Shown: positions 1 through 63,994, counted from the first letter of the whole stretch. The stretch: 63,994 bases of DNA, filler included, from Neoconidiobolus thromboides FSU 785 (GCA_025603075.1; 7 parts of 7 records of this genome joined end to end with filler, not necessarily neighbours in it); one strand, 5' to 3'. The notes: generated from the letters alone by a model not told the origin. Program-made: numbers and translations.

Positions 1-470
1 TAAAAAAAGAAATTGAGGTAAATTTAATGAAACAAATTAATTGTAACAGTAACACTTTAGAAATATTAGATTTAAATGCTACTATTTTACTTTAAAAATA
101 CTATTAAATCTATATTCAATTCTACTTATATAATAATGCTTAGTGTTTGATAAAGTCTTACTGCAATTATTAAGATAATGAATATAATAATATATAGATT
201 TAGCACTTTAATAATAAATACTTTTACATGAGAAAATCTTCATTTCTAATATTCATTAAAAAACTATTGGCTGAAAGTAAAAAATTAATATTACCAGCAA
301 ACTGCAATATTTTAAAAATCGGATTTATTAGAATAGTTTCTGCAAAGAATAACTATCATTTTCCAATTTATTACTGTGCAAAATTTCTAAGTCATGGAAT
401 TCAAAAGTAATGAACTGGAAATTTTTAAGATCCAACCATTCATTTTTTGATCACTTAATCATTAAACAAT

Positions 471-1787
471 ATGGGTCGTAATGTTGGCTATTTTTATGCA
501 CCTGGCGAACAATCTTATTATTTCTCTCCATGTCATCCTATGGAGCCTGTTCGTGTTGATATGACCCATGAGCTTGTCAAAAACTATAATTTATTTGACT
601 CTTTAAGTGTGTTTATTTATGATAAAGCAACTGAAAACCAACTGAAGGCTATTCACTCTCCAGAATACATTGACTATATTCGCAATTTTACGCCATCCAC
701 CATAAATAAAAATTATAATACAAATAAAAGGACACATAGTTTAGATGAAGACTGTCCATTATTTAAAGGTGTATATGACTACATGTCAAGTACAGTTGGA
801 GGAAGTTTACTTTGTGCTAAAAATATTAACCAAGGTACTTCAGATATCTGTATCAATTGGGCAGGTGGTATGCATCATGCTAAAAAGGCAAGTGCATCTG
901 GTTTTTGCTTTGCTAATGATATTGTAGCATGTATTATTGATCTTTTGAGATATCATCAACGTGTATTATATATTGATATTGATGTTCATCATGGTGATGG
1001 TGTTGAGCAGTTCTTTTATGAAAGTAATCGAGTTATGACTCTATCTTTTCATCAATATGGAGACTTTTTCCCAGCTACTGGAGAAACTAAAGAAAGTGGA
1101 AGTGGAATTGGAACAAATTATTCAATTAATGTTCCTTTGAAAAGAGGTATTAATGATCAAGATTATGAAACAATTTTTAATAAAATTGTTTTTGAATGTA
1201 TAAATCGATATAATCCTGAGGTAATTGTATTACAAATGGGAGCTGATTCAGTTGCAGGTGATCGACTTGGTGGGTTTAACTTGTCCAATAAAGGACATTC
1301 ACAATGTCTAAATTATATCAAATCATTTAATTTACCTTTAGTTGTACTTGGTGGAGGTGGCTATACTACCCAAAATGTAGCTAGAACTTGGACATTAGAA
1401 ACTGGGGTAGCATTGGGTGTTGAATTGGAGGATATGTTACCAGAGAATTCTTTTATTGGGACAGATGGATGGAAAGCTAATTTAGAAATTAAAGCAAATG
1501 AGAATATAGCCAATTTGAATACAAAAAAAGATATTAATGATACAATCCAACAAGTCATGGAAGTACTCAAAAGAGCGGAAATTACACCTTCTATCCAACT
1601 TCAAAATATACCAAAAGATTGGTATAATATTGATGTGGATAGCGATGAGATAGAGATAGATCCTAAAACCGAATATGCACCCCACTTTAACTCAGATAAT
1701 CATAGTCTAGCTCATAATCATAGTCGAAATGAAAGTTATGATAGTTCACCAGCCAAAAAGTCAAAAACGTACTTTGAATGGTCATAG
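471..1787 (+). CDS. Class I histone deacetylase (RPD3/HDAC1 family), single exon
   Basis: 438-aa ORF with GGMHHAKK, SGFCFANDIV, YIDIDVHHGDGVE, GADSVAGDRLG and GGGGYT motifs of class I HDACs. Confidence 0.95.
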   Translation: MGRNVGYFYAPGEQSYYFSPCHPMEPVRVDMTHELVKNYNLFDSLSVFIYDKATENQLKAIHSPEYIDYIRNFTPSTINKNYNTNKRTHSLDEDCPLFKGVYDYMSSTVGGSLLCAKNINQGTSDICINWAGGMHHAKKASASGFCFANDIVACIIDLLRYHQRVLYIDIDVHHGDGVEQFFYESNRVMTLSFHQYGDFFPATGETKESGSGIGTNYSINVPLKRGINDQDYETIFNKIVFECINRYNPEVIVLQMGADSVAGDRLGGFNLSNKGHSQCLNYIKSFNLPLVVLGGGGYTTQNVARTWTLETGVALGVELEDMLPENSFIGTDGWKANLEIKANENIANLNTKKDINDTIQQVMEVLKRAEITPSIQLQNIPKDWYNIDVDSDEIEIDPKTEYAPHFNSDNHSLAHNHSRNESYDSSPAKKSKTYFEWS

Positions 1788-3098
1788 TAGTCTACATGCT
1801 AATCAGTTATAATTTTCTCCTTTTACACTTTCACTCTTTTTCTCGAATGTTATCTTTTATTTTCATCAATTTAAAAGTGATTTTTTTAATTTACTGCTTT
1901 ATTAATAAAGCTTTTGTCCCATTTTGTCAATAGTTTTAATTTTTCTCTTTATATGTACTGTAAAGTGAAGCTTTCATTAAATTCTTTAATATATTTTATA
2001 TAGCTTTTATTTTAATATATTATAGCTATAGTTCTTTTTAGTTTTCAATTTTTTTATTAAAATACCATACTTTGTGAATGAAAAAAACAATTTTTCAATT
2101 TTTAATACAACTTAAAAAAATTAATTCTCCAAAAAACCAAATTTACATGTGCGATTACTTGAATTTTTAACACTTAACCTTATTAACTCCACTTTTACAT
2201 ATAGGAGCTTCTTAAAGCAGGTTATTTGGTATGGCTTATGAGAATTCAAACTTTATTTAAAAAAATGTTAGTCTTTTGATGAATTTTGAATTATATTATC
2301 CTACTATATGAATCCATAGCTTACCCTAATTTGCTAGTTTTATTTACGATCCTCATACTATATCACTCCCTAATTTGAAATTGATTTCTGCTGCATTGCT
2401 TTAGTTTGTTTTAAAAAAACAAGGTAAACTCAAGCCTAGAATATAGAGTATTAAACTTGATAAAACATGCTAAAAAATTTAAAATATGGTTATTGATTTG
2501 CCTTAAACTGCTACAAGAGGACGTGAATAAATCTTGTAAGTGTGATATCTTTATTTTGAAGTATACACGTATTTATTTTCATTACAATTACTTATTCAAA
2601 TATATTATTTTAATTAAGGCTAAATAGTGGTAAATTAAAAATATAAAATGATTCAATATTTGTCCATATAAATGATATCAGAGATTACTAGCATTTTTAA
2701 TAATCTTAAATTTATGACAATTTTGATGAGCTTTGAAATTTTTTCAAACCAGGCTTCAGACTTATATTTCATGTCTAAAGCTAAGGATCAACTTAAATTA
2801 AAGAGAATCTATAAAATTGTGCTTCCTCTAAAAAAAAGTTAAATTGAATTCATGGCATTATGAAAATTAAAATTTATAGTCTATAAAAGTAAGTATCCTT
2901 ATAAAAAATTAGGCTTATTGTAAATATAATTTTTTCTTGGCCTATTTTTATTCACCTTATACCACTTAATCACCTCTAAAACTAGCTTTATTTACCATAA
3001 CTGTGGCTTCCCCATAAAGGGTGTTGTAAAATCAAGCTAACGAATATATATATAAACAGTTTTCTCAATTGATTAATTAACATAATTACTCTAAAAAC

Positions 3099-3851
3099 AT
3101 GCTCTATTTTATCTTATTTAATTTATTTGCTCCTATCTTTACCTTAGTGTTAAAGGAGCGTACCTTTAATTTTGACCAAAATATCCTACAAAGGAGACAT
3201 TCTTCTAAATCTCGCTCTAAATCTAATTCTTATGGCAGTAAAGGTGGTAGTTACTCTTCGATCCCCGCTTCTTTACCACCTATCGTATTAGATAATGAAT
3301 CACAATTACCTGCTGTTCTTAATTCTCTCAATCCTCAAAATATTTATGACTCAATATCATCCGGTGGAGCACCTTCATACGGCAGCTCAGAAAATTCTCC
3401 TTCATATGGGAGCTCAGGAAATTCTCCTTCATATGGAAGTACAGGACAAACCCCTCCTAATGGATCTAATGGCAATTCGCCTTTAGATTATAACTATATG
3501 TTACAAAAAGTCAATCAAGTGAGAGCTCAAAACGGTGCATCCCCTTTAAAATATAATAACTTACTAAATGTTGCAGCGCAACAACATTCTGATGACCAAG
3601 CAAGGGCTAAAAAGATGAGTCACACAGGAAGTGATGGATCTTCCCCAGATGAACGAGTTGAAAAAGCAGGATATAAATGGGCATCAGTAGCTGAAAATGT
3701 AGCTTGGAACCAGAAAACAGTAGATCAAGTGATGGATGCTTGGGTTAAGTCACCAGGTCATTTTAAAAATTTAGTTAACAAAAAATATACTGACTTTGGG
3801 GCTGGGGTTAATAATTATTATTGGACTCAGACTTTTGGTTCAACATCTTAA
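3099..3851 (+). CDS. Secreted CAP/SCP/PR-1 domain protein with Ser/Gly-rich N-terminal repeats
   Basis: Hydrophobic N-terminus; VNQVRAQNGASPL, HSDDQA, MSHTGSDGS, AENVA, WVKSPGHFKNL, YWTQTFG are the CAP fold signature; three 24-nt SPSYGS repeats at ~3370-3440. Confidence 0.92.
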   Translation: MLYFILFNLFAPIFTLVLKERTFNFDQNILQRRHSSKSRSKSNSYGSKGGSYSSIPASLPPIVLDNESQLPAVLNSLNPQNIYDSISSGGAPSYGSSENSPSYGSSGNSPSYGSTGQTPPNGSNGNSPLDYNYMLQKVNQVRAQNGASPLKYNNLLNVAAQQHSDDQARAKKMSHTGSDGSSPDERVEKAGYKWASVAENVAWNQKTVDQVMDAWVKSPGHFKNLVNKKYTDFGAGVNNYYWTQTFGSTS

Positions 3852-4435
3852 TCTATTTATTGTAAAAATATTTCTTCTGTGAAGAATAAATAATTCTAAC
3901 TTGTCACTTTCTATTTTTGTTTTTTAAATTCATTTCTTGTTTTGGCTTCTAAGATGCCATTTTTGTTATGCTCAAAAAAATATTTTAATTTTAATATCAT
4001 TCTATTTTGTAGCCAAAAATATTTTTTCGAATGTATTTTTTAATCACATTTTATTTTCACAAATACATACTAAAATGTTAGTAGTGGAGTATTTACAAAA
4101 ATAATAAAGAAAAAAGTGGAAGATCTTATACCAATTTATAAGTCATTCTTACTACACCAAATGCTTGAATGAGTCGTAAGCCTTTAAATATAAAGATGCC
4201 AAGAGATAACTATTTAATATAAATGAAATGTAAAGAATTCTAAATAACACTATATAAAAAAATAAAACAGAATTCTGCTATAAAAATTGAGCTAACGATG
4301 ACCTCATAAAATGATTTAAAGATGATTCAAGGTATAAATAAAGTAAAATGGATAACAGCTAAAAAGCTAAAATTGATTAAAATTAGTTACTTTGGAAAAG
4401 TATAAATAGAAGATCAAAACAATATTAAAACTTAA

Positions 4436-5713
4436 ATGGATTTTAAAAATATCTTTAACTTCAGATCGGTTATTACTTTCTCAAAAATAAAGTAAGAATA
4501 TTATATTATTTGGTAAAAAACTTACATTGTTTTTACAGGAATACAAAAAATGATATTATATTTCGTAGTAGTAATCTAGGTAGCTTATGTTCATATGTTA
4601 ATAGTTGAATGGTATTTTGATATTGATTTAAGATAGTGCAGACTCAAATGAAGTAGAAAAGCTTTTAAAACAATATAAAATTACCACTATTATTGATTTA
4701 AGATCCAAGTAATGTATAAATATGATACAAATATTATATTGTTAAAATCTTTTTATAGAAATGAAATAAAAAACAGCAAAGACTTAAAATTGTTTTTCCC
4801 AGTAGCCATATTTCAAGTAAAAAAGCTAATATTATAAAATTATTTTATAATACTGTAATTTAGGACGATCCTTTATCGGCATTAAGTAGTAATCAAGAAA
4901 AAGAAGATAAATCACCTAATAAAGAAGTAGTACAATCTGGAGTAAAAACATATGATGAAGCAACAAATAAACAATATGTTCGAAGAACTTATAGAGTAGA
5001 TTTAGTAAATAAGCAATATAAAAATAAAGTAATTTGGAAGAATCTGAAATTTAAAGATGTATTGTGAGTTTCAGTAAATTTGATTATAAATCCTGAAACT
5101 AATGCTTTAGATATTTGTTATACTACTATATCATGTTTAAACCTCAAAAAGGTCATGCTTATATAGCTAGTAAATATATTGCCCCTAAAGGACTTTCTGG
5201 GTTATATATTGATTTGGTTAAATATTCTGGTATTGAAATAGCCAATGTTTTTAAGAGAATTGAAAAAGTATGTGATCAGCCTTTTTTAGTACACTGTGCC
5301 CATGGCAAAGATAGAACTGGGATAATAATAGGTAACAAATAGTTTCTATTTAATGAATGTGTTTTATTTGTTTCATAGCTCTACTCTTATCTTTATTAAA
5401 AGTAAACCGCAACATAATTATTGAAGATTATCTGACTAGTTTACGTTTGTTGAAAGATGTCAACAAAGAAATAGAGAAGGAAATGATTAAATCAGGTTTA
5501 AATCAAGAGTTTGCTTTGGTAACTGAAAAGGTAAATAATATTTACAAAACCGTATTACACATCTAAAGGATATTAAATAAACAGGCCATTACTGATACGT
5601 TAAATTATATTGATGAAGCATATGCAGGAGTAGATAAATATTTAAATTTCTACGGATTTTCTTATGACTTACAAGAATCCTTACGTTCTAAGCTTTTGAT
5701 TCAAAACTCTTAG
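4436..5713 (+). CDS. Tyrosine phosphatase family protein (Y_phosphatase3/IphP-like), multi-exon
   Basis: Exons spliced by eye give MDFKNIFNFRS...IIFRSSNL...TTIIDLRS...HCAHGKDRTG (CX5R)...IIEDYLTS...YAGVDKYL; GT-AG introns e.g. 4492-4538. Confidence 0.88.
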
Positions 5714-5995
5714 TTCAATTCGATTATTTATTGAAATAAATAATAACACATTATTTCAATTATTGTTCCATTTTTAGTTTGATATTTAAACTTTTGAGAT
5801 ATAAATTTAATTTCTTATTCTGTAAAGAACATTATTTTATTATAAGCTTTAGCTGATATATTTAAATTATTAAATCATTATATATCGTTAGCCTAATAAA
5901 TTCAAACCAATTAAAACATGATGATTAAATGGCTCAATAATTCTAGCACTAGCTTTATTCTTTATAAAAAATAAGTGCTAATTATACAAGTTAAT

Positions 5996-6651
5996 ATGGC
6001 GCGGGATAAACAAAATCAATTTCGACCCAATACGTTTGATCCAATATTAATAATAGCACAGATAATGGCATATCAATCATGGAACTATTTAAGTTTAAGT
6101 TTGTTAATCTTAGCATTTAACTTATTTAGTAATATAAATCATATTTCTTTAAATCCAATATTTAATCCAACTACACTAACTTTTGGTTATCAACATGCAC
6201 TTCCTTATTTATTTCTATTTTTATTAAATACTATACCAAGGTAATAATAATATAAATGTTATAATAACAATAATAATCATTTTAAAATAATAAAAGTATG
6301 TTAGGTCTAATGATAATAATTGAACGTGCTAAATTATGCTTGGATTTTGTATTAACATATCAATTAATTCATTTATTATTTACAATCGTATATACCCGTT
6401 CATTTCCAATTTCTTTATTATGGTGGTTGAATTTTTTACTATCTACTCTTATTATTACCCTTGGTGGTGAATATTTATGTTATCATTATGAAACAAAACC
6501 AATTCAACTTAGTGGAACAAATAACCGAGTTAATAAAGCACCAGAGAGCGAACAATTTATACAAAATATAGCCAAGAATGTAGATCAAGATTTGTTATTG
6601 GAAGAAGGTTTAGAGCTCAATTTATTAAATACGAGTAGTAGTAGAGATTAA
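5996..6651 (+). CDS. SYS1: Golgi membrane trafficking protein SYS1, two exons (intron ~6241-6296)
   Basis: FRPNTFDPILIIAQI and IERAKLCLDF..T...IHLLFT...WW motifs; splicing joins the two ORF-track fragments in frame. Confidence 0.85.
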
Positions 6652-6738
6652 ATAATTATATTGTTAGTTATAGTAATAAAAATAAAGGTTCAGTATTATA
6701 AATAAATTAAGTTTATTATTAAATATTAAATCTCTTTT

Positions 6739-7828
6739 TTATGCCCTATTTAAATTTTGTTTCCATTTGTTTTTTAATAAATCTGATATACAATTAAACT
6801 GCTTTTGCAGCTGTTCTTCTTCTAATGGTGGGCTCATATTTAAAATGGACATCATTTGTAATAGTTTGGCTGCTATATCATTATTATATGTAGGTAATTG
6901 TGTTTCATCTTTAAATAATTGTTGAATGGCAACTAAAGAAGAAATCAATTAGCTACTATCATTAATTAATAACTAAAATAAAACTCACCTTCCAATTTAT
7001 TCATCAAAGGAGCAATAACATGAATTTTGAAACTATTTAAAGTCATTGTTCTAACTGAAGTAAGTTTACTTCTTTTGAGTTGATTCACTTCAATTTGGTG
7101 AGGTAAAAATACACCTTCTAAATAAGGTAGTACAGTACCTAAAAAAAAGGACCAGAGTTCCACCACTCTAGTAGCTATTTTGTCCTCATGAATACCAGAT
7201 AATTTAGCACTCAACGTAAACATACCAGCAGATAATAAACCATTGTAAATATTATTTGAAAAGGTTACTAGGTCAGTTGTTTTTAAACAAGTTCTAGAAA
7301 ATAATTAGGTATGAATTAAATAATAAAATAAATCAACTGAACTTACCTTACATTTTCATTTAGTTCTTCAATTTTACCACCTAATCTTTCACCATTAAAT
7401 AAAGGCAATACTTTAATAACTAAATGGGGCCAGTTTTCTTCTAAGGTTAAATTATCCTGTACTAAAGAGATATCTCGAGTCATTGATTTAACATCTAAAC
7501 TAGATAATGACTTTTGCACTGCTGCAGTGGTATAAACACCAGCGTTAACTAAGTTAGATACTGAATTACTAAACAAACCTTGATTAGTAGCTGTTGTTCC
7601 TGTACTTAATAATGAATTGGCAAGATGTATGTTTAATGGAGATATTAAGTTATTTGAAGTTAAGCTAGTTTTACTAGAATTAGAATGAAAAGAATGCATT
7701 GGTAATGGACTTTTGGATCCAAAATGAAAGTTACTTGTTTTATGACTGGAAGTATAACTGCTTGTATCATCTAATAAATTACTATTTGATGGATTTTCCT
7801 TTTGTTTATTCTCACTATATGGAAGCAT
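6739..7828 (-). CDS. HbrB/Bit61/PRR5(Protor)-like TORC2-associated protein, three exons
   Basis: W..LVIKVLPLFNGERL..KIEELNE.VR and LVELWSFFLGTVLPYLEGVFLP.....VRTMTL.SF motifs typical of the HbrB domain; introns near 7346 and 6990. Confidence 0.8.
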
Positions 7829-8198
7829 GGCAAAATTTAGCTGATATTTTATTTGTTAAAGAAATCAAAAGTGCCTTTAATTTTGAACTAAAATTAAAAT
7901 GATCTAGTTGTTTAATAATAACATGTTTGGAATAATTACTATAAATGATTTTATTGAGTTAAAAATCATAATCAATATGTTATGTAATTAACAATGGCAA
8001 TAGAATAAATATGATAAAGTAGTACTTATAGTTTAATGTAACATGATATGCTTAATTCATTTAGAATAACTACTTAATCCATATAGAATCATTTATTAAA
8101 CTAATATATTTTATTTACTTCAATAATTCGAAAAAATGATGAGATTTTAAAGAATTAATATTTTTATATTGAATAAAAAAACCTTGGATGAAACGACA

Positions 8199-9058
8199 TT
8201 ATTGTTTAGAATCCGCTACAATTTCTTCTACTTCACCTTCTTCTTCAACATATCCTTTTCTTGGGCTATCATCTTCTTCTAAAAGAGGGTCACTTGATTT
8301 TGTTTGAAGGTCCTCAGAAGTAAGTTGAGCTTTGTTTTTTTTATTTGTTTTGGATTTAACCTTTTTTGGTGGTGGTGGTACATCCCAAGCATATAATGGG
8401 ACAAAAGACTCAAAGAAACCCACATCTTCATAAAGATTTGGAAATAGCCAAATACCTGGAGCAGCCACTACTTTAGTTATAATATAAAGTATAAATCTTA
8501 TTATAGTAATAACAAATAAAAAGCCTAAAAATCCAAGACCTGCCATGGATAAATACCAAGCACCATCTTTCATAAAATTGGGCCATAATGGGAATAATAC
8601 TACCGCAAAAATACCTGCTAATACTAAAATACCCATAAAATAATTTTTGACTTGGGAACCTTGATAAATCCAAACATAATAAAAGTCTTCTTCATAAGTT
8701 TTTTCTTGAGTATAATGTAATTCTCCAGCACCAGACTCTTTTGAACAACGGATAACCAATTGGTTTTCAACTAATGGTTTTAATAATTCAATAGCTTCCT
8801 CTCTTGTTTCTAATGTTTTATTGATGACTCCTTTTGCCTCAGGTTTCATTAAAGAGTTGATACCACTCTTTCCTTTTAATAATAAATTTAATTTTTTTAA
8901 ATAAAGTGGATCTGAAATTAAATTTTACCTTTAAAATAGAGAACTCTTTGGCCATTTAATTTACCTTGACGGGCACGTAAACCTGATTTTTTAGAATCCA
9001 AAAGGTAATCGGCTAATTGTTTGACTTCTTTTGGTGGTTGATTTGTGGCTGCACTCAT
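8199..9058 (-). CDS. SEC62: Translocation protein SEC62, multi-exon
   Basis: ATG at 9058 (MSAATNQPPKEVKQLADYLL..KSGLRARQG); YYVWIYQG, AVVLFPLWP, IWLFPNLYEDVGFFESFVPLYAW; two TM segments. Confidence 0.92.
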
Positions 9059-9452
9059 TTTCTTTTAAAACTTGGAATACAATAAAAAGTTATTTGTATT
9101 TACTAAAATAAAGCTTTAAGCTTATTTGTATCACATTCGCACTTTATAAATCTTTAGCCAATCATTTAATTACTTCTTCTTTTTTACTTTCAACCAATTA
9201 AATTTCGATACATTCGAAAAACAATGAGTAGAATGGTGGAGATTAGCTTTGTTAATGTAAAAATAATTTATTAATAAAATATAAATAAAATAGACAGTTT
9301 TACTATTTAAGAAATAACAGAGTATTGTTATTAATTTATATTAGTAGGATGTCTTTATTACTTCTAATTTATCTTTATGGCAAATAGGTTATATCCTAAT
9401 AAACTCTTAATGATTTGAAACCGAAAATAAAATTACTGTTTTAATAAAAGAT

Positions 9453-9547
9453 AGAGATGTATTTTTTTGTTTAAAGATTTTACTGGTAATTTTTCCATCT
9501 AAGCAGGGCTTAAAAATGGAAAAAAAAATGAAACCAAAAACACCCTC
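9453..9547 (+). mobile_element. MITE copy (eroded)
   Basis: Matches ~98-bp consensus GGGGATGTATTTTTGTGTTTAAG...CTCAAATAGCGCTTAAAAAATGG...AAAAAACATCCCC. Confidence 0.75.
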
Positions 9548-9857
9548 GGATACTACTTTTAAATAATACTAATAATATTACCAATACTGTTAATTCTAAA
9601 ATTCAAATACATTATTGTGTTATTTATGTATTTTAAATAAGACTATGTAAAATTTCCCTCTGGGCGTTTATTATCACTGTGAAGTATATTAAAACATAAT
9701 TTGATTTTAAAATTTTCTTAGAATATCAAAAATGATCAAAAATGATCAAAAATAATTAGAAAAATAGGATCACTTTTATTACATACATTACACAACATTG
9801 AATTATAATATTACCAATCCAGCAATAATATTATAAGTCAAATGCTTGTTTAGAGAT

Positions 9858-11093
9858 TTAGCTTAATATAATTGAAGCTGTATTTCCAGGCGGAACAGAA
9901 ATAGTACATGCCGTATTAATATTGTTATTTAAATCCAATATACAAGGCTTATTAGTTACTGATTGACAGTTATTACATTTAATTTCAATCTTATATAATA
10001 AATTGCTACTACTTTTATGTAAACTAATACCAAAATTGGGATTAACAGTCAATGACATATATGTTAAAGATTGGGCACCTTGACCAATACCTAATACATA
10101 AGGTGCCCAATTACCATATGGTTTATTAGCATCACCCCAAATACATTTACTTGAATCACTATTTTTTGGATTAACATAATATTGAGCAGATGTACCTTGC
10201 CAATAAGTAGAAGGAGGGGAATTTATTATTTGATTGCTACATTGTGGCTCAGCAACAGTTGGTATAATCATAGCTTCATTTCCTGGATAAACAGTTTGAC
10301 AAAAAGAAACCGCTTCATTTAATTCTGATTTAATATTGACATTATTTAAAGATAAACTACATAATGGTTTATCTTTAAAAGGTAATTGTAAATTACCATT
10401 ATTATCACAATATAAACCACCATTCATTGAACCACATTCAGGTCCATTAGGACATTTCGAAGTTGGATCCCATTGACTTGAATAATAACCTGATTTGCAT
10501 GCATAAGGACACCATTTACCATAAGTACATTGTTGATCTGGTGACATAGCCCATCCAGCATTTAATTGATCTTTTGTTATTGGCGTTATTAATGAATCAT
10601 TAGGTAATTTACATGTTTTACTATTTCCAGTATTATAATTATCATTATTATATGTATTATTATTATTGTTATTACTTGGCTCTGCAGTTGGTATTATAGA
10701 ATATGTACTTGAGCTTGATGAAGGTGTTTGAATTGGGTTGTAGTTACTGTGATATTGTGGTGATTGATAGTTATTATTACTATTGTAATTATTATAATCA
10801 TTATAATTATTATAAGACGTATTTTTAACTTGTGTAGTTGTAGTTAATGTAGAAGTATTAATTATGGCAGTAGGAATGGTACTAGTTGTAGCTACAGCTT
10901 GTGTATATTGGTTGTTGTGATTAATATTATTATATTGAACGTTACTATAATCAATAGTACTATAATCAATATTACTGTTTTGATTCAAATTATAATAGGG
11001 TTGATTTTGTATCCCATATTTTAAACGATATCTTTGAGAAGTATAACAATTAAATAAGGTAAAAAATAAGATATTATTTAAAATAAGTAACAT
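9858..11093 (-). CDS. Secreted SUN-family (GH132) beta-glucanase-like protein with Asn/Thr-rich linker
   Basis: Signal-like N-terminus; CPYACKSGY..SQWDP, SMNGGLYCD..G.L..PF, FCQTVYPGNEAM.IPT, GTSAQYYVN, GNWAPYVLG. Confidence 0.88.
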   Translation of the reverse strand: MLLILNNILFFTLFNCYTSQRYRLKYGIQNQPYYNLNQNSNIDYSTIDYSNVQYNNINHNNQYTQAVATTSTIPTAIINTSTLTTTTQVKNTSYNNYNDYNNYNSNNNYQSPQYHSNYNPIQTPSSSSSTYSIIPTAEPSNNNNNNTYNNDNYNTGNSKTCKLPNDSLITPITKDQLNAGWAMSPDQQCTYGKWCPYACKSGYYSSQWDPTSKCPNGPECGSMNGGLYCDNNGNLQLPFKDKPLCSLSLNNVNIKSELNEAVSFCQTVYPGNEAMIIPTVAEPQCSNQIINSPPSTYWQGTSAQYYVNPKNSDSSKCIWGDANKPYGNWAPYVLGIGQGAQSLTYMSLTVNPNFGISLHKSSSNLLYKIEIKCNNCQSVTNKPCILDLNNNINTACTISVPPGNTASIILS

Positions 11094-12007
11094 ATTAAAT
11101 ATAATAAAAAGAATAAAAAAACAGTAAAAGATAATTTCAAAATTGTTTTTTTTATTGTTTATTTTTTTATTGTTTATTTTTCCCCATTAATTATCAATTA
11201 ATTTCTTTCTAGTAAGAGTAATTCAATTCGTGGGGATCAATAATTTTATTGTTGATGGATTTACATCCTTAATTTCTGTTCTTTATGTTTAAGCCTTGTA
11301 AATCAATTCATCAATTTTTATGCTAATTAAAATCAAACCTTAAAATTTCAAGAATTTATGCTAGTTTATTTTTATCATCAAAACTTTATTAACAGAAGCC
11401 TCTCCTTCTTATCTTATATGGTTCTAATTTGTATATTTAAATTACGCCTATTATTAGCATTATTTGTTTTATTTTATTGTTGATGTATTTATTATCATAA
11501 TATATTTAATGTATGTTATTATTATTACAACCTTTTTTAAACGTACATAAATTCAACGCTAAGCAATGAATTATAAAAAGTGTTGGAAAGAGTTATAAAA
11601 CCCTGACACCTGGTAAAAAAGGGACAAATTAAATGCTTTGTGACCATATTTTTAAAATTTTGTTACTGATATTATAAATTACTATTCAACTTTATTTAAT
11701 CATCATCTTATGCAAAATTATTGAGTTTTTAATTTGAAGAATTTAGTTTATTAATAAATTTCCTACTTAGAAATATATAAATAATCTTTTCAATTCCTAC
11801 ATTGATAAACCAAGCCTAGATTATGAAACGCAATATCACAGATAGTTTAAAAATGCCAAAATAATATTAAGTCACGATAAACGAGTAATAATTTTTATTC
11901 CCCAATTCCGTTTAAGTTTAATATAACTATAATTAGCTTAACGTTTATAATTTAACTTAACTTAGCTTAAAGAAGTTATTATAAGTTTATATCAATATAT
12001 AAGATAT

Positions 12008-12102
12008 GGAGGTATTTTTTTGGTTTTATCACTATCTCCACTTCTTAGGCGCTGTTTGAGTGGAGAAATTGTTAGTAAAATTAAACAAAAATATATATCC
12101 CT
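12008..12102 (-). mobile_element. MITE copy, TSD ATAT
   Basis: Reverse-orientation consensus match; ATAT on both sides. Confidence 0.8.
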
Positions 12103-13203
12103 ATATGCTTTATCCTTTCCTTTGAATCGCCCAAAACACTATAGAGATGGCTATTATTGTTAACAAGCTTGTTGCTTGAATTAAACTTTTATTATAAGCT
12201 CATTTTTATCTTGCTTTGCAACTAATTATTATCTTATAGAAATTTAGATGTTGATTCGAATAGAAGGGATGTCTTGATTTAGAGACTTTTAATGACTAAA
12301 TTGTTCAAAAGAGGCAACACAAAACACTCTCGTTTGAAGCTTCCTACCTTACTTGCTATAAACTCTCAAGAGCTAACTCTGTTTAAGATCTTTTTACTAA
12401 CTTATACATAGTCATTATATTTACCAATGAAATGTTTACAACTTTAGTATCAAGAGTTTTAAAAACCTTTTAATAACCATGCTAACTATTACTATTTATA
12501 AAAGTACCGTTGAACATACTTTGTTAGAATAATATTATTGATCACTTTGTTAAATATTTACAGTCTATCATAGTAAATATTAATTTGTTAACTAATACTA
12601 TTAAAACTTAGTTTAATATGGCAATGTTATCCGTTGACTATAATAATAAAGGATAATATTGGCAAATATAGTAGACAAATATAAAAGTATATGGGGATGT
12701 CTAAGTTGGTTGCATTTTTTTATCCAACTTTTAGATATTTTAGAGTTTAAAAACTGCTTAAAATCCTGTAAAAGTAAATTTTTTATTAAAGCAAAAGTAC
12801 CCACAGCATAGTTTTAGATCATTTTATTTATAATTTATAGGTTAAACAAAATTTCTATTAAATTTAATAGAAATTCCCGGATCAAAAAGACTTTTGCTAA
12901 TATAATATATATATCGATATTAATCAAATTTATATTATTTAAATAAATAAATATTTTTGTAAAACCTCATTCAGAGATATTTATTATTGACTGCTTTATA
13001 GTTAACGTTGCAGATTTGCTATTAAATAAATAAATAAATAAATAATTTTAATATTATAATTATATTATTAACATATCACTAAGTCAATAAATAGCTACAT
13101 AAGAAAGAATAAGAGCAGTATAATAACAGTTTTTGTTTATTATTACAATTACTTACCTTTTAACTATTTGTTAATTTATTTTTGATAAATATCATCATTA
13201 TTT

Positions 13204-13287
13204 GAGGATATTTTTTTGGTTTCATTACTTTTCGATTTTTTAAGCGTTATTTGAGTGGAAAGATTGTTAGCAAAATTCTTGAACAAA
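13204..13287 (-). mobile_element. MITE copy truncated by gap
   Basis: Consensus match up to the N-run. Confidence 0.8.
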
Positions 13288-13387
13288 NNNNNNNNNNNNN
13301 NNNNNNNNNNNNNNNNNNNNNNNNNNNNNNNTTAATTAATTAANNNNNNNNNNNNNNNNNNNNNNNNNNNNNNNNNNNNNNNNNNNN
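13288..13387. other. Assembly gap (100 bp, TTAATTAATTAA spacer)
   Basis: N-run with central all-frame-stop linker. Confidence 0.99.
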
Positions 13388-13550
13388 CACTATATATACT
13401 CCTTGATTACAATATATAATTGTGAGTAAATATTGATTTGGTTTTATGGTATATATCTCAAATTAAGTTCAATAATTAGCCTCGTTTGTAACTTAATTTA
13501 CATTAACAACACATGGTAGATATGACACATTGTTGTTGATTAAATAATAT
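13388..13550 (-). promoter_or_regulatory. Third copy of the HWP-peptide upstream region (TATA plus upstream block) pointing into the gap
   Basis: CACTATATATACT, TACAATATATAATTGT and GTTTGTAACTTAATTTACATTAACAACACATG match 18168-18325 in order and spacing. Confidence 0.6.
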
Positions 13551-13720
13551 TTGAAATATATTAACAATATAATACTTTTATTAACCATCCTTTATTTGAA
13601 CTTTTTACGATTTTATTCTTCAAAGGTCTAAATAGAAGAGCTATATTCCATAAATTATTGTGTACCCCTTTTAAAAATACTAAAATTTTTAGTGTCTATT
13701 TACTTTTATAAATATTATAT

Positions 13721-13807
13721 GGGGATGTATTTTAAAAGTTTTATTAACAATCTTTCTGTTCAAATGGTGCTTAAAAATGGAAAAAATGAAATCAAAAAAG
13801 TATCCCC
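13721..13807 (+). mobile_element. MITE copy (87 bp, small internal deletion), TSD ATAT
   Basis: GGGGATGTAT...TATCCCC with ATAT flanks. Confidence 0.85.
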
Positions 13808-14339
13808 ATATAACGCACCTTTTAACTAATAAATTGAAATAATCATTACATCGGGTACTTTTATTCATAACTTATCATCATGTTATTACGATAAAATAAC
13901 CATAAAGTCAATTAAATAGGTTTTTATCTTGTTGATGTCATTACAAAATATACAATATTTAATTGTTTATTGGTTATTATTATTATTTTATTTTTATTTT
14001 CAACTTTAGATATCCATATAAAACAAGTAAATAAACATTTTAGATGACATTACAATAAATGTGAAAATATCTTTAATACATACTTATAAATAGACTAAAA
14101 ATAAACAAATTAAATTAAAGTGCAGTCTAACAATAAATAAATCAGGGATACCATTATATTGAATCCCTTTAAAATTTAACTCATTTTGGGATTTGGCTTT
14201 TGTGAGCAAACTTGTTAAGTAAATGTACTAAATAAAATGATGTCCAAAAAAAGCTTGAATAATATACTAGCTATTTTCATAAAAAGGCTTTCTAATATAA
14301 AAACTAGATAGCCTATACCTTTGAAATTAAAATTGTGGA

Positions 14340-14760
14340 GTATGAATTTAGTTAATGTAACAGCAGATGATACCCCAGTAACATAATACTAATGATAGAA
14401 AACGTTTATAATAATTTAGGTAACTACATTATTATAATATGTTTAAATGGTAGTTGATTAAACAAGATATCAATTAACCAAGCATAGGATCATATTGAAT
14501 GAAATAAAAATGGATGGTACAAAATATACTTATCTTGGACTTCCCCTAATATAAAATTTCTATCATATTTTAGCCCCCTTATAAATAATCTTTACCTATA
14601 TTTGAAAGTGTATTTGGTTTAATCCTATTCAAGTTAATTCTGAGATTAATATTACTTGATTATTTACCACTTTATTCTATTAGTGTAATTGACAAACCAC
14701 GAGGTAAAATACATAGCTTAATATCAGCCTGGATGCAGAAACAACCTATTTCATAAAACT
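14340..14760 (+). mobile_element. Possible highly decayed non-LTR reverse-transcriptase relic
   Basis: TADDT (YADD-like) at 14360 and KYTYLGLPL at 14522, about 54 codons apart, with many stops and frameshifts between. Confidence 0.35.
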
Positions 14761-14849
14761 ATACTTATACAAAGAAAAATACTAATCAGTCTGATAAAAT
14801 TTGTTTTTTAGCATTTGGAGGTCACTTTAGGAAATTTAGCAAGTCTATT

Positions 14850-14944
14850 GGGACGTTTTTTTCGGCTTCATTGCTTTTTCCATTTTTCAAGCGCTATTTG
14901 AGTGAAAGGACTGTTAGAATTCTTGAGTATAAAAATATATTTTT
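14850..14944 (-). mobile_element. MITE copy (right TIR eroded CCCC>TTTT)
   Basis: Consensus match incl. AAGCGCTATTTGAGTG. Confidence 0.8.
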
Positions 14945-15439
14945 ATATATAAAAAGTGATACGAAGAAGCCTATTTAATTTTGTAAAAAAAATTATGTCT
15001 ATAGCATTTTTAAATATCAATATGTTTAAAGACTTACTAAGAACTTGAAATTGTATCTAGTAATACTAATATGATGGGAGTTTTTAAAACCTTTTGACAT
15101 AAGAACTTCATACCAGTTTTTAAAGTTCATTCAACAATTGCTTTTGGAATAAGTATTTATTGATTTTTTCCAAAAAGCACAATTTAATGTACAAATATAT
15201 CTGAAACTCTTATTTTATTTAAAACTTAACTAGTACTTTATTTTAGTTTTAGACTATAAAAAATGGACAAGATAAAAAAAGCATTCTCATATTTTATAAA
15301 ATAATTAATAGCTTGAAAGCAATAACAAAAATTTATTAAAAAAGTAAAAAGTAAAGAAACGAAGCCAAGATGTTTGGGTCATACTTGCATCTATGGGTCT
15401 ATTAAAATCTTATTTAAAAGTACTTTTGACAGCATGAAA

Positions 15440-16966
15440 TTATAGTATTCTAGCTATTTTTATAATCAATCCTATAATTTTTGTGGTGCTATTTTCAATT
15501 CCATAAAAATGTTTAAACAAATTCAAATCATCCATGTAGAGGGATATATTTTTTGTTCAAGAACTCTACTAATAACCTTTCCACTCAAATAACTCTTACA
15601 AATGGAAAAATTAAAGCGGAAAAAACATTACCATGTCTTTAACGCCAAATGATGGGTCCTCTGATTTAATAAAATAGGCCCAATTGTGATACTTAGGGGC
15701 CTCTTTTTTTAGTTTAAATTTATAAAATGCATATAGCACGGCTCTTATCATTAATATAAGTTCATTTAGTCCTCTTATGACACCCACTTGTTAATGCTTT
15801 ATCGTTTCTATCATTTATATTTGTAGTAATATATACGTTTTATTATTCTTATTATTGTTAGTACCAATATCAATATTTGCATTAATCCCTTGGGTTAATG
15901 GTGTACCTTTAACTTCATCCCATTTAGCAATATCCAATACTTGAGTTCCATCTGGACTTTCTACATTAAATTTATATTCAGAATAAACATAGCTAATAGA
16001 TTTTTTGCCAAAAGAATTAATTATGTATTTAATAGAGTTAGAAAAACATTTCTAATTTCTAAAATTAAAACCTTTTTTATAATAGTAATTTTAGATGTTT
16101 TTATATTAATTCTGAAACATCTCGAGATATGTTATAGTCCTCCATATTTCTATCACATGTCATGAAGTATACCAACTCACCCAATTTTAGAATAGTTTCA
16201 TAAGTTAATACATCTAGGATGTTTTTTGAATTGTAGGTTTTGACTTTGTTTTTATATTGAACTCATACAATATAATATAATTAACGTTATGGTTGATTTT
16301 TTCCACTTTATCTTCAAAATAATAAATTCTGTTATTTAAAATAAATGGATCTGTATAAAATCTACTCCTTGAATTTTCTATGATAAATTTTGTTTTTATG
16401 AATGTTAAAGAACAATAGTGGAAGTGATAATATACTCTATAATTTATAACTGTATAAATGTGAGATTATATAAAATCGCTTTTGATTGCTATCACTTTGC
16501 GAAATTTTATGATGTAGCTTACAATCTGTTGTGTTTTTATCTTTATAATCAATATTACGAATTAAGTTTTTGACTATTCATTCTTTTACTATTGGTTTTT
16601 CTAAACATTATGATAGCAATAACTCAACCTATGGCTTATACTACTACAAAAATTTATAATAAATTTACTATCTTTAATTTCAATATAAGAAGTAAATGAG
16701 GCTAAAATATGCTCTGATTAATTGATAGTATTATTTCTTTCCCATAGGGCTATATTGATACTTAATTTAAAACCTTTCTTCAAATCTAATTTAAACACTT
16801 CTTTGTTGAGAGGCACTTTTTTATCCACTGAACCTTTTTTATCAATAATACCGCCTAGATAATACAATACACCATCGATTACTATGCATTCATCATCACT
16901 AGTTTGTGGTAAGATTTTGTTAACCTTACATAATAATAATAAAATAAAAAGCAGGTGAATTATCAT
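15440..16966 (-). pseudogene. Decayed Kelch-like type I membrane protein gene, paralog-like to 23161-24285, interrupted by a MITE
   Basis: N-terminal ECIVIDGVLYYLGG...VFKLDLK resembles SCLVVDDALYYMQG...IYQLNLK; downstream fragments YGG, QVLDIAKW and a TM-like GVIRGLNELILMIRAVLYAFYKFK; multiple stops and frameshifts. Confidence 0.6.
15538..15632 (+). mobile_element. MITE copy, TSD ATGT, inside Kelch-like pseudogene
   Basis: ATGT on both sides; removal restores the minus-strand frame FGVKDMDDLNLF. Confidence 0.82.
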
Positions 16967-17983
16967 AGTTAATAAATATGAAAAGTAAAATCGTAATCGG
17001 TTTTTAATGTTCATATTATTATTGTTATTAAATTGCATTAATTTATTGGCAAGTTTTATTGAATTAATTACTTATTTATTGATATCCATTATATAACATA
17101 CTCCCAAGTATAATCCTTATAGTCAATTTTTTTATGTAAAAGTGTAAACTTCAAATAGTTTATTTCTAAAAGTAAAAAGTAAAAAGTAAAAAATTTAAAT
17201 GATTAGTTTAAAAGATGCATATATCAATAGATATATTCTACAAAGGTTGAAATTGGAATCTATATTTGTATATTTTTTGAAAAAGAGAAATGGTGAAATA
17301 AGATCTGTTCTGCTTTTGTCTTTCAGAATGATACCTATTGAGATAGCAGAAGGTAGGAATTAAAAAGCGTGAGCTATCAATTCAAGATATCGTATTTAAC
17401 GATTTTAAAGCTCTTATAAAGGATCCGCAGATCAATAGCAACAATGGGTTCTCCAAATTTATCATTTTGTCAATCAAATCAATAAACTTTCTAGACGAGT
17501 GACATAATAAATAATAGTTATATAATACAATCAACCAGCATATAGATTTAAGATGTATTTAATAGTCTATCTACGACCCTAAAAGAAAGGAAAGATTTAA
17601 ATGAGTAACAAAGCGTCAAAAATAGAAATAGAAATAAATCAAATAATAACAACAATACCAGCAAAATGATCGATATAGTGTATGTAACTCGGCTTCTGTA
17701 ATACATATACTTCATAGGATTAATAGTTCATTATAAAAGTAAAATGAAGAAAATTAGCCAATCAATCTAATCATTTTCTCCATGATATGAAAACATCAAA
17801 TAAATTTAAAAAGATAAGATCACATTAAATATTACAATTTTTTTAATAAAGCAAGAAGCGTTTGTACTATCACTGATAATAGATAGAGATTGGAATAAAA
17901 ATATGCTTTAAAAAAATTAATATTATGTTTAATTATTTATAAAGAAATAACTTTTAATAATAGTCTGATATTTAATCTAAAAT

Positions 17984-18109
17984 CTAAGGCCAATGAGGGT
18001 GAGTTCCAAGATGAGAGGCATTACTAGAAGCTGGTTGGTTGTTGACTGGGACTGAAGTGATTGTGGGCATGATGTAAACAGTATAAACGATGATAAAAGT
18101 AAGCTGCAT
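17984..18109 (-). CDS. 41-aa secreted peptide precursor HWP-1 (MQLTFIIVYTVYIMPTITSVPVNNQPASSNASHLGTHPHWP)
   Basis: Hand-translated intact ATG-TAG ORF below the ORF-track cut-off; hydrophobic N-terminus; same length and clear paralogy to 27678-27803; TATA box upstream. Confidence 0.8.
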   Translation of the reverse strand: MQLTFIIVYTVYIMPTITSVPVNNQPASSNASHLGTHPHWP

Positions 18110-20039
18110 TGCGTTTATAACAATTTGTATCTAATCTAATTTAATTTTATAGAATGGTAAAGTTACTCTATTTATACTTTTCAAAAAATACAATATAATT
18201 GTATTATAAATGCTTGGTAGGTTGTTACCAGGGGCGAATCAATTCAAACTTTAAAAAATGACTTGTTTGTAACTTGATTTATATTGATGACACATGCTAT
18301 ACACTGTACGTTGCCGTTGACCAAATACCATACTTGATTTACATTTGTAATATAGCGTTTTTGTTACTTATCCTTAATTTAAACATTTTACATCTATATT
18401 TTATAACTATCTGACTAAAAAAAGTTGCTTTTTCGTATTTTATACACCCTTTCAATAAATATATTTGGAATCTAGACTTATTCAACTTCGTAAGTATCTA
18501 TCCTATATTTATTGACTTATAGAGACAAAGTAGTAGCGGTTTTGTATTACCTTTTATTGATTACTAATCTTTGCGTTATTGCTAGAAACAGTATGTAATA
18601 ATATTTAGTGTTGTAAAATATTCAGCTACTAGTAGCTTACTGGTTTAAACTATTGGTTATATAGTGTTTAATTTTATTATTTATTATTGCTTGACATCAC
18701 TATCTATTTTATAAAGTTAAACAACTTTTAGCTCTAGTAACGGCAAAATTGGTAAATGGTATAGATATTGGAGTCAAAAAAATTAGACATAAATATACCA
18801 AATATAATCAATATGTGATCTGATATAAGATCACATCTCCAATAAAATTGAATCCTTTTAAAATTTAACTTGATTTAGAATTTGACTCTTATGAACAAAT
18901 TTGTGAAGTTTACTAAACTCAACAATGCTAACCACAAAAAACTAGTATAATATATTTGCTTTTATTGTAAAAATGCTGTAACCTATTTAAACCAATAAAT
19001 AACTTGGGTCTTTAGGACTGATGTCATGAAGAATAAAGCTTCATTTAAAGTAATGAACTTAGTTAAGATGACTGATGCAACTCTAATGACATGGCACTAA
19101 CAACAAAGAACATTTAAAAATACTTCAAGCCTTTCTTTAACAAAACATATAGCTGAAATATGTTATTGGGCAAGTTATACAGATTCTTCAAGTCTTATTT
19201 CATATAGATAAAAACGACTATGGCAACTTTTAAATAGAATGATGCAAACCCATACCTGTAGTAAAACGTTTATTATACTTTAACTCCTTATAAATAGTTT
19301 TTTCTAGTATTTTAAAAATGTACTTAGTTTATCCCTATTTAAACTAATTTTATGAATTATACCCCTTTATTTTTTATCCTTTTACTCTATTGATATAATT
19401 AACGAACCACAATCGGAGTACATCTACTCATAGTAATTCAGATGGTATAATATTGTTACATATCCAAGTTCATACAATATAAAGTATTATCTATTTAAAT
19501 AAAATGTGGTTTTTAAATGTCAAAGGAGTTGCAATTTTCAAACAAATCAGAAATAAATGGTAATATTTACAGTTGTTTCATCTCTTTTCAAAAAAGTTTA
19601 CTCCAAAATAAGCTATGCAATTGTATACAAAGCGAAATGAAACATAATTAAAATTTGATATTTTATTTTATTTTATTTTTAATAATGATAATTGAAAGTA
19701 AAGATTAAATTCTATTAACAGCACCAAACTTAAGCTAAATATTTAATTTCTCTATTTTTGTCTTTTACCCAACCCTTTAGTGTAGTTTTTATATTATCAA
19801 TAATATAATGGTATTTAAATAATAGCGATATAACACAGCCAGTTTAGAAACAACTATTATTATTTTATTATTCAGATATGTGTCTTAGTTACTTTCTATA
19901 AAGATATACTTTTTTAATATTCCTGAAAGAGCGAACTCCTAAGTGGTTCATTTAAGTATAATTATTCAACAAAAGAAGGTAATATAGTAGAGCAAATATT
20001 TGAGAACGTCTTAGCCTTTTTTATTAGAGTAAAAGCAGA

Positions 20040-20340
20040 CTACTGGATATGAGAAGTGGCAGAGGAAAGCTCAGCATAGTACCTATAAACAACCAGATGA
20101 TTGAGCAGCAGAAACTAGCTATAAACTTCTCATTTAGTTGAGGGAGAGACAACAATATGTCTTGAATATTAGAGCAGCGCAAATGACAACCATAGCTTCA
20201 AGTAAGTAAATACCCATACCAGACTGAAGAAATGACAGGATAGGCAAAGAAACGATGTTGAATACTATCTTCTAATAAGCCATAAAATCAGCATTCAGGG
20301 GCTATCTCTGGTTTATATTTGTGAGTTTCCACTCTAGTCA
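20040..20340 (-). mobile_element. Relic of non-LTR (L1/Tx1-like) ORF2 C-terminal CCHC zinc-finger region
   Basis: Minus strand reads PEC*FYGLLEDSIQHRFFAYPVISSVW...IIWLF, matching C-x2-C-x7/8-H-x4-C-x6-W with two TGT>TAT changes; GC above background. Confidence 0.5.
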
Positions 20341-20560
20341 AAAAGAAGTTATTGATTAAGCCCCACATGATAGGTTGATATTAAAATATATATTTTTTAA
20401 ATCAACATTTATTTAATCAAATAACTTAGGTATCATATAAAATTACCTTTTATATTATGGTTATAAGAACTAATAAATCCAAAAAAGCGCATGTTAAATG
20501 GTTCTATAAGGCATGCTATAAAAACAAACAAAATTAAAAGTTAAGCCTTTTTTTACTACA

Positions 20561-21466
20561 ATGAAATTAGGTTTTCATGGAGCTTTCATTGTCAGCTTCG
20601 CTAATACAATATCAATTACTGCCATATCGTTTTCACTTATATTATGTATATGTATTTCAATTGTCAATAAAGAAATCAATCAATCAATCACATATCGTAT
20701 TTCTATTTTAATAGCTACAGGTGATTTGCTTTACAATATTGGAGGTCTAATAAAGCTCCTTCCAATAGTCTATACAAATTCACATTTATGTTATTTCTCT
20801 CAATCTGCCAATACTTTTGGGTTCTCAATTTCAGTGTATTACTCGATAGTAATAGCTATACTTTATCTTTTAAATATTGTGTACGAATATAAAGTTAGAA
20901 AGGTGATAAAATACATTATATATATAGTACCGTTTATATTATCAATTCTTTCCTGCATATTACCAATAATATTCAAGAAAATTGATACGGATAATGAATG
21001 CTCATATTATGATGACCTTGATGGAGACTTATGGTTAGCTTTTTGCAATAGTATTTCAATGGTTATTGCAATAATAGTGATACCTGTGATATATATTATA
21101 ATAGCCAATTTTTTTGTCAGAAAAACAATGAGAAAAAAGTCAAATTTGAGTTCAAGTGCCCAAAAGCAAAGTAATCACTCAGCTTTATCAAGGCTACTTA
21201 GCTACTCTCTACTCCCAATTATAACCCACTCTTTGATGATATTTTTGGTATTTTTTGTGTTGTCTGAAAAAATGATAGATAACACAATATTTAAAATTTT
21301 GAAGATCAGTAGCGTTTTTCTCATTGGGTTACAGGGCCTATTAAATTCCATTTTGCTTTTAACTAACTCAATATTAATTAAAGAATTAAATAATGCCTAC
21401 GACAAGATATTTGGATTGAAAGAACTGGATGACCCTTATAGAATAGGCAGATTTTGTAAAATATAG
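20561..21466 (+). CDS. 7TM GPCR-like protein (cAMP-receptor-like/Git3-like)
   Basis: About seven hydrophobic segments; IATGDLLY (TM2), Cys before TM3 and in ECL2, LLSYSLLPII (TM6), LQGLLNSI (TM7). Confidence 0.75.
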   Translation: MKLGFHGAFIVSFANTISITAISFSLILCICISIVNKEINQSITYRISILIATGDLLYNIGGLIKLLPIVYTNSHLCYFSQSANTFGFSISVYYSIVIAILYLLNIVYEYKVRKVIKYIIYIVPFILSILSCILPIIFKKIDTDNECSYYDDLDGDLWLAFCNSISMVIAIIVIPVIYIIIANFFVRKTMRKKSNLSSSAQKQSNHSALSRLLSYSLLPIITHSLMIFLVFFVLSEKMIDNTIFKILKISSVFLIGLQGLLNSILLLTNSILIKELNNAYDKIFGLKELDDPYRIGRFCKI

Positions 21467-21682
21467 TGTTAGCTCTAAAATCCAAGTCCAGACCAAAAGC
21501 ATGAGGAAATAGAATAGTTTAGAAGTACATCAGTTTTATCAAATTTTATTTTCATACCTGTAGTATTAAGGATACAAGCTGCCGGTTAAACACAGAATCA
21601 ATCCCTATATAATACAAACTTCTCAATAAAGCCTACCTTACCAAACATTTAATAAAATACGTTAATCTGATCTAAAATATAT

Positions 21683-21779
21683 AAGGGTGTTTTTTTATCT
21701 CATCACTTTTTCCATTTTTTAAGCACGATTCGAGTGGAAAAGCTACCAGTAAAATTCTTAAACAAAAAAATATATCTTT
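21683..21779 (-). mobile_element. MITE copy, TSD ATAT
   Basis: Consensus match; eroded TIRs. Confidence 0.8.
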
Positions 21780-22084
21780 ATATTTTTTAGCTATTTCTAA
21801 AATGACCATGTATGTCTAAATATTATAGACATTAAAATCATTCAATGGTCGATAATTTTTTTTATGGTATTATTATATCGTAAACTCATATCTTTATAAG
21901 ACTAATAAAGAATGCTAAAAAGTTTTTAATTTAATTTTCAGCTTCTAATTTAGTTGAGCAAAGCCTTTATAGAACTTAGATTTTTTTTTATTAACAGTGG
22001 TCATTATCAGTTGGAAGATTAAAAGAGTGTTTTGGTTGTATGGTGGTTTTTAATCAAACTTTTTGGGCAAATACATTTATATAT

Positions 22085-22177
22085 AGGGATGTTTTTTTAT
22101 TCCATCACTTTTTCTATCTTAAGCACTATTTGAGTGAAAAAATTGCTAGCAAAATTTTTAACACAAAATACAGCCCT
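22085..22177 (-). mobile_element. MITE copy, TSD ATAT
   Basis: Consensus match; ATAT flanks. Confidence 0.82.
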
Positions 22178-23160
22178 ATATATATTAATAGTTCCAAAAA
22201 AGAATACAGAACTCTAACAAACAAAGAAAACCACTCCTAGAATTATAGCAAATTATACATCTTGTTTGTTAAAATTCTATTTTCAAATATTTTAAAACCT
22301 AGTGAAAAACCTGATCACACAAAATATACCTAATAGAATTGTTGTTATTTATTTATTTTTTACAGAAACCATTTCATCCTTAGACGTAAAAAATGTTTAT
22401 ATTATAGTCAACTGCTTTTGATATGATTATAGTCAAAAAGTTATATTATTTCGAAACTAACCATATAAACAGAAAGTTCGAATTTCTACTAGCTGCAGCT
22501 ATATACCATTATATTTGTAAATTTGCCCAAAAAAGTGATGGAACTTAGAAACCCAGCATTTTCGAGTATTTCTTTATTTGGAAATTGTATCTAGGACTCC
22601 TAAGTTTGTAGAATATTTCATAAATATGATGAATGATAGAAATTTGTTTGAATGGCCGTATAATGGTGTATTATAACAAAAGTTAATTTTCAATAAATTA
22701 ACAAACTTTTAAACTCATGGGATGCAAATTTTATTATAGAAGTGAATAATGGACTATTTATCTACTAATACTCTCAACATAATAATATATGAAACATAAT
22801 TTCTCAAACTAGCTCTCCTTTTTCTTGTAACTCCCTTTACTTTACTTTGGGATATTTCACTTTAAAGCTGATTTTATTTATTATTTATAAACGTAACTAC
22901 CCTATTTACTACAAACTTTAAGGCAATAACTAACATAATTAAAGTTTATAAATAAGACTTTTAATTAATTTATTAAATAGATTAATAAATTTGTATGCAA
23001 AATTTAAATATATTTTCATACTTCTGGTATAAAATGTTATTAGAGGGGTAACTAATATTCCCAATTTAACCAATTAATTTTAATTTTTGAAGCAGAAAAA
23101 TGTTCTATAATTTGAGTGTACTCAAAAGCTGTTATCTAAAAAAAATCTCTTTGTTTAAAA

Positions 23161-24285
23161 ATGAACTTATTTACTTCGTTTATAACAAATACCTTCTTAT
23201 GCGCTATAGGGTTAATCCAAATAATTAAAGGAGAGAGTTGCTTAGTTGTCGATGATGCTTTATATTATATGCAAGGAGAATCACTCGCTCAAAACAATCA
23301 AGGAATTCAAAATAAAACAGTTATTTACCAGTTAAATTTAAAGGATAAAGGAATGAAATGGAGAACAGTAGAAACTACAACTTTAGCACCAGCCATGAAT
23401 AATGCAGTTTCTTATTATTTGAAAGATAAAAAGACCATTATAAACTTCTATAAAAATAAAGGCATTTTAGATACATCTTATTTTAATCTTGAGAAAAAAA
23501 TATGGGAATTAAAATCAGAGGATTCTACCATTTTAGGTTCCTCAAAGGGAAGTAGATCCAACGAACTAAATAAAACTAGTAACATCAATATGAAGGTAAT
23601 ACAAAGCGATATGAATGCGAATCAATTTGTGTATCTCCAAATGTACTCGACAGATGATTTATCTTTAATCAAAAAACTTAATATCGATGGAATTACGATT
23701 ATTATAACTGATATGCTAAGCGGAAAAACCACTAAAGCAACCATTAATGTACCCAACTTTATAAGTCCAGAAGCCTTTATGTTCAATGGGAAATTATTTT
23801 TAATGGGTGGCTACGATTTAAATGAAACAAAATTTAAAAACAATATAGTAACTGAGATCAACCTTGATACTTTAAGTGGAACTACCCATAAATTGAAAGG
23901 GAAGATACCAGACTCGGAGCAAAATTTCAAACTTTTAACGGCTGACAATTTGGTTTATTTCATTGAAAAAGGAACCGTGGACTCAAATGTAGTTTATGAA
24001 TTAGATTTGAAAACGTTTACATTCAAAATCAAGTTAAACAAGTTTAAAATTAACGTTGATGGATGTTTAGCTTATTATAATAATAACATTATATCTCTAA
24101 TCAGCGAAAATAGCTCTGAGGATCTTCATTTTTTCAACACTGGTACTTGGATGCTCGAAAACCAATTTCCAAGTTTAAAATCTTTCTTAAAAAGCGAAAA
24201 AACAGGTTCATCAGGTCTTAAACTAAACCATAGCAAAATGATGTTGCTATATGGGATTATCGTGGGAGTATTATTCTTATTTTAA
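23161..24285 (+). CDS. Secreted Kelch/beta-propeller-like protein with C-terminal hydrophobic anchor (GPI or TM)
   Basis: Signal-like N-terminus, KLFLMGGYD Kelch-like motif, repeated YxLDLKT..W/F strands, C-terminal MMLLYGIIVGVLFLF. Confidence 0.6.
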   Translation: MNLFTSFITNTFLCAIGLIQIIKGESCLVVDDALYYMQGESLAQNNQGIQNKTVIYQLNLKDKGMKWRTVETTTLAPAMNNAVSYYLKDKKTIINFYKNKGILDTSYFNLEKKIWELKSEDSTILGSSKGSRSNELNKTSNINMKVIQSDMNANQFVYLQMYSTDDLSLIKKLNIDGITIIITDMLSGKTTKATINVPNFISPEAFMFNGKLFLMGGYDLNETKFKNNIVTEINLDTLSGTTHKLKGKIPDSEQNFKLLTADNLVYFIEKGTVDSNVVYELDLKTFTFKIKLNKFKINVDGCLAYYNNNIISLISENSSEDLHFFNTGTWMLENQFPSLKSFLKSEKTGSSGLKLNHSKMMLLYGIIVGVLFLF

Positions 24286-24613
24286 TTAATGACTTTTTCA
24301 TATCATAATAAAGTATAGTACCTAATTTACATATGCGATAAGCTAATAATTTTTTTGGTTTTTAAAAAAATGAAAGTATTTGATGTGGAGATGTTTGATT
24401 TTGGAAATTGTCCATTTTTTATTTAATATAGATACTAAAAAACATTTTATCGAGTGTTACTAATTGGGCAAGTCCAAAATTAATTTTGAACCATTTTAGA
24501 ATTTAAAGTTTTATAAATTTGCTCAAAAATTTTCAGGAATACTACAATACGTTCTAAAAGTATTTGAACTGATTTAACATTCAATATAAAAAACAATTGA
24601 GTGGATTTAATGT

Positions 24614-25336
24614 TTATTGTGAAATAGTACTAAAGTTAGGAAATGGGAATTCTTTTTCTACATCAGTAAAATTATCAATACTTGGATCCTGTACCCAGTT
24701 ATATTCATTGCACTTAGAAATTTTCATAGCTGTATCTAAATCGTAGACCTTGCTAATTAAATAGAAAACCCCATCTAATCCAGCAGTAGCACCTGAAGAA
24801 GTTATGAACTTACCATCATGAACAAATCTAGCTTGGCGTTGCCATTGGACATTTGGATATTTAGCAGCGCTAATACTAAAGAGTCCTTTAGTGATAGTAG
24901 CTTTTTTATTGTCTAATAAACCTGCTGCAGCTAAGCATTCGCTTCCTTGACAAACACTGAAGAAGAACTTATTTACTTTATCACTAACACGATTTAAATA
25001 ATCACTTAGTTCTTTACTTGGACCTGAGCCAGCAGCTAAAGTAAGGATATCTATATCGATATCCTCATCAAAAGAATGATCTGGGATTATAGTAATACCA
25101 TCAAAAGTTTTAATAGGTTCTTTGGTCTTAGCTATTGTCTTAATACGTGATTTTGGTATAAAAGATAGCATGGTGCATGCAATAGAGAAATCAAAAGTAT
25201 CTAAACCATTGTCAATTACTGCGACCACATTGAGTTCTTTATCAGGCATGGGAATTTTGAACCATGTACTACTAAATTGGTCCTTTTGCTCTAAAGTAAA
25301 GCTGCTATAATCTGGGGTTTCTTTATTCTGAGTCAT
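24614..25336 (-). CDS. DJ-1/PfpI (ThiJ) family protein, isonitrile-hydratase-like subtype
   Basis: SVCQG nucleophile elbow, LAAAGLLDNKKAT, RFVHDGKFITSSGATAGLD. Confidence 0.88.
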   Translation of the reverse strand: MTQNKETPDYSSFTLEQKDQFSSTWFKIPMPDKELNVVAVIDNGLDTFDFSIACTMLSFIPKSRIKTIAKTKEPIKTFDGITIIPDHSFDEDIDIDILTLAAGSGPSKELSDYLNRVSDKVNKFFFSVCQGSECLAAAGLLDNKKATITKGLFSISAAKYPNVQWQRQARFVHDGKFITSSGATAGLDGVFYLISKVYDLDTAMKISKCNEYNWVQDPSIDNFTDVEKEFPFPNFSTISQ

Positions 25337-27677
25337 ATTTATTATTTTTAATTTTTAGTTTGGATGTCTGCGCACTCTTTGCTTATATAGTTTTTGATGA
25401 TTCAGCCATTGTCAAACCATTTACAAAGCTGATAATAATTTTAAGTTGAAGCGATGTGTATAATCTAATTTAAAAATAATCTATGGATAATCTATAAAAG
25501 GAAAGTTTCTAGAAACTTTTAAATATTATTATATCTAAGGTCATCGGACTTCAAGAAGAAAATGTATTGTTGTACCTACTAGATACCTTGCTGATTAAAA
25601 CTATTTTTAGATTTAGTTTATTAGCTATCTTATGTAGTATGTTGCTATATTTAATCTACTAAAAGCCAAAATCTAAAGGTGATAAGTCTAATAATACTTA
25701 AACATAAGGCTCAACTCGTTTTCCGATTTTAATTTGCATTTTTTTCCGAGGTTATTTATTACAAATTAGTTGGCTTATATTTTTTATTGGAAAGAAATGA
25801 TTTGGCAGGAAATAAAAGTAGTTCATGTTTCTAACAGCCATTTACAAGATGTCTGGTAGCCATGCAAAATATAAAAAAAAATTTGATCAAAAAAACACAC
25901 AGTTGAAGCATTCTACTATTTAAAAATTAAACACTTACTTTTAGATTTAACTCATAAAAAATTTCAACTTGTTTAAAAAGTTTAGAGCAAACTAGATTTC
26001 AAATGAGTCTATGGTCTTAGATACAATACAACCCATCTTGTTTTTCTACATCTTTTTTAATATGTATTTACTATTACTTAAACACTATCAAGTTTCATAA
26101 GAAATAAAATATTACAAAGTAAAAATAAGTTACTAATCGATGATTTATATACACTACCATTTTATTTTTTTAAATTAGCTTAAATTTATCATCTCTATAC
26201 TTCTAATACTAATAAAACATTTAGGATTTATACCCTTTTCAGTATTTCAAAAAATACTACCCATTAAAAATAGTTCATTTTCATTGATTATGATTCAAAG
26301 TAATCAAAGTCAAATAATTGATCAATAAAAAAATAGAACTTATAAGATAATGATACTTTTGAATCTTTGTACATCAGCAAAAAAGTTCCTAGATGAATTA
26401 AGATCAATTAAAGGCCTAAAAGTAAATAATTCTTATAAACATATTAATGGTATAATAATGATTGGTATCAATCAGTATAAAATTAATCTAGAAATTGTAT
26501 AATAGTTAACTTTAAAGCCGTCTTTATTTAGTTACACTTTTTCTTTATTAAGCGATAAATTAATCCCATGTATGTAACTGGTATAACTGTTATGGGAGAA
26601 AATACAAATTTGAAAGTATATATTATTAATCAACATGTTCTACCGCTTTTAATTTTTTAATATCGATTAGAAAATGTTAACTTTTCCAAAGTAAATGAAC
26701 AATCAATTACCACTTAAATCATAAATACAAATAAAATTTTATACTACACGATTTTACTTCTAAAAATGTAAGTCATCTATTTTCCTATGGTGATAATGTG
26801 CTTGGAAATATCAATATATCATACCGTTTTTTTGTGGGTAGATTATTGAATTTAGTAGATTTTTTGACAAATTTGCACAGAGATGTTAAATTCTAAATTG
26901 AGTTAAATTTCAAAGGGAATCAATTTTATTAAAAACCGGATTTGCTCATTAAACTCTGTATATTAGTTATATTTGGTATATTCAATTTTAATATTTTAAA
27001 ATTTGATGTTAAGAGTTTTTCACACTAATACTCAAATACTAGTAAAGTAATTTATAAAATCAAATTAAAAGTTGAATAAACTTATAAAACATAAGGTAAC
27101 TTGAAAATAATAATAACCAATATAAAACTAATTTCATATAGCGTATAGACCAATAACAACCATCGATAGTTGAATGATTTATTGTTTGGTATGACCATCT
27201 ATGATATTTTTCGATAAAGATATAAACTTAAATAGTAAGTAAAAAGTACTCTGAGAAGTTTATAATTTTCTCTTTATTAGTTAAGAAATCCGCGATAAAA
27301 TATTCAAAAATTAAGTAGACTCTAGGCTTTAAAAATACTTGTTAATAGGGTGTATAATAATACAATCAAACCAATTTTTTGGAAAATTATTAAGCATGAT
27401 CGTAAAAAGTTTAAATTAAGAATAACAAAAGTATTTTGATATAAATACAATCTGACATTTACTCAGCCAACGACAGTATATTATAATACACCATGTGTTA
27501 CCTATACATTTAAGTTATAAACAAACCGGTCCATTAACCTTAAAATAATACATCCGTGTTATCAACTCATTTAACGTTTATAATATCATTACATACTATT
27601 AACAAGAAGTATAAATAGTGGTGGTTTTATCATACTATATAATTATATTACATTAGATACAAATTACTATATACAAA

Positions 27678-27803
27678 ATGCAACTTACTTTCCTTATCGC
27701 TTACACTGTTTACATTATGTCTGTAATCACTTCAGTTCCTACTAATAACCAACCAGCTGCTGATAAACCCAAAGCAATTGAAATCCGTCGTCACTGGCCT
27801 TAA
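27678..27803 (+). CDS. 41-aa secreted peptide precursor HWP-2 (MQLTFLIAYTVYIMSVITSVPTNNQPAADKPKAIEIRRHWP)
   Basis: Hand-translated intact ATG-TAA ORF; hydrophobic N-terminus; RR before terminal HWP; GTATAAATAG about 70 nt upstream; paralog of 17984-18109. Confidence 0.82.
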   Translation: MQLTFLIAYTVYIMSVITSVPTNNQPAADKPKAIEIRRHWP

Positions 27804-27813
27804 ACATGAAGTC

Positions 27814-27913
27814 NNNNNNNNNNNNNNNNNNNNNNNNNNNNNNNNNNNNNNNNNNNNTTAATTAATTAANNNNNNNNNNNNNNNNNNNNNNNNNNNNNNN
27901 NNNNNNNNNNNNN
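27814..27913. other. Assembly gap
   Basis: N-run with TTAATTAATTAA spacer. Confidence 0.99.
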
Positions 27914-27917
27914 ATAT

Positions 27918-28016
27918 GGGGATGTATTTTTGTATTTAAGAATTTTACCAACAAATTTTCCACTCAAATAGTGCTTAAAAAATGGAAAAAATAATGAAGT
28001 CAAAAAAAACACTCCC
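27918..28016 (+). mobile_element. MITE copy, TSD ATAT
   Basis: 99 bp, close to consensus. Confidence 0.9.
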
Positions 28017-28970
28017 ATATATTACTTTTCAACATTAAATAGAGTCATGTCACAACTAGCCTTTGATAAGATAGGTTTAGATATATCCATATTGTTAATT
28101 ATGTTCTTACTTTATTTTACTTCATTTGTAAATGTTGCTTTCTAGTGATAACAAAATTTATAAACCAATAATAAACTCGTCAAAATCATTGTTTTTCTAA
28201 ATATATACATACTTATGTTGACTATTAATACTTTCGATTTTGCAATTAAAATTTATAAAAGCTATATTATGATGCTATTAAACGGAAACCCCATACTAAC
28301 AAAAAACAAAACTCAATATATATCGAAGTTACTTTAACTAAAATATAAATTTTAAAACCAAAAATAATACCATTATTCAATATACCTTAATGTCTTAGTT
28401 TTTGGAAAACCTTTATAAGTTTATTTAAAGCTGAAGGTGTAACTTCACTTATATATTTGATATCAAAAGCAATACCAAAAGACTAGTCATCTGTATAAAA
28501 TACAAAGGTATATTTATATTTGGATATACTGTAATATGAACGACAAATCATATAACATATCATTCAGTTGATCCTATAAGTATATTAGAATTCTATTTTC
28601 ATTAGGAATTTGTGATTTAACTAAAGTTTAGATTTTAGAAACTTAAAACCTCATTTGATTTTACAAGTAAATCTTTCGCTCACTAGAAGAGAGGCTTATG
28701 TTAAATTTCAACACTCGTAACTAGAGAAGTGTTAATTTTTAGCCTATTCACATAGCATAATCCTTATTTAGTTATTAGATAATATATATATTTGTTCATT
28801 TCAAAAGTTATAATTTGATAAACTCATTTTAAGATATAAAATTTTGAGTAATTTGAAATTAAAAAATACCAATCACAATTCCTTTTCAATGTTAATTTTT
28901 TATTCAAATAAAAGGAAAATTTCAAATTCAGAATTTAGTTTCACTTTTTAATTCTTGATTTAATAGAAAT

Positions 28971-30118
28971 ATGAAATCCAAACGTAAAGTGGCGGTAGTG
29001 CACCAAAAGATTCAAGATGTTATAAAATCAGTTAAAAAAAATCGTGCTAATTCCACTTCCACCTCTATCTCTACTTCTACCATTAAAAAACAAAAACCCC
29101 ATCAAGTACTTATCAATCAGATTCATAATTTAAATAATAATTTAGATAAAATTAATTCTGAATTAAAATCAAATAAAAAAGATTTACAATTGTTAGCTAA
29201 AAAAGAAGCATTAGAACAAGAGATTAATAATTTAGGTGGTTTAGTCGTTTATCAAAAGTTTTCCAAATTAAGTGAAAATCAATTTAACTCTTCCAAATTT
29301 TTATTAGAAAATTACATTAGTTATTTTAAAAAGGTAGTGCAATTCAAGGTAATTTGTAAAAAAAAAACTCATTTATTAAATATTATATAATTAACCCTCT
29401 TTCTTTCTTTCTTTCTTTCCCCCTCCCAAAATAGTCTCAAAAATTAAACTTACTTGATATTGGTGCATTAAATCTAAATTATGATAAACACACTTCCATT
29501 ATTGAAGCTAAATATATTGATTTACATCCCAATTTACCAGGCGTTATTAAACAAAATTTTTTAACTATGAAACTGGAAAAATTCGATATTATTTCTTTAG
29601 CTTTGGTTTTAAATTATAATGGGAATCCAAAAGAAAGAGGTAAAATTCATTATGATTTTATAATTAATGATTTTTTTAATATTGTTTTATATTATTCTTT
29701 AGGTGATATGTTAAAAAAAGCATATTTAATGTTAAATGATAAAATAACAATAAATAATAATAACAATAATAATAATAACAACAATAACAATGATGATAAT
29801 AGCAATAATGATAAGCCTATTGATGAAGAAGAAGAAAATGAAAATGAAAATGAATCAGGGGGAATATTATATATTGTATTACCTAAACAATGTTTATTTA
29901 ATAGTAGAAAAATCAATGATCAATTATTTATAAAAAAAGTAACAAGTCTTGGTTTTATATTAAAAAATTATAAAAATAGTAATAAATTATCTTTTTTTAT
30001 ATTTAAAAAAATAAGAAAGAATACAAAAAATAAGAATAATGATAATAGTGAAAATAAGCAAATTCAAACTTTGGATTTAAAAAGAAAAAATTTAAATGAT
30101 TTTGATATTATTATTTAA
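28971..30118 (+). CDS. BMT2: 25S rRNA adenine-N1 methyltransferase BMT2-like, multi-exon
   Basis: LGGLVVYQKFS, LKLLDIGAL, YIDLHP...VIKQNFL, FDIISLALVLNY.GNPKERG, LYIVLPKQC.FNSR. Confidence 0.82.
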
Positions 30119-30597
30119 AATTATTTCTTATTTTAGTGTACTTATTGACTAGATTCAAAAATAAAATAGATATGTTAATATAGTTTTAACTTCTATCATT
30201 ATGGTTTTTTATTCTATTTTCATACTTAAACTTAAAAATAGAATTTTGATTTTCTTATTATTCCATTACGTTGTTTTTCAAAATACGTTGATATACCTTT
30301 CTTTTATATTATTAAATAGCTTTTAATAAAGTAAAGGAAATAACAATAAACTTTAATTTAAGTTGATTATAGTAAGACAAATTATTATTTATAAATAGCA
30401 GTTTTAAATCAATAATAAATTTCATCTATCTGATTAAAAAAAACTACAAGTATTATCTAAATAAAAAAGATTATTAATATATTTAATTATCATGATCTAG
30501 TTTCATACATAAACTTATTTATTCCCCCAAATTATTAATCAATTTTTAAACTTCATAACAACATTAAATAATATTACTATAATCCCAACTTAACTAT

Positions 30598-31929
30598 TTA
30601 TTCTTTCTTTAAAAATCGAAATAAATCTGAAACTAAATATAATGATCCAGTAACAATAATAATACTATCTTCGTTATTCTTATGTTCTACTTTCTTCAAT
30701 ATATCTTTAAAACAATCTTCAATATCATTTATCTTTTTAATCTTATTTTTATCTTTCATTAACTTTAAACTTACTATTTCCATCTTCTCTAATTCTTCTG
30801 TTTGTATCCAAGGCATACCCATAGGTTGTGAAAATTTAGTTAAATAAATATCGCTCTTTTCTTTTAACTCTTTTGTCACCAAATACTCAAAATTGCTTTT
30901 AAAGTCTTTACCTTTCGTTGTACTTAATATCCAATATATATTTTGAAACTTCCTATTGTTATCCATTTTAGTAATAAATTTATTTAATTCTATTGCTGCA
31001 GCTGGGTTATGAGCCCCATCACATAAAATGTTCATTTGATTATATTTTCTAAATTCGATTCTACCTGGCCAAACAGTGTCTTTTATTCCGTTAATAATAT
31101 TTTGTTTATTGATTTCATATCCTTGAATATTTTCAATTAACTCCATACATTCAATACTAATACCTAAATTCATCAGTTGAAATTCCCCATTTAAATTCAA
31201 TATCAAATCATATTTGTTTCCTTTCTTCGAGATATATTCGACTCTTCTACCTTTTGGTGGAAGTTGACTAAATTGATAATCTTCAATTGCTTTTCCTTTA
31301 GTACTAATAACATATTTACATTCCATCCTATTACACTCTTCAGTTAACACCTTCATAACTTTTTCTTCTTGTTGACCAATTACTACCTTAACTCCTTTCT
31401 TTAATATACCTGCTTTTTGTAAAGCTATCTCTTGTACAGTATCACCTAATATTGCTTCATGATCCATTGAAATAGAACAAAACACACAAAGTAATGGATT
31501 ACTAATAACATTGGTTGCATCTAGTAAACCACCAAGACCTACTTCTATTATAGCTAAATCAACTTTTTGCTGGGAAAAATGTATGTACATGATACACGTG
31601 GTTACCTCAAAATTAGTCAATTTTAAGTTTAATAATAATTCGACAGATTGTATTTTGGACTGTATTGAATTGTATTCCGATAATTCAATTATATTCCGAT
31701 TAATTCGAATAGCATCATTTTCAGTTAATAGATGAGGAGAATTAAATTTACCAATTTTTAATTTAGGGTAAATGTTAGTTGAGTCATTTAACTTTAAGAA
31801 TATTGATTCAATATAACTAGTTACACTACCTTTACCATTAGTACCAGCAACATGAATACATTGATAATCATTTTGAGGGTTATTAAAATAATTCAATAAA
31901 GTTCGAATTCGAGTTAATGAAAAATCCAT
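30598..31929 (-). CDS. Dihydrofolate synthase/folylpolyglutamate synthase (FolC family, FOL3-like)
   Basis: IHVAGTNGKGSV, FNSPHL, EVGLGGLLDATN, ISMDH..LG, WPGR, DGAHNP, VTGSLYLV. Confidence 0.93.
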   Translation of the reverse strand: MDFSLTRIRTLLNYFNNPQNDYQCIHVAGTNGKGSVTSYIESIFLKLNDSTNIYPKLKIGKFNSPHLLTENDAIRINRNIIELSEYNSIQSKIQSVELLLNLKLTNFEVTTCIMYIHFSQQKVDLAIIEVGLGGLLDATNVISNPLLCVFCSISMDHEAILGDTVQEIALQKAGILKKGVKVVIGQQEEKVMKVLTEECNRMECKYVISTKGKAIEDYQFSQLPPKGRRVEYISKKGNKYDLILNLNGEFQLMNLGISIECMELIENIQGYEINKQNIINGIKDTVWPGRIEFRKYNQMNILCDGAHNPAAAIELNKFITKMDNNRKFQNIYWILSTTKGKDFKSNFEYLVTKELKEKSDIYLTKFSQPMGMPWIQTEELEKMEIVSLKLMKDKNKIKKINDIEDCFKDILKKVEHKNNEDSIIIVTGSLYLVSDLFRFLKKE

Positions 31930-32092
31930 TGTTCTATTTTTTTAAAAATTTTAATAAAGTGATTAAAAATTTAATAAGTGACACTTTAATGTTTTAGTTT
32001 CAACCAATGAAATTTTGAAGTAATTTTAATAAAATAAAATTAGTTGATTAAAAATTGAATTAGTTTTTTAAAATAAAGTTCATATCATCATT

Positions 32093-35000
32093 ATGAATGA
32101 TAATAAACCCAACGATAACACCATTAGCAATACATTTGATACGATTAAAGACATTAACAATGATAAAGATACTCTAACATCAGTAATATAATTATAAAAC
32201 TTTTACTTTATAAATAATAAATTAAACAAAAATATTAAAAGTTAGATTCAGTTTATCAACGTTTGCAAATTGAAACAAAGATTAAATTAGGTGCTGAGAA
32301 TATGTTACAAGTATTTGATACCTTTCAAAAAGGCGATATTCATTCTAAAAGAGAAATTGAATTACAATTAAATGCTGCTAATAATAATATAGCTCAATTA
32401 ACTAAAGAAGTAGAATATTATGAAAATTTGAAATTACCAAAAAATGGTGAGTTCTTTTTTATTATGAAAATATAACTAGAATTATTAGGAAGTTCATGTG
32501 TTAATACCGTTTTTTATTTAGAATCAAATACAAGTAATAAATTAAATGAAAAAAATATTGATCTTAATAGTATTAACGCTAATAATAACAATAATAATAG
32601 TAATAATAATAACAAAATATATTCAAAAGATTTGAAAGAGTTTGAAGGTAAAGGTAATGATCAAGTTTAAAATTCAATAAGAAAATAGAATTAATATATA
32701 CAAATATCAATAGATATCTCTGAAATTATTGAAACTGTGATTCAATCAATTAATAGTAATGAAAAAGATGGACAAATGAAAAGTTTATTATTAAAAAAAT
32801 TTTGCTTATTTTTATATCATCAATCACCCTCTATTTCAGAATATGAATGTAGATTATTTTTGTTATTAAGGCATTCTTCTTTTTCAGAATATAGAGAATT
32901 AAGAGCATTATCAATAAGAACTTGTCGATATATTTTAAATTTGACTAAAAATTTAAAGTTATTTTTCATGTTACATTGGGATTTCTTAATTGTTAGGTAC
33001 TCTATTATATGATTCTTTATTCTTATATAAATATAATTAATTTTACATTTATTTTATTTTATTTTAGGGCTTTAACAATTGATACTAAATGGGATGGAGA
33101 AAGAGAACAAGCCATATTATTAATACATAGTATAATAGCCATTGAAGATGGTATTAATTTATTACCGGATGGTATAATAAGAAGTTTGGTAGCAATAGCT
33201 GAAGTTAATGGAGATAAACATCGATTAGTTTGTATTGAATTATTATGTGAGTTGGGTAAGTAAAAGAAATAATAAAAACAATAAATACATAAACATATAT
33301 AAGATAAATAATTAGTCAATAAAAAGAAAATACTAAAATTTTACTTTTTATAACAGCTATATTAAAACCATCGACAATAGCTAAAATTGGAGCGTTTAAA
33401 ATTATAATTAATGCTTTATTTGAAATTAATTATGAGAGTTGTAGTTGCATCATAAAACTACTACTGGCTTTAATTGATAAACCGGAAACTAGAAAATTTA
33501 TTCGACCTGGTCAAGATTTTGAAGTAAATTTAATTGAGTATTTAACAAATAATACATTTAATAAAATATTAAATCAAATAATAGAATAAATAGAATGAAT
33601 ATAATAAACAATATATATAATATAGTTATTTATTTTTATTTTTTATAGGTAATATTTTCAGTATTTAATGATTCCATAGATCGTAGTGGTATTCATCGGG
33701 AAAAAATTAAAGTTGGTTCTAAATTAGTATTGGAATTTTTAAGGTCTTGGAATGGTAACATTTTATTTTATTTCATTTTTAATTAATTAATTTTATTTAA
33801 ATTTAGGCATTATGTATTTATGTATTGATAATAAAAGAGCAATGAAATCCATTATTAGTGCTTTAACTTCCAACTCAATTGATACCAGAGTAAGTTAATA
33901 TTAATATTGTTATATTAGATTGTTAATAGAAATTAATAGAAAACAATGCTAGATATGTTTTATAATTTATTTGATATCAATTTGCCAATTTGGAATGCTA
34001 ATTTGAACACTTTAGATTTAGATGGTAACTATTATTCTATTCCAATATCATTCTATTAATATTATCAATTAATATTGACTTTTATTAATTTTTAAATGTT
34101 AGAATTTCATTCAAGACAATTAGATAAAAATTATGATAAAAATTTATCTTTAATTTATCAACATTATGCTATTCTATTACATGTTTTATTAGAAGCTAAT
34201 ATTATAGAAGTAAGTTAGTATTGATATACTAATACAAATATCCCGATTACACACACATTAATAACAACATTGTTTAGACATTAACTAAACTTATTGAAAG
34301 TAATAATCAACATGTAGTATTTTATTCCACTATTTTATTAGCGGAAATTACTAAATTGGGTAATAAATTGATGAGTAAAGCTTCCAAATCAGTGGAGGTA
34401 AGTGGAGTTGTTATAATAAATTTAATTTATTAATATTCATTTATCAGCCTTTACCCAAGCTATTTGAATTAGCAACTTTATTTAAATCGGAAGAATTACG
34501 ATACACCGCTTTAATATCCTTAAATAAAGTGGATAACTCGAATTTAAATTATTTAAGGAATAGTAATTTAAAAATGAATGGAAACAAGTAAGCTAATTAG
34601 TTATTTAAAAACGGATTTATTAATTTATATATTATATAATATTATATTAATAATTTATTAATAAATTCTAATTTTTATGTAGTTTAAATCAAGGACATAA
34701 ACAAATCGAAAAAATTAAATTGAGAGTGGGTAGTCAATTAGATGAAAATCAATTTCGAAATTTAATATTGGAAACTCAGGTAAATATTAATAAAAATTCG
34801 ATTGTTATTAATATGTCATATATCATCCATTTGTACTTATGAATAATACTAAATATTAATTATTAATTACTAATATACTAACTATTATAATTTATTAATA
34901 GGTATTAGCTGACAAAACATATACAAAATGGAATTGGGAAATTATATTGGAATTATTACAAGGTCCTTTATTAAATTCCAAAAAATTTGAAGAAGCAATT

Positions 35001-37777
35001 AAAAATTATAAATTAATTAAACGTTTAATTTCTTTTTATTGTCCAAATTCCAATATGTTTTCAGAAGTCAAGCAAAATAAGGTGAGTTTTTATTAGTAAT
35101 ATATACGACATTATTAAATTAATATATATATATGATATTATATGATCTGATAATTTATTAATTTTTTTATTGATATAGAATGCATTCACTTATGTTCAAG
35201 TGGGATGTGAATTAATGAAAGTTTTAGTTAGTCATACAGATGGTATTAAAGCATTAATAGAATCAGATTTTTTATTGCAAATTAAAGAAGCCTTAGCGGT
35301 ATTAGATCCAGTGGTAATTTTAATTTAAATAATAATAGTACAAATAATAATACCAATTTAGATTAACTCCAGTCATCAAAATGATTTATTTTTCTCTAAA
35401 GAAAAAATGAACTTTAGTTTAATACCTTACTATTTTACTTTTATTGGGACATTATCAAGATATAAATTAGGAATCAAGTAAATTTTTTATATTAATATTG
35501 TTGAATTTATTAAATCTATTAACTGTATTTAGTTTACTTGAAAAGTATAATATTTTCGATTTATTTTATCGAGTTACAGAATTAAGATCAAGAGATGATT
35601 TAGTTAAATCGATTATTAATCATTTAGATTATTCAAAGTAAGTTAAGAATGTTATTGTTATTGATAATAAATTAACTTATTATCAATAGAGAAGGTCATG
35701 CCAGACTTATATTATCTAAAGTATTAACTTCAGCTTACAAAGTAGGTTAATAATAATAATAATTCAATTAATTTTTAATTATCATTATAGCATATCCGAT
35801 TATTTGCTACTAATTTCCTACGTGTACTATTAAGACAAAATATACCTAATTTTAGTTCATGGGGTATTTATTTATTAATTACACAAGTAAGTAAAATTTA
35901 TTTTTATTAAATAATAAAATTTATATTAGTAATAAAAATAATATTAACATTGATAATCAAGCTATATGATCCATCCATTGAAGTATGTGAAATGGCTGTC
36001 TCTGTATTAGATGAAGCTTGTATGGATAGTGAAAATTTACAAACTTTAGTTCGATTAAAACCATCCATGTCGCATTTAGAATTTGCTGGTGATTCTTTAT
36101 TATTAAGGTAATTTTTGTTGTTTTTAAAGTTGATAAAATATTATGGGATATTAATATTTATTGAATTGTTAGATATTTATCTTCTTTAGATGGTTTAAAT
36201 TATTTATCAACTATGGATTATGTTGATTTACAAATGGATCAATGGTTTAAAGTAAGACTATTTCAATTGTAATAATTTTGTTATTTTATTTTATTATTTT
36301 GTTTCTAAAACAGGAAAGAAATCGAAGATATGTAACACGAATAGAATTATCATTATCTAGAGCCTTAGAAAATAAAACAAACAGTTCTAGAGGCTCTTAT
36401 TGGTTTGATGAAAAACATGAATCTTTGATTGAAGATCCAGAAAAATTGTAAGTATTAAATAATTTTATATCAATACAAAAAAGAATAATAAAGAAAAACA
36501 AAATGATACCAATTGTTAATAATATTATAAATTATTATTAACATTATTAATTATTAATTTTTTATTACTTTTAGAGAAAAATTAGACGGTTTTATATTCC
36601 CTCATTTTTATGGGGAGTTAACTAAAACATTTAAAGGTTGTGAAATATTATTAGAAAAAGGACATTTAAAACATTTTTCAACTTATTTAAAACAACATAA
36701 AAAAGAAATAGTAGATGATAACATTATATTAAATTTAAAAGCTTGTTTATGGGCATTGGTAAATTAATTTTTATAAAATAATCAAAAAAAGATAAAAAAA
36801 CAATTAATTTATTATTTATTAGGGTCATATTGGCTCTTCAGAGGTAGGAATTACTATATTAGCACAAGCGGATGCTATTGAAGATATTATTTGGATGGCA
36901 GAAAATTGTCAGGTATATTCACTGAAGGGGTAAGTTAATTTATCATAGATAATAAACATTTTATATTAATGTTTTTAATTTAGTACTGCAGTTTATGTAC
37001 TAGGGTTAATTGGGTCATCTCAATTAGGTGATGAAGTATTACAAGAAGCTAATTGGGATTCTATATTTTCGAAATTTAATCCATCTACTCTATTGAATTT
37101 TAAAAATGAAAAAAAATGGGCAAAGGTAATCATTAAAAGATATATAAAAAACATCATATATAATATATTATTATTTATTTAGGTTGATTCTTGGGAATAT
37201 ACTTCATTGGTTAAAAGTTATACAATATTATATAATGATAAAGATAGTATCGAAAAAGAAATTTTAACCACTATTGGTAATTTATCCAATCATATCTTAG
37301 TGGGTACAGCATCTTCAGCATTAATGAGGTGATCATTTTTATATTAATAACTAGAATATAAATACTAATATCAACAATATTATTATTAATTATAGATTAA
37401 AAAACAAATACCCTCCTTATTTTCAACGAGGTGATATTTATTATGAAGTTTATGAAATTATACAGCATTATCATTTTCGATTAACAACAAGACAGTTCTT
37501 ATTTAATTTATTTGATCTTCCATTTAATAACAATTTATTTGATACATTCACAATAATTAGGAAGAAATTACAAATTATTAATATTAATGGATTAAATAAT
37601 AATAATAATAATAGAATAGAAGAGATGAAAGAGAATTATGAATTTGAACACGAAAGGGAGGGTAATGAAGAAGGAATAGGAAGTAGAGAAATAATATCGG
37701 AAAGTGGAAATAAAGATTGGGATTTACCAATGACTATCACACCAACCCCAAATATTAAAATATTAGGTTTTTATTAA
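32093..37777 (+). CDS. AVO3: Rictor/AVO3/Ste20 TORC2 scaffold, many exons
   Basis: N-terminal HR1-like RLQIETKIKLGAENML; EREQAILLI, HFYGELTKTFKGCEILLEKGH, LKACLWALGHIGSS, SLKGTA.YVLGLI across short GT-AG introns; exon boundaries approximate. Confidence 0.88.
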
Positions 37778-38415
37778 AAGATAGCTGTAATTAAAACTTA
37801 TTTATTATTCTAACTTATTTTTTAAAGGGGAATATATTTATAATTGAATTATATCAGTATCTTTTTTTAACTAATCTTTTATATAAATAAAATGAATTTT
37901 TGTTGTTTTTTATTATTGAATTTTGAAAACTTTAATAGTTGATAATTACTTTTTATATAAATCCAAATTTTATTATTAAAAAGTTAAATAAAGTTCTAAA
38001 TAAAATTGAGATGATATTGTCATTTTCTTTTTAATTTGGCTAAATCTAATTTTATTTATTTTTGTTTCAAGATGTTCTTTAAAATTATTGTTAATTAGTA
38101 AGGTTTCAGTTGAACTCATCATGAGCTCAATCCTTTAAAAATTCAGTGTAAATTTTGGGTTAAATCAACAGCCCAATTTTATCTAAAAGTGGCAATTTAG
38201 CTATCAATTTTCGTTTAAAAAAAGACAGTCACTTAATTTCAAATGGAATAAATAAATTAAAAGTTCAAATGAATTTAAAATTAATTTCATTTTTTAACCA
38301 GTTTTATAATTTTATTCAATTTAGAATCTGCTTTTGTTTTTTTGTATAATTTCAATTAGAGACTTATTAAACAATCTATTGTCTTTGAAATCAATTCGTC
38401 GATTAAGATTTTTAC

Positions 38416-50202: not shown

Positions 50203-51702
50203 ATGCAACTTTTATCTACTATTTTAAACTTAACTATTTTATATTCAGTGGCTGGTAGTGCAACTATAGCTAGATCAGTAATCAATGATTATTCCAAAGT
50301 AGGTTTATCTTCAGTGCTTATTCAATTGGCACCTGCTACTCCACCAACTATTTCAACAAACTCACGTAGTATGGTTGAAGAAGATCTTGATCTTCATGCA
50401 GAAAATGTATATAGTACCTTAGTGAAGCACTCAGAGAGCAGTAAAACTAATGTTAAGAAAGCGTTAGATCAAGCAAAAAGCAAAGGATTGATTAAAAATT
50501 ATCGTTATTATTTAATTTCAAATACCTTTGCTGTGGAAGCACCAAAAGAATTGATTGATACCATTGCTAAATTACCTGAGGTAGAAGAAATTACAAGCAA
50601 CAAACAATTTCGTGCACCTACACAAGGTAATGGTGAACAAGGGGCTGGACAAGCTGGTGATACCACTTGGGACGGTAAAGAAATTCATTGGAGTTTAAAA
50701 TATATAAATGCTACTGATATACCACGTCATGTTTCATTAGCAGCTTCAAGATTAAGGTATGCTAATGCTGATACTGGTGTTGATTTTACGCATCCAGCTT
50801 TAAGCAAAAATTATTTAGGTAATAAGAATGGCAAATTGAGCCATGATTACTATTGGTGGGATGCTAATAAGGTAGCAAATGCAACTAAACCTAACAAGAT
50901 ATGCGGTATTGATTCTCAAGTACCTTGTGATGATAATAACCATGGAACTCATTGTATGGGTAGTGCAGTTGGTGGATTAAACTTAGGTGTATCTCCAACT
51001 ACCCCTTGGATGGCATGTAAAAATATGGATCAAAATTTTGGATCCCCAGAATCTTACTTGGGTTGTTTACAATTTTTATTAGCGCCAACTAACCTTTATG
51101 GAACGAATCCAAAACCTAGACTTCGTCCCCATGTTATTGGTAATTCTTATTATTGTCCTGGAGAAGAAGGATGTAGTCGGTCCACTTTTAAATATGCTTT
51201 AAGAGCTTTAAAATCCGCTGGTATTTTTATGTCCGTATGTGCTGGTAATGATGGTAAATTAGGCTGCTCTTCAATTTTGTCCCCACCAGCTACAGAACCT
51301 ACTTCATTTACAGTAGCTGCTTCCAAATATTTATCGAATGATCGAGCTGCTTTTTCTTCAATGGGCCCAGTCCCTGAAAGGCCGGAATTTGCTATTGATA
51401 TCACCGCTCCGGGTGTTAATATCACTTCTTCTATTCCAGGTGGTAAATATGCAGTCTTTCAAGGTACTTCAATGGCTACCCCTCATGTCGCTGGTGCTGC
51501 TTTATTGGTTATTGCCGCTTGCCCACATCTTAATCGTAGAGTAGACCTTATTGCTAAAGTTTTAAGGGAATCAGCTACACCTAACTATTCGAACCTTGGC
51601 TGTGGTAAAGATCTTGCTACTTCATTACCAAATAATGAATATGGCTTTGGTATTTTAAATGTAGCTAAAGCTTTAAAATTATGTAAAAAGACATGGTATT
51701 AA
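50203..51702 (+). CDS. Secreted subtilisin-like S8 protease, bacillopeptidase-F-like type
   Basis: Signal peptide and I9-like prodomain; catalytic DTG, HGTHCMG, GTSMATPHVAG; NYLG....HDYYWWDA and PCDDNNHG segments. Confidence 0.93.
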   Translation: MQLLSTILNLTILYSVAGSATIARSVINDYSKVGLSSVLIQLAPATPPTISTNSRSMVEEDLDLHAENVYSTLVKHSESSKTNVKKALDQAKSKGLIKNYRYYLISNTFAVEAPKELIDTIAKLPEVEEITSNKQFRAPTQGNGEQGAGQAGDTTWDGKEIHWSLKYINATDIPRHVSLAASRLRYANADTGVDFTHPALSKNYLGNKNGKLSHDYYWWDANKVANATKPNKICGIDSQVPCDDNNHGTHCMGSAVGGLNLGVSPTTPWMACKNMDQNFGSPESYLGCLQFLLAPTNLYGTNPKPRLRPHVIGNSYYCPGEEGCSRSTFKYALRALKSAGIFMSVCAGNDGKLGCSSILSPPATEPTSFTVAASKYLSNDRAAFSSMGPVPERPEFAIDITAPGVNITSSIPGGKYAVFQGTSMATPHVAGAALLVIAACPHLNRRVDLIAKVLRESATPNYSNLGCGKDLATSLPNNEYGFGILNVAKALKLCKKTWY

Positions 51703-51980
51703 TTAATCTGTTTATAATAAAAATACTCCACTATTAATTAACTTTGAACATATTTAATCATCTTTATGACTTTTAATTTTTTACAGTCTTTCAATATTTT
51801 ATAAGATGTAGTATACCAATGATCATAAAACTAATAAATCCAAAGTACTAATGAATAATGTTATTTAAAAAAAACATACGTCATCAAAAAGTATTCTTTA
51901 AATTAAATAATAAAAATAGTCAAATAAACCCCAACTGTATTAGATATATTTTACATTTTATTTTCTAAAATTCTATCTCT

Positions 51981-52874
51981 TTAATAGTTTTCGAAAATTT
52001 CTTTAGATGGGACAGCGAAACGGTGATGAATCCCAAGGTTAGAAATTTTGTTAATATCTTCTTCGGATAACTCAATATCTTGGAAATTTTGTTTGACTCG
52101 GTCTTCGTTAGTGGATTTTGGAATAACTGAAGTACCACGTTGTTGACCCCAAGCTAAAAGAACTTGAGCTGGTGTTTTACCAAGTCTTTGTGCAATTTCA
52201 ACGACTTCAGTTTGTTCACGTACTTTTGGTACAGCCTCAGATCCAAGGGGAGAATAAGCAGTTACATGAATGTTTTCGTTTTTACAGAATTCAAGTAACT
52301 CAGGTTGAGGAAGATAAGGGTGAAGTTCAACTTGGAGAGCAGCAGGCCTAATTTTAGCTTCCGATAAAATTTGTTTAATACTTTTAACTCCAAAGTTTGA
52401 AATACCAATATGTTTGACTTTTCCATTTTCAACTAATTTTTCAAGTGCTCTCCATGTATCATTAAGTGTATAGCCATGTTCAATTAAAAGAGTACCATCG
52501 GCATTTCTTGGGAAATTATGTTGACCTTCAGGTTGAGCAGTAGGCCAGTGAATGAGATAGAGATCTAAGTAACCAACTTGAAGGTTTTTTAAAGTTTCAT
52601 TGACGCATTGCTCAACACGATCAGGGTGGTGGAAGGAATTCCAAAGTTTGGAAGTAATAAATATTTCTTCACGAGGAACTCCAGATTCTTTAATAGCATC
52701 GCCTACTTCCTTTTCATTTCCATAAATCCATGCACAATCTAAATGACGATAACCGGCAGCTAAGGCTACTTTAACTGCATTTCCTACTTTGTTTGGTTCT
52801 GACCTCCAGGTTCCAAGGCCAAGTAATGGGATCTTGGCACCAGTGTAAAGAGTTGCTGTACGTTTTAATGACAT
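51981..52874 (-). CDS. Aldo-keto reductase (AKR1/GCY1/YPR1-like)
   Basis: LGLGTW, GYRHLDCAWIYGNE, FITSKLW, YLDLYLIHWP, IGISNF, IPKS. Confidence 0.95.
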   Translation of the reverse strand: MSLKRTATLYTGAKIPLLGLGTWRSEPNKVGNAVKVALAAGYRHLDCAWIYGNEKEVGDAIKESGVPREEIFITSKLWNSFHHPDRVEQCVNETLKNLQVGYLDLYLIHWPTAQPEGQHNFPRNADGTLLIEHGYTLNDTWRALEKLVENGKVKHIGISNFGVKSIKQILSEAKIRPAALQVELHPYLPQPELLEFCKNENIHVTAYSPLGSEAVPKVREQTEVVEIAQRLGKTPAQVLLAWGQQRGTSVIPKSTNEDRVKQNFQDIELSEEDINKISNLGIHHRFAVPSKEIFENY

Positions 52875-54845
52875 CGTGAAATAAAATGTTTATAGAAATT
52901 AGTTGGACTTGATATTTATAGTTTAAAGTAAATTACATCATCTGAGTTAAGAATGACACTTTTGAGAATAGCTACAATTATTGGCCAATAAAAATGCATA
53001 GCTAAATTTGGAAAAATCAAATAATACCAATTGAAAACTTTAATAGCTATGGTTTCAAATAGAGAAGTTAATCCTAACCACTAATGAAAAATTTATCAAA
53101 TTCTTAAACAAATTGAATTTAAATGATTAGTAATACAAATGAAGTTGACATAAATTTGATTACTTTATCCATATACTACATTAAGATATTATATTGTTAT
53201 TTCGTCTAACTCATATCAGAGCCAATATATTTAGTAAGTGTTATTTTTGTTATATGCAAAATTTATAAGATAAAGTTATTTTTAACTTTAGAATGTTTTA
53301 TCATTACATATTATATTTATTTTTAACTTTATCTTATAAATTTTAATGTAATAAAACGTTTTTTTACGTCAACTCTACTTGTAGAGAAAGGTCTCAAAAC
53401 TATTATCTCTGTAGGATTTTTATCAATAAACAGTATTAAATTTTATTTTTAAGTTATTGAAATATACCATGTTAAAGCCAGTACTTTTTTAGAATAATAG
53501 ATGAAATGGTAAGTTTCAATAGGAAGATTAATGATATACCAATCTCAAGTTTGTATTTTGTCTGTTTCCTGTGAAATAATATTATACTGTACCAACTCAT
53601 TTTTTATAACACTGTGTACTTAAAGCATTACTAACCCATTAGGTTTGATAATGGCTTTACTGTGGAGTTATTCTGGAAAGATTTTCCGCTGTAATTGATA
53701 TTTGATATACATTATCTTTAGCTAATATAGTTTTGTTCCATCTATTATTTAAATGGGTAATTGCATTTCCTTTTTTAATCGAATTGCAATATCCTGATAA
53801 AACCTTATTGTCACCTTTAAATTTTGGGCAGGTCTGTTCATCATTCTTAGCTTTATATTGAATAAAGATGTTAAAAAGATTTTATATTGAAATTTTGACT
53901 TTTATTTCTAACTACTAATATTTTTAGATTTTTTGAATCTTAAATAATTCCTAGATTGCCAATCTACTTTCAAGTACTTCACTAAAAAAACCCAAATTTA
54001 TGAGAGATGAGAGTATAGTAAAAGACTACTTAATATAAAAGTAGGGCGTTACTACATCTCTACCTAAGATTTGAGGTTCGAACCTTAACCTATCAAAAAA
54101 AGAACTATCTGCCAAAGTATCTCCGCATCTTCCAACCTTTTCTAAATATTCTATAGATTAGTATCCTTCAAGTTCTTAAATTATCTTTGAATCAAGGTGT
54201 TCGATTTGGATGTGTAATAATAATAAAACTCATTTATTAAGTTGGAAGGTAAAGTAGTTTAATAGTATGTTTTAAATAAATTAGTTGTAGATGCTATAGA
54301 GATTCAAAATTTAAATTTTAGGCTTCAATTCTTAAAATAGATCATCTATTATGGCCTGTAGTTATAACATTAACTATGTATAAATATTATCATCACTATT
54401 TGCATTTACTTGTTGAAACAATTATTGTTTCAACCAATTGATTTTGGTTCATAATGAAATTGAAAAAAAGACAAAATATCTATAAAAGTCAAATTGTCTG
54501 CTTGCTTATCCTATTATGAAAATTCAACCTTAGTCTTTAAAGGTTTTTTATACAACAGTTTCATATATTATAATTCTAAATAGTCCTTTATTAATCAGCT
54601 GTTATTCTTTTGTAAATTTAATTATTTGAGAATATTAATCTTATGGTTTTATTTAAACATAAAGCCGTGAAAGTCTATAATAGTATTAGCACTCAAACTA
54701 TACTACTTTTCAAAAGCTTCATTAAATTTCTACTATTTGTGCTTTATAATTTTTTAACTTATTGTTTCCATATTAAATATAAAATAAATATAACATACTA
54801 TTTTAATCATTTTTTATTAATTAAGTTTATATTAAAATACTATTT

Positions 54846-54943
54846 GGGGACGTATTTTTGTGTTTAAGAATTTTACTAACAATTTTTCAACTTAAACAGT
54901 GCTTAAAAGAGAGAAAGTAAATGAAGTCAAAAAAAACACCCTC
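54846..54943 (+). mobile_element. MITE copy, TSD ATTT
   Basis: ATTT-GGGGACG...CACCCTC-ATTT. Confidence 0.88.
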
Positions 54944-55380
54944 ATTTTTTATCTTAATGATGATTTTAGTATTGTATTCTTAAGGGTTATGTCTGATTAA
55001 TATTTGATTAATAAAATTGAGGATAGCTGTTTCAGTAGCATACATTGTTTATATTGATCAACAACTATTTAATTTTTTTAATAAAAACAATTACCCAATT
55101 GATTTTACTTTATAATAGAATACAGTTGAGAACTAATTCTCATTCTTTTCTAATTAAATTCACCTTTCCTATAAAATTATATCATTAATAAAAAAAACGT
55201 TTTAAATTAAGAACATAATATAATGTGATTTTGAAATGATAGTAAGAATTCCATATTGTTAAATTCTATTTTGAAGCAAAACTAATTGGATAAAAGTATA
55301 CTTTATTAAGAGCTTAGTACCAAAGATAAAACTATAGTTACTCTACACTATAAAATGCCCTTAATAATTTGAAAGGTATG

Positions 55381-55398
55381 AAAAAAGGGTATAAATAC
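55381..55398 (+). promoter_or_regulatory. TATA-containing core promoter shared with the paralog (46156-46173, minus)
   Basis: AAAAAAGGGTATAAATAC, 40 nt from ATG in both genes. Confidence 0.7.
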
Positions 55399-55438
55399 CT
55401 AACAATATAAACAAACATAAGAATTAAATAACTAAATC

Positions 55439-55675
55439 ATGTACTTTCATTTTCTCAAATCTTTGTTTACTATCTTGGGCATCAATATTTTTGTTGTTAT
55501 TAGCACCCCGGTAGCTATTAATCATTCAAATCAAGAAACATTAATATCAAATGTTGATAAATTAGTTAAATTATCGGATGAATATCATGGAGCTTCTATT
55601 TCTACATTTAATAAAGAAACACATAATCCTTCACTTTCAAAAAGAGGAATCGGTAAAGCCTATGGGTGGCGTTAA
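55439..55675 (+). CDS. Secreted peptide precursor ending KR-GIGKAYGWR; paralog of 45882-46115
   Basis: N-terminus MYFHFLKSLFTILGINIFVVISTP aligns with MHTHFIGILFTILALNNFAVIAAP; identical AAAAAAGGGTATAAATAC exactly 40 nt before ATG in both. Confidence 0.78.
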   Translation: MYFHFLKSLFTILGINIFVVISTPVAINHSNQETLISNVDKLVKLSDEYHGASISTFNKETHNPSLSKRGIGKAYGWR

Positions 55676-55729
55676 CAATATCAATATATTAAATAAAACA
55701 TTATTGATATTTAATTTTTATTTACATAT

Positions 55730-55825
55730 GGGGATGTATTTTATTGTTTAAGAACTTTACTAACAATCTTTTCACTTAAACAATTCTCAAAAGATAGAAA
55801 AAGTGATTAAACTAAAAAAACACTC
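55730..55825 (+). mobile_element. MITE copy, TSD ATAT, 55 bp downstream of peptide gene
   Basis: ATAT-GGGGATG...CACTC-ATAT. Confidence 0.85.
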
Positions 55826-56737
55826 ATATAGTTAATTTTTAAGAAAAGTTTAAAGTTGTTGTTTTTTTATATAAACTAATCTTTTAAGAAGCAAGTTGCC
55901 TTTTTTGCTGTAAGTCACAAAAAGAATTTAATTAATACTCATTTATTTTCAGTATAATTTTACTTATCATAGCTTATTAAACTCAAACAATGAATCAAGT
56001 ATGGTTGACCATAGTTAACTCTGTGGGCAAATCCCTTTATCTTAAAATGATAGTAAAGCCTAACAATAATATCAATTAAATGATGCTTGCTTTCAATAGA
56101 AATATTAAATTTACTTACTTTCAAAATACTAACTTTTAAAAAATATTTGGAATGATCAGAAACTACAATTTTATTTTGTTAAATAGGAGATATGGCCTAC
56201 CTAACTCCCTTTTCCATCTTATTTTAACGTAAAAAGTGTGACATGATTTTATAATAAATAAAAGATAGGGTGGGCTTATATAGCCAAAATACTATATAAT
56301 TTATAAATTCAAACAATGCTTATTCTTAAAATGCTATTGATATAACCATTTATTTAACACGACTTATAGCCATGTGTTATTGACAATAGAAAAATTCATC
56401 ACTATTTACTTTTATATTTTCACAATCAGTAATTCCAGCCAATTAATTTGAGCTCATAATAGTGTGAAATATCGCTTCGTCAGTCCCATGGTTAATTATT
56501 TTGATTTGTTATGAGAATTTCTAGTTCCACCCAAAAGAATATTATCTTCCCATTTTGATACTTATACTTTTCAGAGTATAAAAGAGTTTACAGAGTATAA
56601 TAGTTCGAGGCTTTTTAACTGAATTAATCCCTGATATCTCGAACATTTAATAAAGCCACTAAGTTTTCTTAATATTATTTTACATAGATTTTACATTAGT
56701 ATTGTCTATTCTATTTGTCTTATATAGCTTGTAACCT

Positions 56738-56837
56738 NNNNNNNNNNNNNNNNNNNNNNNNNNNNNNNNNNNNNNNNNNNNTTAATTAATTAANNNNNNN
56801 NNNNNNNNNNNNNNNNNNNNNNNNNNNNNNNNNNNNN
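56738..56837. other. Assembly gap
   Basis: N-run with TTAATTAATTAA spacer. Confidence 0.99.
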
Positions 56838-58306
56838 AAATTCTCTGTTATCTTCGTAAGGTAAGCTGGGATCGATCTTTTAATTTTTCTATTTTCTGTA
56901 GACTCTATAACTTTAATTGGAACTATATCGCTTTTTTTTATGTATCAGATACTGGCTAGCAATGTAGTTTATTGTTATGTTTAATAAAGTATAAATACTT
57001 CTTAATACCTTGCATTCTATTATTCTTTTTGTTTTTTGTTTTTTTCACCTTTTAAAAATTATACCTGTTTTCCCATTATTGACAGTCGAGTTATTAATTT
57101 TATTATGTTCACAAATAAAAGCCTCAAATCTTGAAATTAATTGATTGATATCTTCTATTTTACCTAATGCTTCAAAACTATTCTTCCATTTTGAAAGATT
57201 TCCAAAATGTCCATCAACTATACTTTTTCCATGATGCTCAGCAAAAAAATTAAGATTAACTTTTAAACTACTATTTGGTGATGTTTTTTTTGACTTCATT
57301 ATTTTTTCCATCTTTTAAGCGCTATTTGAGTAGAAAAATTGTTAGCAGAATTCTTAAACACAAAAATACATCCCCATTTATTTTATGAATTTCTTTAAAC
57401 ATGTAATATAGGAACTCTTGGGATCTAAAACGATTTCCTGTATCTGCCCATATTAATTTTTGTAAACTCCTTAAATAGAAACTCTGTAAAGATTAAATCG
57501 ATTAAACAATCTCCTACATATGCTGAATCATGGTTCAATATTTCAGATAAATAATCAAAGTAAATTTTGCCTATTGTTTTATCATCTTTTAAATACAAAA
57601 CACCAAAGTCTAATACTGATATAGCTTGTTTATTATAATGATCTAAATTTATTGAACCTGGTCTTGTTCTTATTTCCATATTTTGTTTAAAATCTAAAAC
57701 TATTATACAACTTTTATTATTCAAGTTTCATTAAATATGTTTTTTTGAGTATTAACACAGAATTTATGCAATCTGTATGATTTTTCTTCATTGAAAATTT
57801 CTTCTATCTCTGCTTTGTTTTCTATTGCTGTATTTATTTTATTTTCAAACAACTTTTTTCTAATTGTATACTGGGCACATATATTACATAGATCCGTTTT
57901 TCTTGCTACATTTTTGAGACCACTTGGTATATATTTAAAAAATGTTGACCTAGCTACCGCTTTATCTTTTAAATCATTCAAATATTTACTATATATCACT
58001 CTTCTAGCTTTATTTAATATATATATTATCTGATGAATATTTACTATCATTATTTTTTTATTAAATCTTGATGAAATAGTTGAATCATTTAGTAAATATT
58101 GTATAATAGTTTCAATTTGGTCATCTTTAATTTTTTTTCTATTTAATAATAGGTCGTAATGTTGACCTTTTATTACTATTACTTATTTTTGAATAATCAT
58201 ATTGATTTCTGTTTATATTAAACCCAATATTTTTACATTCATCAAAAGAATATACTGAAGCTATAGTTGATAATAATGCTACTTGTTGGTTTTTGTTTCC
58301 TGTTTC
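56838..58306 (-). mobile_element. Decayed DDD DNA-transposase gene (Sola-like, closest in motif to Sola2), bounded by gaps
   Basis: RSTFFKYIP....RKTDLCNIC; VLDFKQN; HDSAYV; WADTGNRF (after frameshift); NFFAEHHGKSIVDGHFG; one stop, several frameshifts and a MITE insertion. Confidence 0.7.
57277..57375 (-). mobile_element. MITE copy, TSD ATTT, inserted in the transposase gene
   Basis: Removing the element plus one TSD restores FKEIHKINSSLKVNLNFFAEHHGKS. Confidence 0.92.
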
Positions 58307-58406
58307 NNNNNNNNNNNNNNNNNNNNNNNNNNNNNNNNNNNNNNNNNNNNTTAATTAATTAANNNNNNNNNNNNNNNNNNNNNNNNNNNNNNNNNNNNNN
58401 NNNNNN
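58307..58406. other. Assembly gap
   Basis: N-run with TTAATTAATTAA spacer. Confidence 0.99.
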
Positions 58407-59327
58407 TGAGGCTTTGTTTTTGAAACCATCACAGAATGAAGTTACTGAAGGGCTGGAAGTTGGACGACTATATTGTACCATATAAGCTAAAGTATCAGCA
58501 ACAGTATAAAGGAATTGAATATCATCTTTTAAGTCTTGACAACCGAAACTATTTTTGATTTGTGAAAATTTAGCTTTATCGGTTTCATAAAGTTTATCAA
58601 CATATTGAGTAACTTCATTCATACTATCTAAACATTGCTCACCAAGTACTTTACCAACAGTAAGATCATACTCGAAAAAGTCCGACTTAGCTTCAACTGG
58701 GCCACTAGAGGCAATAGCACCATCAAAAAGATCAGGACAATCTTGACGAACCCAAGCGGCCATAGCACCAGCATAGGATCCACCAATAGCATACCATTTA
58801 GTACTACTTGGTAACTTTCTCTTAGTTATTGGATCTTCTATGTTTTTTGCGAATTTCCCTAAATCCTTTAATCCATAGTCTGAAGATAAATATTTCAAAT
58901 TGGCAGCAGTTAAGTTTTTAAATGGCAACGATACACCATAATAACGATGTTCTAAGGAGAATAAAATACCATTATGTTTTTTAGCTAAATAAGCACCAAG
59001 ACCACGAGACACTTGAGAAGCAGAGTTAGCAGATTCTCCAGAAATATAAAGGAAGGAAGGACCTCCTGGTTTGTAATAATCAGCATTGACATAGTATCTT
59101 TGTTTGAATGAATCATTTTTTACATGGTTGATTGATTGATCAAAAAACTGGGGATTGTAAACACCAGGCTGATAATCGTCTGAAGCGATAGCAGCCATAC
59201 GTGAGTTTACATTGAAAACTTCTGGGGCTATGGTATCATCAATGGTTAGCTCTGGGGGCACAAGATTGACGGCACTGACCAGTTCAAGGGCTAAAAGTAA
59301 AGAGATTAAAGAGAAATTGGCTTTCAT
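58407..59327 (-). CDS. Secreted serine carboxypeptidase family S28, 3'-truncated by gap
   Basis: FFDQSINH, FKQRYYVN, LEHRYYGVS, IGGSYAGAMAAWVR..CPDLFDGAIASSGPV. Confidence 0.92.
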
Positions 59328-60936
59328 CCTTTATTAATTTATAATATTGTTAGTAATTAAATTAAAATTTATTTATGTTAATGCGTATTTATACTTTTTA
59401 GTACCATAGTTCATTATCAGTCATGAGGTTTTTCACCTTTGGGAATTTAAAGAATTGCTATTATTTATATGGTTTATATACTATTTTCAATTCAAATCCG
59501 TTGAAGTTTTGTTTTTCATTGGCTGGAGTTTGTTCAATGATTAATTTCATTTAGTTTATCAGTATCTATGATCATTTTTCATACAGTTTGGATGAGTACT
59601 TACACCTTTGAAGTATAGATATCCTCTATAAGAGAGTAAAAACTATACCAACTTTTTGATTATTAAGGTTTAATTCAACCTTCCAAGACTAAAGTATTTA
59701 TAAAATAATAACAAATTCGTAATATTTCATCCTTATGATCTTCTAACTTTAAATTTGAAGCAATTGTTAAAGATTAAGTCTAGTAGGCCAATAAGAACTT
59801 TACATTAAAGTTCGCTAATTTTACTAATTATCAAATCAAACTCGAATTTGATTTAAACCGTTGTTTTTTAATAGATATATTTCTATAATTCTTGAAATAT
59901 TTAAGTAATTTCTTATTTATTCCAATAGCTAATTGGAACACAGCTTTCTTTTATTTTTTAACTTGGAACACATAGTTTAAAGAACTAAACTACTAATCCT
60001 AAAAACCATAGCTTAACTTAGGTGTTTATTAATAGCATCTTTATATCGTAGGCTTGAAAATACATTGAAATTAAGTTATAAAGCCCCACCTTGCTCCCTT
60101 CTTATCCTCGACTAGCTCTCACCTCACTTATTACTCGGCTTTTTTGTACCTCTACTTACCTCTAACAATGGATCGCTTGAGAGTCTAAACTATTTCAAGG
60201 TTTTAAAAAAACAACATTGCTTCCTTTTTTAAAATACTGTAAATAGTTATTGATAATCCTTTTAAGTTGATTTTATTTGAAAAAGCAGTGATACAAAATA
60301 GTAAATAAGAGCAAATTAGAAAAAAATATCATATTATATAAAGATCTATTGATAAAATAAAGGATAATAAAGGTAAATTATATATCTATTAAATTATATA
60401 AAAAAGTTAATAAAAGTCATGAGGATGTCCTTTTTAGTTTTATGAAATAATGAAGATATGATTTTATATATGACCTGTGTAAATTGAATTTGAAATCAAA
60501 CTATTTTGAATTTTAGCTTAACTTTCTGTCTAATTTTACACATTCTTGAACGTAAATTAATCTTTTTCATTACCAAAGTTTGGATAAATGTGTCTTTTAT
60601 TCAAACCTTGGTCATACACAATTTCTTTAATACAGAAAACGTGACCTTTATTTTCTTTGTTTATGCTTAATTTACCTTTTTTGTAATACAACTCTTTTAA
60701 TCGTTTCGCAAATTATTTAGTAGTAATTTTTATAGTTAAACAATATTCACAACTGACTTTTCAAACACTGATTATTATATTTTATCTGAGTTATAGCATA
60801 AAGTTTACTCATAAATGAACATTAAGTAGCTTGTAAGAAAGTTGAAGTAGGTGTAAATCAAAATCGGAGTAAAGTTGAGCTTTAGGTTTAAATTAACCAT
60901 ACAAAAGTTAGTATTCAGTTGTTGGAATAAAAATAT

Positions 60937-61035
60937 GGGAGTGTTTTTTTTAACTTCATTATTTTTTCCATTTTTTAAGCGCTATTTAAGCGGAAAAATT
61001 GTTAATAAAATTCTTAAACACAAAAATACATCCCC
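60937..61035 (-). mobile_element. MITE copy, TSD ATAT
   Basis: 99 bp, close to consensus. Confidence 0.9.
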
Positions 61036-61579
61036 ATATACTAATTTTTTTATGAAAACTGAAAATACGATGACGCCAAAGATACTTAATTTACCATTAT
61101 TGAGGCCATATAAAAACGAATAATTTTTTAATGTAGTGCTATGTATCTAATTCACATCATTATCTTATATTTTTATACTATAACATCATTTAGTTTGACA
61201 AGAGTTTAGGTTACATAGAAATGCCAGGTAGGTTCTATTCTTTTGTTTCAGTTTTTTTGCTAATTGGTTACTTTCAATTGCTATTATTTTACTATGAAAT
61301 TAATTCAAAATGTATTTTGATTGTTTTAAGGAAATCAGGAACACAACACAGCCCTTATTTTCTATGGATTTAAACACATTTCATTTTTTTCTTTCATCTA
61401 GGCAAACTATATAAATGTGGTAAAGATAGAACTATAAAAAAATGCGGTTTGAAGGTAAAGCTTACAAATTTAATTTATTTTCTCTTATTTTCGTTTCTGT
61501 TACCAACATTTTATTACCTAGTACAATTACAATTAATTCAAAAAATGCGTAATAATTCCCGCTATTTTTCTAAATATAT

Positions 61580-61678
61580 GAGGGTATATTTTTTTATTTA
61601 AGAATTCTACTAATAATCATTCTACTCAAATAGCACTTTGAAAAATGGAAAAAACGATGAAATTAAAAAAACACTTTG
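61580..61678 (+). mobile_element. MITE copy, TSD ATAT
   Basis: Consensus match; eroded TIRs. Confidence 0.8.
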
Positions 61679-62525
61679 ATATCCTCCAATTTAGTGACTT
61701 TTCCTGTACGCCTATTTTCTCTAGTTATTATCTGTTATCACTGCTATATTAGGTCGAATAAGCTTGGTGTTAATGTCAATAATATCTACTATCCTTTGAT
61801 TACAGTTCATATTCATGCCTACTCTTATGCAAGGGATATCAATATAATCTCAAATTAAGCCTTGGTTTTAGGACTTGGTAAAGAGGTGCTTGAATTATGT
61901 GTTCCATTTATCTATTCAAAAATAAGCAAGAAGAAATAAGATTATTTTGAAGAATTTGATAAATATAACTTGATTGACGAAACAAAGGTTTTGTTTAAAC
62001 TTAAGCAAGGACAATAGCAGAGTGCGCACAACCCTTAAAAATGAAGTTTTTAATTGGATTGAAAAAGAAAAAAGATTAGAATTAAAATTTTGAAGATCAT
62101 GTGGATGAATTGTTATGAATCTACTATTCTTTCTAATACTTTATTCATGTATAGCTAAATTAAAAGGCCAAAATTAATAAAAGTTATAAATCTTAACTAC
62201 AGCTTTTTTACTCTTTTTATATTTTTATATTTATTCTCCAATACTATGAATATTACTATAGCATATATGAAAAGTAACCAGGATGCATTTTGATAAACTA
62301 ATTGAAATAATCATCGAATTAAATGGAACCAATAGAAAGGTAAATTTTTAACAAATTTAAATTAAAAAAGTGTAAAAGCCTTAAAAATAAAAAATTCTTT
62401 AAAATTCTAAAGGTTTAAAACCTCATGACTTATAAAACAAACAATACTATTAAAAAGTATAAATACGCCTTAGCTCTATCATATTTTCATTCAAGTTTTT
62501 ACCACTGTTATAAAATTAATAAAAG

Positions 62526-62842
62526 ATGAAAGCCAATTTCTCTTTAATCTCTTTACTTTTAGCCCTTGAACTGGTCAGTGCCGTCAATCTTGTGCCCCCA
62601 GAGCTAACTATTAATGATGCCATAGTTCCAGAAGTTTTCAATGTAAACTCACGTATGGCTGCTATCGCTTCAGACGATTATCAGCCTGGTGTTTACAATC
62701 CCCAGTTTTTTGATCAATCTATTGATCACAAAAATAAAGATACTTTTAAACAAAGATACTATGTCAATGCTGATTATTACAAACCAGGAGGTCCTTCCTT
62801 CCTTTATATTTCTGGAGAATCTGCTAACTCTCCTTACCAAGT
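62526..62842 (+). CDS. Second S28 serine carboxypeptidase, near-identical inverted paralog, truncated by gap
   Basis: First ~105 aa almost identical to the 59327 minus-strand gene. Confidence 0.88.
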
Positions 62843-62942
62843 NNNNNNNNNNNNNNNNNNNNNNNNNNNNNNNNNNNNNNNNNNNNTTAATTAATTAANN
62901 NNNNNNNNNNNNNNNNNNNNNNNNNNNNNNNNNNNNNNNNNN
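62843..62942. other. Assembly gap
   Basis: N-run with TTAATTAATTAA spacer. Confidence 0.99.
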
Positions 62943-62944
62943 AA

Positions 62945-63109
62945 ACTGATGCTATCAATCTATTTAAAGAAGTATTTGAGCTTATTTTTAAACACAGTGT
63001 TAAAGCAACTGAATCTCAATCTAAAGATGAACCCAAAGCTACTCCAGGTCGTAGAAGCTTTAACATTAGAAGACAGCCAAAAAAGCTCATAGCCAAGAGA
63101 CGTCATTAA
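62945..63109 (+). CDS. 3' end of a coding sequence emerging from the gap (possibly the S28 C-terminus)
   Basis: Open frame TDAINLFKEVFELIFKHSVKATESQSKDEPKATPGRRSFNIRRQPKKLIAKRRH* with codon usage like the expressed genes. Confidence 0.5.
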   Translation, partial: TDAINLFKEVFELIFKHSVKATESQSKDEPKATPGRRSFNIRRQPKKLIAKRRH

Positions 63110-63910
63110 ATCTATTCTAAAAAGCATATTTTTGTATATTAAAATTTAAAAACATAAGAAACTTGATTTTATATTTTTAGTTTATATTTTCTTTCTGAAA
63201 ACGAATACTAAAATATTACAATACTGTTATAAGCAGAGTTTATTTCATTAAAATTGATAGAAATAAAATAGTAATAATAGAAGTATTATTGCAAAAAAAT
63301 CGATTTTAGAAAAAACATGAAAAACAGTGTTGGAACTAACAAGCTCCTCCTCATTTTTTTGATAAAATAGTAAAATTAAAATAATAAAACATAATAAAAA
63401 CGGAGTATATAAATATGTATAATCTTGATAAAAGAACAGTACTAAAATATTTGAACCTTTTAAATAAAGTGGTATACTTACTTTACAATGTTACGAACTA
63501 TCGAAATTTGATCTCTAAAAATTATTCCATTTCAAGTCACAAGCTTTTCGAAAAAGTTCAGTTCCAACACCTAAAAATAATAAAAAATTTAATTACAAGA
63601 TAACTTTATTATTTAAGTAAAGTTAACTTGTAAGTAATAGTTTTAAAAGGTATAGTTTATATTATTTCAAAATATACTTAATAGCATATATGTTCCTATA
63701 GGAATTTTGTTCTCATTATTAATAGAGCTTATTCAGAAATAACTCCATTTACTCCATACACCATAGATCGAAATTCTCCGTAAATAATTCATCCGGATAA
63801 GAAAAAGTCGCATCGTTTAGTAATTAGCAAAAAATAAGAAGTATATAAAAGTCAAATCAATCATTATAAAAGATTAAAATATTCTTGTTATTAACTATCT
63901 ATAAATTAAA

Positions 63911-63994
63911 ATGAAACTTCTCTACATTCTCTCAAGTGCTCTTGCTATCTCCACTGCTTCTGCTTTCAGTATCAGAGGTGCTGCTAACTATATC
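63911..63994 (+). CDS. Start of a secreted protein, truncated by window end
   Basis: MKLLYILSSALAISTASAFSIRGAANYI; signal-peptide-like; TATAAAAG about 45 nt upstream. Confidence 0.65.
   Translation, partial: MKLLYILSSALAISTASAFSIRGAANYI

What the first reader, a model, noticed from the sequence alone, without database searches (positions are those of the whole stretch)
17984..27803. Unannotated family of 41-aa secreted micro-proteins ending in an invariant HWP
Seen: two intact ORFs below the 60-aa cut-off. They are MQLTFIIVYTVYIMPTITSVPVNNQPASSNASHLGTHP-HWP (17984-18109, minus) and MQLTFLIAYTVYIMSVITSVPTNNQPAADKPKAIEIRR-HWP (27678-27803, plus). Length is identical, the signal region and the terminal HWP+stop are conserved, the middle has diverged, and about 220 bp of promoter is homologous. 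Established: Kex2 cleaves after RR/KR. Inference: HWP-2 could release the tripeptide HWP, while HWP-1 lacks the dibasic site and would give a longer form. A conserved C-terminus with a variable spacer is typical of signalling-peptide or pheromone precursors. I do not recognise this family.
Basis: partly seen in the sequence, partly recalled or inferred. Interest (0 to 1): 0.8.

Follow-up and report, generated by a model that had tools for sequence, protein, structure and literature searches.

The report
Transcribed 41-aa secreted-peptide micro-gene family
Two tiny unannotated genes in a Conidiobolus-like fungus are real: one is demonstrably transcribed, and both encode 41-residue peptides with a likely secretion signal, a fast-evolving middle and a shared HWP end, but their function is unknown and the "HWP tripeptide pheromone" idea is unsupported.

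Summary
Both 41-codon ORFs exist as described.

They are genes, not chance ORFs:
- **Promoter:** a conserved TATAAATAG lies 67-68 nt upstream of each ATG.
- **Transcript:** for copy 1, RNA-library contigs from three runs in two studies cover only 17858-18142, unspliced, with silent flanks. The 5' end lies 34 nt after the TATA box.
- **Selection:** codons 1-27 give dN 0.12 against dS 0.89. The 11-codon middle gives dN 1.2 against dS 0.52. HWP and the stop differ only synonymously.
- **Intactness:** the CDS has no indel, whereas the flanks carry about 2 indel events per 100 nt. ORF GC is 39-43% against 22-25% in the flanks.

Homology extends about 930 bp upstream, not 220 bp. A third promoter copy is cut off by the left contig end, so the cluster holds at least three genes.

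No homologue was found anywhere.

My best reading is a lineage-specific, locally amplified family of small secreted linear peptides. The secretion signal is inferred only. "Invariant HWP" rests on two sequences. Kex2 release of HWP fits only one copy. A pheromone role is speculation.

The parts
17984..18109 (-). HWP-1 coding sequence: 41 codons plus TAG
   Evidence: Translation. It starts at the first ATG of the transcript. GC is 43% against 22-25% in the flanks.
17858..18142 (-). HWP-1 transcript: about 285 nt, unspliced, with a 33-nt 5' UTR and a roughly 125-nt 3' UTR
   Evidence: RNA-library contigs X5 17860-18142, X6 17858-18125 and X7 17969-18119. RNA depth is zero from about 17482 to 17850 and from about 18179 to 18600. 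No joints.
18168..18176 (-). TATA box (TATAAATAG) of HWP-1, 67 nt before the ATG and 34 nt before the observed RNA 5' end
   Evidence: Sequence. It is conserved in copy 2 and, as TATATATAG, in the third copy.
18177..18977 (-). Upstream region of HWP-1, homologous to the upstream regions of copy 2 and of the third copy
   Evidence: Alignments A1 and A3. blastn gives 18026-18466 against 27331-27761, 18777-18956 against 26813-26997, and 18262-18391 against 13481-13608. The only runs of 7 or more bases identical in all three copies are at 18290-18296 (CATGTGT), 18861-18870 and 18911-18917.
27678..27803 (+). HWP-2 coding sequence: 41 codons plus TAA. It is the only copy with a dibasic R37-R38 before HWP.
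   Evidence: Translation. GC is 39%. The contig ends 10 nt after the stop. Its transcription was not tested.
27610..27618 (+). TATA box (TATAAATAG) of HWP-2, 68 nt before the ATG
26813..27609 (+). Upstream region of HWP-2, inverted homologue of the HWP-1 upstream region
   Evidence: (I1, I3, I4, I5, I7).
13388..14289 (-). Third copy of the family's promoter region. Its TATATATAG is at 13390-13398, and the contig's left end cuts it off 2 nt later, so the gene itself lies off the contig.
   Evidence: Three-way alignment A3. blastn gives 13481-13608 against 18262-18391 and 14158-14289 against 18847-18977. It is 57-60% identical to the other two promoters, about as far as they are from each other.

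Best explanation
HWP-1 and HWP-2 are real, independently transcribed, intronless micro-genes. They belong to a locally amplified, lineage-specific family with at least three copies on this 14.4-kb contig of a Conidiobolus-like entomophthoralean fungus.

Shown:
- Each complete copy has its own TATA promoter.
- Copy 1 gives a roughly 285-nt RNA whose first ATG opens the 41-codon ORF.
- The protein sequence of residues 1-27 and the terminal HWP is held by purifying selection.
- An 11-residue segment (residues 28-38) has diverged faster than neutral DNA with its length kept.

Inferred:
- Residues 1-19 act as a cleavable signal peptide: a hydrophobic core at residues 3-14, then P or S, then T-I-T-S, with cleavage before V-P.
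- A pre-peptide this short would enter the ER after translation.
- Cleavage would leave a cysteine-free, linear 22-residue peptide with a conserved V-P-x-N-N-Q-P-A head, a hypervariable centre and an H-W-P tail.
- Proline next to the N-terminus and at the C-terminus would shield both ends from exopeptidases.
- The peptide then acts outside the cell as a ligand or effector whose variable centre is under diversifying selection.

Kex2 cleavage before HWP is possible for copy 2 only and is not a family mechanism.
For: - **ORFs and their conservation pattern:**
- **Transcription:** three RNA-library runs from two studies cover only 17858-18142, with silent flanks in the same call and no splice joints. 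The 5' end is 34 nt downstream of the TATA box.
- **Coding signature:** dN/dS is about 0.14 in codons 1-27 and about 2.3 in codons 28-38. The H codon and the stop codon differ synonymously. Third-position differences are in excess, p = 0.027.
- **Intactness:** no indel in the CDS against 17 indel events in 838 aligned upstream nt. The chance of a same-length intact ORF under flank-rate substitution is 2-5%.
- **Composition:** ORF GC is 39-43% against 22-25% in the flanks.
- **Signal-like N-terminus:** the Kyte-Doolittle mean is 2.0-2.4 over residues 5-13, small residues sit at -1 and -3 around S19, and there is no proline at +1.
- **Third copy:** a third promoter copy lies at the contig edge.
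- **Not a known RNA:** no Rfam family or tRNA in the piece.
- **Context:** lineage-specific small secreted proteins without Pfam matches are abundant in Entomophthoromycotina (PMC9391592).
Against: - No signal-peptide predictor could be run. The n-region has no basic residue, and the 19-residue hydropathy mean (1.6-1.7) is borderline for a membrane span.
- Translation and secretion are not shown.
- Only two complete sequences exist, so dN/dS and 'conserved HWP' rest on tiny samples.
- No homologue was found in any other genome or metagenome, so there is no evolutionary depth.
- Transcription of copy 2 was not tested because read laying is capped at one call.
- The RNA contigs carry no strand. 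The minus-strand assignment rests on the TATA position and on the absence of any plus-strand ORF of 25 aa or more from an ATG (35 aa or more from GTG/TTG) in that stretch.
Confidence: 0.55

Rival explanations
1. The genes encode small single-pass membrane micro-proteins. The N-terminal hydrophobic stretch (residues 3-20) is an uncleaved anchor, and the 21-residue polar tail stays attached, as in 40-aa proteolipids or regulatory micropeptides.
For: The 19-residue hydropathy mean of 1.58-1.70 sits at the usual membrane-span threshold. Exact residues in positions 9-14 and 17-21 are conserved more tightly than a generic signal peptide needs. Copy 2 carries K/R only after the hydrophobic stretch.
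Against: The uninterrupted hydrophobic core is only 12 residues long. It is followed by P or S and a small-polar T-I-T-S motif, which is typical of a cleavage region. Housekeeping micro-membrane proteins are usually single-copy and conserved across fungi. Here there is local amplification, a hypervariable segment and no homologue.
Confidence: 0.2
2. The genes encode a peptide-pheromone or RiPP-type precursor. Processing by Kex2 after R-R in copy 2, or by a prolyl peptidase after P38 or P26 in copy 1, would release a short HWP-ended peptide. That peptide would be sensed by a receptor, perhaps the orphan 7TM protein encoded between the copies.
For: The layout is a conserved head and tail around a variable segment. 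Prolines sit at 26 and 41 in both copies, and R-R precedes HWP in copy 2. Short precursor genes in opposite orientation flank a GPCR-like 7-helix gene at 20561-21466. This recalls basidiomycete pheromone/receptor loci (my knowledge).
Against: Copy 1 has no dibasic site. There are no repeats and no CaaX. No processing-enzyme gene lies on the contig. The 7TM protein hits neither the STE2 nor the STE3 Pfam model at E up to 1. Its model is of low confidence, pLDDT 47, and matches GPCRs only generically. The 20-kb locus around its only homologue, in Neoconidiobolus thromboides, holds no HWP-like ORF. The faster-than-neutral middle argues against a mere spacer.
Confidence: 0.1
3. The two ORFs are chance ORFs or a non-coding transcript. 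A duplicated TATA-driven non-coding RNA happens to keep an open frame.
For: The ORF is very short. The TATA-to-ATG region is as conserved as codons 1-27, at 79% each. Nothing shows that a protein is made.
Against: The joint probability of keeping the start, frame, length and stop at flank rates is about 0.002-0.004. Differences are in excess at third positions, and dN/dS is 0.14 in codons 1-27. GC is raised only in the ORF. There is no Rfam match.
Confidence: 0.07

Closest known systems
Lineage-specific fungal small secreted proteins or peptides (SSPs) of zygomycetes
   Same: It has an N-terminal signal-like segment and no Pfam domain. It is restricted to a narrow lineage, and it shows local gene duplication and fast divergence. 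PMC9391592 reports that most SSP groups of Entomophthoromycotina lack Pfam matches and are shared by only a few species.
   Different: It is far shorter (41 aa) than the gene models normally called, and neither ORF sequence is in the protein collection searched. It has no cysteines. A fixed-length hypervariable 11-mer sits between a conserved head and an HWP tail.
Basidiomycete pheromone/receptor (P/R) loci (mfa/phb-type precursors beside an STE3-type receptor)
   Same: Precursor genes of about 40 codons occur in several copies and in opposite orientations beside a 7-helix receptor-like gene. The comparison rests on my knowledge.
   Different: There is no C-terminal CaaX. A hydrophobic N-terminus is present. 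The 7TM protein does not match the STE3 or STE2 Pfam models.
Alpha-factor-type prepro-pheromones and Kex2-processed repeat proteins
   Same: A signal-like N-terminus is present, and in copy 2 a dibasic R-R sits directly before the conserved end.
   Different: There is a single unit with no repeats. The dibasic site is absent from copy 1. The precursor is several times shorter.
Amanita MSDIN cyclic-peptide precursors
   Same: It is a multi-copy family of 33-41-aa precursors with a conserved leader. A hypervariable core is bounded by invariant prolines (P26 and P41 here).
   Different: MSDIN precursors have no hydrophobic signal and need a conserved follower peptide after the core. Here the chain ends at the proline. 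No prolyl oligopeptidase gene lies on the contig.
Conotoxin-style gene superfamilies (conserved signal, hypervariable mature peptide)
   Same: The signal region is under purifying selection and the mature segment shows dN > dS.
   Different: There are no cysteines and no pro-region. Here the synonymous sites of the signal region have diverged (dS 0.89), so conservation is at the protein level, not the DNA level.

Membership tests
Eukaryotic secretory pre-peptide (cleavable signal peptide) | An N-terminal hydrophobic h-region of 7-15 residues, followed by a polar c-region with small residues at -1 and -3 | tested here: met
   The hydrophobic core spans residues 3-14, followed by P or S at 15 and then T-I-T-S. 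Candidate cleavage sites follow T18 or S19, with no proline at +1. This is a heuristic only; SignalP was not available.
Eukaryotic secretory pre-peptide (cleavable signal peptide) | A positively charged n-region | tested here: not met
   The n-region is only M-Q, with no K or R. This feature is common but not obligatory. The neighbouring Kelch protein's signal-like N-terminus also lacks one.
Eukaryotic secretory pre-peptide (cleavable signal peptide) | The mature peptide is found outside the cell | not testable with these tools
   This needs secretome peptidomics.
Kex2-processed pheromone or KEP precursors | A dibasic (KR/RR) site before each mature unit in all family members | tested here: not met
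   R37-R38 occurs only in copy 2. Copy 1 has H37-P38.
Kex2-processed pheromone or KEP precursors | Tandem repeats of the mature peptide | tested here: not met
   There is a single unit of 41 aa with no internal repeat.
Basidiomycete lipopeptide pheromone precursors with an STE3 receptor | A C-terminal CaaX motif | tested here: not met
   The C-terminus is H-W-P and the peptide has no cysteine.
Basidiomycete lipopeptide pheromone precursors with an STE3 receptor | The adjacent receptor belongs to the STE3 (PF02076) or STE2 (PF02116) family | tested here: not met
   A Pfam scan of 20561-21466 at E up to 1 lists neither family. Foldseek on a low-confidence model gives only generic GPCR matches, TM about 0.45-0.54.
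MSDIN-type RiPP precursors | A conserved follower peptide after the core, and an associated POPB-type prolyl oligopeptidase | tested here: not met
   The chain ends at P41. The contig's genes are a 7TM protein, a Kelch protein and a DJ-1/PfpI protein. The rest of the genome could not be searched.
Any described protein family (Pfam) or any protein in the public collections searched | Significant sequence similarity | tested here: not met
   - No Pfam hit at or near any family's curated cut-off; the only listing is a 12-bit, E 0.19 match of copy 2 to a phage holin model.
- No candidate in the word search of 5.8 billion clusters.
- The HMM search of 1.84 billion representatives gave one hit, a repetitive 374-aa artefact.
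- The metagenome scan confirmed none of 167 pattern matches.
- The best ESM Atlas score was 0.85, to unnamed clusters.

The most novel reading that the evidence does not exclude
The HWP genes are precursors of secreted peptide ligands for the orphan GPCR-like 7-helix protein encoded between them. That would make this a peptide/receptor (pheromone-like or self-recognition) locus in Entomophthoromycotina, a lineage where no peptide pheromone system has been described to my knowledge. The hypervariable 11-mer would set specificity, and the HWP tail would serve as the common receptor or processing handle.
Probability: 0.07. Interest if true: 0.85.

Novelty: new member of a known kind. Interest (0 to 1): 0.45.

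Why it matters
Gene callers and secretome surveys skip ORFs of this size, so families like this one are invisible in current catalogues of early-diverging fungi. Here there is a concrete case with promoter, transcript and selection evidence. It lies in a genus that includes insect pathogens and opportunistic pathogens of mammals.

A cysteine-free, proline-capped 22-mer with a diversifying centre is cheap to synthesise and test, whether as a signal, an antimicrobial or a host-directed effector. If the link to the neighbouring 7TM gene were real, it would open the question of peptide signalling in zygomycete fungi. As it stands, the finding is a well-supported orphan micro-gene family of unknown function.

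Tried and rejected
- **Homologue searches, all blank.** These were the exact look-up, the word-indexed search with the two-sequence alignment, Pfam, ESM Atlas, the HMM search over 1.84 billion representatives (whose sole hit P0004 is a translated repeat), and the metagenome pattern scan.
- **Synteny.** tblastn and an ORF scan of the 20.9-kb Neoconidiobolus thromboides locus around the 7TM homologue found nothing.
- **Reaching other contigs of this genome.** I tried paralogues of the Kelch protein, but none exist in the collection. Family size in the genome therefore stays unknown.
- **First exon of a longer gene.** Rejected. The RNA contigs show no joints and end about 125 nt after the stop.
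- **Known non-coding RNA.** Rejected.
- **More copies on the contig.** A sensitive blastn of the copy 1 transcript found only copy 2.
- **Insect adipokinetic hormone mimic.** Residues 2-5 (Q-L-T-F) match the start of insect adipokinetic hormones. I treat this as coincidence: the residues sit inside the hydrophobic signal directly after Met, with no Trp at position 8 and no amidation signal.
- **Bacterial promoter/terminator scan**: not applicable to a eukaryote.
- **Structure of the 7TM protein.** The model was too weak (pLDDT 47) to assign a GPCR class.
Full report
**Observation.**
- 25 of 41 residues are identical.
- Positions 1-27 share 22 of 27, positions 28-38 share 0 of 11, and H-W-P is shared.
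- The piece is one complete public contig of 14,426 bp with 26% GC.
- The only informative homologue of a neighbouring gene is a hypothetical protein of Neoconidiobolus thromboides FSU 785 at 41% identity.

**Are the ORFs genes?** Several independent lines say yes.
- *Promoter.* A TATAAATAG lies 67 nt (copy 1, 18168-18176) and 68 nt (copy 2, 27610-27618) upstream of the ATG. The stretch from TATA to ATG is 79% identical between the copies, against 55-65% further upstream.
- *Transcript.* Contigs from three RNA-library runs in two studies were laid on 17400-18600. They cover only 17860-18142, 17858-18125 and 17969-18119.
  - No joints were found, and depth is zero over the remaining flanks apart from an unrelated piece left of 17457.
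  - The silent flanks act as the control against DNA carry-over.
  - The 5' end at 18142 lies 34 nt downstream of the TATA box. The two longest contigs end within 2 nt of each other, about 125 nt past the stop.
  - The ORF's ATG is the first in this RNA. Plus-strand ORFs were sought down to 25 aa from an ATG and 35 aa from GTG/TTG, and none lies in the stretch.
  - This excludes the 'first exon of a longer gene' reading.
- *Selection.* In codons 1-27, dN is 0.12 and dS is 0.89. In codons 28-38, dN is 1.2 and dS is 0.52. The His codon (CAT/CAC) and the stop (TAG/TAA) differ only synonymously. In codons 1-27, 10 of 17 differences sit at third positions (p = 0.027).
- *Intactness.*
  - The upstream alignment has 17 indel events in 838 aligned nt and 36% mismatches.
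  - At those rates 2.6 indel events would be expected in the ORF, and none is seen (P about 0.08).
  - Only 2-5% of simulated copies keep the start, frame and stop.
- *Composition.* ORF GC is 43% and 39%, against 22-25% in the flanks and 29-34% in the three larger genes.
- *Not a known RNA.* No Rfam family or tRNA lies in the piece.

**Extent of the duplication and a third copy.**
- Homology between the two loci runs about 930 bp upstream of the ATG, not about 220 bp.
- A third copy of this upstream region lies at the left end of the contig (13388 to about 14289, minus strand). It has its own TATATATAG at 13390-13398, and the contig ends 2 nt later. The third gene must lie just off the contig.
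- The three promoters are about equally distant from each other (57-62% identity), so these are old paralogues, not a recent duplication.
- The layout is two same-strand copies about 4.7 kb apart. A third, inverted copy lies about 9.5 kb further on. Three genes sit between copy 1 and copy 2.
- The contig is bounded on both sides by family members.
- In another strain's DNA assembly graph, a 53-nt unitig (17971-18023) covers the end of the CDS plus 13 nt of 3' UTR. Its depth is 36.8, against 21-25 on either side.
- I read both facts as hints (inference) that further copies sharing segments exist in the genome.

**What the product looks like.**
- The N-terminus has a 12-residue hydrophobic core (residues 3-14). 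It is followed by P in the window, or S in copy 2 and in the other strains' copy 1 (18067 G>A).
- Then comes T-I-T-S, followed by V-P. Small residues allow cleavage after T18 or S19.
- The n-region lacks a basic residue, and the 19-residue hydropathy mean (1.6-1.7) is borderline for a membrane span. A signal peptide is therefore the likelier reading but is not proven. SignalP was not available.
- Cleavage after S19 would give a 22-residue, cysteine-free peptide with a conserved V-P-x-N-N-Q-P-A head, the variable 11-mer and H-W-P.
- From general knowledge, X-Pro N-termini and C-terminal Pro resist most exopeptidases. Pre-peptides this short must enter the ER post-translationally.
- Copy 1 alone has an N-A-S sequon. 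Copy 2 alone has R-R before HWP.

**Interpretation.**
- The variable segment is less conserved (45% nt identity) than the non-coding flank, yet it keeps its length exactly.
- That fits a part under diversifying selection better than an inert spacer.
- Kex2 release of HWP is possible only for copy 2.
- The most economical reading is a lineage-specific family of small secreted linear peptides. That kind of gene is abundant, and mostly without Pfam matches, in Entomophthoromycotina (PMC9391592). It is overlooked here because 41 codons is below gene-calling limits, and neither peptide is in the 15-billion-protein collection.
- Rivals are an uncleaved membrane micro-protein, a processed pheromone or RiPP-type precursor, and a non-coding transcript. 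The last is poorly compatible.

**Context.** Between copy 1 and copy 2 lie three genes.
- *An orphan 301-aa protein (20561-21466).* It has seven predicted helices and a cysteine pair (C77, C147) conserved in its N. thromboides homologue.
  - It is GPCR-like only in a generic sense: pLDDT is 47 and Foldseek TM is about 0.45-0.54.
  - It matches neither the STE2 nor the STE3 Pfam model.
- *A Kelch-repeat protein (23161-24285).* It has a signal-like N-terminus and a C-terminal hydrophobic tail.
- *A DJ-1/PfpI protein (24614-25336)*.

Short precursor genes flanking a 7TM gene recall basidiomycete pheromone/receptor loci. However, the defining features (CaaX, an STE3 receptor) are not met. The N. 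thromboides locus around the 7TM homologue also has no HWP-like ORF within 10 kb on either side. I keep this as a low-probability novel reading.

**Limits.**
- No homologue outside this contig could be found or reached.
- 'Invariant HWP' rests on two sequences.
- Copy 2's transcription, translation of either copy, and secretion are all untested.

**Verdict.** This is a real, transcribed, previously uncalled micro-gene family. Its secreted nature is plausible and its function is unknown. The tripeptide/pheromone mechanism is not supported.

Noticed in passing
window 20561-21466 (+): A 301-aa orphan protein with seven predicted helices. A cysteine pair (C77, C147) is conserved in its only homologue, a hypothetical protein of Neoconidiobolus thromboides FSU 785 (41% identity). 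There is no Pfam family. Foldseek on a weak model returns only GPCRs, generically. This exact ORF sequence is not in the protein collection.
   Followed up: partly
window 23161-24285 (+) and 16718-17038 (-): A 374-aa Kelch-repeat protein with a signal-like N-terminus and a C-terminal hydrophobic tail, with no homologue in the collection. The 106-aa ORF downstream of HWP-1 is weakly similar to its N-terminal part (30% over 86 aa, with the match running on past the ORF's stop to 16649), perhaps a decayed paralogue. A Kelch gene also lies 6.6 kb upstream of the 7TM homologue in N. thromboides (L001 1992-3392).
   Followed up: partly
window 21677-21767, 22079-22168, 14846-14948, 15543-15610 (inverted); also about 13716-13857: A short repeat of about 90 nt, 77-80% identical between copies and in both orientations, looks like a MITE-like element. 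About 140 nt of extra sequence in the third promoter copy, relative to the other two, shows weak similarity to it.
   Followed up: partly
window 17971-18023: In another strain's DNA assembly graph, this 53-nt piece (end of the HWP-1 CDS plus 13 nt of 3' UTR) is a separate unitig. Its depth is 36.8, against 21-25 on both sides. It looks as if another sequence in that genome shares exactly this segment.
   Followed up: no
window 18067: G>A on the plus strand in three other runs (one DNA, two RNA) changes Pro15 of HWP-1 to Ser, the residue that HWP-2 has at that position. It is the only difference inside the ORF among strains that differ at about 0.5% of sites over 1.2 kb.
   Followed up: no
window 17400-17457 and leftwards: A 179-nt RNA-library contig from run X5 ends at 17457, so another transcribed unit lies just left of the stretch that was laid. 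It was not identified.
   Followed up: no
window 24614-25336 (-): An intronless DJ-1/PfpI family gene (Pfam E 1e-13). Its nearest ESM Atlas clusters are mostly bacterial. This is a limited comparison and not evidence of gene transfer.
   Followed up: no
window 18095-18106 (-) and 27681-27692 (+): Residues 2-5 of both peptides read Q-L-T-F, the same as the first four residues of several insect adipokinetic hormones. I judge this a coincidence because they lie in the hydrophobic signal directly after Met.
   Followed up: partly
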